Assembly (NCBI GenBank): GCA_963781585.1
Contig: CAWAGQ010000013.1
Location: forward strand, 352,001 to 416,000
Origin: an uncultured Gemmatimonadaceae bacterium
GTDB lineage: Bacteria > Gemmatimonadota > Gemmatimonadetes > Gemmatimonadales > Gemmatimonadaceae
Reading direction: 5' to 3'
DNA length: 64,000 nucleotides
The notes beneath the pieces were generated by a model. It made no database searches and was not told where the DNA came from. It saw nothing but the letters and a program-made list of their open reading frames with translations. Below are positions 1 to 64,000 of this stretch, one piece after another (position 1 is the first letter of the stretch; each line of letters starts with the position of its first letter). The translations under genes and the position numbers were made by a program.

Positions 1-1998
1 CTCACGCATCCCGAGTTGCTGGTTCCCGATCCGGATCGGAGCATCCGCGGCGGCTGCTTCGTGCGCGAGGCCTACCGCTACAACCCGGACACGTGGGACG
101 GCCGCATGATGTACAGTCTCGCACAGGCCGTCTCCTTCTCCCTGGATGCGCCCTGGCGCGAGCTGCCTGAGGCGGCGCGGAACGCGGTGCTGTACGGCCT
201 CGACCGGAAGGTCGCGATGCGCCTGCCACCCGACGCGAAAGACCGGCGCGCCGCGGAGTGGGAAGGGCGCGAGGTGGGATTTCACGGCATCGCCCGGCGC
301 ATCGAGCGCCACTACCGGCGCTATCGGCAGCGCGGCGAGGCGAACAGCCGCATGGAAGCGTGGCTCGACAAGGTCATGGTGGAGCGCACCTGTCCCGACT
401 GCCGAGGCGCGCGTCTCCGGGCAACGCGCCTCCTGTTCACGGTAGCCGGGCGGAGCATCCACGAGGTCGGCCAGCTCCACTTCGATGAACTCTACGAGTT
501 CCTGGGCACGCTGAAGCCCGCCGGACGGGGTGCGGATGCCGGCCGGCAGGTCATCAGCGAGATCCGGCGCCGGGTGAAACTCCTGCTCGGCATCGGCCTG
601 GATTATCTCAACTTCAACCGGAGGTCGGGCACGCTCTCGGGCGGAGAGTCGCAGCGGATCCGGCTGTCGACGCAGATCGGATCGGGACTGATGGGGATGC
701 TGTACGTGCTCGACGAACCGAGTATCGGCCTTCATCCGAAGGACAACGTGAAGATGATCGACACGCTCCGGAGTCTGCGCGACATCGGCAACACGGTGAT
801 CGTGGTCGAGCACGATGAGGACACCATCCGGGCCGCCGATCACATTGTCGAAATGGGACCGGGACCGGGCCTGCATGGAGGACGCGTGGTGGTGCAGGGG
901 ACGCTCGATGCCCTGCTGCGGAGCAAGGCGTCACCGACCGGTCAATTCCTCTCCGGCAAGCGGTCGATCGCGACTCCGGGACGGCGGCGCCACGGAAGCG
1001 GCAGGACGCTGGTGGTGCGCGGAGCACGGGAGAACAATCTCAAGTCGGTGGATGTGACGTTTCCCCTGGGCGCGCTGGTCGCGATCACCGGCGCCTCGGG
1101 TTCCGGGAAGAGCACGCTCGTGAACGAGATCCTCTACAAGGCGCTGTGGAAGCGGCTGGTGGACACGCGCACGCTCCCCGGCGAGCACGATCGGGTGGAA
1201 GGGACGGAACACGTGCACAACGTGGTGAATATCGACCAGTCGCCGATCGGCCGAAACAGCCGGTCCAACCCAGCCACCTATATCGGATTCTACGACAACA
1301 TCCGGGACCTCTTCACGCGCACGCCGCTCTCGCTGGAGCGCGGCTACAAGGCCGGCCGGTTCAGCTTCAACGTGAAGGGCGGGCGGTGCGAGGAATGCCA
1401 GGGCGAAGGCGTGATCACCACCCAACTCTACTTCATGCCCGATGTGGAGGTGCTGTGCGGCGCGTGCAAGGGGGCGCGGTTCAACAGCGAGACCCTCGAG
1501 GTGACGCTCCGGGGCAAGACGATCGATGACGTCCTGAACATGTCGGTGGAGGAGGGAGAGGGGTTCTTCGCCACCGAGCCCGCGATTGGCAAGAAGATCC
1601 GGGTGCTGAACGAACTGGGGCTTGGCTATCTCACGTTAGGCCAGTCGGCCACGACGCTCTCGGGCGGCGAGGCGCAGCGGGTGAAGATCGCCACCGAACT
1701 GTCGAAGCTCCAACGGACCCGGCATACCGTGTACATCCTCGACGAGCCGACCACCGGCCTGCATCTCGCCGATATCGAGAAGCTGCTCGGGGCGCTCGCG
1801 CGCCTGGTGGACGCGGGGCACACGGTCCTCCTGATCGAGCATCATATGGATGTGATCAAGACCGCGGATCACGTGATCGACCTTGGGCCCGAAGGCGGAC
1901 ATGCCGGCGGCGAGGTGGTGGTGGCCGGCACTCCCGAGGAAGTAGCCGCCTGCCGGGCGTCGTACACCGGGCGGTTCCTCAGACCACACCTGAAGTAG
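1..1998 (+). CDS. uvrA: Excinuclease ABC subunit A (UvrA or UvrA paralog), 5'-truncated by the window edge
   Basis: Frame open from base 1; Zn-finger cysteines CPDC and CEEC..CGAC; two ABC signatures LSGGE, Walker B LDEP twice, Walker [10 protein letters not shown]; UvrA motif [16 protein letters not shown]. Confidence 0.93.
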
Positions 1999-2165
1999 GC
2001 GTGGTCGCGCGCTCTGGCATCCTGACGCCCACGGCGTCATCATGGGTGCTCCGGCTCGTAAGGCGGCGACCGGACGGTGTCGATCATCCCGAGTGCGACC
2101 TCGTGCGGTCCACTGTCTCAACGCGCCGTCCGATGGGCGCCTGCCGAACTCGAGGAGCGTGAGCC

Positions 2166-2561
2166 ATGTCTGCCAAGCCAAAAACCGTGGAAGGATACCT
2201 GACCGCTCTGAACGCCGGCCAGCGCGCGGCGCTCATCAGGCTTCGCACGACCATCAGGGCCGCGGCGCCGGACGCCGAAGAGTGCATCAGCTACGGCATT
2301 CCGGCCTTCCGGCTGCACGGCAGATTCTTCGTGGGCTTCGGAGCATCGGCGCGCCACTGCGCCTTCTATCCCGGAGCCGCGCCGATCGCGGCCCACCGCG
2401 CGGAGCTCCGGGCCTATGACACAAGCAAGGGCACGATTCGCTTTCCGGCGGACAATCCGCTGCCGGCAGCGCTGGTCCGGAAGCTGATCAAGACGCGGAT
2501 TGCGGAATACAGCGAAGCGCCTCGAGCCAGGAGACGTGCGCGCCGCGGAAAAGCCCCGTGA
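2166..2561 (+). CDS. DUF1801 (YdhG-like) domain protein
   Basis: KTVEGYL...AAAPDAEECISYGIPAF...TSKGTIRFP pattern typical of the family; GAGGAG upstream. Confidence 0.8.
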   Translation: MSAKPKTVEGYLTALNAGQRAALIRLRTTIRAAAPDAEECISYGIPAFRLHGRFFVGFGASARHCAFYPGAAPIAAHRAELRAYDTSKGTIRFPADNPLPAALVRKLIKTRIAEYSEAPRARRRARRGKAP

Positions 2562-2570
2562 GCCTCGACC

Positions 2571-4649
2571 TCAGCCCCCGAAAGCTTTCTGGAACAACTG
2601 CGCAATGCGCTGTCGCGCGTCGAAGCCGTGCCACGGTTCCGGGCTCGGCCCCCCGCTGATGTTGCGACTGAGCGGACCGTGGTTGTCGCGGGGGTAGGTG
2701 ACGAGTTGGACGGGCGCGCCTGCCTGACGCAGCGCGCGGTACATCTCGAGCGACTGTCCCAGCGGATCGGTCGTGTCGTCTTCACCCTGCAACAGCAGGA
2801 ACGGCGTCTTCGCCCGGTTGGCGCCGGAGAGCGGGCTCTGACGCCACGCGTCCTCGACGTGCTCCCACGGTTTGCCGAAGAACCAGCGGTCGTACCACGA
2901 GCCGCCTTCGGTGCCATACTCGCTGAACTGATCGATGACCGGTGCGGCCGACACGATCGCCTTGAAGCGCGTGGTCTTCACCTCGACGAAGCCGGCCATC
3001 TCGCCACCGTAGCTGTAGCCATACAGCCCGAGCTTGGTCGAATCGATCGGGAAGTGCGCGATCACGAAATCGACCCCGGCCATGATGTCGCGATAGTCGC
3101 CGCCCCCGAGGTCGTTCTTGTTCGCCGCCGAGAACTTCACGCCGTAGCCGGTGCTGCCGCGCGGATTCGGCTGCAGCACGGCCCAGCCGTGGCCGACCAG
3201 AAACTGCACGAAGGGCGCGTAGCTCTGGAGCCACCCGCCGGTCGGTCCGCCGTGGACGTCGACCACCAGCGGGACCCTGCCTGACGAGGCACCAGGCGGC
3301 AGGTACAGCAGGCCCTCGATCGTCAGACCGTCGTTCTTCCACTGCACGACGCTCGCCTTGACCGCGCGCCAATCGGATCCCGCGCTGGCGGGGGTCGCGA
3401 GGCGCTTCCCGGCGGCGTCGAGCGAGGTCGCGAAGTAGAGCGCTGCCGGCTCGTCGGTGCCGGCCCGCGCGTACACCCATCCAGTACGCCGCTCGTTGGT
3501 GGTCAGCTGGCCGACCACACCGCCGGGGATCGGGATCCTCGTCACCCTTCCGCTTGCGACGTCCAGGCGCGCATACCCCGCCTCGGAACCGACCGTGACG
3601 GCCGCGATCACGGTGTCGTCGCCCTCCGCCAGCGCCGGGCCATTCATGCTCCCCCGGAAGCCCTTCGAGAGATTCCTGAGGCTGCCGTCGGCGAGCGTGA
3701 GCGCGTAGACCTCGCCGTACCCCGGGGGCGCGTCGTCGTCCGACTGGGCATCGAGAAAGAGGCGCGTGTCGCCGCCGGACCAGACGACGTCGCCGGTGGT
3801 GGGTGGCGCCTTCATCACCTGCTGCGGTGCCCCGGGATGCTGCGGGTCGACGATCCACAGCTTGTTGTCCGGCCCCAGGTCGCTGGCACGGTTCATGGGC
3901 GTCGACAAGATGGCCAATCGGTCGGAGCGGTGCGACCAGATGATATCCGCAACGTTAGGCGCGACGCCGACGGGCGTGATCTGCGACGTCTGCAGGTCCA
4001 CCAGGTAGGCGCGGCTGCCGTGCTGATCGTGGTCGACGAACTGCGCATCCGCCTTGTCCTCCTTCTGCTTCGCTTCCCCGGGCGTCTCCGGATCGCGCGC
4101 GACGATCGCCACCGCGCGCCCGTCGGGGGAGAGCGCGTAGCTCGAGACGTTGACCTCGATCGCATCGGGCGAGGCTTTGGGCTGCGACCCGTCCACCGCG
4201 CCGGGCTCTGTCGAGGCGTCGACCGGCGGTACCACCTTCACCACGAGCGGCTGGGCTTCGCCGCCGTTGAGCGGCAGACGGAACAGCTGGGTGTGCTTGC
4301 CGCGGTGCGCGGTGAAGAACACCGATTGGCCATCGGGCGCCCACCGCCCCTGGCCCTCGCTGCTCTTCGTTCCGGCCGGCGCGAAGGTGATCTGGCGGCT
4401 CGTGTTCCGATCGAGGTCCACCAGCCAGAGGTGAGTGGACGCCCCGTCAACGGTCGGTTCGGTGACGCTCAGCAACACGAGGCGACCGTCGGGTGACAGC
4501 TGTGGCCCGCTGACCGCGCGGGTGTGCCGCAGATCCTCGTTGGTGGGGAAGTGCGGCGCCTGCGCCTGGGCTTCGGCCCCGAGCAGCATGAGGGCGGCCG
4601 ACGTGAGACGGAGTGCCGTCCCGACCGCGGCACAATGGGCGGAGATCAT
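2571..4649 (-). CDS. Secreted S9-family (prolyl oligopeptidase/acylaminoacyl peptidase-like) peptidase
   Basis: Signal peptide ending AQA; SPDG propeller repeats; VHGGP, NPRGSTGYG, nucleophile GYSYGG, Asp (EDDTTD) and His (DNHG); start moved to ATG 4649 after AGGAAGGT. Confidence 0.9.
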   Translation of the reverse strand: MISAHCAAVGTALRLTSAALMLLGAEAQAQAPHFPTNEDLRHTRAVSGPQLSPDGRLVLLSVTEPTVDGASTHLWLVDLDRNTSRQITFAPAGTKSSEGQGRWAPDGQSVFFTAHRGKHTQLFRLPLNGGEAQPLVVKVVPPVDASTEPGAVDGSQPKASPDAIEVNVSSYALSPDGRAVAIVARDPETPGEAKQKEDKADAQFVDHDQHGSRAYLVDLQTSQITPVGVAPNVADIIWSHRSDRLAILSTPMNRASDLGPDNKLWIVDPQHPGAPQQVMKAPPTTGDVVWSGGDTRLFLDAQSDDDAPPGYGEVYALTLADGSLRNLSKGFRGSMNGPALAEGDDTVIAAVTVGSEAGYARLDVASGRVTRIPIPGGVVGQLTTNERRTGWVYARAGTDEPAALYFATSLDAAGKRLATPASAGSDWRAVKASVVQWKNDGLTIEGLLYLPPGASSGRVPLVVDVHGGPTGGWLQSYAPFVQFLVGHGWAVLQPNPRGSTGYGVKFSAANKNDLGGGDYRDIMAGVDFVIAHFPIDSTKLGLYGYSYGGEMAGFVEVKTTRFKAIVSAAPVIDQFSEYGTEGGSWYDRWFFGKPWEHVEDAWRQSPLSGANRAKTPFLLLQGEDDTTDPLGQSLEMYRALRQAGAPVQLVTYPRDNHGPLSRNISGGPSPEPWHGFDARQRIAQLFQKAFGG

Positions 4650-4846
4650 CGTTTCACCTTCCTGGTTTCCGTCGCGCCGGTCGTGAAGGACGGGGCACAA
4701 GAGACGACTATCGCCGGTGACCGGACTTCCTCGATCGCACCACGGCGTATGGGACCAGACCCGGTTTCCACTCCGGCAAGATTCCGGGCCGCGGCGGACG
4801 CTGTCAAGAAACGGCAAGCCGAGGCGACGGCGATGCACCGGTGCCA

Positions 4847-4925
4847 CGGAAATCGAGTCTGACCCCACGTCCCGGAAATCGAGTCTGATTCCATTTCCCG
4901 AAAATCGAGTCGGACCCCGCTTTCC
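4847..4925. repeat. Three tandem 26-bp units with core GGAAATCGAGTCTGACCCC (REP-like); inverted degenerate copy at 4751-4769
   Basis: Units start at 4847, 4873 and 4899; 4751-4769 GGGACCAGACCCGGTTTCC matches the reverse complement of the core at 15/19. Confidence 0.85.
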
Positions 4926-4998
4926 GCGCCGCGACTCGCTGAAGCATCCCGGTGCGACTACATTGCGCGCACCGTCGTCTGCTCTCCTCGGGAGATCC

Positions 4999-6780
4999 AT
5001 GAGGTTTTCGCGCCCCGCGCTATTCCTGTTCGTCGGCCTCCTGGCCGCGGCGAACGCACGGGCGCAATCCTCGCGCCTCGACAGTCTGGACGCATTTGTG
5101 CGGACACAGATGGCGCGGCGCCATCTCGCCGGCCTCTCGCTGGCCATCATCGACAGCGGACGAATCACCGCCGCGCGCGCCTATGGCGTGACCGACGACA
5201 GCACGCACGCGCCGGTGACCACCGCGACGTTGTTCCAGGCTGGTTCCATCAGCAAGCCGGTGTCGGCGTTGGCGGCCCTGCACCTGGTGGAGGCCGGTCG
5301 ACTCTCACTCGATGGCGACGTGAACGCGAGTCTCACCAGCTGGAAGGTCCCGGAGAACCGGTTCACCACGACGGAGAAGGTCACCCTGCGGCGGCTCCTC
5401 TCGCACAACGCCGGCATCACGGTGCACGGCTTCCCCGGTTACGACGTGCGCGACTCCGTTCCCTCGCTGGTTCGCGTCCTCGACGGTGCGGCCCCGACCA
5501 ATACACCTCCCATCCGCGTGGACACCACGCCGGGTTCGATCTGGCGCTACTCGGGGGGTGGCTTCACGATCATGCAGCAGCTGCTGATCGATGCCACCGG
5601 GGTGCCGTTCCCGCAGTTTCTGCAGCAGACGGTGTTGGGCCCGATCGGCATGAAAAGCAGCTCGTACGAGCAGCCACCGTCGCCGCCGCGCGCGGCACTC
5701 ACCGCCAGCGGCTACTACGCCGACCGCACGCCGGTGCGTGGACGCTGGCACGTCTATCCCGAGATGGCGGCGGCGGGACTCTGGACGACGCCAACCGACC
5801 TGGCGCGTTTCGCGATCGAGGTTCAGCAGACACTGGCCGGGAAGGGGCACGGCGTGATTTCGTCAGCGATGGCGCGCCAATATCTCACCGAGCAAATCGG
5901 TGGAAGCGGCCTGGGCATCGGGGTCGCCGGCACCGGGCACGCGCTGCGGTTCTCGCACGGCGGCCGCGACGAAGGGTTCGACGCCCAGCTCATTGCCTTC
6001 GCCGAGACGGGCCAGGGAGTCGCCATCATGATCAACGCGAACGACAATTCGCGATTCATGGGGCGCGTGGTGGAGTACATCGCGCACTTGTACAACTGGC
6101 CGGCGGGCGTCCCGGCCGCGGCGCCCGCGGCCACGCGGGCTGCGCCCATCGCCGCGCGGCTCGTCGCGACGTACGGTGGCTTGTACGAGGCGGCGGAGAA
6201 TCAGATGATGGCCCTGGTTCCCGATGCGCAGGGCGCCGGCCTGCAGACGCTGGCCGACGGACTTCCCGACGAGGAATTCCTCGCGATGGACAGTACCCGC
6301 TTCGGGTCCACCGAGCGACCGGTACAGCTCAACTTTTCCCGCGATGCGCAGGGCGAGATCAATGCCCTCCTGTGGAGTCCGAGGAACGCACCGGCACCGC
6401 GCCGCATGCCACGAATCATCCCGCTGCCGTGGTCGATGTCGGCATCCCCGGATCCGGACGCTGCCCTCAGCGAGCGGATCTCGGCTGCGCTCGAGGCGTT
6501 GCGACAGGGCGGGGCAGCACTGGCGAGTGCACCGGGTGTCACACCGGGCGCCAAGGCGGATTTCGGTCCCGGGATCGGCTCAGCACTCGGTGACCTGGGA
6601 ACGCTCGGCTACGTATCGACGGTGGATGTCAGCGGCCGGGGCATTCATCGCCACGGCGGCGACGTGTCGCGGGTGCGGGTGTACCGCATCACCACCGCGG
6701 CGGGTGCGCAGTACCTCCTGGTGCACCTCACCGTGGAGGGACTGGTGACGGACATCGACGTGGTGGGGAGGCCGGGCTAG
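4999..6780 (+). CDS. Secreted serine hydrolase, beta-lactamase class C/PBP-related (AmpC-like) family with C-terminal extension
   Basis: Signal peptide ANARA; FQAGSISK (SxxK), LLSHNAG, YSGGG, HGG; ATG 4999 after GGAGA. Confidence 0.88.
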   Translation: MRFSRPALFLFVGLLAAANARAQSSRLDSLDAFVRTQMARRHLAGLSLAIIDSGRITAARAYGVTDDSTHAPVTTATLFQAGSISKPVSALAALHLVEAGRLSLDGDVNASLTSWKVPENRFTTTEKVTLRRLLSHNAGITVHGFPGYDVRDSVPSLVRVLDGAAPTNTPPIRVDTTPGSIWRYSGGGFTIMQQLLIDATGVPFPQFLQQTVLGPIGMKSSSYEQPPSPPRAALTASGYYADRTPVRGRWHVYPEMAAAGLWTTPTDLARFAIEVQQTLAGKGHGVISSAMARQYLTEQIGGSGLGIGVAGTGHALRFSHGGRDEGFDAQLIAFAETGQGVAIMINANDNSRFMGRVVEYIAHLYNWPAGVPAAAPAATRAAPIAARLVATYGGLYEAAENQMMALVPDAQGAGLQTLADGLPDEEFLAMDSTRFGSTERPVQLNFSRDAQGEINALLWSPRNAPAPRRMPRIIPLPWSMSASPDPDAALSERISAALEALRQGGAALASAPGVTPGAKADFGPGIGSALGDLGTLGYVSTVDVSGRGIHRHGGDVSRVRVYRITTAAGAQYLLVHLTVEGLVTDIDVVGRPG

Positions 6781-6834
6781 GCACCGCCGTTCGATTCGCG
6801 CGGCAACTGATGTCCGGCGCACTCGCAACGCCGG

Positions 6835-8340
6835 TCAGCGTCCGACGCGCGACTCGAGCGTGATTTCGGGAAACTCCTTTCGAATAGCCTGGTCGGGGAA
6901 CGGCCGCGCGCCACTCAGGTGTGCGTCGAAGAACGCCACCACCAGTCGGCCGAGGATCGCCTGCATCCGGCGTGGATCGATGCCGCCCAGAACGCGGCGG
7001 CGCACGCTCGCGGGTGCGATGAATCCGATTTCGGTGAAGTCGGGATGCGTGGTGTGGGGGATGATCGCCCGATAGACCGGGGCCGTCGCCCAGCGGTAGA
7101 AGAGCTCGAATTCACTGAAATGGCCGTCGCTGGACAAGTACAGAAACGGCCTCGGCATCGGTCGGCGCGCGATCGCACCGAACGCCAGACCGTCCAGCGT
7201 GACCCCGGCGCCGCAGGATGGCTCGAGGATGCAGAACTCGGTCGCGAGCGCGCCGCCCAGGGACCATCCGATAATGCCGATCGAGTCGAGTGCCATTGCC
7301 GCGGGGCGACCCGGGAACAGACTGTCCGGACCCTGCGCGTTCAACGTGCGAAGTTGACCGAGCGTGAACCGTGTGTCCTCCATCCAGGCGTCCATGACTG
7401 GTTGGCGGATGTCGGAAATGTGCGCAAGCGTGTCGAGAAGGGCCGCCTGCCCTTGCGGGTCTGCCTGCTTGAAGGTGCTGAGCACCGTGCCGGCGGCCCG
7501 CTCGAATGCGGTCAACAGCGGATTGCTTTGCTCTCCTGCAACGACCCGCCCGTTCGGGAATACCACGATTCCGGCATACCGCGGGTGCGCCGTGCTGGCC
7601 ACGATGTAGCCGTGGCTCGCCAGCGCCTCCATCAGGAGGACATTCTGCGACTCGAAACCACGGGCGCCACTGCCGTCGGAGAACAGCACCACCGGGTACC
7701 GGGAGGCGGCACGCGAAAGGGGAACTTCGGCGTAACTGTGCGTCGGTACCCGCGCGGCATAGCGGAAGGCGAATCCCGGCAGCCGCGAGATTGTGGCGAG
7801 GTGTCGCGCGACCGGCAATGGCCAGAATGAGACAGGGGATCCGGTGACCGAATCGGCAGGATACCACAGGCGCACCAGCAGCGTTCGGTAGGAACCGGGC
7901 GTCGAATCGTTCCGCGTCGAGTCGACGAGGACCAGCCAGCGGGTGCCTACGCGGTAGGTGCCCGTCGGCGCCGGAAGTCGCGGGAAGGCGAACACCGAAG
8001 AGAGTGCTCCCGCCGCGGCCACGAGCAGAATGGCCGCAGCGGACGCACCGCCCAGGAGCCAGCGCCTCGCGCGCGCGGCATTCGGGCGGGGTTCGCTCGA
8101 CCGTGCGCTCCTGCGCCCGGTTTGCCGCCACGACGACGTGACGGTGAACAACACGACCAGTCCGGCGACCAGGTACGCCGGCGCCATCGTCCACCGTGGT
8201 ACGTCGTGCCACAGGTGCAGTCCCAGGGCCATCACCACAGCGGCCGACAGCAGCAGCCGTACGCGCGCTGCCGCGCCCGCGGCCAGCACTACCACCGCGA
8301 GGGCGGTGGAAATGAGGAGAAGCAATTCGTAGCGTTGCAC
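6835..8340 (-). CDS. Membrane-anchored alpha/beta hydrolase (PAF-acetylhydrolase-like)
   Basis: N-terminal TM helices; LPAPTGTYRVG, VRLWYPA, LASHGYIVA, GWSLGG, HPDF; start uncertain (GTG 8340). Confidence 0.8.
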   Translation of the reverse strand: MQRYELLLLISTALAVVVLAAGAAARVRLLLSAAVVMALGLHLWHDVPRWTMAPAYLVAGLVVLFTVTSSWRQTGRRSARSSEPRPNAARARRWLLGGASAAAILLVAAAGALSSVFAFPRLPAPTGTYRVGTRWLVLVDSTRNDSTPGSYRTLLVRLWYPADSVTGSPVSFWPLPVARHLATISRLPGFAFRYAARVPTHSYAEVPLSRAASRYPVVLFSDGSGARGFESQNVLLMEALASHGYIVASTAHPRYAGIVVFPNGRVVAGEQSNPLLTAFERAAGTVLSTFKQADPQGQAALLDTLAHISDIRQPVMDAWMEDTRFTLGQLRTLNAQGPDSLFPGRPAAMALDSIGIIGWSLGGALATEFCILEPSCGAGVTLDGLAFGAIARRPMPRPFLYLSSDGHFSEFELFYRWATAPVYRAIIPHTTHPDFTEIGFIAPASVRRRVLGGIDPRRMQAILGRLVVAFFDAHLSGARPFPDQAIRKEFPEITLESRVGR

Positions 8341-8447
8341 GTTGTCGAGACGGTGAGAGCGAAGCACCGCGCTCCGGACGCGGCGCCGTTCAATGGAAAG
8401 GCAGGCGTGCAGACTGTCAATCGAATCAGTCCCTGCATCACGAGGGC

Positions 8448-9356
8448 TCAGGGGCGCCCCGTGAGATAGCCGACCGCCTCCCCGGCGCTCCAGCACACCA
8501 GCAGCAGGAGCATGAGGGGCGCGGCGGCCAGAAACCGGCCCCGGTGCCTGCCCTTGGCCCACGTCGCCCGGAACTGCCTGACGAATACCACACCAGGAAT
8601 GAGCGGGGCCGCTGCCACCCAGCCCAGGCGCCTGACGCCTGAAGCCGAGCGTACCCGGGTGTACGCGAACAGGCGTCCCCAGCCGAAACGCTCGCGCATG
8701 ATGCGCGGAAGCGTGGTCTGTGTCCGCATCTGGCTCGTCACCAGCTCGGGCGTGAGGAACAGGGTTTCGCCGCGTTGCGACAGCGCGCCGTGCACTATCG
8801 GCTCGTGGTATCGCTCCCGCCACAGGTCGCGGGTGTCGTCGAGCGCGCGCCGCTTGTACGAAACGTTCACATCCGTTACCCAGACGGCGGGTCCCGCCGC
8901 GAACGGTGGCGCGTAACGCGTGAAATCGCAGAAGTACAGCGCCCAATTGGCCAGGTGATCGACCCCGTTTTCCACCGCCCCGCCGATCACCGCGTGCGGG
9001 AGCTCCGCGTGCAGGCGCATCACGCGACTCGTCCAGTCGGTAGTGGGGATGCCACGATCCTCCAGGATCGCGATGATGTCACCGGTGGCCGCGAGCAGGC
9101 CGGCGCTCCGCCTCCGATCGAACAGCTCGTGCTGTCCGCGTGGGCTGGTCGGGACGGCCATGGTCGGCACCGCTCCCATGGGGAGGAAGCGCACGCGCGG
9201 GAAGCGCGCCGCAATTGACGCAATGCCCGTCACGGTGTCGTCGAACGGGACCAGCACTTCCATTCCGGTGGGATCGATCTGGGCGTCGAGCACCTCGAGA
9301 CAGCGTGCGAGCGACGCGCCGCCTTCGACAATGGTGACGACGACCGACAGCTTCAT
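8448..9356 (-). CDS. Glycosyltransferase family 2 with C-terminal TM helices
   Basis: MKLSVVV start, GDIIAILED motif, IGGAVEN, NVSYKR; paralog of 10514-11410. Confidence 0.82.
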   Translation of the reverse strand: MKLSVVVTIVEGGASLARCLEVLDAQIDPTGMEVLVPFDDTVTGIASIAARFPRVRFLPMGAVPTMAVPTSPRGQHELFDRRRSAGLLAATGDIIAILEDRGIPTTDWTSRVMRLHAELPHAVIGGAVENGVDHLANWALYFCDFTRYAPPFAAGPAVWVTDVNVSYKRRALDDTRDLWRERYHEPIVHGALSQRGETLFLTPELVTSQMRTQTTLPRIMRERFGWGRLFAYTRVRSASGVRRLGWVAAAPLIPGVVFVRQFRATWAKGRHRGRFLAAAPLMLLLLVCWSAGEAVGYLTGRP

Positions 9357-9384
9357 CCCGGTCGGGCGCGAGTCGGCACCGTCC

Positions 9385-10464
9385 TCATGACGCCCGCGTC
9401 GCGGGCGCGGGCGAAGCCGTTCTCGGAGATTCGAGGGTCACCGCCGATCCGGAGGTGGTAGAGCGGTAGACCGCCTGCGCGATTTCGTTCGCCCGGAAGC
9501 CCGACCAGCCATCGGCGAGATCGACCGCGGTGTCGCCGCCGACCAGCCGCAGGAAATCGCGCAGCTCGTCGTCGAACGAAAGCTGCGACGTCGTTTGCCA
9601 GCCCTTCAGCTTCTCGCGGAGAATGATCTCCGGATAGAACCGGTAGGACTTCCGGCGCGCGGCGCCCGGACGTTCGTGCGTGACGAGCAGGTTGAACATC
9701 GGCGCGTAGGAAGCACGCACCATGCCGAGTGTGCCGTAGACGTCCACGATCCACTTGTAGCCGCGCCATTCATCCCAGGTGGCCTGATAGATGACGGGAA
9801 TGCCGCCGGCGGTCCGCATCACCGCAACCGCATTATCCTCCGAGCCCGCAACGTTCCAGATCCGGTTGCTGGCGAATCCGTAGACTTCGGTGATCTCGCC
9901 CGCCACATAACGAGCGAGATCGGTCATGTGAATGCCCACGTCCATCATCGCGCCGCCACCCGACAGCTCGCCTTTGTACTGCCAGTCGGCGCGGAAATTG
10001 TGCAGGCCGTCGTGTCCGCCGAAGACGCGCAGATGGTCGATCTCGCCGATGCGCGACGCGGCGAGCGCTTCCTTGAGGAACTTGATGGCCGGATAGAAGC
10101 GATGATTGAAGCCCACGGCCAGCGCCCGTCCGGCCTCGACCTGCGCCTGAAGGATATTCCCGCAGGCCGGCAGCGAATTGGCGAAGGGTTTCTCCACGAG
10201 CACGTGGCATCCCTTGCCGAGGGCGTGACAGCACATCTCCTCGTGCAGCGTGACCGGCGACGAAATCATGACGCCGTCGGGTGCAAGCTCGTCAATCAGC
10301 TGTCGATAGTCGGCGAATGCCTTGGTGTTGAACCGGCCGGCGACTTCCACCGCGCTCACGCGGTTCACGTCGGCCACCCCAACCAATTCCGTCTCTGGAT
10401 GATCGTGGATAGACCGGGCGCGAAGCCGGCCGATGACACCCGTGCCGATGACTGCAAGACGCAT
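9385..10464 (-). CDS. Gfo/Idh/MocA family oxidoreductase
   Basis: MRLAVIGTGVIG Rossmann motif, HVLVEKP, VGFNHRF, GGGAMMDVGIH. Confidence 0.92.
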   Translation of the reverse strand: MRLAVIGTGVIGRLRARSIHDHPETELVGVADVNRVSAVEVAGRFNTKAFADYRQLIDELAPDGVMISSPVTLHEEMCCHALGKGCHVLVEKPFANSLPACGNILQAQVEAGRALAVGFNHRFYPAIKFLKEALAASRIGEIDHLRVFGGHDGLHNFRADWQYKGELSGGGAMMDVGIHMTDLARYVAGEITEVYGFASNRIWNVAGSEDNAVAVMRTAGGIPVIYQATWDEWRGYKWIVDVYGTLGMVRASYAPMFNLLVTHERPGAARRKSYRFYPEIILREKLKGWQTTSQLSFDDELRDFLRLVGGDTAVDLADGWSGFRANEIAQAVYRSTTSGSAVTLESPRTASPAPATRAS

Positions 10465-10513
10465 GGTCGCCAAATTTACCTGCTGAGACTCTGGTGAGCT
10501 ACGGATCGCCGAT

Positions 10514-11410
10514 ATGCCCGACGTCGAACTCTCGGTAGTCGTTCCCGCGGTCAACACGCTGCTGGACCTCACGGGGTGCCTCGAAGCGTTGGACGCGCAG
10601 CGCGGCGAAGTGCAACTCGAAGTCCTCGTCATGAATCGGCTGGGCGCCCCGATTCGCGAGGCACTGCCGCGGCTGTTTCCATGGGTGCGGGTGCTCGACG
10701 TGCCGGCCGACACCACGATTCCCGAAATGCGAGCCGCGGCATTCCGCGCCGCCCAGGGCCGCGCGGTGGCCGTGATCGAGGATCACGTGGTCGTGCCGCG
10801 CGGCTGGGCGCGGCAGATGCTCGCGGCGCTCGGCGAGGGGAAGGTCGTGGTGGGTGGCGCGGTGGAGAATGCGGCGACCGGCACCCTCATGGACTGGGCC
10901 GCGTTTCTGTGCGAGTACAGTCACTGCATCCCGCCTATCGAGTCGGGCGCGGTGAGCTGGCTGACCGGCAACAACGTGGTGTACGACCGGCGACTGCTCG
11001 ACGCCCATCGCCAGGTCCTTGAGGCGGGCAAGTGGGAGAACTACCTCCATGATACGCTGCGTGCCGAAGGGATCGAGCTGACCTGCCATCCGGAAATCGT
11101 GGTGGGCCACAAGAAGCACTACTCGTTCGGCGAGTACCTCTCGCAGCGCTACCTCTACGCGCGCTCCTACGCGGGCGCGCGGGTGGCTGGCGCCCCGCTC
11201 CCCAGGCGCCTCGCGTACGGGCTCGCCGCGTTGGCGTTGCCGCCGCTGCTCCTGTATCGCACCGTGTCACGCATTGCCCGAAAGGGGAGATACATGGGAA
11301 CGTTGGCCAAGTCGATCCCTCTGATCGCGGCGTTCGTCGTCTCCTGGGGGGTGGGCGAGGTGGTGGGGTATTGGGTTGGTCCGGGCGACGCACTCAGCAA
11401 GGTGTGCTGA
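10514..11410 (+). CDS. Glycosyltransferase family 2 with C-terminal TM helices
   Basis: LSVVVP start, AVAVIEDH, VGGAVEN, NNVVYDR, SWGVGEVVGY; paralog of 8448-9356. Confidence 0.82.
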   Translation: MPDVELSVVVPAVNTLLDLTGCLEALDAQRGEVQLEVLVMNRLGAPIREALPRLFPWVRVLDVPADTTIPEMRAAAFRAAQGRAVAVIEDHVVVPRGWARQMLAALGEGKVVVGGAVENAATGTLMDWAAFLCEYSHCIPPIESGAVSWLTGNNVVYDRRLLDAHRQVLEAGKWENYLHDTLRAEGIELTCHPEIVVGHKKHYSFGEYLSQRYLYARSYAGARVAGAPLPRRLAYGLAALALPPLLLYRTVSRIARKGRYMGTLAKSIPLIAAFVVSWGVGEVVGYWVGPGDALSKVC

Positions 11411-11429
11411 CCCGCAGCAGCTTCGCTTC

Positions 11430-12821
11430 TCAGGCGTTGCGGTCGATGCAGGTATTGTTGCCGATCGGCAGGTTGGGATTGTTCTGTTCGGCCTGCGGAA
11501 CCGGGATCGTGACGTCAGTACCGTAGTTGCCACCCTTGTGCCACGCACCGGTCGGGAACACGGCATCGGCGCCCCGCCCGTACTGCCGGATGAGTCGGCG
11601 CAGATCGCCCACCCGGTGGCCGGTGGAGAACATCCAGAACCCCCGCTCGCGGAATAGCTGATCCACGCGCGCCGCGTCGCTGCCCGCGTCGCTGAGCGGC
11701 GTGAGGCCGGACACCGTGGTGCGTGCGGCGTTGAGGGTCGCGAGCGACCCGCCGGGGTTGCCTGCCTTCAGCTGCGCCTCGGCTTCGATCATTCGTGCCT
11801 CGATCCCGCTCACGATGGTGACAGACGCGTCGCGGGTCGCCCAGATCCGCTGCACGTAGATCGGTGTGGTGAGATCGTCGCGAACGGTCTGGGTGACGCC
11901 GATCGCCTTGCACACCGCGTCGCCGCCCTGGCAGGTGGGAAGACGCGGGTCGTTCGCGGTCGCGAAGTTGAGCCCGTTGGTCCCCTCGCCCGTGCTGACG
12001 CTGTACCGCCGGGCGCTGTTGTTGTAGGACCAGATCTGATTGCTGTTCGTCGTCTGGGCATGGAACATCTGATAGACGAACGACGTCGAGACGCCGGCCA
12101 CGGCGGTCGCGGCCGAGGCGTACTGGTTCATGTTGAGCAGGATCCGCCCTTTGATCACTCGCAGTGCGCTCGCGACCTTGACATCGCTCGCGGTCGTACC
12201 CGTGATCAGGGCCAGCCCCGAATCGGCGTGCGCAAGCGCCCGCTCGAACGTGGCTTCCACCGTAATCGGCTCTCCATACTTCTCAGCCCCGTCCACCACC
12301 GTGCTGAAAATGATGCCGTTGCAGTAGTCCTCGCCCATGATGTTCTCGACGAACGCCTCCACGAAGTACATCTCGGCGACGTTGGCGTGCGGAGCGCTCG
12401 GGTTGTACTGGTCGAGCAGCTGGATCGCCTGCTCCGCGGACAGCCGCGCGCGATGCATCGAACGGTTGGCGCTGGTGAGAAAGTTGTTCTGGATCGTGAT
12501 GGTTCGTTCGTCGATCTCCTGACGGGCGATGAAGGAGTCGCCGTTGTTCCACTCGTCGGCGAACAGCCCGCCCAGAAGGAAGATCCCCTCGTCACCCGAC
12601 GAACCGCCGCTGGTGGCGGAGTTGAGCCGGGCCAGTGCGCCCAGGCGCACCGCGTCGGCCCCGGCGGCGGACGCGACGTTCCCGGGATTGATGATGTCGG
12701 GGTCGGTGACCCCCAGAATCTCATCCGGTGTCCTGCAGGCGCTCATCGGCAGCGCCGCAAGCGCGATCACCGAGAGGAGGTAGCGCGCCGTACGCGCTCT
12801 CTTGATGGTATGTGCGTGCAT
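11430..12821 (-). CDS. SusD/RagB-like nutrient-binding outer-membrane lipoprotein
   Basis: Lipobox-like MSAC; EARMIEAEA, RERGFWMFSTGHRVGDLRR, IPVPQAEQNNPN; directly downstream of the SusC-like gene. Confidence 0.85.
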   Translation of the reverse strand: MHAHTIKRARTARYLLSVIALAALPMSACRTPDEILGVTDPDIINPGNVASAAGADAVRLGALARLNSATSGGSSGDEGIFLLGGLFADEWNNGDSFIARQEIDERTITIQNNFLTSANRSMHRARLSAEQAIQLLDQYNPSAPHANVAEMYFVEAFVENIMGEDYCNGIIFSTVVDGAEKYGEPITVEATFERALAHADSGLALITGTTASDVKVASALRVIKGRILLNMNQYASAATAVAGVSTSFVYQMFHAQTTNSNQIWSYNNSARRYSVSTGEGTNGLNFATANDPRLPTCQGGDAVCKAIGVTQTVRDDLTTPIYVQRIWATRDASVTIVSGIEARMIEAEAQLKAGNPGGSLATLNAARTTVSGLTPLSDAGSDAARVDQLFRERGFWMFSTGHRVGDLRRLIRQYGRGADAVFPTGAWHKGGNYGTDVTIPVPQAEQNNPNLPIGNNTCIDRNA

Positions 12822-12828
12822 GCGTGCC

Positions 12829-15933
<3,105 letters not shown>

Positions 15934-16427
15934 AGGCACTCTCCGAGGAGGATCCGTGAATGTGGCAGGGAACCAGGGCGCCGGGTCGCGGGCCACCATG
16001 CACTGTCGATGGCTGGCGATCACGTCGGCGCCGCTCCGCCCCGATGTTCGCGGCGGCGCGTGCGCAAACCCCGACCGCCGCCGGTGACTACGGCGTGCGG
16101 TCCATCGGTTCGCGTTAGGGTGCGGAGGCAGAATCCGCGACTGCTGCGTCATTCGTGCATCTGGGGTCGAATAAGCTGCGACGTCCCCTCCGGATTCACA
16201 ATGGCGATTCAGCGGACACGGTGACCGGGCGACCGCGCGCCGGGACAAGCCGCGTATCGACGGCCTCGACTGTGCCGAATGCCTCCAACGGAACCGGCTA
16301 CCGCGCCGCTGGCGGTCGACTTGTGAACGGGAGGGTGCCGACACGGATTGCTCGACGCACGAGGTCCGTCCGCGACGCCGGCGCTGGGTGTCCGGGTGGC
16401 AGAGTCGGGTCCTTGCATCTGAAGGCC

Positions 16428-16456
16428 TTGACGTCGTTCGAGAGAGCCACGATCGT
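16428..16456 (+). promoter_or_regulatory. Putative sigma70-type promoter for the structured leader and the gene at 16622
   Basis: TTGACG (16428-16433), 17-nt spacer, weak -10 GATCGT (16451-16456); predicted TSS near 16463. Confidence 0.4.
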
Positions 16457-16462
16457 ACCGGC

Positions 16463-16624
16463 GGCGACGATCCGCGCCGAACCTCTCGAAGACTCCGCCC
16501 CAGCCGGAGTCCTGTGCGAGGCAAAGGGGGGGCATACTCCCGGATCTGTATCGTCGGTCCTTTGCGTCGCCATGGCGCGCTGCTGGGGAGAGGCCATGGT
16601 GCGCCCAAAGGAGACACGACGATG
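16463..16624 (+). ncRNA. Candidate cis-regulatory structured 5' leader (translational switch)
   Basis: Hairpin 16550-16623 pairs over the SD and AUG; competing upstream segments CGACGAT (16465-71) and GCAAAGG (16521-27); hairpin 16491-16511 whose loop CCCCAGC complements GCTGGGG (16582-88). Confidence 0.62.
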
Positions 16625-17341
16625 CCGATCAACAAGGATCTCAAGCGCCTGGTTCGCGCTCGCATGAGAAAGACGGGCGAAGCCTACACCGCCGCCCGCG
16701 CGCAGATCATCAGGAAGGGCAGGGCGCGGACCGCTCTGTCGACCGCCGACGCCACGCCCCCCCTCGCATCCGCTCCCGCGCCAAAGGACTACGCGAAGCT
16801 CGCCGGCACGAGCGACGCGGCCCTGAAGGCGAAGACGGGATGCACCTGGGAGCGCTGGGTGCGCTCGCTCGACCACCATGGCGCCGACAGGATGACGCAC
16901 CGCGACATTGCCGCGATGGTCCGGTCGAAGTACAGGATCGATGGATGGTGGTCGCAGACGGTCGCGGTCGGGTACGAGCGCATCAAGGGGTTGCGCGCGC
17001 GCGGCCAGCAGCGCAACGGGACGTACGAGATGACCAAGTCGCGGACGTTCGGGGTACCGGTGACGACTTTGTTTGCAGCCTGGGCCGATGCGGACATCCG
17101 CCGCCGTTGGTTGAATGGCGCGTCCGTGAGGGTGCGCCGGTCCACGGCGCCCAGATCGATGCGGCTCGACTGGACTGACGGGAGCATCGTTGCCGTCGGG
17201 TTCATGTCAAAGGGCAGGTCGAAGAGTTCTGTGGCCGTCGCGCACACGAAGCTGCCCGATTGGGAGACGGCGGACCGGCTCCGGAAGGAGTGGGCCGAGC
17301 GGCTGGAGGCGCTGGGGAAGGCCGTGGGCCAGACGTCATAG
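16622..17341 (+). CDS. Uncharacterised 239-aa protein: basic N-terminal helical motif + DUF4287-like domain + SRPBCC/START-like C-terminal domain
   Basis: ATG after AAGGAG; KDLKRLVRARMRKTGEAYTAAR; KAKTGCTWERW..LD..THRDIA..GWWSQTVAVGYE; TKSRTFGVPVTTLFAAWAD..VAVAHTKLPD..W. Confidence 0.75.
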   Translation: MPINKDLKRLVRARMRKTGEAYTAARAQIIRKGRARTALSTADATPPLASAPAPKDYAKLAGTSDAALKAKTGCTWERWVRSLDHHGADRMTHRDIAAMVRSKYRIDGWWSQTVAVGYERIKGLRARGQQRNGTYEMTKSRTFGVPVTTLFAAWADADIRRRWLNGASVRVRRSTAPRSMRLDWTDGSIVAVGFMSKGRSKSSVAVAHTKLPDWETADRLRKEWAERLEALGKAVGQTS

Positions 17342-17395
17342 GCCAAAGGCCATGGGCCAGAGGACAAGGTCACAGCCCAAGGGTCACAGGCCATG
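17341..17395. repeat. Degenerate heptamer tandem array, consensus GG(C/T)CANN, about 8 units
   Basis: ggccaaa-ggccatg-ggccaga-ggacaa-ggtcaca-gcccaag-ggtcaca-ggccatg, starting at the stop codon. Confidence 0.6.
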
Positions 17396-17412
17396 AAAGG
17401 ACATGGTTCGCC

Positions 17413-17451
17413 GCCTGACCCGGGATCGCCGCATCGGGTCCCGGGTCGGGC
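17413..17451 (+). terminator. 15-bp GC-rich stem-loop downstream of 16622-17341 (terminator or stability hairpin)
   Basis: GCCTGACCCGGGATC / GGTCCCGGGTCGGGC with 2 G-U pairs and a 9-nt loop; no clear U-tract. Confidence 0.5.
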
Positions 17452-17660
17452 ATCCCAGCCGTACGCAGCCCAAACCCTGAGCCATGATTGCGTTGTCCGG
17501 TCGCGAGATGAAGAGCTCGAAGCCGAAGCAGACGGTTGCTGCCGCTGCCCCATCCACGGCAGGGCCTAACGGGTTATGAGCAGGCCGCGCGGGAACTCGT
17601 CAGGCACTATCACCGTATCGTGGCCACCGATGCCAGTGCTGCACGTCCGGGTGGGGCGCC

Positions 17661-17709
17661 CTGGCGCCGGCTGGTGCGTGTTGGCGCCGGCTGGTGCGCC
17701 CTGGCGCCG
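17661..17709. repeat. Direct repeats of (C/T)TGG(C/T)GC at 10-bp spacing (20-bp higher-order unit)
   Basis: ctggcgccgg-ctggtgcgtg-ttggcgccgg-ctggtgcgcc-ctggcgccg. Confidence 0.65.
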
Positions 17710-17719
17710 CAAGGGTGCG

Positions 17720-20143
17720 CTACCCGGCCGAGAGGCTCTTCCGTGCGTCGACACGCATGGCGCGGATCGCCGATGGCGCCGCAGTCAGGGCTGCCAGCCC
17801 GAGTACACTCAGGCTGACTGTCGCGAATACCAGGAGCGATCGCGGTGCGATCCCGAACACGAACGCCCGGAGGGCGCCCGCCAGCAGCCACGCCCCGACC
17901 AGTCCGGCCGCCACGCCGGGAATCGTCAGGCGTGCCGCCTGCGCGAGCACCGCGCGGCCCAGGTCACCCGGTGCGGCACCGAAAATGAGCCGCAACGCGA
18001 ACTCGCGCTCACGGTTGGCCACGAGCTGCCGCATGACTCCGTAGCTGCCCAGTCCGACAATGGCGACTGCCATCAGCGCGAATCCAAGCAGCACCAGGGC
18101 CCGCAGCCGGGCCAGGGCGTTGGCCTGCGCAACGAGTGTGTCGAGCGTCGTCGTCGCACTTGCCGCAACGATTGGATCGGTGGCTTTCAGCGCCCGCCGA
18201 AGTGCCGCGAGCGCGGCGCCCGGCGCGCTTCCGGATTCCACCACGATGGAGAGTCGCGACACCGACGTCTGCGCGAACGGCACATAGACCGTCTGGCCCT
18301 CCGGCGCGTTGTATCCGGCGTCCATCACATTGCCTGCGATGCCGACGATCTCGAGTGTCTGCGGAGGCGCCGTGCTGCTGGCGATCCGGAGGATCCGTTT
18401 GCCAACCGCGTTTTCTCCCGGCCAGTACCTGGCTGCCAGCGCGGCGCTCACGATCGCCACCGGCCTGGACGCGGAATCGTCGTGCGCGTCGAATGCCCGA
18501 CCGCGCAACACGGGGATTCCCATGGCGTGCAGATAGCCGGGTGAGACGCGGCGGAAATTGAACAGTGTCGGCTCGCCGGACGTGGAGCCGTCCGGGGCCG
18601 GAACCAGGAACCGCCCACCCCAAGGGACGTCGCCGACCGGCAGGGTGTTGGTGAAGCCGGCCATGCGCAGCGATCCGTCGCGTGCGAGGTTGGCCAGCAA
18701 CGCGTTACCGAAGGCGACCCTCGTCGCGTGCGATGGGTATTGCGCGTCAGGCAGCGTGATGCGTGCCACCACCTTGTGTGCCGAGATGAATCCGTCGGGC
18801 ACGTTGGCGAGATTGCGGAACGTGACGGCGATGAGTGCCGCGCTCGCGAGCACCACCACCGACAGCGCAGACTGCATGACCACCATCGCTTTCTGCCACC
18901 GGAGGGCCCCCGACGAAAGCGTCATTGCACGCGACGAGGCCCGCAGCGCCTCCACCACGTTGCTGCGGCGGCTGAACCAGACCGGCAGCGTGCCGGCAGC
19001 GAGCGTCGCGACCGCCGCCACGGCGGCACTGAGGAGGAGAACCGTGCCATCGAGGCGCAGGTTCGCCAGGAAGTAATCCGAAGACGTACCGACGTTCATC
19101 TGGCGCGCCGCCGAGACCGCGAGGAAGGCGACGACCGTGCCAAACATGAATCCCATCGCAACCACCACAGCGCTCTGGGTCAGGAGCAGCCGCATCACGC
19201 GATGCTGCCGCGCCCCCAGCGCCACGCGCACCGCCATCTCGGGCGCTCGCTCGAACCCCCACGCCATCAGCAGTGATGCGAGGTTGAGCACGGCGAGCAC
19301 CAGCAGCACGGCAGCACCCGCCTGAATGAGCAGGACGGTGGCGTCAGCGCCGGACAGGAGCTGCTCGCGCAGCGTCTGCGGCACGTAGTGATAGTCGCGG
19401 TTGTCGGGCGGGTTGGCGTCGCGCGTGCGACGGGTGAACTCCGCGAGTTCGGCCCGCACGGCCTCGCCTGATCTCCCGTCGGCGACGCGGCCGAACACGG
19501 TGAGGAGACGACCGCCGTTGATGGCCGCTCGCTGTGCCGGAGGAAGGTCGAACGGCTGCCAGATGTCCGTGGGTGCGGGCTGGGCAAAGCCCTCGGGCAT
19601 CACCCCGATGACGGTGGTGCGCACCCCGTTGATTGTGAGTGCGCGTCCGATGACGGACGAATCGCCGGCGAGCGCGCCGTTCCAGAACGCGTGACTCACC
19701 ACCACGACCGGCGCCGGTGACGGCCCCTCCTCCGCCGGCGTGAACGCGCGGCCGAGGATGGGCTGGACACGCATTGTCGGGAAGAAGCTGGCGGTGGCGA
19801 GCGTGGCCTGCAACGAACGAACTTCACCGTGGTCATCCCAGCTCGCGATGTTCGAGACGAGGCAGGTCACGTCGGCGAACGCGCGCTGCGTTGCGCGGAT
19901 GAGTTGGTAGTTCGGGTACGCATCGTTGAAGAGCACCATGCCGCGCCCCGGCAGGTCGCGCTCCGGGGCGATCACGATCAGCCGGTCGGGCTCCGGGACC
20001 GCGAATCCCGCGAACAGGAAGCCGCGGACAACGGAAAAGGCCGTGGTGTTGGCACCTAACGCGCCGGCCATGGTGAGCACGGCGACTGCCGCGACGGTCC
20101 GGCGGCGGGCCAGGAAGCGGATACTGGCGATGAGATCGTTCAT
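17720..20143 (-). CDS. ADOP-type duplicated MacB/FtsX ABC permease, without the N-terminal prefix domain
   Basis: Two MacB_PCD+FtsX units (EMAVRVALGA, REFALRLIFGA); ATG overlaps the stop of the CGNR gene (ATGA). Confidence 0.88.
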   Translation of the reverse strand: MNDLIASIRFLARRRTVAAVAVLTMAGALGANTTAFSVVRGFLFAGFAVPEPDRLIVIAPERDLPGRGMVLFNDAYPNYQLIRATQRAFADVTCLVSNIASWDDHGEVRSLQATLATASFFPTMRVQPILGRAFTPAEEGPSPAPVVVVSHAFWNGALAGDSSVIGRALTINGVRTTVIGVMPEGFAQPAPTDIWQPFDLPPAQRAAINGGRLLTVFGRVADGRSGEAVRAELAEFTRRTRDANPPDNRDYHYVPQTLREQLLSGADATVLLIQAGAAVLLVLAVLNLASLLMAWGFERAPEMAVRVALGARQHRVMRLLLTQSAVVVAMGFMFGTVVAFLAVSAARQMNVGTSSDYFLANLRLDGTVLLLSAAVAAVATLAAGTLPVWFSRRSNVVEALRASSRAMTLSSGALRWQKAMVVMQSALSVVVLASAALIAVTFRNLANVPDGFISAHKVVARITLPDAQYPSHATRVAFGNALLANLARDGSLRMAGFTNTLPVGDVPWGGRFLVPAPDGSTSGEPTLFNFRRVSPGYLHAMGIPVLRGRAFDAHDDSASRPVAIVSAALAARYWPGENAVGKRILRIASSTAPPQTLEIVGIAGNVMDAGYNAPEGQTVYVPFAQTSVSRLSIVVESGSAPGAALAALRRALKATDPIVAASATTTLDTLVAQANALARLRALVLLGFALMAVAIVGLGSYGVMRQLVANREREFALRLIFGAAPGDLGRAVLAQAARLTIPGVAAGLVGAWLLAGALRAFVFGIAPRSLLVFATVSLSVLGLAALTAAPSAIRAMRVDARKSLSAG

Positions 20144-20766
20144 CGGTCGCCTCGTCGGCGCCGGGCGCGCCGGTGGTAGGTGGCCATCTTGGCTCGGATG
20201 CCGCAACGCGCCATGCTGCACCAGCGCCGACTGTGGTTCTTCGTGCCGTCGAGAAAGAAGATCACGCACGCCGGATCGCTGCATTGACCGACGCGCTCCA
20301 GTGTGCCGCCGGTGAGCAGATCGCGGATCGAGGCCGCAATCGGTGCGAGTGGGCGGCGCGGGTCGCCGCCCGCAACCCGGTCTTCCGTCCGGAAGCGCCC
20401 GTGGTGCCAGACCAGGGTCGGAAGCAGGGGCCGGGTGGCGATGAGGTCGTTGGTCAGTGCGCCGAGCCGCCGGCATGCGCCGTCTTCGACGGCCGCTCGC
20501 GCCGTGACCCTCCCGAGAACGCGGCGCAACGCCCGGCGCAGGTCGCGTGCCGCGCGCAGCACGGTGCGGGCGTCCCGCTGCCGCCATCCGCGGACCGCGG
20601 CGCGCAGGTCAGGGGACGCGAGCACCCCCGCGGCGTCGAGCCAGCGCACCAGATCACGCGGTCCCTCCAGCCGGTCGACCGCCCGGCCGCCCGACATCAG
20701 CTCGGTGTTCGCGAAGTCGAGGCAGAGGACCCCACCGTCGAACACGAAACCGTCGCGATCCGCCAC
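20140..20766 (-). CDS. ABATE / CGNR zinc-finger domain regulator
   Basis: [12 protein letters not shown]-terminal [36 protein letters not shown] 20766 after GGAGG. Confidence 0.9.
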
Positions 20767-20803
20767 AGCCCCTCCACGCAAGGTTGCCCCGGTCGCCGCT
20801 AGT

Positions 20804-20830
20804 TACCGGCAAAATAGTCTTTTGACGGTA
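20804..20830. promoter_or_regulatory. Operator-like palindrome upstream of the CGNR gene
   Basis: TACCGGCAAAA-tagtc-TTTTGACGGTA; 10 of 11 arm positions complementary; AT-rich patch in GC-rich DNA. Confidence 0.65.
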
Positions 20831-21073
20831 GTGCCCCCGGGCCACCACGTCAATCCCCGCGGTCGCGCGCGCGGCGCCGTCGACCGCTGCACGGCGTGTG
20901 CTGCCGGTGAGGAGGAGGCCAGCGCGGAGGCCGGCGCGCGCCGCCGGCGACGCATCGAAATCCCACCCGCATCCGTCCCGGACCAGACCGGGGGGGTGTC
21001 GGCGACCCCAGGGGTGCCCCATCATGCGCGTCCAGTGGCTCGTGCAGATTCGTGCGTTCACCCCGAGGCCCGC

Positions 21074-21706
21074 ATGGCAGCGCCTGGACCATCGCCCGAC
21101 ACCCGGCACCCTGTTGCCGGCGTCACCCGCATGGGATTCCTGCGGAATTTCATCACCCGCCCGAACATCATTGTCGGCGACTACACGTACTACGACGATC
21201 CTCGCGGTCCGGAACAATTCGAGCAGAACGTCCTCTACCACTTCGACTTCAATCACGATCGGCTCGTGATTGGCAGGTTCTGCTCCATCGCTGCCGAGGT
21301 GCGGTTCATCATGAATGGCGGGAACCACGCAACCACCTGGATGACGACCTACCCGTTCCCGATCTTCGGCCAGAGGTGGGAACTAGCGCTGCCACCTTCC
21401 TGGCCGAACAAAGGTGACACGACGGTCGGCCATGACGTGTGGCTGGGATACGGCGCGCTGATCATGCCGGGCATCACCATCGGTAACGGCGCGATCATCG
21501 CGAGCGCGTCGGTCGTCACCCGGGACGTGCCCGCATACGCCGTGGTGGGAGGCAACCCGGCCCGAGTACTTCGCCGCCGCTTCGACGACGCGACAATAGC
21601 GCGGCTCGAAGCGTTGCGCTGGTGGGATTGGGATGCTCGGAAGATTGCGCGGAACGTGGCGGCGCTGTGCAGTAGCGATGTCGACGCGCTGGAACGCGCG
21701 AACTGA
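21074..21706 (+). CDS. Vat/CatB-family xenobiotic O-acetyltransferase (hexapeptide repeat)
   Basis: [60 protein letters not shown]. Confidence 0.88.
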
Positions 21707-21814
21707 TCGCCACGCCTTCGCGCCAACGCCTGACGGCTCCCGCGAAAGTACGACTCAATCTGCTTGCGCCCCGGCCGCGGGCCGACACCGGAGGTGCCAG
21801 CCCGCCTCAACGCG

Positions 21815-22243
21815 CTACTTGGTGGCCCCGCTGATCTGTTGCACCAGCGTGTCGATGTCGAAGTATTGCCGGATGGACTTCGCTTTGCCGTCCGCAACCT
21901 CGATGATCTGGCAAGCGCGAAGCTCGATCGGGCGCCCGGTGGCTGCGATGTCGCCACTCGGCATCTTGAGGGACCCCTTCTGGTGGCCGCGCCACGTCAG
22001 TTCCAGCGTCACGGTGTTGCCGCTCGCCGTGGCTGACTCGAACGTCGCCGTCGAGTCGGGAATCGCCTCGGCCCAACCTTTCCACGCAGTAATGACGTCG
22101 TTTGCGCCGGTGAGTCGGCGGTGGGTGCCGACCTCGTCGTACACAACAGTCGGAAGGATCGTCTCTCGCACTCGGTCCCAATTCTTGGCGTTGTACGCCT
22201 CCACCGAGGCCTTCGCAATGTCGATGGGATTCTGCGTTGCCAT
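21815..22243 (-). CDS. SnoaL-like ester cyclase / NTF2-fold protein
   Basis: VEAYNAKNWD, ELTWRGHQKG, IAATGRPIE, RQYFD; GGAGGT RBS. Confidence 0.82.
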   Translation of the reverse strand: MATQNPIDIAKASVEAYNAKNWDRVRETILPTVVYDEVGTHRRLTGANDVITAWKGWAEAIPDSTATFESATASGNTVTLELTWRGHQKGSLKMPSGDIAATGRPIELRACQIIEVADGKAKSIRQYFDIDTLVQQISGATK

Positions 22244-22311
22244 GATCTACCTCCAGAGAAACTTGGACAACGCGAACGTATCGCCGCGACGCGGATCGCG
22301 ACAGCCCGGAT

Positions 22312-22332
22312 ACGAACTCGCTGCAAGTTCGT
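22312..22332. promoter_or_regulatory. Perfect 7-7-7 inverted repeat in the divergent cyclase/monooxygenase intergenic region
   Basis: ACGAACT-CGCTGCA-AGTTCGT. Confidence 0.4.
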
Positions 22333-22539
22333 TGTCTCGCGGGGCCGGCACGGTTGCATTCCACTCTGCGCGTGCACTCCGACGTCCAAGCGCACGAGCC
22401 GATGAGAGCGCCGCACTCAGTGATGCTGTTCAGTGCGACGTCGACGTGGCCGGTTGACATCGCGGCAATGCGGGCCACATTGGGAGAAAGGTCGCTGGCG
22501 AGCGATCGGACATGCCCGACGCCGGAATCCGGAGGCGAG

Positions 22540-23952
22540 ATGGCCAGCAGTCAATCTGCCGCCGTCGTGCTTGGGGCCAGCATCAGCAGGCTGCTCGCGG
22601 CGCGCGCATTGAGCAGACACTTCGAGAACGTGACGGTCGTCGAGCGCGATGTCCTGCCGGACGCCGAGGTGATGCGCAAGGGTGTCCCGCAATCCGGTCA
22701 TGCGCATGGCCTGCTCGCCAGCGGGTACCGGGTGATGGATGCGTATTTCCCGGGTCTGATGGATGGGCTGGAGGATCGCGGTGCGCCTCGCGGCGACGTC
22801 ACCGGAGATTTCCTGTGGTTCCAGTTCGGTCGATGGAAGCTGCGCCACCATTCGGGGATTCGCGGAATCACCGTAAGCAGGCCCTGCCTGGAGGCGGCGG
22901 TCCGGCGACGGGTCAAAGCCATACCGAACGTGACATTTCTCGAGGGCGTCGACGGCATTGGTCCGGTGTTCGACGAGACCCGCGGGCGAGTGCGCGGCCT
23001 GGTGGTGCGCGCGCGCGAGACCGACACGCGGCGAACCGTCGACGCCGACCTGGTGGTGGACGCCTCGGGCAGGGGATCAAAGTCGCCGGCGTGGCTCGAG
23101 GCCTCCGGATTCGAGCGCCCGCGGGAGGTCGCGGTTCGGGTCAACGTCGGTTACGCCACCCGGATCTTCGAGCGGCAGGCGGGCGACCTGTTCAGCGCCA
23201 TGGGCGCCATCGTGGCGAGTACGCCGCCGGCGGGAACCCGCGCAGGCGCGGTCCTCGGTGCCGAAGAGGAGCGCTGGATCGTGACCCTCATCGGAACGGT
23301 GGGGGATTATCCACCGACCGACCCGGACGCGTGGAATTCGTTTGCCGCCACCCTCCCGACAGGCGCCGTCCACGACCTGGTGACGCACGCCCGGCCTCTG
23401 ACGGACATCGTCAGCTATCGATTTCCCGAAAACCGCCGTTTGCTGTACGAGCGCCTGAAGCGGTTCCCTCGTGGGTATCTCGTGATCGGCGATGCCGTGT
23501 GCAGCTTCAACCCGATATACGGGCAGGGCATGTCGGTCGCCGCCACCGAAGCGCAGGCGCTCGACGACTGCCTGGAACGCGCCGAGGGACTCGACGGACT
23601 CCAGCGTCGCTTCTTCAGTCGCGCGCGACGGGTCGTCGATGTTCCCTGGACCATCGCGACCGGCGAGGATCTGCGATACCCGCAGACGGAGGGCCAGCGT
23701 CCGTTCGCATCGCGCGTTCTCAACGGTTACCTCGAGCGGGTGCACGCCATCGCGTCGACCGACGCGGTCGTTTGCGACCGATTCTTCGACGTGCTCAATC
23801 TATTGGCGCCCCCGGAGTCGCTGCTGTCACCGCCGGTGCTATGGCGCGTGCTCACGCACCCGAAGCCACCGCGCGAGGGCTCACCGTGGGGCACGCTGCC
23901 CCCAGAGCGGGCGGAGCACCGCGCGCGCGAGATGCAGGGCGGTACGCGCTGA
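22540..23952 (+). CDS. FAD-dependent monooxygenase/epoxidase-like oxidoreductase
   Basis: VVLGASISRLLAARAL, VERD, GVPQSGHAHGL, DLVVDASGRGS, IGDAVCSFNPIYGQGMS; ATG 22540 after GGAGG. Confidence 0.87.
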   Translation: MASSQSAAVVLGASISRLLAARALSRHFENVTVVERDVLPDAEVMRKGVPQSGHAHGLLASGYRVMDAYFPGLMDGLEDRGAPRGDVTGDFLWFQFGRWKLRHHSGIRGITVSRPCLEAAVRRRVKAIPNVTFLEGVDGIGPVFDETRGRVRGLVVRARETDTRRTVDADLVVDASGRGSKSPAWLEASGFERPREVAVRVNVGYATRIFERQAGDLFSAMGAIVASTPPAGTRAGAVLGAEEERWIVTLIGTVGDYPPTDPDAWNSFAATLPTGAVHDLVTHARPLTDIVSYRFPENRRLLYERLKRFPRGYLVIGDAVCSFNPIYGQGMSVAATEAQALDDCLERAEGLDGLQRRFFSRARRVVDVPWTIATGEDLRYPQTEGQRPFASRVLNGYLERVHAIASTDAVVCDRFFDVLNLLAPPESLLSPPVLWRVLTHPKPPREGSPWGTLPPERAEHRAREMQGGTR

Positions 23953-23968
23953 TCAGCCCTGGCGCCGC

Positions 23969-25297
23969 TCAGGGTGATCCGAACCGGAATGCCGCGCGCA
24001 TGTCCGCGGCACGTGCATCGCGCGTGGACAGCGGCCGGAGACCGAAGCGGTGTTCGATCAGGGCGAGAATCGAGGTCGTGTCGTAGATCGTGTGATCCAC
24101 GAACCCCTGTCGCGCGAACGGCGAGATGACGATTGCCGGAACCCGTGTCCCGGGTCCCCAGCGATCGACTGTCGGCGGCGCGACGTGATCCCAGAAGCCG
24201 CCGTTCTCATCATAGGTCACGATGATGGCGGCATCCTTCCAGTCCGGGCCGTTGCGTACGACATCGATCAGCGAGTCCACGTGCCGCTCGGCGTTCAGTA
24301 TGTCGCTGTATCCGGGATGCTCGTTCACCTCGCCAAGGGGTTTCACGAACGACACGGCCGGCAGCGTCCCGGCGGCGGCGCGACGGAAAAACTCGGTTTC
24401 ATCGAGCAGATGCTCGGAGCGCGCCTGCGAGCTGTCGGCGAAGGTGGCGAAGTAGGCGAACGGCTGGTGGTGAAACTGGAATGACGGATCGGGTCGTCCA
24501 GCCTCGGCGTCGTCCCAACCGCCCGAGAACCACGCCCAGCTCACTCCGGCGTCGTTCAGGCGGTCGCCGATGGTCGGGAGATGAACGGGCGGCACGAGTT
24601 GGTCGGCCGGCACGTTCGCCGGGTGTGGGGAATACGCCGAGAAAGCGGTGTTCACCACGAACCCCTCGGGCATCACCGCGCCGTCGACGCGGAGAAATCC
24701 CGCCGAGTCGATCACGGCGCGCATGGTGGGCGGCGCGTCGAGCCAGGTCGGAGTGGCGGCGGCCACCAGCCAGATATGATTGAGGAACGACCCGCCGAAC
24801 GCGGCGTGGAAGAAGTGGTCGCACAAGGTGTACCGCGTCGCTTCGGCCGCCAGGGGAAGTCCAGCTGTGGGGTAGTAGCCCATCACGAGTCCTTCGGCGT
24901 CACTCACCACCGCGAACCGGTCCATTCGTCCCCCGTTGATCTGCGCCCTTTCCTGGTAGTAACGGTGGACCAGGTCCCGGGTGGGCCGGTCGGCCGGGAC
25001 GTACCGGGTGATGTCGAAGGGCGCGTTAGGCAGGTCGCGCGGGAACGGGGTATCGTCTGCCTGGGGGAGGGTGGGGTACGGGGTTCCTGACAGATCCACC
25101 TGAGGCGCTGCCCCCCGGGCCTGCGCGAGCCCGTCGGCACCGGGGAACTGGCCATACAGGTTGTCGAAGCTGCGATTCTCGAGGTAGATGACGACGATGT
25201 GTCCGATGTTGGCGAGGCCCGCCGGCGGCGATGCCCCAGCATGGGGGCGTCCGCACGAGGCGAGCGCAACGAACAGAACGGTCAGCATGCGCGTCAT
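23969..25297 (-). CDS. Acid phosphatase AcpA / phospholipase C (phosphoesterase family) lipoprotein
   Basis: Lipobox [59 protein letters not shown]; start approximate. Confidence 0.9.
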
Positions 25298-25634
25298 GCC
25301 GCGCGCATCCCGCGTTGTCGGGATGGCTGTCGGAACCCGGGATTTCGTCACAGCGTGCGGTGGGAGATTGGGGAAGGGTGAGTTCCTGGCGCCTCTCATG
25401 ATAATCGATGGGGGCCGCTGCTCGTGGCGGGGCAATAACAACTTCGCGCTCGGGCGCGAAAGCGTTGGGTGGGGCGCTGTCACGGTGCGCACAAGAGAGA
25501 TCGTCGCGCCATGCCGGAAGCCAGAGGGAAGGCGAGCCGGAGCCGACGCGAAAAGCGCTCCGGCGGTCGCGCCTCTTGTGGGACTCCGGTCGGTCGCGCA
25601 TTAACCCTGCCAACCCCTTTCCCGGAGTCGCGCC

Positions 25635-27881
25635 CTGGCTGTTGAGGTCCGCCTCAGCCGCGAACTACGGCTGATCGACGTCACGCTCATTGGTGTCGGC
25701 GCCATGATTGGCGCCGGCATCTTCGTGCTCACGGGCATCGCCGCCGGTGTAGCCGGGCCCGCACTGATCCTCGTCTTCGCCCTGAATGGTCTGGTGGCGA
25801 TCGTCGCCGCCATGTCCTATGCGGAACTTGGAGGGGCGATCAGCGGCGCCGGCGGCGGCTACCTGTACGTCAAGCGCTCCCTGCCCAACCCGAGCGGATT
25901 CCTGGCCGGGTGGGCGAACTGGTTCGCGAACGCGGTGGCCTGCTCGCTCTACGCTCTGGGTTTCGGCGCCTACTTCAGGCAAACGCTCGAAGTCGTCGGC
26001 GTCCGGAACGTCACCACGCCGTTCGTGCCAGTCGAGGTGTGGATCGCGGTCGCGGCCTGCCTGATCTTCGCCGTGATCAACTTTCGTGGTGCATCGGAAG
26101 CGGGAAAGGCCGGCAACGTGGTGACGATAGGGAAGATCGTCATCATCGGTCTGTTCATCGTCGCCGGACTGTGGACCATGGCGCGACGTACGGGATGGCA
26201 GGGGTCGTTCTCGCCGTTCCTGTCGAGGGGCTGGAGCGGTGTGCTGGCCGCCATGGGTCTGACCTTCATCGCCTTCGAGGGCTACGAGATCATCGCCCAG
26301 ACCAACGAAGAGGTGGAAAATCCGAAACGCAACGTGCCGATGGCGGTGATGCTCTGTCTCCTGATCGTCATCCCGATCTATTTGCTGGTCGCGTTCGTCG
26401 CGGTGGGGGCGACCGTGCCCCCGTCGGGCACGTCGGTCACGCAATTCCTCGGCGAACAGAAGGAGACGGCCCTCGTGACGGCGGCCAACCAGTTCGTCGT
26501 CGGTGGGGGCCTGGTTGTTCTGGTAGGCGGGCTGTTGTCCACTCTTTCGGCCTTGAACGCCACGATCTTCTCATCCTCCCGGGTGGCGTTCGCCATGGCG
26601 CGCGATGCCAGCCTCCCACACGCGCTGGCGCGGGTCCACTCGAAGCGCGGTACGCCGTACGTCGCCATCGTCGTCTCGGCCGCGCTCATCATCGTCATGG
26701 CAGTGGCGCTGCCGATCGAAGATGTCGCGGCATCGGCCAGCGTGATGTACTTCCTGCTGTTCGCCGCCGTGAGCGTCGCCGTCATCCGGTTGAGGCGCAC
26801 GCATCCCGACCTCGATCGCGGATTCCGGGTACCCTTCGTGCCGGTGACGCCGCTGTTGGGGCTGGTGGCGATGCTCTTCCTGGCCGCGCTGACGTACAGG
26901 TCGTATCCCGTCGCGTGGGCGGCAGCCGGGGCCTGGATTGGCGTCGGTGTAGTCGTCTACTACGGCTACAGCCGGAGGCGCGAAACCGCCTTCCAGGCGC
27001 GGACGTCCTGGATGGAGCGCATCGATCGGGACGAGTACCGCGTGCAGGTGGCCCTCTCGAGCCTTCGCACACTCCCGTCGCTCATGGAGGTCGGGCTTGG
27101 CATCGCCCACGCACACGGCGGAGAGCTGGTCCTCGTGCACGTGATTGAGGTGCGTGATGGCGAGCCGCTGGAAGCACGACGGGATACGCCGGCGGAGGTG
27201 GAGGAGCTGCTGGAGCAGGGCGTCGAGTACGCGCGCGTACGGGGCGTCACCGCCCGCCCGGTCATCCGGGTCGGCCACCGCATCAGCCACGCGCTGGTTC
27301 AGACGGCGCGCGAAGAGGCGTGCAATTTCCTGGTCACCGGCCAGCCGCAGCAGCAATCGATCTTCGAGCGGTTCGTGTCTTCCATCGTGGAGCGGGTCTT
27401 GCAACGCGCTCCATGTCAGGTGGCGGTGGTGTACGGCACCATCGATCGCGACACGCTGTCCGGTCTCACCGTGCCTGTCACGTCGGGGCGTAACTCGGAG
27501 CTGGCCGCGCGACTGGCCCCCGCGCTGGCCGGCTGGTTCGGCGTCGACATGCGCGCGATTACAATGCTGGACAAGTCGATGAGTGACGAGGACGCCGAGC
27601 AACTGGCGCAGGATGCGCGAGCGACGCTGCAAGACGCCGAATTCGCGCGGGAGCTCGAAACCATCCATATTCCGGCGACCGAGCGCGGATTTCTGCTGGC
27701 CGTCCCGCCGCGCGAGCTGGTGCTGATTGGCGCGCCCACGAGCGGACCGGTGGTTCCGGTGCTCGGAGATACCCTTCCCGCGGTCATCGCCCGGCACAAC
27801 CGCAATCCGGTCATCGTGGTGCGGGCGGTAGAGGAACGTCAGGCCCGACGATTCGAACGCGCGTTCTTCGCGAGGGCATAG
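25635..27881 (+). CDS. APC-family amino-acid permease fused to C-terminal universal-stress-protein-like domains
   Basis: RELRLIDVTLIGVGAMIGAGIF, SYAELG, FIAFEGYE, about 12 TM; USP-like tail (LVLVHVIE, IVERVLQRAPCQVAVV); start probably CTG 25635. Confidence 0.88.
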   Translation: MAVEVRLSRELRLIDVTLIGVGAMIGAGIFVLTGIAAGVAGPALILVFALNGLVAIVAAMSYAELGGAISGAGGGYLYVKRSLPNPSGFLAGWANWFANAVACSLYALGFGAYFRQTLEVVGVRNVTTPFVPVEVWIAVAACLIFAVINFRGASEAGKAGNVVTIGKIVIIGLFIVAGLWTMARRTGWQGSFSPFLSRGWSGVLAAMGLTFIAFEGYEIIAQTNEEVENPKRNVPMAVMLCLLIVIPIYLLVAFVAVGATVPPSGTSVTQFLGEQKETALVTAANQFVVGGGLVVLVGGLLSTLSALNATIFSSSRVAFAMARDASLPHALARVHSKRGTPYVAIVVSAALIIVMAVALPIEDVAASASVMYFLLFAAVSVAVIRLRRTHPDLDRGFRVPFVPVTPLLGLVAMLFLAALTYRSYPVAWAAAGAWIGVGVVVYYGYSRRRETAFQARTSWMERIDRDEYRVQVALSSLRTLPSLMEVGLGIAHAHGGELVLVHVIEVRDGEPLEARRDTPAEVEELLEQGVEYARVRGVTARPVIRVGHRISHALVQTAREEACNFLVTGQPQQQSIFERFVSSIVERVLQRAPCQVAVVYGTIDRDTLSGLTVPVTSGRNSELAARLAPALAGWFGVDMRAITMLDKSMSDEDAEQLAQDARATLQDAEFARELETIHIPATERGFLLAVPPRELVLIGAPTSGPVVPVLGDTLPAVIARHNRNPVIVVRAVEERQARRFERAFFARA

Positions 27882-27887
27882 GCCATC

Positions 27888-28556
27888 ATGCAGACCCCAA
27901 CCGGCGGCACGGTCGCCGGATTCCAGACTCAGGTCATCGACTACCTCCCTACGCTAGCCGCCGGCCTGATCGTCCTGGTCCTGGGCGTTCTGGTGGGATG
28001 GCTGGTGAAGCGCGCCGTGGTGCGGATGCTCACGTGGGCGCGATTGGACCGGCTTGGCGGCCGGCGCGCATGGCGCGCGGCGTTCCGGAAGGGGGACGTC
28101 CGCTCCGCCCTCTACGACATTATGGGCAATGTGGCCATGGTGCTGGTCACGCTCCTGTTCGTCGACAATGCCACGGAGATCTGGGGTCTGACCGTGGTCA
28201 ACCGACTTATCGACGGGCTGCTCTTCCAACTGCCGAATCTCGCGCTGGTGGCGCTCATTGTCGGCGTCGGGCTGTTGCTGTCGAACACACTGGCCAGTCG
28301 GATCGAGGACGCGCTGGAGGAGGAGGACGTCGCGTACCCGCGCCTGATCGCGAAGGCGATCAAGGGAGCGCTTCTGGCCATCGTCGGAGCACTCGCGTTA
28401 TGGCAGCTCAACTTCGCCCGGCAGATCGTCCTGGCGGCGTTCCTGATCGCGTTCGGCGCCATCGGCGTCGCATTCGCCCTCGCGGTCGGACTTGGTGCGT
28501 CACGAGCCATTCAGCAGGGCTTGCAAGGTTTGTTGGACAGGAAGAAGAACGGCTGA
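27888..28556 (+). CDS. Membrane protein with conserved TM-helix repeats (CmpX/MscS N-terminal-like)
   Basis: Repeated YLPTLAAGLIVLVLG / QLPNLALVALIVGVG and AFALAVGLG. Confidence 0.7.
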   Translation: MQTPTGGTVAGFQTQVIDYLPTLAAGLIVLVLGVLVGWLVKRAVVRMLTWARLDRLGGRRAWRAAFRKGDVRSALYDIMGNVAMVLVTLLFVDNATEIWGLTVVNRLIDGLLFQLPNLALVALIVGVGLLLSNTLASRIEDALEEEDVAYPRLIAKAIKGALLAIVGALALWQLNFARQIVLAAFLIAFGAIGVAFALAVGLGASRAIQQGLQGLLDRKKNG

Positions 28557-28573
28557 CCCTCGCGCAGCCCGTA

Positions 28574-30337
28574 TCATTCCGGAGCGACTGAATCGGACGT
28601 TTCGTTTCCCGTTACCACGAGTGGCTCGTCACGCGGGCTCCGGGGGGAGACGCTGGTGCCGGGGAAAATGCGGAAGTACTCCGCGATCGTCGGCGACGTG
28701 CCGCAGATGGAGACGATGTCCCCCGGCTGCAGCCTGAATGTGCCGTCGAACTCCACGTACACGTCGTCGGCGCGTTCCACGGCCACCACCGAGCAACCCG
28801 TCCGCTCACGGATCATCCGGGTCGCAAGGGGCTGGCCGACGAGGCTCCCGGGAGATGTCGCTACCAGCTTGATCTCGGCCTCGAGCGAGACGGATTCCTG
28901 ACCGAGCAGGTGGAAAGCGAGGAGCTGACCGGCCACCTGGCCGAGGGAAAGCGCGAAGTCGGCACCGGCACGATGGATCCGCGACACATTCTCGGCCCGG
29001 CGGGCACCGGCCACGATGAGCACCTCGGGCGCGAGGCTTCGTACGACTGCCGCAGCGAACAGGGTGGCGCTGTCCGACTCCAGCGTCAACACCACAGCCC
29101 GTGCCTCCGCCGCACCGGCGCGCGTCAGCGCCTCGGGGTCGAGCGGGTCGCCCACCACGTCCGCACGACCCGTCGGGTCCTCGTGCACGACCAGGACTTC
29201 CTCATCGGCGAGCCGGAGAAATTCAGCCGCCTTGACCCCGAGGAGGCTGCTGCCAAGGACGAGAATGGGTCCCGGCCGGTGCACCGGGGTGGCAAGCTCG
29301 CTCAGTCGCGCGATCCCCTGCTGGCTCCCGACTGCCACGACAATGGTACCCACCTCCAGACTCGTACCGAGATTCGGCTGGCTGATGAACTTGCCCGCGA
29401 TCCAGAGGCCGACGATGGTTGCCCCGGTGCGTGATCGGACGTTCGAATCGCGAATGGAATGACCGGCGAGCGCGCTGGCGGCATGGATCCGCAGTTCGGC
29501 CACTTCGAGATGTTGGCCGAGATGCCGCACGCCGGAGATGCGCGGGCTGAGTCGATTGCTTGCCCGCGCGGCGATGGCGGCTGCCAGTACGTGAGTCGGC
29601 GTGAACGCGGTGGTCGCGCCGGCGCGGAGCATGGCCGTGCGTCGGACGGGATTGTCGACCATCGCCAGTATCGGACCGCTGAAACCGTTGTACCGCGCGC
29701 TCAGCGCCATGGCGGCGTTGTCCTCGTCGTCGCCGTTGGCAACCACGGCGCGCGCCCCGGCCAGATTCCGCAGGTCAGGATCATCCTGCTCCAGACTTCC
29801 CAGCACCACGCGGTGTCCCTGCTCGTGCAAACGGCGCGCGGTGGCCTCGTCCTCCTCGAGAATCACGACCGGAACGCCGGCCTGGTCGAGCTCGTCGAGC
29901 AGTGACGTGACCGCGGGTCCGTATCGATAGACGACCACGTCGCCCGAGAGCGGTGGCAGCGTGCCGGGAAGCCGGGCCTGGAAGCGTTCCTCGAGAAAGG
30001 GAATCACGAATACCGGGATTATGAGAAAGATCATCGCGACGCCGGCGAACTCGGCGACGACGACGTAGGCTTCCATGAGGGGGTGCGTCCAGGTCGTGTC
30101 GCGCCCGAAGCCGGTCGTGGTCATCGTGGCCACCGCCCACTGCAGGCTTTCCCCGAGGCTGCGCGGCGCGTGCTCCAGGTGCGCCATCCCGAGTTGGTAG
30201 AGCACTGCCAGGACGAACGCGACCAGGGGCAGCGCCAGGAGCAGCAGGGTGAGTCGGCGGACCGACCGGGGTATCTGGCGTAGCACCGGGTTCGGACGGC
30301 TGAAGGAGCGAGCAAGGCCTCGATGAGGCCGGCCCAT
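28574..30337 (-). CDS. 2-TM potassium-channel-like protein with tandem TrkA-N/TrkA-C (RCK) domains
   Basis: Pore-like WAVATMTTTGFG; two TrkA-N and two TrkA-C units (RSRTGATIVG, RERTGCSVVAVER); start may be GTG 30286. Confidence 0.85.
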   Translation of the reverse strand: MGRPHRGLARSFSRPNPVLRQIPRSVRRLTLLLLALPLVAFVLAVLYQLGMAHLEHAPRSLGESLQWAVATMTTTGFGRDTTWTHPLMEAYVVVAEFAGVAMIFLIIPVFVIPFLEERFQARLPGTLPPLSGDVVVYRYGPAVTSLLDELDQAGVPVVILEEDEATARRLHEQGHRVVLGSLEQDDPDLRNLAGARAVVANGDDEDNAAMALSARYNGFSGPILAMVDNPVRRTAMLRAGATTAFTPTHVLAAAIAARASNRLSPRISGVRHLGQHLEVAELRIHAASALAGHSIRDSNVRSRTGATIVGLWIAGKFISQPNLGTSLEVGTIVVAVGSQQGIARLSELATPVHRPGPILVLGSSLLGVKAAEFLRLADEEVLVVHEDPTGRADVVGDPLDPEALTRAGAAEARAVVLTLESDSATLFAAAVVRSLAPEVLIVAGARRAENVSRIHRAGADFALSLGQVAGQLLAFHLLGQESVSLEAEIKLVATSPGSLVGQPLATRMIRERTGCSVVAVERADDVYVEFDGTFRLQPGDIVSICGTSPTIAEYFRIFPGTSVSPRSPRDEPLVVTGNETSDSVAPE

Positions 30338-30445
30338 GACGGCGATCCCGACGCGGCCGGGCCATCACCGACATCGCTATCCCGGGCCGGCCGTGCGTCT
30401 CCTACAGTGCCGGCGAATCCGCGCCGGCGCCAGCGCTGTGTCGCT

Positions 30446-31360
30446 CTATCCGAACAATCCCTCCACCGACAGATACCGCTCGCCGGTGTCGTAGCAGAAG
30501 GTCAGCACGCGGCTCCCTTTCGGAACGTCGGGAATCTTCTTCGCGACGGCCGCCAGCGCCGCGCCTGACGAGGGACCCACGAAGATCGCCTCCTCCTTCG
30601 CGGCGCGTACGGCGTACGCGAATGCCTCCTCCTCTGTCACCTGCACCGTCCCGTCGAGCACTTTCGTGTTGAGGATGGCGGGAATGAAGCCCGCCCCGAT
30701 CCCCTGGATCTTGTGCGGGCTGGGGCTCCCGCCGGAAATGACCGCCGACTTGGCCGGCTCCACGGCGAACGCCTTGAGCTTCGGGAACTTCTCCTTCAGC
30801 ACCTCGGCCACGCCGGTGATGTGGCCACCGGTGCCGACGCCGGTGATGAGGAAGTCGAACCCCTCGGGGAAATCGGCCAGGATCTCCCGGGCGGTGGCAC
30901 GACGGTGGATCTCGGTATTCGCCGGGTTCTCGAACTGTTGCGGCATCCAGCTGCCCGGCGTCTTCGCGATCAGCTCCCTGGCGCGCTCGATCGCGCCGGG
31001 CATCCCTTTCTCGCGCGGCGTCAGGTCGAGCTCGGCGCCGTAGGCGGTCATGATGCGCCGGCGCTCGATGGACATCGACTCCGGCATCACGAGGATCAGG
31101 CGATACCCTTTCACGGCGGCGACCATCGCCAGCCCGATTCCCGTGTTCCCGCTGGTCGGTTCGATGATCACCGTTCCCGCCTTGATGACGCCGCGTCGCT
31201 CGGCGTCCTCGATCATCGACAGCCCGATGCGGTCCTTGATGCTGCCTCCCGGATTGGCGCGCTCGAGCTTGAGCCACACTTCGACGCTCCGGTCGAAGAG
31301 GCGATTGATGCGCACGTGAGGGGTGCCGCCAATCGTATCGAGAATCGTTGCCGCCCGCAT
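30446..31360 (-). CDS. cysK: Cysteine synthase A
   Basis: NPGGSIKDR (PLP Lys), [36 protein letters not shown]. Confidence 0.96.
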
Positions 31361-31398
31361 GTCCCGTCCCCGTTAGGTGTTGATGGTTGATTGTCAGG

Positions 31399-32238
31399 TC
31401 AAATGTTGTACTCCAGCTGCGGCTCGTCAGGCGCGCGCTGTCGCTCCACGGTGGCGGCGTGCGTCACCACGGATCCGGGAGGCACGCTGTGGGTGAGCCA
31501 GACGTTGCCGCCGATGACGCTGCCCGCGCCGATCACCGTATCGCCACCGAGGATGGTCGCGTTGGCATAGATCACCACGTCATCCTCGATCGTGGGGTGG
31601 CGCTTCTGTCGCGCCAGCTCCTTGCGCACGCTCAGGGCGCCGAGGGTCACCCCCTGATAGAGGCGGACGCGATCGCCGATGCTGCTCGTCTCGCCAATCA
31701 CTATCCCCGTGCCGTGGTCGATGGCGAGCGACCGGCCGATGCTCGCTCCGGGATGGATATCGATCCCCGTCGTCCGATGCGCGAATTCGGTGATCAGACG
31801 TGGCAGCAGCGGGATGCCCTGCTCGCACAACGTGTGGGCGATGCGAAAGCAGGCCAGCGCGAAGAAGCCCGGGTAGGCGAGGATGACTTCGTCGACGCTC
31901 TTGGCCGCCGGGTCTGCTTCGCAGGTGGCACGCGCGTCCAGGGTGAGGGCGTTGCGAAGCGCGGGAAGCGCGCGGGCAAACGCGTCGGCGTCTGTCTCGG
32001 CGTGCTCGTTGGCCGTTCCCAGCCCCTGCAGGAATCGTTCGAGACGCGCGCGCAGTCCGGAGAGTTCGGCGCGCACCTCCCGCGGCGTCGCCACGGGGGC
32101 CGGTGCGAAATGGGGAAACAGCACGCCCAGCGCCACGCGGGTCAGCTCTTCAGCCTGCAATCCAGCCTGAGCAGGGAGCGGATATGTCGAGCGCGATGCC
32201 GCAACCTGACTGACGAAATCTTCGATTGATCGATCCAT
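31399..32238 (-). CDS. cysE: Serine O-acetyltransferase
   Basis: DPAAKSVDEVILAYPG, TGIDIHPGA, IDHGTGIVIGET, YQGVTLG, KRHPTIED; upstream of cysK. Confidence 0.94.
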   Translation of the reverse strand: MDRSIEDFVSQVAASRSTYPLPAQAGLQAEELTRVALGVLFPHFAPAPVATPREVRAELSGLRARLERFLQGLGTANEHAETDADAFARALPALRNALTLDARATCEADPAAKSVDEVILAYPGFFALACFRIAHTLCEQGIPLLPRLITEFAHRTTGIDIHPGASIGRSLAIDHGTGIVIGETSSIGDRVRLYQGVTLGALSVRKELARQKRHPTIEDDVVIYANATILGGDTVIGAGSVIGGNVWLTHSVPPGSVVTHAATVERQRAPDEPQLEYNI

Positions 32239-32504
32239 GGGAAGCGCGATCGAGCCATGCCAGCTAAATGACTGGAGCGTTCGGGAAGTTCCCGGTTCGG
32301 CCTACTCAGCCTGCAGCGCCTGCCGGGATCAGCTCGTCCCCCACGCGGATCGGCGTCGACAGGGGATCGCGGCGTCTCGTATGGCGTGAGCGCCACGAAT
32401 CGTGTTCATTGCCATTCTGCTCATCGTGCGCGCCGCCCGCTCCCGACGTTGACCCGGATGCGGCGGTCTGCTGGCGCGAAACGCCTGACCGAGGAACCGA
32501 GATC

Positions 32505-32726
32505 ATGTGTCGGAACATCAAGCAACTACGGCACGAGGACCATCCGCCCACCGACGAGGAGCTCAGCGGCGCCGCGCTTCAGTTCGTGCGCAAGATCAGC
32601 GGATACCATAAACCGTCGCAGGCCAATCAGGCGGCATTCGACCAGGCCGTTCGCGATGTTGCCGAGGCGGGGCGCGTCCTGTTTCGATCCCTGCACGTTC
32701 GCCACCACGCGGCAGCGGCCGGATAG
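32505..32726 (+). CDS. DUF2277 small protein
   Basis: MCRNIKQL...TDEEL..AALQFVRKISGY.KPS.AN..AF. Confidence 0.85.
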   Translation: MCRNIKQLRHEDHPPTDEELSGAALQFVRKISGYHKPSQANQAAFDQAVRDVAEAGRVLFRSLHVRHHAAAAG

Positions 32727-32793
32727 GTCGGCACCGGCTCGCACGGGCCGTCCCTCCTGCAGCTCGCGCTTCACCGGGAAGAACGGAGATTCT

Positions 32794-33582
32794 GTGGACG
32801 ATCGGTGGAAGTCCGGCGATGCCTACGAGGCGTTCATGGGTCGCTGGAGTCGGCGGCTCGCCGAAGTCTTCGTTGGGTGGCTCTCCCCCGGGCTGGGACT
32901 GTCGTGGCTGGAGGTCGGTTGTGGAACCGGTGCGCTCACGTCTGCGATCTGCCGGCTGGCGGATCCTTCGGCGGTGGTGGCGTGCGACGCGTCGGCATCA
33001 TTCGTCGCGCACACGAAGGGTCACATTGCCGATCCGCGGGTGACGGTGGTAACCGCGGGGGCGGATGATCTTCCACGGACGGCGCCCGGATTCGACGCCG
33101 TCGCGTCCGGTCTGGTGCTCAACTTTCTGCCCGATCCACGCGAGGCGGTGGCCGGGATGCGAACGCGCACGCGGCCGGACGGCGTGGTCTCCGCGTACGT
33201 CTGGGACTATGCCGGCCGCATGCAGTTCCTACGGTACTTCTGGGACGCGGCGCTCGCCCTGGATCGTGGGGCGCGGAGTCTCGATGAAGGATTGCGATTT
33301 CCCATGTGTCGTCCGGACGCGCTTGAACAGATCTTTCGAGATGCGGGACTGCGGGACGTTCGGGCAGAGGCGGTCGAGATTCCCACGCGCTTCGAGTCGT
33401 TCGCGGACTACTGGCAGCCATTTCTTGGTGGCAGCGGACCGGCGCCGTCGTACGCGGCATCCCTGAGGGATGAGATGCGCGCTGCTTTGCGCGACCGCCT
33501 GGAGCGGAGCCTGCCACATGGCGCAACGGGCGAAATCGATCTGGTCGCACGGGCCTGGGCGGTTCGAGGCAGGGTAGTCTGA
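32794..33582 (+). CDS. Class I SAM-dependent methyltransferase
   Basis: AYEAFMGRWS, WLEVGCGTGAL, GLVLNF, AYVWDY; GTG after GGAGA. Confidence 0.9.
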   Translation: MDDRWKSGDAYEAFMGRWSRRLAEVFVGWLSPGLGLSWLEVGCGTGALTSAICRLADPSAVVACDASASFVAHTKGHIADPRVTVVTAGADDLPRTAPGFDAVASGLVLNFLPDPREAVAGMRTRTRPDGVVSAYVWDYAGRMQFLRYFWDAALALDRGARSLDEGLRFPMCRPDALEQIFRDAGLRDVRAEAVEIPTRFESFADYWQPFLGGSGPAPSYAASLRDEMRAALRDRLERSLPHGATGEIDLVARAWAVRGRVV

Positions 33583-33653
33583 CCGCGGGCGAGATCGTTG
33601 GAGTGGCGTTCGGTTGCTGGCCCCGGGGGCGCAGGGGTCGGCGCGGGCGGAGT

Positions 33654-33682
33654 TTGCCAACGCGCGTGGGCACGGATAGCTT
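33654..33682 (+). promoter_or_regulatory. Putative sigma70 promoter of the NfeD-flotillin operon
   Basis: TTGCCA-17 nt-TAGCTT. Confidence 0.45.
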
Positions 33683-33718
33683 CGCCGTGCTGTTGATCCC
33701 GTCTTCCAGGCGTCCATT

Positions 33719-34333
33719 GTGGCGAGCGTCTTCCTCGGCTGTTTTGCGTTCGGCCTGCTGTTCACGGTTGCCAGCTTTCTCCTGGGCGCGTTCGGCGGCG
33801 GCCACCTGCACCTGCACGGCGCCGTTCACGACGGAGGCGCCGACCAGGCCGCGCACCACGCGAGCAGCGCCGGTGGCGCCCGGATCTCGCCCTTCAACGT
33901 CAGCGCGATCAGCGCATTTCTGACCTGGTTCGGCGGAGCCGGATACCTCCTCACGCGCTACTCGGGTCTGACGGCCATCGCGATCACGCTCGCGGCGACG
34001 GCGGTCGGCGTCGTGGGTGCCGGAACCGTGTTCGTCACCCTGTCGCGATTCATTCTGCCGCGCCTGACCGAGATGCGCTCCGAGGACTATCGGCGCGAGG
34101 GCGCGGTTGGGCGGGTCACCAGCCCCATTCGACTGGGTGGAACAGGCGAGATTGTCTACATGCTCGCCGGCACCCAGCAGATCGAAGGCGCGCGAAGTCT
34201 GACGGGTGAGGCGCTGGAGCGGGGCACCGAGGTGGTGATCCATCACGTAGAGGCCGGGATCGCGTACGTCGAGCGCTGGGACAAGTTCGCGGAGCAGAAT
34301 GCACTGCCCCCGGGCAACGGGGGCGATTCCTAG
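33719..34333 (+). CDS. NfeD-like (YuaF/YqiJ-type) flotillin partner
   Basis: N-terminal TM, His-rich loop, FLTWFGGAG, C-terminal OB-fold (GRVTSPI..GGTGEI); directly upstream of flotillin. Confidence 0.82.
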   Translation: MASVFLGCFAFGLLFTVASFLLGAFGGGHLHLHGAVHDGGADQAAHHASSAGGARISPFNVSAISAFLTWFGGAGYLLTRYSGLTAIAITLAATAVGVVGAGTVFVTLSRFILPRLTEMRSEDYRREGAVGRVTSPIRLGGTGEIVYMLAGTQQIEGARSLTGEALERGTEVVIHHVEAGIAYVERWDKFAEQNALPPGNGGDS

Positions 34334-34348
34334 TTCGGAGAGTTTCAC

Positions 34349-35836
34349 ATGGACATCCTTTCCAGTCCGGTCGTCGTGGTCAGCGGACTCGCGGTCGCGG
34401 TCGTGCTCCTCATCCTCGCCTCGTTCGCGAGAATGTTGCGGAAGGTGGGGCCGAACCAGGCGCTGATCCGGTACGGCTTCGGCGGTACCCACATCGTCCA
34501 GGGCAGCGCCTCGATCGTGCTGCCGCTGCTGCACAGCGCGCAGGAACTGAGCCTCGAGCTAATGTCGTTCGATGTCGCGCCGGAGCAGGATCTCTACACG
34601 AATCAGGGCGTGGCGGTGAACGTCGAGGCTGTCGCGCAGCTCAAGATCAAGTCGTCGCCGGAGTCCATCCGCACCGCGGCAGAGCAGTTCCTTACCAAGA
34701 CGCCGCCCGCCCGCGACGCACTGATCCGCCTGGTCATGGAAGGCCATCTGCGCGGCATCATCGGCCAGCTCACGGTGGAGCAGATCGTCAAGCAGCCGGA
34801 GATGGTGGCCGATCGGATGCGCGCCAATGTGGCCGACGACGTGGCCAAGATGGGTCTGGAGGTCGTGTCGTTCACCATCAAGGAAGTGCGGGACAAGAAC
34901 CAGTACATCGACAACATGGGCCGCCCCGATATCGCGCGCATCAAGCGCGACGCCGACATCGCGGCGTCGGAGGCCGAGCGCGATACGGCGATGAAGCAGG
35001 CCGGGTACATGCGCGAGGCGGCCGTTGCCCGGGCCGAGGCCGACCAGGCCCGCGTGCAGGCCGAGACACTCTCGCTCGCGAATCAGGCCGAGGCGCAGAA
35101 GGATCTCGCCGTCAAGAAGGCGCAGTTCGAGGCCCTGGCCAAGACCCAGCAGGCGCAGGCCGACAAGGCCTACGAGATTCAGAGCAACATCATGCAGCAA
35201 CAGGTCGTGACCGAAGCGGTCAACGTGGAGCGCGTGCGCAAGGAAGGGGAGATCAAGGTCCAGGAGGCCGAGATCCAGCGACGCGCCCGCGAGCTGGAAG
35301 CAACGATCCAGAAGGATGCCGAGGCGCAGCGGCGGAAGATCGAGACCCTGGCCGAGGCCGAGCGTCAGCGACTCGCCCTCGAAGCGGCCGGGCGGGCGGA
35401 GGCGGTGAAGACGGAGGGCTCGGCCGCGGCAGATGTCATCCGGCTCAAAGGACAGGCGGAAGCGGAGATCATTCTGGTGAAAGGCAAGAGCGAGGCTTCG
35501 GCGATGCAGCTCAAGGCGAGCGCGTTCCTGGAGTACAACGAGGCGGCGGTGCTGGACAAGCTGTTCACCGGATTCCCCGAGGTGGTACGCGCGTTCGCCG
35601 AACCGCTCTCGAAGGTGGACAAGATCACGATCGTCTCGACGGGTGGCGACGGCAGCGCCGGCGTCCACAAGATCACGGGGGACATGGCGCAGATGGTCGC
35701 CCAGGTGCCGGCGCTTCTCGAGTCGCTGACTGGCAAGAAGATGTCGGAGCTCATGGAGCATGTGCGGAAGCTGAGCCCCTCCGAGACCGCCCCGAGCAAG
35801 GAGGTGCCGGCGCCGTCGGAGGCGAAGAAGAAATAG
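34349..35836 (+). CDS. Flotillin (SPFH/Band 7) protein
   Basis: N-terminal TM, SPFH domain (EGHLRGIIGQLTVEQI), EA-rich coiled coil, PLSKVDKITIV. Confidence 0.93.
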   Translation: MDILSSPVVVVSGLAVAVVLLILASFARMLRKVGPNQALIRYGFGGTHIVQGSASIVLPLLHSAQELSLELMSFDVAPEQDLYTNQGVAVNVEAVAQLKIKSSPESIRTAAEQFLTKTPPARDALIRLVMEGHLRGIIGQLTVEQIVKQPEMVADRMRANVADDVAKMGLEVVSFTIKEVRDKNQYIDNMGRPDIARIKRDADIAASEAERDTAMKQAGYMREAAVARAEADQARVQAETLSLANQAEAQKDLAVKKAQFEALAKTQQAQADKAYEIQSNIMQQQVVTEAVNVERVRKEGEIKVQEAEIQRRARELEATIQKDAEAQRRKIETLAEAERQRLALEAAGRAEAVKTEGSAAADVIRLKGQAEAEIILVKGKSEASAMQLKASAFLEYNEAAVLDKLFTGFPEVVRAFAEPLSKVDKITIVSTGGDGSAGVHKITGDMAQMVAQVPALLESLTGKKMSELMEHVRKLSPSETAPSKEVPAPSEAKKK

Positions 35837-35906
35837 GCGGGGGATTCCGCCTTACAGGCCCCACGCGCTCGCGCTACAATGTCCGCATCCTGAGGAGGAT
35901 GTCGCG

Positions 35907-38900
35907 ATGTTTCATCTGCACAGACCGCTTGCGGTTACCGCGTCCGCGCTGGTCGTGACCCTGGCCGGGGCGCGGAGCGTGGACTCCACTTCGTCGGTCG
36001 GCAGCAAGGTATCCGGGCCGGCGATCCGTCCGGCGTCGGCCCCGGTCTCCATCGACTCCGCCATCCTGCGCACCTACCAGTGGCGCAGCATCGGTCCGGA
36101 TCGCGGCGGCCGCTCGCTGGCGGTGAGCGGTGTGCGCGGGCGTCCCCTCGAGGGGTATTTCGGGGCCACCGGCGGAGGGCTGTGGAAGACGACCGACGGC
36201 GGGGAAAACTGGGAGCCGGTCACCGACGGACAGATCCACAGCGCGTCGGTGGGCGCGGTCGCGGTGTCCGAGTCCAATCCCGACATCGTCTACATCGGGA
36301 TGGGCGAAGCGTGCATCCGCGGCAACATCATGGCCGGCGATGGCGTGTACAAGTCGACCGACGCGGGAAAGACCTGGACCCACGTGGGGTTCGGAGCCGA
36401 CAGCAAGCAGACGATCGCCAAGATCCGCATCGATCCGCGCAACCCCGACGTGGTCTACGCGGCGGTGTTCGGCAACTACGGAGCGCCTAACGACGAGCGC
36501 GGCATCTACAAGACGAGCGACGGCGGGAAGACCTGGCGCCGGGTGCTGTTCCGGGACAACCGGACCGGGGGCGTGGACATCTCGATCGACCCGGGCAATC
36601 CCGGCGTGATCTACGCGGCGCTCTGGGAGGCGTACCGCAAGGAATACACGATGTCGAGCGGCGGTCCGGGGAGCGGGCTGTTCAAGTCGACCGACGCCGG
36701 CGAGCACTGGACCGAGATCACGCGCAATCCGGGCCTGCCGTCGGGCGTGGTCGGCAAGATCGGGGTGTCGGTGTCGGGCGCCGATTCCAACCGCGTCTAC
36801 GCGATCGTCGAGAACGACAATGGAGGCCTCTTCCGATCGGATGACGCCGGGAAGACATGGGCGCTGATCAACAGCGGCCGCAACATCCGGCAGCGTGCCT
36901 TCTATTACTCGCACGTGACCGCCGATCCGGTGCACCGGGACATCGTGTACGTGCAGAACGTCGGCACCTTCAAGTCGGTCGATGGCGGCAAGACGCTCGA
37001 AGAGCTTTGCCGGCGGCGACTCGCACGATCTGTGGATCGATCCCGACAACACGCAGCACATCATGCACGCCAGCGACGGCGGTGGGGCCGTGACCTACGA
37101 CGCCGACGCGCAGCAGCGCACCTGGAGCAGCCGCGCCTATCCCACCGGTCAGTTCTATCACGTCGTCACGACGAAGCACGTGCCCTACCACGTCTGCGGG
37201 GCCCAGCAGGACGCGAGCACGGTTTGTGTGCCGAGCGAGGCGGGATTCGGCGGGCGCGGTGGCGGCCGGGGCGGGCGCGGCGGTGGCGCGCCGCAGACCT
37301 ACAGTGCGGGCGGGAGCGAGCCCGGCTACATCGCGCCGGATCCCGGGGACATCGACGTCTTCTTTGCCGGCGCGAACAACGGCGGATTCCTCACGCGCGT
37401 CAACCGGCACACCGGCGAGTACCGCGAAGTAGGACCATACCCGCGGATGTTCTCCGGTGAGCCGTCGAGCGCCCTCAAGGAGCGGTGGCAGTGGACGTAC
37501 CCGATCGTCTTCTCGCCGGTCGATCCGACCGTGCTGTACACCTCGTCCCAGCACGTCTGGAAGACCACCAACGGCGGTCAGAGCTGGGTGCGGATCAGTG
37601 GGGACCTGACTCGCCACGACCCGTCGACGATGGGACCGTCGGGCGGGCCGATCACCCATGACATGAACGGGCCGGAGGTGTACGCGGTGGTGTACGCGCT
37701 GGCACCGGGCAAGCGGAGTGTGAACGTGCTGTGGGCCGGGTCGGACGATGGGCTGATTCAGGTGACCCGGAACGGAGGCGTGACCTGGACCAATGTGACG
37801 CCGAAGGAAATGCCCGACTTCGGCCGGGTGAGCATCATCGACGCGTCGGCATTCGACGACGGGTCGGCATACGTGGCGGTGAAGCGCCCGCTCCTGGACG
37901 ACGTGTCGCCGTACATCTTCCGCACCCACGACTACGGCCGGACCTGGACGAAGATCGTGAGCGGCATCGCGCCTAACGACTTCGTCCATGCGGTGCGCGA
38001 GGATCCCACGCGGCGCGGGCTGCTCTACGCCGGTACCCAGCACGGGGTCTACATCTCGTACGACGACGGCGACTCCTGGCAGTCGCTTTCGCTCAACCTC
38101 CCCGAGGTCCCGGTCTCCGACGTGGCGGTGGAGGATCACGATCTGGCTGTCTCCACGCACGGGCGCGGCTTCTACATTCTGGACGACATCGGTCCGCTGC
38201 GGCAATACACGCCCGAGGTCGCGGCCGCCACACCGTTCTTTCTGTTCAAGCCGTCTACTGCGATCCGGTCAGCCGGGGGCGCGAACATCAAGTATTGGCT
38301 GAAGCAGCCGGTGCGCAGCCTGACGATCGACATCCTCGACGGCAAGGGCGCATTGGTCCGGTCGTTCGAAGGTGCCCCGGGCGGTGAGCGGGGGGGACGC
38401 GGCGGAGCCGGTCGTGGTGGCAGGGGCGGTGGGGGCGGGGGTGGGGGAGGGTTCGGGCGCGGCGGCTTCGCCGCGGGTCCGTCGATGGCGCCCGGGCTCA
38501 ACACGCTCACCTGGGACCTCCAGTATCCTGGCGCGACGACGTTTCCCGGAATGATCCTCTGGGGAGCGAGCACGTCGGGGCCACTGGCGGTGCCGGGAAC
38601 GTATCAGGTGCGACTGGTTGCGGACGGGAAAACACAGACGCAGCCGCTGGTGGTGAAGAAGCATCCGCTCTACACGGATGTCACCCAGGCCGATCTCGAG
38701 GCGCAGTTCGCGCTCGCGATCCGGATTCGCGACAAGGTGAGCCAGGCCAACAACGCGGTGATCCAGATTCGCGACCTGAAGAGCCAGGTGGCCGATCGGC
38801 TTGGCAAGTCGCAGGACCCGCAGCTCAAGGCCGTCGCGGACTCGCTCACCGCGAACCTGAGCGCGGTGGAAGAGGAGATCTATCAGGTGCGAAATCAGAG

Positions 38901-39150
38901 CGGGCAGGATCCGCTCAACTTCCCCATCAAGCTCAACAACCGGTTGGCGTCGCTGTTAGGCGTGGTGGACCGGGGCGACGGGAAACCGATCGGCAACGCC
39001 GAACCGATCTTCACCGATCTCTCGGCCGAACTCAAGGTTCAGACCGACCGGCTGCAACACGTACTCGACACGGATCTTTCGAAACTCAACGAGGCGCTGA
39101 AGCGGCTCGGGCTGGACCCGGTCACCACGGGCGTGAAGGCGGTGTCATAG
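35907..39150 (+). pseudogene. VPS10/BNR (Asp-box) beta-propeller glycosyl-hydrolase-like protein split by a +1 frameshift near 36998 (pseudogene or assembly error)
   Basis: WRSIGPDRGGR and many Asp-boxes (KTTDGGENW, KSTDAGKTW); frame shifts at ACG CTC gAAG AGC TTT; removing one base gives GKTLKSFAGGDSHDLWIDP and about 1080 aa. Confidence 0.82.
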
Positions 39151-39157
39151 CGCGGCG

Positions 39158-39703
39158 CTATCGGTCGCGCGCCGCGCGATCGATGGCGTTGGCGCGCCGG
39201 AATGCTTCGCTCCAGTCGATCTCGGGGGCGACCTCCTCATCGGCCAGCATGAGGCTCTCGCGTGCGCGCTGGACCACCGGCGCTCCCAGCTCAGGTGGCA
39301 GGGCGAGCCCGAATTCGAGCTCCGCACGCCGGCAGAGGCGCTCCTCGCGGGCGCGGTCGCGGCCGCTCCGGCGGACACCCATCCGGTCCACCCGGGCGTG
39401 CATCCCTTCGTGCACGATCGACGCGGCAACCGGTGCCGCCGAGATGTCGCGGCGCGCGAGAAAGGTCAGCTCGGTCATGCAGGTGCGTTGGTCCGGGAAG
39501 TACGCGCCGCGACAGGGATAGCGCACGACCGCGAACTGGGCGAGGTCGCGTTGCAGGTGGCGCAGGCGCCACGGCTGATAGCGCTCGATCAGGGCGAGCG
39601 ACTCGTCCAATCGGGCCAGCACGTCCCCGGTGGCGATGTCGGGACGCGTGTTGTCGACCACCACGGCAAAGCCGCGGATCTGATGGAATTCGGCGCCGGG
39701 CAT
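39158..39703 (-). CDS. Hypothetical protein with HExxH zincin-like motif
   Basis: AASIVHEGMHA followed by REERLCRRAELEF; fills the gap between two real genes. Confidence 0.7.
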   Translation of the reverse strand: MPGAEFHQIRGFAVVVDNTRPDIATGDVLARLDESLALIERYQPWRLRHLQRDLAQFAVVRYPCRGAYFPDQRTCMTELTFLARRDISAAPVAASIVHEGMHARVDRMGVRRSGRDRAREERLCRRAELEFGLALPPELGAPVVQRARESLMLADEEVAPEIDWSEAFRRANAIDRAARDR

Positions 39704-39767
39704 GGCGGGAGGGATGAGCCGGCGGTGGCGCGCCGGGTGCGCGCCGCCGCCCGCTGTCTCAAGATAC

Positions 39768-42293
39768 TCACTCGGTGCGCAGGAGATCGGCGGGGTTCCG
39801 GCAGAGCGCGCGGGCGGTGGGGACCAGGCTCGCCGTCAGCGACACGAGGAGCAGGAGCCCCGCCATCGAGACCATGACGCCGGGATCGCGCGGCGACGTC
39901 TGGAAGAGGAGGGGCCCGACCCATCGCCGGGCGGTGAGCGCCGCCGCCAGGCCCATGACAAGGCCGGCCGTGACCGTGATCAGAGCATCGCCCGCGACCA
40001 CCGCCAGGACATGCGCCGGCCGCGCGCCTAACGCGACACGGACCGAGACCTCGGTGGACCGTTGGGCGGCTGAGTAGGAGACTACGCCGTAGAGACCGAC
40101 GATCGCGATCACCAGTGCGATGGCGCCGAACAGCGAGAACATGCCCGCCGCCAGGCGCCAGGGGCGCATCTGGGGCTCGACGGCATCGCGGGCCGGTCGG
40201 ACCGTGATCGCCGGAAGGCCGCTGTGCACGCTCTGGACGGCGCGGCGCACCGCCGGCGCCGCAGCTGACGGATTGGTCCCGACGAGTACGTACATGAACC
40301 CCGGCCGCGATCCGGCCGAGGCACGCTGGTCGAGCGGGATGAATGCCTCGAGCGGCCCGCGATCGAGGATATCGCGCCCCATGAAGCCGCTCACCACGCC
40401 GACCACGCGCACGCAGCCGCCACGCTGGTCTCCCCACATGGTATAGGTCATGCACCGGCCGAGGGCATCCTCGTCCGGCCAGAGCAGTCGGGCCAGCGGC
40501 GCCGTGACAACGGTCACGCGCTCGGCGCCCGCCCGGTCCCGGTCGTCGAAGTCCCGCCCGCGGAGGGACCGGGTCGCGCCTAACGTCTGAAAGTAACCGC
40601 TGTCCACGGCCGTCAGGAATCCGGCCCGGGACGCGAGCGTCCACCAGTCGACGCCGCGCGTGGCGTCGGAACGGGGGGCGAAGGCGCCCAGACTGACGCG
40701 GCGCGCCGCCCGCTCCACGCCGGGCACCGCCGCCACGCGCGCCAGCATCTCCGCCGACGCGGTCTCGTAGTCCGCCCTCACCGGGAGCACGTCCCGGTTG
40801 AAGTCGAACCGCACTTCGAGCGTGCGGTCGAGATCGAGTCCCAGGTCGAGCGCCCGTACGCGCCGCAGACTGACCGCGAACAGACCGGCCCCCACCAGCA
40901 GCACGATGCACAGCGCCCCCTGCGTGGCGAGCAGCACCGTACGCGCGACCGACCCGCGCCGGCTGCCGGTCGTGGCCCCGGCCCGGAGCGCCAACGTCAG
41001 ATCCGGCGCCCTGGTCTGGAGCACCGGTGAGAGACTGATCAGCAGGCCCGTGCCTAACGCCGAGACGGCGGCGAAGCCGAACAGCCGCAGGCTGACGAAG
41101 CCGCCGCCGGCGAGGTCGGTCACGAACAGCCCTTGCAGCAGGTGGCCGCCGACACCGGTCACCGCCAGTGCCGCGACCCCACCCAGGCCGGCCAGAAGCA
41201 TCGCCTCGGTCATCAGCTGACGCGCCAGGCGCCCGCGACGCGCGCCAAGCGCGATCCGCACCGCGATCTCGCGCCGCCGCGAGATCACCCGCCCCAGCAG
41301 CAGATTCGCGACGTTGGCGCAGGCGATGAGCAGCACCAGCGCCGAGACACCGCCCAGCCAGAGCGCTACCTTCACTTCCCGTGGCGCATCGGGACCGCGG
41401 CCCCGAATCGCCGGCGCCGCGACGATGCGCGTCGCTGCCTCCTCGGCAGTCCTGGGCGGCATGTGGGAGCGAATCACCGCCGTGGCCGCATCCCCGGCCA
41501 GAGTCGCCGTCGCCCCGGGCCGCAGCCGCGCGACGATCGAGAGCCAGGTAGCATTCCGACCCGCCATCCAGAACATCGGGAACTCGATGCCCGCGACGGA
41601 CACCGGAAGCCAGACGTCGGGCATTTCCGCCTCGAGCCCCTGAAAGCGCGGAGGCGCCACGCCGACGATCGTGTACGTCTGGCTGCCGATGCGCGCCGAG
41701 CGACCTACCACACCGCTGTCGCCGGCGTACTGGCGTTGCCAGAAGTCGTGGCTGAGCACGGCCAGAGGCGGGCCGCCTGTCGTCTCGCCGGTCGGGTAGC
41801 CATCCGCTGGCGAGAACGTCCGGCCCAGCGCCGGCCGGATGCCCATCAGTGGAAAGAACGACGGCGCCACCAGGGTGGCGCGGATCCGGATCGCGTCGGG
41901 CCCCGAGCCGAACGAGAGAGGCAGGCTGGCGTAGCCGGTCGTGCCGCTGAAGGCGGAAACTTCGCGTGCCATGTCGAGCAGCGTTGGATAGTCCATCGCC
42001 GCACTTGCGAACGTCCCGCCGCCAGGGCGCGGGCCGACGTACAGGAGCCGCACTATGTTCTCAGGATCGGCCACCTGGGGCGGCGGCCGGAAGATGAGAC
42101 GGTCGATGGCCCCGGCCATGGTGACGTTCCCGCCGATGCCGATCGCGAGCGTGACGATGAGCAGGGCGGTGAGACCCGGCTCGCGCCGCAGCTGTCGGAG
42201 TGCATGGCGGACGTCGCGCGCTGCGTCGTCACGCCAGAGCAGGGCTGGCCGGTCCGGCCGGGGGAGGAAGAACCGCGTGTAGGAATCCGCCAC
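39768..42293 (-). CDS. ADOP-type duplicated MacB/FtsX ABC permease
   Basis: DVRHALRQLRREPG, LLIACANVANLL, RRREIAVRIALGA, EVSVRVALGA, C-terminal PADLLRTE; GTG 42293 after GGAG (alternative start 42356). Confidence 0.88.
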   Translation of the reverse strand: MADSYTRFFLPRPDRPALLWRDDAARDVRHALRQLRREPGLTALLIVTLAIGIGGNVTMAGAIDRLIFRPPPQVADPENIVRLLYVGPRPGGGTFASAAMDYPTLLDMAREVSAFSGTTGYASLPLSFGSGPDAIRIRATLVAPSFFPLMGIRPALGRTFSPADGYPTGETTGGPPLAVLSHDFWQRQYAGDSGVVGRSARIGSQTYTIVGVAPPRFQGLEAEMPDVWLPVSVAGIEFPMFWMAGRNATWLSIVARLRPGATATLAGDAATAVIRSHMPPRTAEEAATRIVAAPAIRGRGPDAPREVKVALWLGGVSALVLLIACANVANLLLGRVISRRREIAVRIALGARRGRLARQLMTEAMLLAGLGGVAALAVTGVGGHLLQGLFVTDLAGGGFVSLRLFGFAAVSALGTGLLISLSPVLQTRAPDLTLALRAGATTGSRRGSVARTVLLATQGALCIVLLVGAGLFAVSLRRVRALDLGLDLDRTLEVRFDFNRDVLPVRADYETASAEMLARVAAVPGVERAARRVSLGAFAPRSDATRGVDWWTLASRAGFLTAVDSGYFQTLGATRSLRGRDFDDRDRAGAERVTVVTAPLARLLWPDEDALGRCMTYTMWGDQRGGCVRVVGVVSGFMGRDILDRGPLEAFIPLDQRASAGSRPGFMYVLVGTNPSAAAPAVRRAVQSVHSGLPAITVRPARDAVEPQMRPWRLAAGMFSLFGAIALVIAIVGLYGVVSYSAAQRSTEVSVRVALGARPAHVLAVVAGDALITVTAGLVMGLAAALTARRWVGPLLFQTSPRDPGVMVSMAGLLLLVSLTASLVPTARALCRNPADLLRTE

Positions 42294-42489
42294 CTGAGCT
42301 CCGGGCACGGAACGAGACGGGGCGAACTGGCCGGCCAGTGGGTGTCCGGCCCGCACCAGTATGCGTCCCTCGGATTACGTGAGCGTGGGGCGAGGATTAC
42401 GAGTTGATGAAGATCGCGAGCGGCCGATCGCCGCGATTGCGCCGTTTCCGGCCTTCAGGATGTCTCGTCGGCGGCACGATCCGGCGTCT

Positions 42490-43428
42490 TCAGGCAGGCG
42501 CGGATGCACGGCCCGGCGCGGCGATACGCGGGGCCGGCCACAGCACCACGAGGCTCACGCCGAACAGCAGGGCTCCCGCGATCGGCAGCGCGGGTTGCCC
42601 GAGCGTCAGGACCTGGAACAGCGCCGCGGATGCCACGAAGGCAACCAGCGTCCGGATCCACCGGTCGCGAGTGAAGACGAGGATGGCGGCGAGAAAGGTC
42701 AGCAGCATCGCCACAGTCCACAGCGCGACCATGATATGGTTGCCCAGGCGGTCCCGGTCGCCGCCCTCGGCGAGCTGCCGGATGCCGGTCATCATCCGGC
42801 GCTCCATGGCGAAGTGCATCGGCTCGAAGACCGACCGATCGAAGGCGACGCCCAGCAGCGAGCGGCCAGGCGCCCCTCGTCCGCGGATGAGCAGGCGCGT
42901 GGTCGAGTCGGCACGAGGTTCCACCACGAACGTCCAGCTACCGTCTTCCGGCGCCGACGGCGACGTCTCCGGCGCATGGGTGCCGAATCCCAGGGCGCGG
43001 CCGGGAATGAATACCCGAAGGGTCGCGAAGCCAATGCCGTCGGCCTTGTCCCGCGGATACATCCACAGCGAGTCGCCGACCTGCCACGATTGCGCCTCGG
43101 GTCGCAGGTAGTCCTGGATGGGCATGTCGCAGCCCACCAGGTTCTCGAGCAGGTCATAGCTGTAGAAGCCGCCCCGCGTCTGGCCGATCTGCGCGACCCA
43201 CGGCCACACGCGGTCGGCGCCCGCCTGGATCGTGATGGCGCGCGTCTCCTGGCGGGCCGCGTCAGGCACGATCGAGTCGCCGGGGAGGGCGCGATGGGTC
43301 TCGTCGCTGGAGGCGCCCCACCGCAGGTACCAGGGCCGGACGTACACGCCAAAGGCGATCGCCAGCGCGGCCAGTGCACCGAGAAACGCCAGCAGGCGCG
43401 TCGGTGTTCCGCGAGAGGTCGTCGGCAT
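42490..43428 (-). CDS. Membrane protein with SRPBCC-like domain
   Basis: LRWGAS..E..RALPGD, TRAITI.A..DRVWPWVAQIGQ.RGGFYSYD.LEN, HFAMERRM; C-terminal TM helices. Confidence 0.72.
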   Translation of the reverse strand: MPTTSRGTPTRLLAFLGALAALAIAFGVYVRPWYLRWGASSDETHRALPGDSIVPDAARQETRAITIQAGADRVWPWVAQIGQTRGGFYSYDLLENLVGCDMPIQDYLRPEAQSWQVGDSLWMYPRDKADGIGFATLRVFIPGRALGFGTHAPETSPSAPEDGSWTFVVEPRADSTTRLLIRGRGAPGRSLLGVAFDRSVFEPMHFAMERRMMTGIRQLAEGGDRDRLGNHIMVALWTVAMLLTFLAAILVFTRDRWIRTLVAFVASAALFQVLTLGQPALPIAGALLFGVSLVVLWPAPRIAAPGRASAPA

Positions 43429-43494
43429 CGCTGTAGTCTATCCGGCGTCGCGGGGCGCCACCACGGCCGGCGACGTTGCGCCGTCCCACGATGC

Positions 43495-44349
43495 TCAGAA
43501 CACCAGCATGATCCCCACCTCGGGCGCCCAGCTCGGCGCCATCGACGTGAGCCCGACCGCGTTGTTGAGCTTCAGGAAAGCGCGCGACCCGAGCTGCACC
43601 TGGGCCTCGGTGACGAACGCCACCTCGTCCTGCTCACCTTCGATCCCCGCATAGACGCGCCAGGTGGGCGACAGCCGCTTCAGGTACTCCAGCGCGTACT
43701 CGCTGAACGCCACGTTGTGATCCTGCCCGTCGTATTCCAGCGACGTGCGCACGGTGAACGTCCCGATGCGGTATCCCTTGGTGGCCCCCACGCCGAGCAC
43801 GTGGTCCCAGCTCTGCGTTCCGATCAGGATCTTGCGATTGCGCTGAAACGGGAAATCGGTCTCCCAGTAGCTGAACCATTCCGGGCGCGACGCGGTCTCG
43901 GTGCTCCAGCGCCATCGGAGTTCGGCCTGCACGTCCCCCAGGCCGGATTCCCTGATGTTCGCCGGAAGCGCGCTCGGGTCCTTCGACGACTTGCGGAGGG
44001 ATCCGACCGTATACAGCGACGCCTCGAGCTCGAGGGCCAGACGCTCGGTGAGCCCGTAACCGACAAAGAGCTGGTACTCGCGCTCGCGGTACTTCCCCCG
44101 AAAGTCGTCGGCCACACCATAGCCCATTTCAGACGGCTTGTACTCGAGGTTCTGCGCCGTGTACTCGAAGAAGGGATACAGCAGCAGCTGACCCCGATCG
44201 ACGTAGGTCCCGAACATGGACGTCGAGATGCCCGTGCCGCGGTCGCGCAGGAATGGCTGCAGCTCCTGCGCGAACGCCGGCGACGACACCACCAGCGCGC
44301 AGGCAACGGAATGGAACGAGCTGGCCAACAGGCGTCGCTGTGAGGGCAT
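43495..44349 (-). CDS. Putative outer-membrane beta-barrel protein (MetA-pathway transporter-like)
   Basis: Signal peptide AFA; alternating strands, SGLGDV.AELRWRW, C-terminal Phe; ATG after GGAGG. Confidence 0.62.
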   Translation of the reverse strand: MPSQRRLLASSFHSVACALVVSSPAFAQELQPFLRDRGTGISTSMFGTYVDRGQLLLYPFFEYTAQNLEYKPSEMGYGVADDFRGKYREREYQLFVGYGLTERLALELEASLYTVGSLRKSSKDPSALPANIRESGLGDVQAELRWRWSTETASRPEWFSYWETDFPFQRNRKILIGTQSWDHVLGVGATKGYRIGTFTVRTSLEYDGQDHNVAFSEYALEYLKRLSPTWRVYAGIEGEQDEVAFVTEAQVQLGSRAFLKLNNAVGLTSMAPSWAPEVGIMLVF

Positions 44350-44673
44350 GCGTCCTCCCGAACCGATGCAGGTTGAGTGACAAGTGGCGCCAATCCGAAG
44401 GGAACGCTCGAACCCATCCGATTCGCGATGAGGCCGCTTCGCACAATCCGCCCCATGCCCGCGTGGTGTTCCGAACGTCGCGCGCCGCGCGGCGGTTCGA
44501 TACCGCCGGAGCGCGACGCCCGGCGCGTCTGCGTCTCCCGGGCTCCTTCTCTGCTTGACAGTGTTCCGGGCGATGCTTACCTGAATATCGTCAGCGCCGC
44601 GCGGGCGCGGCGGAGGCACGCGGGCGACCCCGCGGTGCCCGGAACGAACGTCGACATGGAGCGGGAGACCACT

Positions 44674-47658
44674 GTGGCAGACCGAGAGGCTGGATCACGC
44701 CGGCGCGACGCCGCCGCGGACCGAGCGGCCCCGATCGGGGCGGACGAGTCGTGTTTCTCGCGCCGGGGCTTTCTGGTGCACGCCAGCCAACTGGGATGCG
44801 CGCTCTCGTTTGCCGGGCCGCTGTTCAGCGGCGTGCTGGAGGCCGAGCCGACGCGTTCGGCGCTGCGGCGCGCGGGCGAGCACGTCGGAGCACCGGTGGG
44901 ACGGGCGCCGCAGCCGGCGGCGCTGTTTTCCGGACTCCGCTGGCGGATGCTGGGTCCGTTCCGGGGCGGTCGGGTCGACGCGGTGAGCGGCGTACCCGGC
45001 AGGCCTAACGAGTTCTATTTCGGTTCGGTGAACGGGGGGGTCTGGAAGTCGATCGACGCCGGTCGGGTGTGGGAGCCGGTCTTCGACAGCCAGCCGGTGG
45101 CGTCGATCGGCGCCCTGGCAGTGGCGCCGTCGGCACCCGACACGATCTATGTGGGGAGCGGTGAATCGACCTTGCGCGATTCGGTGGGATATGGCAACGG
45201 CATGTACAAGTCCACCGATGCCGGAAAGACGTGGACCCACATCGGGCTGGAGGACACGCAGCACATCGGCAAGATCGCGGTCGATCCGAGGAATCCGAAC
45301 GTGGTCTTCGTGGCGGCCATCGGCCACTTCTACGCATCCAATCCCGATCGCGGCGTCTATCGCTCGAGAGACGGTGGCCGCACCTGGCAGAAGGTCCTGT
45401 ACAAGAACGAGAACGTGGGCGCGATCGAAGTGGTAATCGATCCGACGAATTCCCAGGTGGTCTACGCGGGCCTCTGGAATACCCGTCGTCCGCCGTGGTT
45501 CACGTACGCGCCGAGCAACGGGCCGGGCGGCGGGATCTACAAGTCCACCGATGGGGGCACCACCTGGAAGCAGCTCACCAGGGGACTGCCAGGTGCAGGC
45601 ATCGGCCGGACCGGGATCGCGGTGGCACCGACCAATCCGCGGCGCGTGTACGCCGCGGTGGACTGTCTGGTGCCGGAGCGGGGCGCCGCGCAGGCCCCGC
45701 CGCCTGACGCGCCCGCCGGTGGCGGGCGCGGCGGCGGGGGCCGCGGCGGCGCACCGCCTCCGGCCCTCCAGGGCGGGTTCTTCCGCTCCGATGACGGCGG
45801 CGAATCGTGGACGCGCCTCTCCTCCGACAACGCGCTCTGGGGACGTGGCTGGTACTTCGAGCATGTGGTGACCGACCCGCGCAATGCGGACATTGTGTAC
45901 GTGTCGAATGTGTCGGTCTCGCGGTCGAAGGATGGAGGACACACGTGGGTCCCGCTCCGCGGTTCGCCGGGCGGCGACGACTACCATCAGGCCTGGGTCT
46001 CGCCGGACGATCCCGACACCATGATCGTCGCCAGCGACCAGGGATGCATCATCACGCGCAACGCCCGCACCGACGATCCGCGTGACGTGACCTGGAGCTC
46101 GTGGCTCAATCAGCCCACCGCCCAGATCTATCACGTCTCCGTGGATTACCGCTTCCCGTACTGGGTGACGGGGGCGCAGCAGGATTCCGGGTCAGTCGCC
46201 GTCTGCTCGCGCGGGAAGTTCGGCGAGATCTCCGAGCGCGACTGGGAACCCATCGGCGCCGGCGGAGAGAGCGGATACACGGCCGGCGATCCGCTGCACC
46301 CGGGCATCATCTACGGCGGCACCGGCAGCCGGTTCGACCTGGCGCTCAATCGCAACGTGCCGGGCACCACGTCGCCACGTTCACCCGAAACCGCGCGGAC
46401 CGACTGGACACAGCCGCTGGTGATCTCGAGGGCCGATCCGCGAGCGATGTACTACGCGAATCAGTTCCTGTTCAAAACCACCGACGGCGCGCAGTCATGG
46501 ACGCAGATCAGCGGCGACCTGACGCGTCCCGATTCCGGCGTCCCGTCGAATCTCGACGAGGCGTCGGCGAACGATCACGACCGGGAGCCGCGCGGCGTCA
46601 TCTACACGGTTGCGCCCTCGCCGATTCTGGTTCCGATGGTGTGGGCGGGGACCGACGACGGTCTGATCCACATGACCACCGACGACGGGAAGACCTGGCA
46701 GCAGGTGACGCCGCCGGCGGTGACGGCGTGGGCCCGGGTGACCACGGTCGAAGCGTCGCATTTCGACTTCAACAGCGCCTACGCGAGCGTCGACCGGCAT
46801 CAACTGCAGGACTTCGACCCCTACATCTATCGCACCCGCGACATGGGGAAGACCTGGCAGAAGATCACCACCGGGCTCCCCTCCGGTGTGTACGTGCACG
46901 TGGTCAAGGAAGACCCCCTGCGCCGGGGACTGCTGGTGGCCGGAACCGAGCGTGGCGCCTTCCTTTCGTTCGACGACGGCGACAGCTGGCAGCCGCTGCA
47001 GCTCAACCTTCCGACGACGTCGGTGCGTGATTTCGAGTTCTACGGGAACGACCTGATCGTGGCGACGCATGGGCGGGGGTTCTGGGTCATCGACGACATC
47101 AGTCCGCTCCGTCAGATCACCGACGAGGTCGCGCGCGCGGACGTCTACCTGTTCCAGCCGGCCGACGCCATCGCCTACGTGCAGGGCGGGGACAACGGCA
47201 CGCCGGTGCAGAAGGACGAGCCGCAGGCCGGGAATCCGCCTAACGGGGCGTACATCGACTACTATCTGAGGGCGAACGCGGCCGGGACGGTCACGCTCGA
47301 GATTCTCGACGCGGGTGGTCAGGCGCTGGAGACGTTCTCGAACGAGGAGGCCACGCCGCCGGCGGGCGGTGGGCGCGGCGGCGGACGTGGTGGCGGAATT
47401 CCCAATACCACCGCGCTGTGGCGTCCAGCGCCCACGCCGTTCGAGGTGTCCGCCGGGATGCATCGCGCGGTCTGGAATCCGGGGGGCGGCGGCCGCGGCC
47501 GTGGAGGGTTTGGCGGTGGTGGAGGGCGCGGCGGTCGCGGAGGCGGTCGTGGCGCGCCGACACTTCCAGCGACCTTCACGGCAAAGCTCACGGTGGGCGG
47601 GAAAAGCTATACCCAGGAGTTCACGGTGCGTCCGGATCCGCGAATGTCGGAGCGGTAA
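44674..47658 (+). CDS. Tat-exported VPS10/BNR (Asp-box) beta-propeller glycosyl-hydrolase-like protein
   Basis: SRRGFL Tat motif; WRMLGPFRGGR; many Asp-boxes; ATHGRGFWVIDDI; GTG 44674 after GGGAGA (alternative ATG 44656); TTGACA at 44555. Confidence 0.85.
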   Translation: MADREAGSRRRDAAADRAAPIGADESCFSRRGFLVHASQLGCALSFAGPLFSGVLEAEPTRSALRRAGEHVGAPVGRAPQPAALFSGLRWRMLGPFRGGRVDAVSGVPGRPNEFYFGSVNGGVWKSIDAGRVWEPVFDSQPVASIGALAVAPSAPDTIYVGSGESTLRDSVGYGNGMYKSTDAGKTWTHIGLEDTQHIGKIAVDPRNPNVVFVAAIGHFYASNPDRGVYRSRDGGRTWQKVLYKNENVGAIEVVIDPTNSQVVYAGLWNTRRPPWFTYAPSNGPGGGIYKSTDGGTTWKQLTRGLPGAGIGRTGIAVAPTNPRRVYAAVDCLVPERGAAQAPPPDAPAGGGRGGGGRGGAPPPALQGGFFRSDDGGESWTRLSSDNALWGRGWYFEHVVTDPRNADIVYVSNVSVSRSKDGGHTWVPLRGSPGGDDYHQAWVSPDDPDTMIVASDQGCIITRNARTDDPRDVTWSSWLNQPTAQIYHVSVDYRFPYWVTGAQQDSGSVAVCSRGKFGEISERDWEPIGAGGESGYTAGDPLHPGIIYGGTGSRFDLALNRNVPGTTSPRSPETARTDWTQPLVISRADPRAMYYANQFLFKTTDGAQSWTQISGDLTRPDSGVPSNLDEASANDHDREPRGVIYTVAPSPILVPMVWAGTDDGLIHMTTDDGKTWQQVTPPAVTAWARVTTVEASHFDFNSAYASVDRHQLQDFDPYIYRTRDMGKTWQKITTGLPSGVYVHVVKEDPLRRGLLVAGTERGAFLSFDDGDSWQPLQLNLPTTSVRDFEFYGNDLIVATHGRGFWVIDDISPLRQITDEVARADVYLFQPADAIAYVQGGDNGTPVQKDEPQAGNPPNGAYIDYYLRANAAGTVTLEILDAGGQALETFSNEEATPPAGGGRGGGRGGGIPNTTALWRPAPTPFEVSAGMHRAVWNPGGGGRGRGGFGGGGGRGGRGGGRGAPTLPATFTAKLTVGGKSYTQEFTVRPDPRMSER

Positions 47659-47666
47659 TTCGGTAG

Positions 47667-47697
47667 AGGGCCAACGGGGTCGAGCCCCATTGGCCCT
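47667..47697. terminator. Stem-loop between convergent genes (possible bidirectional terminator)
   Basis: AGGGCCAAcGGGG-tcgag-CCCCaTTGGCCCT. Confidence 0.6.
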
Positions 47698-47717
47698 TCG
47701 TCGGGCGCAGCGTTGCG

Positions 47718-48971
47718 TCAGCCCGGTTCGGCCTCGTCGCCGGGCCGGGCGCCACTGGCCACCATCGCCGCCGCCGCCAGATCGCCCGTCACGTTGAACA
47801 CCGTCGACAGCGTGTCGGGAATCGCGTCCACCGCGATCAGGATCCCGATCCCCTCGGCGGGGAGGCCGATCGTCACGAACAACGGTGCCAGCATGATGAA
47901 TGCGCCCCGGGGAACTCCCGGTCCCGCGAACGACAGGAAGATCGACGCGAAGGCGACGGTGGCCAGCTGCGCGGCGTGCAAAGGAACGCCGTAGAACCAG
48001 CCGATGAAGAGCGCGCCTGCGGTCCAGGCCACCGGGGCGGCGATGTGGAAACTGGAGACCGCGAGCGGCAGCACGAAGCCGGTGACGCGATCCGGCAGCC
48101 CGAGTCCACGCTCGGCGCTCTCGACGAGCGCGGGGAGGGTGGCGATCGATGACGAGGAACCGAAAGCGATGAGTTGGGCGGGGAGCACCGCCCGGCCGAA
48201 GCGGCGCATGGGAATGCGAGCGACGAGCGATACGGCCGGATAGAGCAGGGCTGTCATGATGAGGCTGCCCAGCGAATAGGCGGCGATGTAGAACCCGATG
48301 CCGCCGGCCAGTGCACCGCCGGCCCGCGCAGCCAGCGGCAGAACGAGCGCAAATACGCCGATCGGCGCGAGCAACACGATCCAGCGCACCAGCACGAGCA
48401 TGGCCTCGCCAAGCCCTCGAAAGAACACCACCAGTGGATCCCGCACCTGGGCAGGGCTCCGCGCCACGGCCAGGGCCAGCAGCAAGGTGAAGAGAATCAG
48501 GGCGACCAGGTCGCCGTTGGCGGCCGCGGCCACCGGATTCGAGGGGATGAGCGAGATGAGCCAGTTCGCCAGGGTCTGATGCTGCCCGGCCCCCGCGATC
48601 TGACTGGCGGCTTCCGCAGCGCCTGGCGGGGGCGGTGGAGGCACGGCAGGGCGGGGCAGCAGCGCGAAAACCGAGGGCAGGAGCGGCATGACCAGGACCG
48701 CGGTGCCCGCGAGCAGCACCCCGAACACCACCAGGGTTCGCGCACCGAGCCGGCCGACCGTCCCCACATCCGTTGCCGACGCCACCCCCGTGATCAGCAG
48801 CGACACGACCAGCGGAATCACGGTCATCCGGATTGCGTTCACCCAGAGCGTTCCGGCGGGAGCAATGAAATCGGCGACCCGCAGGAGCGGAGCGCTGCCT
48901 GACGCGGCGATCGCAATGCCGCCCGCCCCGGCCGCACCGAGGGCAACGAGGACGCGCGTGCTCTCTTTCAT
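47718..48971 (-). CDS. Dicarboxylate/amino acid:cation symporter (GltP/DAACS family)
   Basis: IRMTVIPLVV, IPSNP, LAPIGVFAL, AFGSSSSIATLP, GVPRG, IAVDAIPD..TVFNVTGD. Confidence 0.92.
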   Translation of the reverse strand: MKESTRVLVALGAAGAGGIAIAASGSAPLLRVADFIAPAGTLWVNAIRMTVIPLVVSLLITGVASATDVGTVGRLGARTLVVFGVLLAGTAVLVMPLLPSVFALLPRPAVPPPPPPGAAEAASQIAGAGQHQTLANWLISLIPSNPVAAAANGDLVALILFTLLLALAVARSPAQVRDPLVVFFRGLGEAMLVLVRWIVLLAPIGVFALVLPLAARAGGALAGGIGFYIAAYSLGSLIMTALLYPAVSLVARIPMRRFGRAVLPAQLIAFGSSSSIATLPALVESAERGLGLPDRVTGFVLPLAVSSFHIAAPVAWTAGALFIGWFYGVPLHAAQLATVAFASIFLSFAGPGVPRGAFIMLAPLFVTIGLPAEGIGILIAVDAIPDTLSTVFNVTGDLAAAAMVASGARPGDEAEPG

Positions 48972-48984
48972 GGGGCGATCGCCA

Positions 48985-49734
48985 TTACATCATCAGGTCG
49001 CCGCCGTTGATGTCGAGCGACGTACCGGTGATGTAGCCGGCCGCTTCGGAGGCAATGAAGCAGATCAGGTCCGCGACCTCCCGGGCGGTGCCGAGCCGTG
49101 GTACGGGGTATCCCGCCGCCAGGCGTTCCAGCAGGTCGGGGGTGGCGTTTTCCCGCGTCAACTCGGTATCGATCATTCCGGGACAGATCGCGTTGACGGT
49201 GATGCCCGACTTTCCGAGCTCCTTGGCCGCCGCCCGTGTCAGCCCCAGCAGACCCGCCTTGGACGCCGTGTAGTGGGAGCCGCCGAGAGTGCTGACCGTC
49301 CGTCCGGCCGACGACGAGATGTTGACCACGCGGCCGTAGGCCTGCTGCTTCATCGTCGGCAGCACCGCCCGGATGAACAGGAACGGAGCGGTGAGGTTGA
49401 CGTCGAGCGTCGCCCGCCACTCCTCCGGGCTGATGTCGGCGAATCGGGTGGAGCGGGCCATCGCCGCGTTGTTCACCAGGATGTCGATCCGCCCGAATCG
49501 GTCGAGGGTGCGCCCGACGATGGCCTCGGGCACGCCGTCAGCGGACACGTCTCCCGGCACTGCCAGGGCCCGATCGCCTAACGAGTCGGCGATCGACTCG
49601 GCACGCGCGGCATCGCGCACGTTGACGGCGACGCTCGCGCCGCGCTCGTGCAGCCGTTCGGCCGCCGCGCGACCCAGACCACGGGCCGCGCCGGTGACGA
49701 TCGCGACCCGTCCCCTGAAATCCGTCTCCGCCAT
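48985..49734 (-). CDS. SDR family NAD(P)-dependent oxidoreductase (FabG-like)
   Basis: TGAARGLG, NNA, NISS, YTASK, ICPGMIDT. Confidence 0.93.
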   Translation of the reverse strand: MAETDFRGRVAIVTGAARGLGRAAAERLHERGASVAVNVRDAARAESIADSLGDRALAVPGDVSADGVPEAIVGRTLDRFGRIDILVNNAAMARSTRFADISPEEWRATLDVNLTAPFLFIRAVLPTMKQQAYGRVVNISSSAGRTVSTLGGSHYTASKAGLLGLTRAAAKELGKSGITVNAICPGMIDTELTRENATPDLLERLAAGYPVPRLGTAREVADLICFIASEAAGYITGTSLDINGGDLMM

Positions 49735-49752
49735 CCGCGGCGACGGGTGGTC

Positions 49753-52700
49753 CTATGGATTGCCGGACGGCGGCGGACCGCCCGACCCTCCGGCCCCTCC
49801 CGGGCCACCGCCCGATCCGGGCGTTCCGACGCCGCCACCGGGGCTGGTGACGGCCACCGGGCGGGCCGCATCGCCGGTGGGACGCTTCTTCTTCAGGAAC
49901 GGCACTCCGTTGGCGATCCAGTCCGCCGCCGGTTCTCCCTTCAGGTAGTGATCGTAGAACTGCTTCATCCGCGTCTCTACGTCGTACTGATTCTCATAGC
50001 GCGTGAAGCCGTGCGCCTCCCCCTCGTACGACAGGAAAATCACCGGTTTGCCGAGGAAGCGGAGCGCGTTGTAGAACTCGACTCCCTGGATCCAGTCCAC
50101 CGATCCGTCGTTGGTGCCCTGCAGCAGCAGCAGCGGCGTGTTCATGGTCTTCGCATGAAACACCGCCGACTGGTCCATGAACAGTTCGAGATTGTCGTAG
50201 GGGTTGGTGCCGAACCGGCCCTGCCCGTAGGTGTCGTAACGATGCTGGTTGGTGCCGTTCGTCTTCCAGAGCTGGTTGAAATCGGCGACCAGGTCCGTGG
50301 CCGCGGCCCCGGCCACGATTGCCGCGAACATCTTCGATTGCGTGGAAATGTACGCCGAGCCCTGACCGGAATAGCTGTGGCCGTGCAGTCCGACGCGCTT
50401 CGGATCGGCGTATCCGAGCTCGATCACCCGCTTCACCGCGGCCTCCACCGAATTCAGCATGTCGGTGTGCGACCGCCCGGTGTGGTAGTAGATGTCGGGC
50501 TGCATAACGAGATAGCCGTTGCTCACGTAGTCGGAGAACTGCGGCGCGGTGGCGTACCGCGGTGCCTGATAGCGGTGCAGGTTCTGCGAGTTCTTCTCGT
50601 AATAATCCACCAGCATCGGGAGCTTCTGTCCCGCCTGGTAGTCGTCGGGAATGGCCAGCGTGCCCTGCAGCTTGTGTCCGTCCTTGTCCTTGTAGTCGAA
50701 CAGAATGCGATGGCCCCACGCGTATTCGGCCTGCTGCGGGTTGGCGTTCGTCACGCGTTGCGGATTCGCGAAATGGCTGTCGCTCACCCAATAGTCCGGG
50801 AATTGCTCGAACGTCTCGCGCGTGAACAGCAGTCGATCGGCATCGCGGGCCTTGATCGGTCGTCCGATCGAGGCGTCCTCGTAGATGAGCGGCCTGAGCG
50901 TGTCGCCGTCCAGCTCGTAGTAGCCGTCCTTCTTCGTCAGGTCGCCGAATGCCGAGAGGGTCACCGGTTTGGAGAGATCGATCGTGCGATCCTGGCCGGC
51001 GCCGCCGCCGCGGCCGCCGCCGCCCGGCACACCGGGACCCGGAGGCGCCGTGGGATCGTCCGGTGGCTCGATCCGTTCGTAGCGGAATCGAATGCCTTCA
51101 CGCGTCCCCACGCCGTTGGTCAGATTGCGTGGCGGCGTCCTGCCGTCGAGCGAGACCAGCCACAGGTCGTACTGGTGGTCGAGGATCACCGACTTGCCGT
51201 CCTTGCTGAATCCGGAGATGCCGTAGGGCGGCTTCTCGCCCAGGTGATCCTCTTCGACATTCACGAAGCTGACCGGGGCCCCCTTCGTGATGCTGGTGTG
51301 CGTGTTCGCGGCAATGTCGTAGGCCCAGATCTGGCCGCCCTTCCAGTACAGCATCACGTGACCGTCCGGCGACAGCCCCAGCGTGCGCTCCTGGCCCTTG
51401 AGCACCGACGTGCGTTCTCCCGTCCCGGTGCTCACCCGATAGTAGTCGGCCAGCTGCGGCTTCCAGTCGTCGATGTAGCTGTGGTCGTCCTGGCCGATGC
51501 CCCAGCGGCCGTCCTTCGTGATCTGCACGGTCTGCATCAGCGTGTCGGCGAGCGGGACGACGCGCTTCTCGTCCAGGAGCACGCTCGCGACGTACGTCCG
51601 ATTGCGATCCCTGGCGGCGCGGGCCATCTGCACCGACTGGATATAGGGATCCTTCCAGTGCCACACGTCGACGTTGGCAACCGGCTCCTCGGCCACGGTC
51701 GAGTCACGCCTGACGGGCGGCCGCGCTTCCTGCGCCTTCAGGCCGACGAAGATGCGGGAGTGATCGGGGCTCCAGGAAATGTTTCCCTTCTCGCTCATCA
51801 CCATGCCCGTGGGAAGCCCGCTCACGTCGGACGGGCCGAGGGTCCATGACGCCGGCTCCGGTCCATCGAGCTCGGCAAAGGCGACAAGTGAATTCTCCCT
51901 CTCCGTGAAACCACGGCGGTCCACGCCGCGCAGCGCGGCCACCGCCGTTCCCGAATCGTCCCAGGTGAGCCGCGAGTAGTCGGCGCGTGCATTGTCCAGC
52001 GCGCGCCGCAGCCCGTGCTCCACCGACTCCACGAACAGGCCGTTCCCTTCGCGATCGGCCGCCGCGACGGTGTAGGCGAGGAAGGTCCCCGATCGATTGA
52101 ACTCGGCGTCCGAAACACTTCCAATGAGCTCGTCGTGGCCGTCGCGCAGGTTGTGGAGGATGAGATCCGTGCCCTCGGTCGCCGGCGGCGCGCCGGCGTT
52201 GCCGCCGCGGCCTCCACCGCCGCCGCCGCCACCACCCGCCCCCCGGCCCCCCGCTCCCGCGGTCGTCGCACCCGGCCGCGCCTTGCGCACGAACAGCGCG
52301 CCCGAGCCCTTGGCGAACGAGAACGACGCCACGTTGTCCCAGCTGACCGTCGCCGCGGTGGAAAGGTTTTGCAACTCGACCTTCTCCGGCACCGGGCTTC
52401 GATTGTTCTGCAGCCGCTCCTGTTCCTTGACCGGCAGCGAGAGGAAGTAGGCGACCCATCGCGAGTCGTCGGAGAACTGCGGGCGCGCCGCCCGCGCGAT
52501 CCGCTGCTCGGTCCCGCTCGCGAGATTGCGCACGAACAGGGTGTCGTCCGTCTTGCGCTGCTGATACCCGTAGGTCGCCCAGGTCCCATCATCGGAAATG
52601 GCGACATAGCGCACGGTGCGCCAGCGCGCGTAGTCGGCAATCGTGAGCGCCTGCTTCGCGCTGACCGGCGACGGGTGCGCCGCGGCGGACTGCACGGCAG

Positions 52701-52824
52701 CCGCGCGGCCCTCGTCGCCGTTGCGCTGCGCGGCGAGGGGCGCGGCCGCCGCGATCAGCACGACGGCCGGGAGGAGAAGCGAGAACGCGCGGCAGGCGCC
52801 GCGTGGGTGATCGAGAGTGCGCAT
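49753..52824 (-). CDS. Large secreted S9-family peptidase
   Basis: Signal peptide; propeller repeats; GHSYSG, GTNDGSV, GEAHG; Gly/Arg-rich inserts. Confidence 0.88.
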   Translation of the reverse strand: MRTLDHPRGACRAFSLLLPAVVLIAAAAPLAAQRNGDEGRAAAVQSAAAHPSPVSAKQALTIADYARWRTVRYVAISDDGTWATYGYQQRKTDDTLFVRNLASGTEQRIARAARPQFSDDSRWVAYFLSLPVKEQERLQNNRSPVPEKVELQNLSTAATVSWDNVASFSFAKGSGALFVRKARPGATTAGAGGRGAGGGGGGGGGRGGNAGAPPATEGTDLILHNLRDGHDELIGSVSDAEFNRSGTFLAYTVAAADREGNGLFVESVEHGLRRALDNARADYSRLTWDDSGTAVAALRGVDRRGFTERENSLVAFAELDGPEPASWTLGPSDVSGLPTGMVMSEKGNISWSPDHSRIFVGLKAQEARPPVRRDSTVAEEPVANVDVWHWKDPYIQSVQMARAARDRNRTYVASVLLDEKRVVPLADTLMQTVQITKDGRWGIGQDDHSYIDDWKPQLADYYRVSTGTGERTSVLKGQERTLGLSPDGHVMLYWKGGQIWAYDIAANTHTSITKGAPVSFVNVEEDHLGEKPPYGISGFSKDGKSVILDHQYDLWLVSLDGRTPPRNLTNGVGTREGIRFRYERIEPPDDPTAPPGPGVPGGGGRGGGAGQDRTIDLSKPVTLSAFGDLTKKDGYYELDGDTLRPLIYEDASIGRPIKARDADRLLFTRETFEQFPDYWVSDSHFANPQRVTNANPQQAEYAWGHRILFDYKDKDGHKLQGTLAIPDDYQAGQKLPMLVDYYEKNSQNLHRYQAPRYATAPQFSDYVSNGYLVMQPDIYYHTGRSHTDMLNSVEAAVKRVIELGYADPKRVGLHGHSYSGQGSAYISTQSKMFAAIVAGAAATDLVADFNQLWKTNGTNQHRYDTYGQGRFGTNPYDNLELFMDQSAVFHAKTMNTPLLLLQGTNDGSVDWIQGVEFYNALRFLGKPVIFLSYEGEAHGFTRYENQYDVETRMKQFYDHYLKGEPAADWIANGVPFLKKKRPTGDAARPVAVTSPGGGVGTPGSGGGPGGAGGSGGPPPSGNP

Positions 52825-52906
52825 GGCCGTCTCCAGCAAGAGCGCGATGTGGGGCGTGAAACGGGTGGCGAGTCGGGAGCGACGCCGACCCTAACGTACG
52901 GTCGGA

Positions 52907-52935
52907 CCGGACGCCGCGACAGGAGCGGCGTCCGG
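52907..52935 (-). terminator. Perfect 11-bp stem-loop downstream of the M28 gene
   Basis: CCGGACGCCGC-gacagga-GCGGCGTCCGG. Confidence 0.5.
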
Positions 52936-52960
52936 AGGACCGGCGGTTGCGCGATGCGCG

Positions 52961-54235
52961 CTACTTCCTGATGGTCGCTCCGGTGAGCTGGGCGATGGCG
53001 CCGAGCGTGGTCTGCGCGGCGTTCAATCCCAACCGGAAGTCCTGGTCGTTGTAGGTTGCGTACACGTCGGTGGGCTGGTGCCACTGCGGATCCCAGCCGG
53101 CGCCGATCTGCGTGCCGCGCTCATTCTCGCGCAGGCTGATCGCGGGCACGATGTCCTTGAAGGCGTCGGAGTCGGTGTTGGTCATGTGCGGCCCCACCTG
53201 TGCCGGATAGTCGGTCGCGTACTTCTCGTTCGCCGTGTGGAAGAACCAGGCCAGCTTCTGCGCGCCGTCCGCCACCTTCGCGGTCGACTGGAATTCGATA
53301 TTCACGTCGGCTTCCGGGCGCTGCTCCCTGCTCACCGTGCCGTCCGCGCGCGGCATGCCGTGGTCGAACAGCATCATGTCGTGCTGAACCATCCCCAGCC
53401 ATTTCGGTTCGGGGTACTTTCGCGAGCCTGGCGGATCCTCCTTGCCCTGAAGCGCCTCGCGCTGCGCCACGTACGCGCGTGCGCCATTGAGGCCGGTCTC
53501 CTCGTTGTTCCAGAGCGCGAACCGGATGGAACGCTCGGTCTGCACGTCCGGGCTGCTGAAGACGCGCGCCAGTTCCATCACCAGGGCCGCGCCCGAACCA
53601 TCGTCGTTCGCTGCTTCGCCCCACCCGTGGCCGTCCATGTGTCCGCCGACGATGTACATCTCCTCGGGATGGGTGGTACCGACTTTGGTGCAATACACTT
53701 CCTGGCGTTCGCCGGCCGCGAAGGGCTGCATGTCGAGCGCGCGGAGCTTGAGGTCGGGTTGGGCGAGTGAGTCGGTATTGACGCCGGTTCGCGCCCGGTT
53801 GCCGCGAATGCGACCGCCACCGGAGGCCGTCGTGCCGCGGCCGCCGCGCCCACCCGCGCGGCCGGCACCCCCGCCGCGCTGGCCACCAGCTCTTCCAGCG
53901 GCCGTGGTGTCTCCACGCCCACCGCCACCGGCGCGACCGCGCGCCGGCGGGGGCGTGTAGTCGTAGGTGATTCGTTCGGTGTTCGTGCACCCGTAGCTCT
54001 TGAGCTGCGCCTCGATCCAGTTCACGGCAGCGCGGTTCCGGTCGGTACCCTGACGGCGATCCCCGAACTGCGTGAGTCCCTTGATCGTGGCCTTGTAATT
54101 CTCCAGATCGAGCCGGGACACCAGCTGGATAACGGGATCGCTGCTCGAGTCCGGGCCGCCGCCCTGGGCCAACAACGGCCCGGCGATAATCGCGAGAATT
54201 CCGCAGTGTGTGATGACGCAGGGGATGGCACGCAT
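52961..54235 (-). CDS. Secreted M28-family metallopeptidase
   Basis: Signal peptide; GHMD, ANDDGSG, EETGL, HDMM, WHQPTD; long RGG-rich insert. Confidence 0.87.
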   Translation of the reverse strand: MRAIPCVITHCGILAIIAGPLLAQGGGPDSSSDPVIQLVSRLDLENYKATIKGLTQFGDRRQGTDRNRAAVNWIEAQLKSYGCTNTERITYDYTPPPARGRAGGGGRGDTTAAGRAGGQRGGGAGRAGGRGGRGTTASGGGRIRGNRARTGVNTDSLAQPDLKLRALDMQPFAAGERQEVYCTKVGTTHPEEMYIVGGHMDGHGWGEAANDDGSGAALVMELARVFSSPDVQTERSIRFALWNNEETGLNGARAYVAQREALQGKEDPPGSRKYPEPKWLGMVQHDMMLFDHGMPRADGTVSREQRPEADVNIEFQSTAKVADGAQKLAWFFHTANEKYATDYPAQVGPHMTNTDSDAFKDIVPAISLRENERGTQIGAGWDPQWHQPTDVYATYNDQDFRLGLNAAQTTLGAIAQLTGATIRK

Positions 54236-54421
54236 GACGAAGCTCCGCCAGGGGAAGGTCTGCGACGATTCTAACTCCCGGGGCGGAGGCTGGGCCAGCG
54301 CGCGCGGTGAATGACGGGAGTGGGAGGGCGCGCGACGTCTGGCCGCTCCAAAGTCCGGCTGCGGGCGCAGTGCATCGTCGTCTCCGAAGTCCGGCGCTCG
54401 CGGTCGCGCCCGTCGAGCCGC

Positions 54422-54470
54422 CCTTGACTTTCTAGGCCGGGCCGAGGCATTCTGCCCTAGACTTCCGAGG
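54422..54470 (+). promoter_or_regulatory. Promoter with two palindromic operators (consensus CCTAGA-N3-TCTAGG) upstream of padR
   Basis: CCTTGACTTTCTAGG (54422-36) overlaps -35 TTGACT; CCTAGACTTCCGAGG (54456-70) follows -10 CATTCT (54448-53). Confidence 0.7.
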
Positions 54471-54478
54471 ACAGAGCC

Positions 54479-54835
54479 ATGCCCGACCTGAACCAGCAGA
54501 TCCTCCGCGGCACTCTCGACCTGCTCGTGCTCAAGGCATTGAGCGGCGATCCCGCGCACGGCTACGAGATTGCCCGCTGGGTCGAGCGCGCCACCGCCAA
54601 CGCGCTTCGTATCGAGGACGGGTCGCTGTACCCCGCCCTGTACCGCCTCGAGGAGCGCGGCCTGATCGAAGCCGACTGGCGGCTCACCGACGACCGGCGG
54701 CGCGCCAAGTATTACTCGCTCACGGTCTCCGGGCGCCGGCGGCTGCGCGACGAGACGGCGAGCTGGACCCGCTATGCGCGCGCCATCTTCGCGGCGCTCG
54801 AGGTCCCGATGCGGACGCAGCCCGCGAGGGCCTGA
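54479..54835 (+). CDS. PadR-family transcriptional regulator (ADOP-associated type)
   Basis: LRGTLDLLVLKAL, HGYEI, GSLYPALYRLE, RRAKYYSLT. Confidence 0.93.
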   Translation: MPDLNQQILRGTLDLLVLKALSGDPAHGYEIARWVERATANALRIEDGSLYPALYRLEERGLIEADWRLTDDRRRAKYYSLTVSGRRRLRDETASWTRYARAIFAALEVPMRTQPARA

Positions 54836-54837
54836 TC

Positions 54838-57516
54838 ATGCCCGCCCACGATCCGATCTGGCGCCGCTACCTCCGGTTCACGCGTCCCGATCCCCGCGCC
54901 GATGTCGGCGACGAGCTGCGATTCCACTGGGAGGAGCTGGTGCGCCGGTACCGTGCGGAGGGCATGGACCAGGGTGCGGCCGAACGCGCCGCCCGCGCGC
55001 AGTTCGGCGATCTCCAACGCGTGCAACAGGCGCTCGGCGAACGGTCCGTGCAGCAGCAACGGCGTGCCGAACGCGCCGGATGGTGGATGACCCTGCGCTA
55101 CGATGTCCGAGTTGGCGCACGGAAGTTGATCCACCAGCCCGCCTTCAGCATTGCGGCCATCGCCACGCTTGGCCTGGGGATCGGGGCCAACGTTGCCGTG
55201 TTCAGCGTGGTCAATTCGGCGCTCATCCGCCCGCTTCCGTATCCGCAGGCTGATCGCCTGGTTCGACTCTACGAGATGTACAAAGGGCGGCCCTTCACGG
55301 TTTCGCCACCCAATTTCAGCGACTGGCGTGCGCAGGCCCATTCGTTCACCGGCGTGGCGGCGTTCAACAACTTCGCGCGCACGCTCACCGGGTACGGTGA
55401 CCCGCAACCCGTACCGTCGGCATCGGTGACCGAGGACTTCTTCAAGGTGATGGGTGTGCAGCCGATTCGAGGGCGTCCGTTTTCCGCCGGCGAACTCACG
55501 TATGGCCAGACGAACGCCGTCATCCTCTCCGATGGATTGTGGCGCACCACCTTCGGCGCGCGGGAGGATCTCGTTGGCCGGACCCTGCAGCTCGACGGCC
55601 GCGCGTTCGACGTGGTGGGGATCATGCCGCCCGGCTTCGACTACCCCTCCGGGACGAAGCTCTGGACGCCCTGGGCCTTCAGCGCGGACGAACTGGCGAC
55701 GCAGCGTGGCGCGCACTGGCTGAGCGTCGTGGCGCGCCTGACACCTGGTGTGACGCTCGACGCCGCCACCCGGGACGTGGCTGCGATATCGGCGCGTCTC
55801 GCGGAAGCGTACCCGAACACGAACAAGGACGATGGGGCGACGAGTCGGACGCTTCGCGATGCCATGGTGGGGGCGACACCGCGTCGCGCGCTTCTCGTTC
55901 TGCTTGGCGCGGTTGCGCTGGTGGTGCTGATCGCCTGCAGCAACGTGGCCAACCTGCTGCTGGCGCGTGGTGCCGTGCGCCAGCGCGAGCTCGCGACGCG
56001 CGCTGCGCTCGGCGCGCGCCCGCGCGATCTGATCGGCATGGCGCTCACCGAGAGCGTATTGCTGGGGGTGATCGGAGGTGTGGTAGGGTTGGCGGTCGCG
56101 TGGTGGGCGACGAAAGGGCTCGACGCGTTGCGGCCCGACGCGCTCCGGCAGCTCGGGGCCGCGCGGGTGGATCTGACGGTGTTGTTCTTCACGCTTGGTC
56201 TCAGCGTGGCGACCGGGCTGCTGTTCGGGATGGCGCCTGCGCTGCAGGCGGCGCGCGTGGCGAACGTGCACGGCACGCTCCAGGCGGGGGGGCGTGGAGG
56301 GACCATCGGCCGGGCCGGGTGGCGCGTTCGGGGCGGACTCGTGGCCGTGGAGCTGGCACTGGCCGTGATGCTGCTCGTCGGCGCAGGGCTCCTCGTCAGG
56401 AGCTTCTCGCGGCTGCAGAGCGTGTCCCCGGGTTTCGACGGGAAGGGAGTCCTCACGTTCTACCTCTCGTTGCCCGGTCAACGCTACCCGAAGGCCGGGC
56501 AGTCGGAGCAGTTCTACGGGCAGATGCTGGAACGGATCCGCGCGCTTCCGGGGGTGGCGAAAGCGGCGTCGATCAGCGGACTTCCCCTCGACGACTACAA
56601 TTACAGCATCAGTACCCACTCGCTCGACGGTGTGAACATCGAGGCGTCGGAACAACCGTCGACCCAGATCCGGGTCGTGACCGCCGATCTGTTCCAGACG
56701 CTGCACATCCGGCTCCTGCGCGGACGGACGTTCGTCGATACCGACCGCGAGGGCGCGCCTAACGTCGTGGTGATGAACGGCGCGGCGGCGAAGCTGCTGT
56801 TCAATACGACGGATCCGATCGGCCATTCGCTCGAGATCGGGACCGGCTTCGATCTTGGCCGGGGACGCGCCGGTGGGCAGGTGGTGGGGATCGTGGACGA
56901 CGTGCACGACGATGCACTCAGCACGGACCCCCGTCCCACGCTCTATTTCGCGCATGCGCAGTTTCCGCTCACCGACATGGCGATCGTGATCCGGGCTGCG
57001 GCTGGTGTCGATCCGGGTGCGCTCGCGACGCCCGTCCGCGCGCAACTCCGGCTGCTGGATAACGGGCTCCCGATGCTGGGGGTGCGCACCATGGATCGGG
57101 TCGCGCAGCTCTCGGTCGCCCAGCCGCAGTTCGCGATGACGCTGCTCGCCGCGTTCGCGGCCGTTGCCCTGGCGCTGGCGGCGGTCGGGGTATTCGGCGT
57201 GATGAGCTACGTCGTCGGGCAGCGCACGCGGGAAATCGGCGTGCGGATGGCGCTCGGCGCCGATGGGCACCGCGTGGTGGGAGAAACGCTACGTCGGGCA
57301 CTGGCCCCGGTCGTCCTGGGTGTCGTGATCGGGAGCGCGGGTGCGCTGCTGCTGACGGGGACCATGGCCAGCCTGCTCTACGAGGTGACGCCCGGGGACC
57401 CGGTCACGGTGGTCGTGGTGGCCGTGGGCATGGCATTGATCGCAGTCGTGGCCGCCTGGCTACCCGCGCGGCGGGCAAGTCGGGTGGATCCGGTGCTGGC
57501 ACTCAGAAGCGAATGA
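54838..57516 (+). CDS. ADOP-type duplicated MacB/FtsX ABC permease with N-terminal permease-prefix domain
   Basis: DELRFH..G..AERAARAQFGD prefix; LIACSNVANLLL, RTREIGVRMALGA, RVDPVLALRSE. Confidence 0.92.
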   Translation: MPAHDPIWRRYLRFTRPDPRADVGDELRFHWEELVRRYRAEGMDQGAAERAARAQFGDLQRVQQALGERSVQQQRRAERAGWWMTLRYDVRVGARKLIHQPAFSIAAIATLGLGIGANVAVFSVVNSALIRPLPYPQADRLVRLYEMYKGRPFTVSPPNFSDWRAQAHSFTGVAAFNNFARTLTGYGDPQPVPSASVTEDFFKVMGVQPIRGRPFSAGELTYGQTNAVILSDGLWRTTFGAREDLVGRTLQLDGRAFDVVGIMPPGFDYPSGTKLWTPWAFSADELATQRGAHWLSVVARLTPGVTLDAATRDVAAISARLAEAYPNTNKDDGATSRTLRDAMVGATPRRALLVLLGAVALVVLIACSNVANLLLARGAVRQRELATRAALGARPRDLIGMALTESVLLGVIGGVVGLAVAWWATKGLDALRPDALRQLGAARVDLTVLFFTLGLSVATGLLFGMAPALQAARVANVHGTLQAGGRGGTIGRAGWRVRGGLVAVELALAVMLLVGAGLLVRSFSRLQSVSPGFDGKGVLTFYLSLPGQRYPKAGQSEQFYGQMLERIRALPGVAKAASISGLPLDDYNYSISTHSLDGVNIEASEQPSTQIRVVTADLFQTLHIRLLRGRTFVDTDREGAPNVVVMNGAAAKLLFNTTDPIGHSLEIGTGFDLGRGRAGGQVVGIVDDVHDDALSTDPRPTLYFAHAQFPLTDMAIVIRAAAGVDPGALATPVRAQLRLLDNGLPMLGVRTMDRVAQLSVAQPQFAMTLLAAFAAVALALAAVGVFGVMSYVVGQRTREIGVRMALGADGHRVVGETLRRALAPVVLGVVIGSAGALLLTGTMASLLYEVTPGDPVTVVVVAVGMALIAVVAAWLPARRASRVDPVLALRSE

Positions 57517-57522
57517 GCCTCA

Positions 57523-57545
57523 CGCCGGCAGCGACGCTGCCGGCG
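57523..57545 (+). terminator. Perfect 10-bp stem-loop after the ADOP gene
   Basis: CGCCGGCAGC-gac-GCTGCCGGCG, 6 nt after the stop codon. Confidence 0.5.
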
Positions 57546-57630
57546 CCCTTCAAGAAAGCGCCGCGCTGCCACTAGCGCCGGCCGGGCTCCCGCACGCACA
57601 CTGTCATGGAACCCGCTTGATGGAGTGCGA

Positions 57631-59475
57631 ATGAGGAACGCCCGGATCACCTGTGCGATGGCCGTCCTGATGACCCTGTCGGTTGGCATGCCTGGGCAGT
57701 CGCAGGCGCCGTCCACACAACGACTCAACAAATACGGCAACCCGGCCAGGATGGCCCCGGCACCCACCTCGCCGTCGATCACGGCGAAGGACCTGCAGAT
57801 CCGCCTGTACCAGTTCGCGGATGACTCGATGCAGGGGCGCCAGGTGGGCCGCGTGGGGAACATGAAGGGAACGGCGTACATCGCTGCCGAGGTGAAACGT
57901 CTCGGCCTCCTTCCCGCTGGCGACAACGGCACCTACTTCCAGGTCCTTCCGTATCATCTGCACAGAATCACGGATCACTCGCGGCTCACCGTCGACGGGA
58001 ACCCGATTGCCTGGAATCGCGACTGGATCGCTGTGCCGGGCGCGCGTGCGCCGAGGCCGATCGCCGATGCCGAGGTGGTCTTCGGCGGGACCGCGGGGGA
58101 CACGACGAACGAGATCACGGCCGAGCAGGCCGCGGGCAAGTTTGTCGTTCTGCTGCCGGCACCGCCGCAAGCTGTTCCGGTCGGAGGCCGGGGCGGGCGA
58201 GGCGGGCGGGGAGGGTTCTTCGGATTCGGGGCGTCGCGATTCGGCGACGCAGTGGCGGTGGCGACGGTCGATCTCGACCGGCTCACTACCGCGCAACGAT
58301 CAGCCCTGGCGAGTCCGGAGGTCGCCTCGCAGAGTGGGGGGCGGGGCGGCGGCCGGGGAGGCCGGGGCGGACGAGGGGGTCGAGGCGGCGCACCGAACGA
58401 GCCGCCGGATTCCCTGGCGGTGCTGCACCAGCAGATCGACGCGCTGGCTCCTCAGGCAACCATCCGCCTGACGACGTCCGGGGCAACGCAGCTCTTCGGC
58501 GGGCGGTCGATCGCGTCGCTCACGCCCGGCACGACGGGCGGAACGGTCACCGCGTCGCTCGACTATCTCGAGTTGCCCAGCGAGTTCGGTCGCAACGTGG
58601 TGGCGATCATTCCCGGAAGCGATCCTGCGCTCCGCCACGAATACGTCGCAATCGGCGCGCACAACGATCACATCGGGATCAGCTCGCCCGTCGATCACGA
58701 TTCCCTCAAGGCGTTCAACGATGCGCGCAACCGGATGCTGATCGGGAACGACATGGCCGCACTCACGCCGGACCAGCTCGCGTCGATTCACGTGAATATG
58801 GACAGTATTCGGCGCATCTATCCGAAGGCCCGCCTGGACTCGATCAACAACGGCGCGGACGACGACGGCTCCGGTTCGATGGGGGTGCTCGAGATTGCGC
58901 AGGCGATCGCGGCGATGCCGGTCAAGCCCAGGCGCTCGGTGCTCTTTGTCTGGCACACCGGCGAAGAGGCCGGGCTCGTCGGCTCGAACTTCTTCACCCA
59001 CAATCCCACCGTCCCGATGGACTCGGTCGTCGCCCAGATCAACATCGATATGATCGGCCGTGGGCGCGCAGAGGATCTGCCGGGCGGCGGCCCCAATTAC
59101 CTCGGGGTGGTGGGGTCGTTCTTCGATTCGAAGGACCTGGGCGAGACTGTGGCGGCGGTGAACAGGAAGCAGTCTACGCCGCTTGATCTCGACTACAAGT
59201 ACGACACGACCCTCACCTGGGCGGGCTACAACAACATCTACGGCCGGAGTGATCACTACAACTACGCGCTGCAGGGTGTGCCGATTGCCTTCTTCTTTAC
59301 CGGATTGCACGGCGACTACCACCAACGCACCGACGAGCCGGAGTTCATCGACTATCCGCACTACGCGCGGGTCACCAACTACATCAAGGACATCGTGGTC
59401 GAGGTCGGAAACGGACCGCGTCCACGCATCAACGGCACGAGGCCGGCGAAGCCGCCCAAACCGGCGGTACCATAA
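57631..59475 (+). CDS. Secreted M28-family metallopeptidase with PA-like insert
   Basis: ADDSMQGR, GAHNDH, NGADDDGSG, GEEAGL, NIDMIGR, RSDHYNY, DYHQRTDE; ATG after GGAG. Confidence 0.92.
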   Translation: MRNARITCAMAVLMTLSVGMPGQSQAPSTQRLNKYGNPARMAPAPTSPSITAKDLQIRLYQFADDSMQGRQVGRVGNMKGTAYIAAEVKRLGLLPAGDNGTYFQVLPYHLHRITDHSRLTVDGNPIAWNRDWIAVPGARAPRPIADAEVVFGGTAGDTTNEITAEQAAGKFVVLLPAPPQAVPVGGRGGRGGRGGFFGFGASRFGDAVAVATVDLDRLTTAQRSALASPEVASQSGGRGGGRGGRGGRGGRGGAPNEPPDSLAVLHQQIDALAPQATIRLTTSGATQLFGGRSIASLTPGTTGGTVTASLDYLELPSEFGRNVVAIIPGSDPALRHEYVAIGAHNDHIGISSPVDHDSLKAFNDARNRMLIGNDMAALTPDQLASIHVNMDSIRRIYPKARLDSINNGADDDGSGSMGVLEIAQAIAAMPVKPRRSVLFVWHTGEEAGLVGSNFFTHNPTVPMDSVVAQINIDMIGRGRAEDLPGGGPNYLGVVGSFFDSKDLGETVAAVNRKQSTPLDLDYKYDTTLTWAGYNNIYGRSDHYNYALQGVPIAFFFTGLHGDYHQRTDEPEFIDYPHYARVTNYIKDIVVEVGNGPRPRINGTRPAKPPKPAVP

Positions 59476-59478
59476 CGG

Positions 59479-59553
59479 CAGCCATGGGGCCAGCCTTCAG
59501 CCATCGGCCCTCGGCCACGGTGTCGAAGCCTGCGCCGACCGCTGACCGCTGAC
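59479..59553. repeat. Heptamer tandem arrays in roughly inverted arrangement
   Basis: cagcctt-cagccat-cggccct-cggccac (59491-59518), then ccgaccg-ctgaccg-ctgac. Confidence 0.5.
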
Positions 59554-59592
59554 TTTCCCCGCGGGATGCCGGGGGTGCATAATACGCCCCCT

Positions 59593-61434
59593 ATGGGATT
59601 TCCGTCCCGGCGTCTCGCCGTCGCCCTGCTGGCCGCCTCCGTCGGTGGCGCGCGCATGGCGCACGCGCAGGAGTTCGTGCAGCAAACGCTGCTCGTCGCG
59701 CCGCTTTACTCGGAGGGCACGACCAAAGAGGCTCGGCAGGTTGGCGCCGCCCTCAGAACGCGCCTGGCGCATCTGGCGTCCAGACGGGAACTGGAGGTCG
59801 TCGGTACCGACACCCTGGAGGCGCTTCTCAGCAACTCGGGATATCGCCCCGACAGCGCGCTCAGCGAGTCCGATACGCGGGATCTTGCCCGGAAGATGCG
59901 CGCCGACGAGGTGGTCAGCGGGAGCGTGATCCACCAGGGCAGCGTCATCGAGGTGCGGCTGGCGCTGCGCGTTACCCGCGAGTGGCGGTGGCGCGAACCG
60001 ATCCGGGTCGTGCGCGCCACGTCGGTGGCCGCGGTGGCGGACACAGTGGCCGCCGAGATCCTGCGCGACCGCGCCCAGATGGCCGGGTTACGTCGCTGCG
60101 AGAACGCGGCCAGCATCGGCGATCTGACGGGCGCCGCGAAGCTGGCCGAGCAAGCGATCGCCCACGACCCGGTCAGCACGCTCGCCCGGACCTGCCTGGC
60201 GCTGGTGATCCGCTTCAATGGGGTCGGCGCCGACTCGCTGGTGCGCGTCACCGAAACCATTCTCGCGGTGGACTCGGCGAACATCGTCGCGGCGGTGATG
60301 CGTGCGCGGAACCTCGAGGCGGTGCGCTCGGCCGGTGCCTCCGCCGCGGCATGGCGGTCGGTGATCGGGCTCCGTCCCGACAGCCTCGAGCTGGCTTTGG
60401 AGGGGGTGGAGGAACTGATGCGCCTGCAGCGGCCTGCGTTGGCGCTGGACGCCGCGCGGCTTCTGCTTGGGATTCATGAGCGCGAGCCGCGCCTGCGCCG
60501 CCTCGCCTTTCGCGCGGAAGTGGCGTTAGGAGCGTGGGCCGACGCCGCGGCGCTCGGCGATTCGCTCGACGCCGAGGATCCGGAGTTCCGCGACGATTCG
60601 ACCTATGCGACGCGACACATCGAGGCGCTGCGGGTCACCGGCGACTCGCTGGGTGCGCTGGCGAAGAGCGCGCGCACCGTCAAGCAGCATCCAGGCGACC
60701 TGGTGGTGTACCTGCAATACCTGAAGCTCGTCGGGAGCGAGCAGCTCGCGGCGCTTCCCCGCGGGGTGGCGCGGTTCCCCGATGCCTCGGAGCTCCGGGT
60801 GATGGTGGCGCGCTCGGCGCTGTCCAGCGGGAAGAAGGGGGACGCCAGGGCTGCGCTCGACGTCGCCGTTCGGCTCGACACGTTGCTCACCCAGGGGTTC
60901 CTCCAGATCGCCGAGCTGTGGTTCGACGACAACCAGCCCGACAGCGCTCTCGCGACTGTCGCGCGGGCACCTCGCACCGGCGCGAATGCCGAGCTGCTGC
61001 GCACCTACGCCATCAGCCGCGGGCGGCTGGCGGTACAGAGTGCGACCGACAGCGCGCCGGATGGCTGGCGGATGGGCCTGTCGCTCTTCGCGCTGGCGGA
61101 CAGCGTGGAATCGCGCGAGGACTCACGGGGTCTGCTCGCGGTCACCACGCTCCAGTTCGCCCGAACCGCGCTGGTGGATGCGTCGAAGAGCCGGGATTGC
61201 CAGCAGGCGAGCCGGGCCAACGACCTGCTGGGGATGACCGCCGACGAATTGTCGCGTGGGGTGGGGGAAAGTGCGGGGATGACCGAGCTGCGTGGGGCGT
61301 ACGATGCCATGCGAGCCGCGACTGACAACGCGAAACGGATCTACTGCACGACTCCGAGAGCCCCGGAGCCCCACTGGTCGGTGCGCGACGGTCGCGTCCC
61401 GTGGCCGACTACGCGCCTGGCGAGGGCGGGATGA
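59593..61434 (+). CDS. Secreted hypothetical protein: N-terminal CsgG/TolB-N-like segment plus TPR-like helical repeats
   Basis: Signal peptide AHA; LARKMRADEVVSGSV; Ala/Leu-rich helices punctuated by DP/RP/FP turns. Confidence 0.65.
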   Translation: MGFPSRRLAVALLAASVGGARMAHAQEFVQQTLLVAPLYSEGTTKEARQVGAALRTRLAHLASRRELEVVGTDTLEALLSNSGYRPDSALSESDTRDLARKMRADEVVSGSVIHQGSVIEVRLALRVTREWRWREPIRVVRATSVAAVADTVAAEILRDRAQMAGLRRCENAASIGDLTGAAKLAEQAIAHDPVSTLARTCLALVIRFNGVGADSLVRVTETILAVDSANIVAAVMRARNLEAVRSAGASAAAWRSVIGLRPDSLELALEGVEELMRLQRPALALDAARLLLGIHEREPRLRRLAFRAEVALGAWADAAALGDSLDAEDPEFRDDSTYATRHIEALRVTGDSLGALAKSARTVKQHPGDLVVYLQYLKLVGSEQLAALPRGVARFPDASELRVMVARSALSSGKKGDARAALDVAVRLDTLLTQGFLQIAELWFDDNQPDSALATVARAPRTGANAELLRTYAISRGRLAVQSATDSAPDGWRMGLSLFALADSVESREDSRGLLAVTTLQFARTALVDASKSRDCQQASRANDLLGMTADELSRGVGESAGMTELRGAYDAMRAATDNAKRIYCTTPRAPEPHWSVRDGRVPWPTTRLARAG

Positions 61435-61949
61435 GATCGCGACCCGGATCGATCGCCGCTCTGGCGTTGACCGCCGCGTTAGGCGCGACCGGTTGTGGCC
61501 GCCGACCCGGCGCCGCCGCCGGCGACTCGGCGTATGCAGCCATGCAGGATCGCGGCCAGGCCGTGATGGGCGTGGACCAGTACGCCTCGCGGCACGTATT
61601 CGAGGATCTTCCCGACGGCGGGCGGATCGTGCTGGACGTGGACGATCCGGCTGACTCGACCGGCATCGCAAGGGTCCGGATTCACATGCGCGAGGTCGCC
61701 GCCGATTTCCAGGCGGGAGACTTCAGCAAGCCGATGATGGTGCACGCCCAGGTGGTGCCCGGCACCGACCGCATGCGCGCGCTGCGCGAGCACCTCCGCT
61801 ACGAAGTGGGGGACCGGCCCCGTGGCGCCGAAGTCCGCATCCGCAGCGACGATCCGGCAGCGGTCGCGGCCGTCCATGACTTCCTGGCGTTTCAGCGGAT
61901 GGACCACCGTGCCGGCGGGCACGAAGGGATGATGGGAGAGAAGAAGTAG
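61431..61949 (+). CDS. His/Met-rich small lipoprotein, uncharacterised
   Basis: Lipobox-like ATGC; RG..VMGVDQ..SRHVF.DLPDGG, HMRE, PMMVH, AVHDFLAFQRMDH..GHEGMM; ATGA overlap with the upstream gene. Confidence 0.75.
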   Translation: MRSRPGSIAALALTAALGATGCGRRPGAAAGDSAYAAMQDRGQAVMGVDQYASRHVFEDLPDGGRIVLDVDDPADSTGIARVRIHMREVAADFQAGDFSKPMMVHAQVVPGTDRMRALREHLRYEVGDRPRGAEVRIRSDDPAAVAAVHDFLAFQRMDHRAGGHEGMMGEKK

Positions 61950-61952
61950 CGA

Positions 61953-62651
61953 GTGGCAGACGCTCTCGAAGTCGGACACCTCTCGGTTTCCTTCGGTGAA
62001 GCGCGGATTCTCGACGACCTCAGTTTCCGCGTCGAGGCCGGGAGTTCGCTCGCGATCATCGGTCCCAACGGCTCCGGCAAGACCGTACTCTTCAAGGCGT
62101 TGATCGGCGCCCTGCCGGCGACGGGCTCGATCCGGTGGGCGCCCAACACCCGGATCGGCTATGTCCCGCAGAAGCTCGACATCGAGCGCGACCTCCCGCT
62201 CACCGGATGGGAGTTCCTGCGGGCGAAGGCGCGCGTCCTGCATGTGCCGGCGCGCGAAGTGGAGCGGGTGCTGACGCTGGTTGATCTGTCTCACGACGCG
62301 GCCGCTCACACCCTCGGTACGCTGTCGGGCGGACAGTTTCAGCGGTTGCTGGTGGCATTCGCGCTGATGGGGCGGCCCACCGCGTTGCTGTTTGACGAAC
62401 CGACCGCGGGGGTCGATGAGCCGGGGGAGCAGGGCATTTACGACTTGCTGCAGCGTCTGCAGCGTGAGGAAGGCCTCACCCTCCTCATCATCTCCCACGA
62501 GTTGAGCCTGGTGTACCGGTACGCCGAGAAGGTGCTCTGTCTGTCGCGATGGCAGACGTGTTACGGCGCGCCGATGGAAATCCTGACGCCGGAGCGATTG
62601 CAGGAGGTGTACGGCACGCCGGTGAAGTTCCATCACCATGTTGACGCCTAA
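61953..62651 (+). CDS. Metal (Zn/Mn) ABC transporter ATP-binding protein, ZnuC-like
   Basis: GPNGSGKT, IGYVPQ, LSGGQFQR, FDEPTAGVD, ISHEL, C-terminal HHH. Confidence 0.9.
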   Translation: MADALEVGHLSVSFGEARILDDLSFRVEAGSSLAIIGPNGSGKTVLFKALIGALPATGSIRWAPNTRIGYVPQKLDIERDLPLTGWEFLRAKARVLHVPAREVERVLTLVDLSHDAAAHTLGTLSGGQFQRLLVAFALMGRPTALLFDEPTAGVDEPGEQGIYDLLQRLQREEGLTLLIISHELSLVYRYAEKVLCLSRWQTCYGAPMEILTPERLQEVYGTPVKFHHHVDA

Positions 62652-63402
62652 CGATCTGGTGGTGCCGATCGGCATGGCGGTGGCGGCCGGACTGGTCGGC
62701 ACCTTCGCGGTGATGCGCCGCATGACGCTCGCGTCGGACGCCATCTCGCATGTCGCACTCCCCGGCATCGGGCTCGCCATCGCGCTCCGGGTCAACCCCG
62801 TGCTGGGCGGGCTCGCCGCGCTCTTTCTCGGGACGCTCATCGTCTGGGCGACTGAGAACAAGACCCGCCTGGCCACCGAGACGGTGATCGGCGTGGTTTT
62901 CTCGGCAGCACTCGCGATCGGGAGCATGCTCGCTTCGGGCGAGGATCTGATCGATGCGCTGTTTGGCGCCCCGGGACAGGTGGGCACCGTCGAGAGTATC
63001 CTGGGGGTGGTGGCCGCGGCGGTGGTAGTGGCCTTTCTGCTCGGCACCCGGAGCCGGCTGGTGATCGCGCTCGTTTCACCCGATCTCGCCCGAACGGCTG
63101 GAATCCCCGTGGAGCGGTCGAATCTCCTCTTCCTGCTCGCGTTCGCTCTGACCGTGGCGCTCGGCCTGCGCTACCTCGGCGTGTTGCTGATGGGGTCGTT
63201 GATCATCATTCCGGCGGCGACCGCCAAGCACCTCGCACGCAGCCTCCGTCAGATGCTGATGATCTCCGTGGCAATTGCGGTACTGACGACGGTGGCGGGG
63301 ATCGTGATTGCGCCGATGCTGGGGGTGGACAGCGGGCCGCTCATCATCACGATCGCGGCCGGGATCTTCTTTCTCAGTCTGTTCTCGCGCAGAAGCGTTT
63401 GA
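62638..63402 (+). CDS. Metal (Zn/Mn) ABC transporter permease, ZnuB-like (ABC-3)
   Basis: RRMTLASDAISHVALPGI, LFG, GVLLMGSLIIIPAATA, SGPLII. Confidence 0.9.
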   Translation: MLTPNDLVVPIGMAVAAGLVGTFAVMRRMTLASDAISHVALPGIGLAIALRVNPVLGGLAALFLGTLIVWATENKTRLATETVIGVVFSAALAIGSMLASGEDLIDALFGAPGQVGTVESILGVVAAAVVVAFLLGTRSRLVIALVSPDLARTAGIPVERSNLLFLLAFALTVALGLRYLGVLLMGSLIIIPAATAKHLARSLRQMLMISVAIAVLTTVAGIVIAPMLGVDSGPLIITIAAGIFFLSLFSRRSV

Positions 63403-63433
63403 CCGGGTTCCGTGCCGCCGGGTGTCGGTTCCT

Positions 63434-64000
63434 TCACCGCCGCAACCAGATCAGCACGAATGAGCTTCCGGATACCTTGGCTCCGAGCGGGCGCAACGCC
63501 ATCCCCCTCATCGCGCGCTGGTCGAGAGGGACCGCACCAGGCATGAGCGGCGAGATCTCCATGTCGCTGCAGGGAGCAGCCCGCGGCCACAGGTCCTGCA
63601 GCTGCCGTCCCTGCCTGGTGCTCATGCCGTACACCTCGACCGCCTCCACGTCGCCAACCGAAAACGACCACAGCGGGAACCCTGGCACCGGACGCCCATC
63701 GACGAAGATGCAGGGACTGGACAGCAGAAACTGATCGTTCTTGATGAGCATCGAACGCGAACGGGCCATGTAGAGGGAGAGGTCTCCGCGCGGATTGGTC
63801 CCGAGCTCGGTGCGCGGCACGAGGTAGGTGTGCGCGCCCCCCTCGTGGACGCGCAGATCCATGTCCTTCCAGATGGCGGCGGCGTGCCTCGATGAACCCT
63901 CGCTCGAGGGAGACAAGAGAGCACTGAACTCGTATCCCTTGTTCCTGGCGACGCTGATCGACCAGGTCTTGTCGGCGAATCCCTCCCGCGACAGCCGGAC
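63434..64000 (-). CDS. C-terminal part of a protein with a carboxypeptidase-regulatory-like segment and a terminal TonB-plug-like domain; 5' end outside the window
   Basis: Frame open to the window end (VRLSREGFA...); CIFVDG, DVEAVEVY, FVLIWLR then stop, with no barrel. Confidence 0.6.
   Translation of the reverse strand, partial: VRLSREGFADKTWSISVARNKGYEFSALLSPSSEGSSRHAAAIWKDMDLRVHEGGAHTYLVPRTELGTNPRGDLSLYMARSRSMLIKNDQFLLSSPCIFVDGRPVPGFPLWSFSVGDVEAVEVYGMSTRQGRQLQDLWPRAAPCSDMEISPLMPGAVPLDQRAMRGMALRPLGAKVSGSSFVLIWLRR

Follow-up and report, generated by a model that had tools for sequence, protein, structure and literature searches.

Among the leader RNAs described so far, those of ribosomal-protein genes and the thrS operator are bound by their own gene product, with one leader per gene and an occluded Shine-Dalgarno (SD) region. 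In ColE1, RNA I and RNA II form loop-loop complexes in trans between antisense RNAs, and the guanidine-IV riboswitch motif is largely tied to one gene type. For guanidine-IV, also known as the mepA motif, the available part of PMC11611296 proposes that the genetic outcome is decided by a kissing contact of the sensor hairpin loop with that of the expression-platform hairpin. In this study, we analyzed a window of 64,000 nucleotides from an uncultured Gemmatimonadaceae bacterium, in which the leader of one gene displays a comparable kissing contact between the loop of a putative sensor hairpin and that of a platform hairpin. The guanidine-IV platform is a transcription terminator, with ligand-bound kissing leading to read-through, whereas the platform of our leader is an SD/AUG hairpin, and its 7-bp Watson-Crick kissing helix lies within a larger pseudoknotted three-way junction. 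Membership of the leader in guanidine-IV was rejected, as no Rfam family, mepA included, matches it. The SAM-II, preQ1-II and guanidine-III riboswitches occlude the SD through pseudoknots, and our leader likewise pairs its SD; the purine riboswitch makes loop-loop contacts in a three-way junction, and our leader also has a long-range loop-loop contact. It differs from all of these in having no Rfam 15 match and in being larger, with its P1 pseudoknot, three-way junction and 70-nt SD hairpin. As in ColE1, two 7-nt hairpin loops are fully complementary, but here both of them belong to one mRNA. With the autoregulatory leaders it shares the pattern of one leader for one gene and an occluded SD; it differs from them in that the N-terminal module of its protein is also found on unrelated proteins and that the N-terminal half has no solved relative. 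Its P3 hairpin, in which a GNRNA pentaloop caps a stem of 5 bp, resembles lambda boxB, and according to the accessible part of PMC9830547, where the lambda N peptide/boxB complex is cited for this loop family, GNRNA pentaloops adopt a GNRA-like fold.

The leader is best read as a previously undescribed class of cis-acting, translational control leader RNA, in which an H-type pseudoknot and a three-way junction occur together with a 7-bp kissing contact, backed by covariation, between an upstream loop and the SD hairpin of the same mRNA. In the Gemmatimonadota, which are abundant in soils, almost no RNA regulation has been described to our knowledge. The earlier note on this DNA had proposed a search against Rfam; at E ≤ 10, no Rfam 15 family was found within 16428-16625 or in the leaders scanned at 10 other loci. 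A weak ROSE_3 match (E 0.25) at 17419-17489, 3' of the gene, was attributed to chance. In the accessible part of the literature on Gemmatimonadetes and Gemmatimonas riboswitch candidates, structured ncRNA and intergenic RNA motifs, nothing on the leader was found, and there is no mention of it in the available text, supplements aside, of the 224-motif paper (PMC5737381) or of bioRxiv 10.64898/2026.09.15.751765. The features of the locus, in window positions, are as follows.

16428..16433, + strand: -35 hexamer TTGACG, from cross-locus conservation
16451..16456, + strand: -10 hexamer GATCGT (family consensus CATnnT), 17-nt spacer to the -35
16463..16478, + strand: P1 hairpin GGCG(16463-66):CGCC(16475-78), its loop carrying GAUCC
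16469..16546, + strand: long-range helix GAUCC(16469-73):GGAUC(16542-46), from RNAalifold and covariation
16480..16521, + strand: AACCUC (16480-85) and P2a, CCUC(16482-85):GAGG(16518-21), invariant
16491..16511, + strand: P2 hairpin GACUCCG:CGGAGUC with 7-nt loop CCCCAGC (16498-504), from covariation
16498..16588, + strand: kissing loop CCCCAGC(16498-504):GCUGGGG(16582-88), 7 bp, between the P2 loop and the P4 apical loop
16522..16541, + strand: junction CAAA (16522-25) and P3, GGGGG(16527-31):CUCCC(16537-41), with pentaloop GCAUA (16532-36)
16550..16623, + strand: P4 hairpin, with base AUCGUCG(16550-56):CGACGAU(16617-23)
within P4, + strand: P4a, the anti-SD helix UCCUUUG(16558-64):CAAAGGA(16606-12)
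within P4, + strand: P4b, CGCCAUGGC(16568-76):GCCAUGGUG(16593-601)
within P4, + strand: P4c, CGCU(16578-81):AGAG(16589-92), and the P4 loop GCUGGGG(16582-88)
16607..16624, + strand: Shine-Dalgarno AAAGGAG (16607-13) and start codon AUG (16622-24), read from the sequence
16622..17341, + strand: coding sequence of 239 aa, from the open reading frame

A conserved, structured cis-regulatory RNA occupies the roughly 160 nt from the conserved promoter to the AUG (16622), a conclusion in which we have high confidence. The loci were reached via protein relatives, and leaders were examined for 80 of the 482 relatives detected; 79 of the 80 keep the full leader, at loci whose proteins are 49-70% identical. 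The remaining one (L051) has a truncated leader consisting of the 3' half only, in which the 5' domain is gone and P4 and the gene are retained. The carriers are mostly Gemmatimonadota, with a few MAGs labelled as other phyla, and covariance-model scores ranged from 114 to 190 bits, the window leader scoring 174 bits. When a 49-pair model was scored on a MAFFT alignment of the 80 leader sequences (alignment A2), 94.4% of the cells held standard pairs, against 35-51% when partners were slid by 1-3 columns; both-side changes occurred in 32 of the 49 pairs, and none of 500 shuffles equalled the model on any of five measures. RNAalifold, unprompted, recovered the GAUCC:GGAUC, P2a, P2, P3 and P4 helices. 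For the window itself, the minimum free energy (MFE) fold of 16463-16650 reached -87.1 kcal/mol, compared with -74.1 +/- 4.5 for 200 shuffles (z = -2.87; one of the 200 was as stable), and both GACUCCG/CGGAGUC and the long hairpin over SD and AUG are part of it. The leader is also near-invariant at about 35 unpaired or junction nucleotides, and the invariant junction nucleotides of the 5' domain are AACCUC and GAGGCAAA. The sequence elements listed in the earlier note all lie where it placed them, save the AUG, which starts at 16622 and not at 16623, and the structured leader it proposed is real, conserved and covarying upstream of relatives. Since the whole leader is conserved there, its support no longer depends on the clustering of short matches.

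No second copy of the leader was found in 522 kb scanned. Across the compared loci there were no conserved neighboring genes or operon partner around leader and gene, and conserved synteny was rejected on this ground. The leader, its own promoter and the single gene are a stand-alone unit. With regard to the promoter, TTG[AC]C was observed 52-57 nt 5' of the invariant AACCUC in 65 of the 80 loci and 45-46 nt from it in 2 more; among these 67 loci, the -10 positions read C1 in 60, A2 in 63, T3 in 49 and T6 in 63. These elements, at a fixed distance in 67 of the 80 loci, agree with the promoter that had been postulated with a start near 16463, and they would place transcription initiation at about 16462-64. 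A simple sigma-70 consensus scan did not call this promoter in the window; the promoter claim rests on cross-locus conservation.

Within the 5' domain, the P1 loop carries GAUCC and thereby forms an H-type pseudoknot with the GAUCC:GGAUC helix, whose GGAUC strand lies about 70 nt 3' of the P1 loop strand. By a register-free script, a P1 helix of at least 4 bp was found in 78 of the 80 leaders, with a mean of 4.41 bp versus 3.48 bp when the 5' strand was shuffled. Swapped strands occur as GGCC:GGCC in L029 and L030, and additional pairs as CGGCG:CGCCG and UGGCG:CGCCA; because P1 is mostly invariant, its support is modest. The three-way junction that carries P2 and P3 is closed by the GAUCC:GGAUC helix, which is 98.0% paired, with both-side changes at all 5 pairs (A2) and variants such as GAUCA:UGAUC, GAUUC:GAAUC, GAUCU:AGAUC, GGUCU:GGACU, CGUCC:GGAUG and AAUUC:GGAUU. 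P2a is 100% paired, and its covariation is uninformative since all four pairs are identical in 80 of 80 sequences; P2 is 95.1% paired, with both-side changes at 7 of 7 pairs (A2). The junction CAAA is present in all 80 leaders, 79 of them reading CAAA and the window row carrying an extra G (CAAAG). P3 is 100% paired, and its G-U pair is replaced by A-U and G-C in relatives. At the sequence level its pentaloop follows the GNRNA pattern (n=80), with G1 and A5 each in 80/80, A at position 3 in 78/80 (besides one G and one C), and C41/G23/U12/A4 at position 4. The GAUCC:GGAUC helix, the CCUC:GAGG helix and the GGGGG/CUCCC hairpin with its GNANA pentaloop were absent from the earlier note.

The 7-bp loop-loop contact that had been predicted between P2 and P4 is conserved: it is 99.6% paired (A2), with the consensus loops in 71 of the 80 sequences, and each of the 9 variants loses at most one pair. 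Compensations were recorded as CCCCGGC/GCCGGGG (L024, L043), UCCCGGC/GCCGGGG (L056), CCUCAGC/GCUGAGG (L016) and CUCCAGC/GCUGGAG (L048), while in L039 both loops are 1 nt shorter. At least six compensatory variants fall in separate clades of the protein tree, apparently as independent events, and the isolated duplex CCCCAGC:GCUGGGG amounts to -13.4 kcal/mol. The proposed extension of the contact by CCUCUC(16482-87):GAGAGG(16588-93), paired in 64.6% of the cells, is not conserved and was abandoned.

The hairpin over SD and AUG, put forward as the OFF fold, is present in the MFE fold and is supported by covariation. P4a is 90.6% paired with double changes at 7 of 7 pairs, P4b 90.5% with 4 of 6, and P4c 88.1% with 4 of 4 (all A2), and the base helix is just 67-73% paired in fixed alignment columns. 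Across the 80 leaders, and with energies that ignore both pseudoknots, the P4 region has a mean of -41.6 kcal/mol, the mean unpaired probability of the SD is 0.12 and opening it costs 8.0 kcal/mol on average; at least 2 nt of the AUG are paired in 64 of the 80. P4 is an expression platform coupled to the conserved domain, as P4a covaries and the P4 loop kisses P2, and sequestration of SD and AUG is the probable mode of action. The companion ON fold fared differently, as neither of its competitor helices has covariation support. The competitor CGACGAU(16465-71):AUCGUCG(16550-56) is paired in 65.2% of the cells; GCAAAGG(16521-27):CCUUUGC(16559-65) is pairable in 89.4%, with 0 both-side changes. 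Together the two helices stand at shuffle level on most measures, and under nested-energy folding the anti-SD pairs with the GCAAAGG competitor in just 7 of 80 SD-open folds.

The regulated protein consists of a basic helical hairpin (3-35), a disordered linker (36-52), a five-helix DUF4287-like domain (57-121) and an AHSA1/SRPBCC domain (135-238), and it has 5729 relatives in the database at E ≤ 0.001. Its AlphaFold2 model reached a pLDDT of 88.0. Foldseek against the PDB retrieved AHSA1/START proteins at E about 1e-4, with 39 chains at E ≤ 0.001, the top ones all AHSA1/START-like. The C-terminal domain superposes on these proteins and is, going by the model, an AHSA1/START-like helix-grip fold, although the window protein itself stays below the Pfam thresholds of both families: 14.3 bits for AHSA1 (PF08327; cut-off 22.1), which is matched by 32 of 38 relatives, and 16.1 bits with E 0.011 for DUF4287 (PF14117; gathering cut-off 27 bits), which is matched at E ≤ 0.01 by 12 of 38. 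P0254 scores 33.8 bits for DUF4287, and the atlas features point to DUF4287 clusters at just 0.80-0.82. Model, Foldseek and Pfam on relatives agree on the architecture of basic N-terminus, DUF4287-like domain and SRPBCC domain that had been read from the translation. Over its first 26 residues the protein is strongly basic and hardly varies among relatives, and this stretch forms a helical hairpin in the model. Its motif was found in 354 cluster representatives and is fused to Clp_N (P0131) and DUF3775 (P0188) in proteins whose remainder is unrelated to the window protein; judging from these fusions, it is a mobile module. Sequence and fold searches of the N-terminal half against the PDB gave chance-level matches only, and no RNA-binding fold was recognized there. 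The plasmid collection contained neither protein nor DNA matches, and the accessible part of the DUF4287 and SRPBCC-riboswitch literature yielded no account of such a basic N-terminal module joined to the other two domains.

As for the mechanism, we infer that the default state of the leader would block translation initiation, and that the 5' domain may act as a sensor whose folding state is coupled to P4 via the kissing loop. Competition for the anti-SD may also come from the invariant GCAAAGG, and a trigger would shift the leader between two states, one with P4 closed and docked and one with the SD open. The most likely trigger, in our judgement, is a small molecule or ion, which would make the leader an orphan riboswitch of a new class with translational action; we give this statement as a whole somewhat less than an even chance. 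This reading accords with the invariant junction nucleotides, the pseudoknot and the multi-helix junction, with the overlap of expression platform and conserved fold, and with a regulated protein that ends in a ligand-binding SRPBCC fold. However, the locus context points to no ligand, and the leader accompanies a single gene family, without conserved neighbors or a second copy in the 522 kb, a single-gene pattern that protein-binding autoregulatory leaders show at least as typically as riboswitches. The alternative ON pairing, without covariation and favored in so few SD-open folds (7/80), also speaks against it, and the great stability of P4, by energies that ignore both pseudoknots, makes it difficult to imagine a switch driven by thermodynamics alone. 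Should the leader be a riboswitch, its ligand would assign a function to a DUF4287-like plus SRPBCC family with thousands of relatives.

An autoregulatory operator, in which the gene's own protein would bind the leader and stabilize the closed, docked state, is possible but on the unlikely side. Contact could be made via the basic N-terminal hairpin and/or the DUF4287-like domain, perhaps under the control of a ligand bound in the SRPBCC pocket, and an arginine-rich helix would, by analogy with boxB, dock on P3 with its 5 bp and GNRNA pentaloop. The stand-alone unit of leader, promoter and gene, with one copy per locus and none elsewhere in the 522 kb, agrees with such an operator, as does the nearly invariant, very basic 26-residue N-terminus modelled as a helical hairpin; because the N-terminal half has no solved structural relative, a nucleic-acid-binding role for it is possible. 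The fit of P3 to the GNRNA pattern, a loop family tied to the lambda N peptide/boxB complex in the available part of PMC9830547, points the same way, but the loop might equally serve an RNA-RNA tertiary contact, and no RNA-binding fold was recognized. Moreover, the mobility of the N-terminal module, as seen in the Clp_N and DUF3775 fusions, speaks for a partner that is generic and not leader-specific, which weakens a specific fit between motif and leader, though without excluding it. If the operator were real, it would reveal a new RNA-binding module, also attached to Clp_N and other domains. Either as operator or as riboswitch, the locus offers a compensatory-mutation-ready system for loop-loop docking control of translation initiation.

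Rather unlikely, in our view, is a constitutive element whose fold sets a low basal translation or stabilizes the mRNA, or an element that responds to neither a metabolite nor its own protein but, for example, to temperature, an RNase, a helicase or chaperone, or an RNA acting in trans. The extreme stability of P4 (mean -41.6 kcal/mol), the lack of a supported alternative fold in the SD-open folding and the ON-fold test, and the locus L051, which is without the 5' domain yet keeps P4 and the gene, are what such an element would lead one to expect, and the Clp_N and AHSA1 partners of the N-terminal module may hint at a stress or proteostasis theme. On the other hand, about 35 near-invariant nucleotides and two compensated long-range contacts far exceed the needs of a stability element or thermometer, and a hairpin of -42 kcal/mol would stay closed at physiological temperatures. 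More speculative, and in our estimate improbable, is a two-layer sensor, in which the SRPBCC domain would sense a hydrophobic ligand and gate binding of the protein to its own leader at the boxB-like P3, through the arginine-rich N-terminal helix or the DUF4287-like domain, thereby locking or unlocking the kissing-loop-docked SD hairpin. If true, this would be a ligand-controlled RNA-binding one-component regulator, and a leader class across an entire under-studied phylum.

The weakest explanation, namely that the leader region is protein-coding as an N-terminal extension or that its pairings are chance matches in GC-rich DNA, draws on a frame in the window that is open from 16388 and on database proteins (P0129, P0140, P0260) that start upstream and read through the leader, but it is refuted and has a negligible chance of being right, since in-frame stops occur in 43 of the 80 leaders, the AACCUC-to-AUG distance varies from 136 to 148 nt over all three mod-3 classes, the SD and AUG of the annotated start are kept in relatives, and the helix substitutions are compensatory, with the 49-pair covariation exceeding that of the shuffles. 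Gene callers sometimes mistake the leader for an N-terminal extension.

With reference to the comparison of related loci, we observed a striking similarity in the approximately 165 nt before the AUG in 79 of the 80 loci compared, despite proteins that share 49-70% identity with the query. Database relatives of the protein in the window number 5729 at E <= 0.001. For the locus sample, one genome per species was scanned, at least 482 relatives were detected among 597 matched stretches, and the 80 best-matching loci were retained; the leader comparisons thus cover 80 of the 482 detected relatives. By title, 72 of these loci belong to Gemmatimonadota or its orders and families, and the other eight to Acidobacteriota or Vicinamibacterales (5), Dehalococcoidia (2) and Polarisedimenticolia (1). 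The elements of the window are as follows.

Ending near 15950, minus strand: TonB-dependent receptor gene (flanking)
16428-16433, plus strand: -35 element TTGACG, from cross-locus conservation
16451-16456, plus strand: -10 element GATCGT, from cross-locus conservation
16607-16613, plus strand: Shine-Dalgarno (SD) sequence AAAGGAG, read from the sequence
16622 (AUG) to 17341 (stop), plus strand: coding sequence of 239 aa, from the open reading frame
17720-20200, minus strand: MacB/FtsX-type permease gene (flanking)

Every sequence string listed in the earlier note was found at its position, but the AUG starts at 16622 and not at 16623. Since no neighbouring gene family is common to more than six of 81 loci, with side and orientation varying, promoter, leader and gene together are a stand-alone monocistronic unit.

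The leader RNA is folded, and its fold is conserved. The predicted fold of 16463-16650 contains both hairpins described earlier, the long one that covers SD and AUG as well as GACUCCG/CGGAGUC. Its energy is -87.1 kcal/mol, whereas 200 shuffles average -74.1 +/- 4.5 (z = -2.87; one shuffle equally good). RNAalifold on the plain MAFFT alignment predicted GAUCC:GGAUC, CCUC:GAGG, P2, P3 and parts of P4, with compensatory changes in 23 of 34 pairs. In a 49-pair model counted on the alignment, which takes in two crossing interactions, 94.4% of cells (one pair in one sequence) are paired, compared with 35-51% when partners are slid; both sides change in 32 pairs, and none of 500 shuffles reaches any of the five measures. 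The conservation of the leader thus goes well past what chance would give.

Leader helices, with cells paired and pairs showing double changes
16469-16473:16542-16546, GAUCC:GGAUC helix: 98.0%, 5 of 5
16491-16497:16505-16511, P2: 95.1%, 7 of 7
16527-16531:16537-16541, P3: 100%, 1 of 5
16558-16564:16606-16612, anti-SD:SD helix: 90.6%, 7 of 7
P4b: 90.5%, 4 of 6
P4c: 88.1%, 4 of 4
CCUC:GAGG: 100%, invariant, covariation uninformative

Support for the putative P1 hairpin (GGCG:CGCC) is modest: it is 85% paired in the MAFFT alignment, where it is partly mis-registered, and a script that does not depend on alignment register recovers 4 bp or more in 78 of 80 sequences, with a few swaps. The P3 loop reads G-N-A-N-A (G1 in 80/80, A3 in 78/80, position 4 free, A5 in 80/80) and, judged by this sequence, belongs to the GNRNA family, whose members are described in PMC9830547 as GNRA-like in fold, the second N being extruded. 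Two leader forms, tracking the protein tree, were recognized in the alignment. The first (roughly L001-L045) has a shorter upper P4, an AUG paired through AUCGUCG:CGACGAU and the protein motif KDLKRL; in the second (roughly L046-L080), the upper P4 is longer and GC-rich, a tight CGYC/GRCG closes the kissing loop, the SD is CCAAAGGAC and the protein motif is KDFKRL.

A covariance model built from the alignment gave a single match per locus, always at the leader position (114-190 bits; window 174 bits). It detected no second copy in 522 kb, and a search of the 64-kb window with filters disabled gave none either, the runner-up scoring 11.3 bits (E 0.2). The one exception to the shared leader, L051 (2740-3000; 47.7 bits), is a natural truncation: the gene is kept, as is the SD hairpin including the GCUGGGG loop, while the promoter and 5' half of the leader have given way to the end of an ORF that lies upstream on the same strand, with the breakpoint inside P3. 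Its sister locus L055 has the full leader.

A protein-coding leader is ruled out, because the spacing from the invariant AACCUC to the AUG (136-148 nt) falls in all three mod-3 classes (32, 31 and 17 loci) and stops in the frame of the gene interrupt 43 of 80 leaders. The window frame is open upstream through the leader from a GTG at 16388 (16388-16621), and database proteins P0129, P0140 and P0260 read through it (e.g. '...PNL...EAKGG...'); such extensions are a gene-calling artefact, a false N-terminal extension.

The tertiary contact of the earlier note joins CCCCAGC (16498-16504) to GCUGGGG (16582-16588), the loops of two hairpins each backed by covariation. Exactly these loops occur in 71 of 80 sequences, and the variants are listed here.

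L024 and L043: CCCCGGC/GCCGGGG
L056: UCCCGGC/GCCGGGG
L016: CCUCAGC/GCUGAGG
L048: CUCCAGC/GCUGGAG
L039: both loops one base shorter
L074: U-G wobble
L003: one base lost on one side, 6 bp left
L042: alignment insertion only

L024, L043 and L056 lie in three different clades of a quick FastTree protein tree, with consensus-loop relatives beside each, which points to at least six separate compensatory events on that topology, branch supports aside. The contact is confirmed because the loop variants compensate in separate clades and both hairpins covary; in isolation, the loop-loop duplex has an energy of -13.4 kcal/mol. The proposed adjoining CCUCUC:GAGAGG extension did not hold, being paired in 64.6% of cells, with GAGAGG forming the variable 3' strand of P4c.

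With regard to transcription, 65 of the 80 loci have TTG[AC]C 52-57 nt before AACCUC and two more have it 45-46 nt before, and CATnnT follows 17 nt past it (C in 60, A in 63, T in 49 and final T in 63 of these 67 loci). From TTGACG and GATCGT in the window, transcription would start at about 16462-16464, right at the first helix, in agreement with the start near 16463 predicted earlier. A consensus promoter scan of the window did not call this promoter. In the 67 loci the -10 element carries C, not T, at its first position, and the -35 element alternates between TTGAC and TTGCC in the two leader subgroups.

The P4 region (16550-16623) alone has a mean energy of -41.6 kcal/mol (sd 4.7) across leaders, and pairing takes up two or three AUG bases in 64 of 80. 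The nested ensemble leaves the SD unpaired with a mean probability of 0.12, and forcing it open costs a mean of 8.0 kcal/mol (range 0.9-13.6), energies that leave out both long-range contacts, which can only favour the closed state further. By default, translation would be blocked, and the 5' pseudoknotted junction would report some signal to the SD hairpin via the kissing loop; competition for the anti-SD is possibly a second route. The ON fold proposed earlier is possible but unsupported, since its competitor GCAAAGG (16521-16527), invariant and pairable with the anti-SD in 89.4% of cells, shows no double changes (anti-SD changes, as in L044 and L065, are matched by the SD and not by the competitor), on most measures the complete two-helix fold does not outscore shuffles, and the anti-SD pairs with the competitor in just 7 of 80 leaders among SD-open folds. 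Its second helix (16465-16471:16550-16556) is paired in 65.2% of cells. Transcription yields GCAAAGG first, then the anti-SD and last the SD, so the competitor may have a kinetic, co-transcriptional role.

As to the trigger, we tentatively rank a small-ligand riboswitch first; ligand-binding aptamers typically show features such as the invariant junction nucleotides and the two long-range contacts. Among known systems, guanidine-IV is the closest functional parallel: according to PMC11611296, a kissing loop between sensor and expression-platform hairpin is proposed to decide the outcome of that riboswitch. It acts on a terminator, however, and the leader RNA is not a member. Neither the window leader nor those of 10 other loci match any Rfam 15 family at E <= 10, and no published description was found in the literature searched. 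Autoregulation by the gene's own product comes second and is somewhat less likely, with the single-gene association and the basic N-terminus, typical of autoregulatory operators, in its favour. Another trigger or a constitutive role ranks third and is slightly less likely again.

The AlphaFold2 model of the protein (38-sequence alignment, pLDDT 88.0) comprises the following parts.

Residues 3-35: helical hairpin with a nearly invariant basic motif
Residues 36-52: disordered linker
Residues 57-121: five-helix domain with an invariant WW-Q-V-VGYERIKGLR stretch
Residues 135-238: alpha/beta domain

Foldseek against the PDB gave 39 chains at E <= 0.001, the top ones all AHSA1/START-like (1xn6, Aha1, YndB, CalC and others). 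Pfam matches of the window protein are sub-threshold (DUF4287 16.1 bits, AHSA1 14.3 bits), and among 38 relatives AHSA1 is found in 32 and DUF4287 in 12. On its own, the N-terminal half (model pLDDT 77.9) matches nothing in the PDB significantly, whether by fold (best E 5.2) or by sequence (best E 0.8), and no Pfam model describes its basic motif, KDLKRLVRARMxKTGEAYTAAR. With residues 1-35 (16622-16726) as query, 354 cluster representatives match; a Pfam scan of all 46 with at least 148 residues places most in the protein's own family. P0131 (336 aa) and P0188 (166 aa) carry the motif fused to Clp_N repeats and DUF3775, respectively, with nothing else in common with the window protein, and the motif is therefore a mobile, stand-alone module. 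P0149, P0150 and P0252 begin with family sequence and then diverge, probably as assembly or frame artefacts.

Around the unit, the approximately 480 nt from the divergent TonB-dependent receptor gene start to the promoter (15950-16427) show neither an Rfam match nor a convincing ORF. A GC-rich hairpin, CCCGGGAUCGCCGCAUCGGGUCCCGGG (17419-17447), lies where the two convergent genes end and has no U-tract behind it; a weak ROSE_3 match there (20.5 bits, E 0.25, cut-off 43) was judged to be chance. Directly past the stop codon, 17342-17400 holds short direct repeats (GGTCACAG twice, GGCCA/GGCCATG several times), and in P0001, the closest relative, the C-terminus is extended (…HRPGAKGHRPKVIGQRS), seemingly by reading through a stretch that resembles this one.
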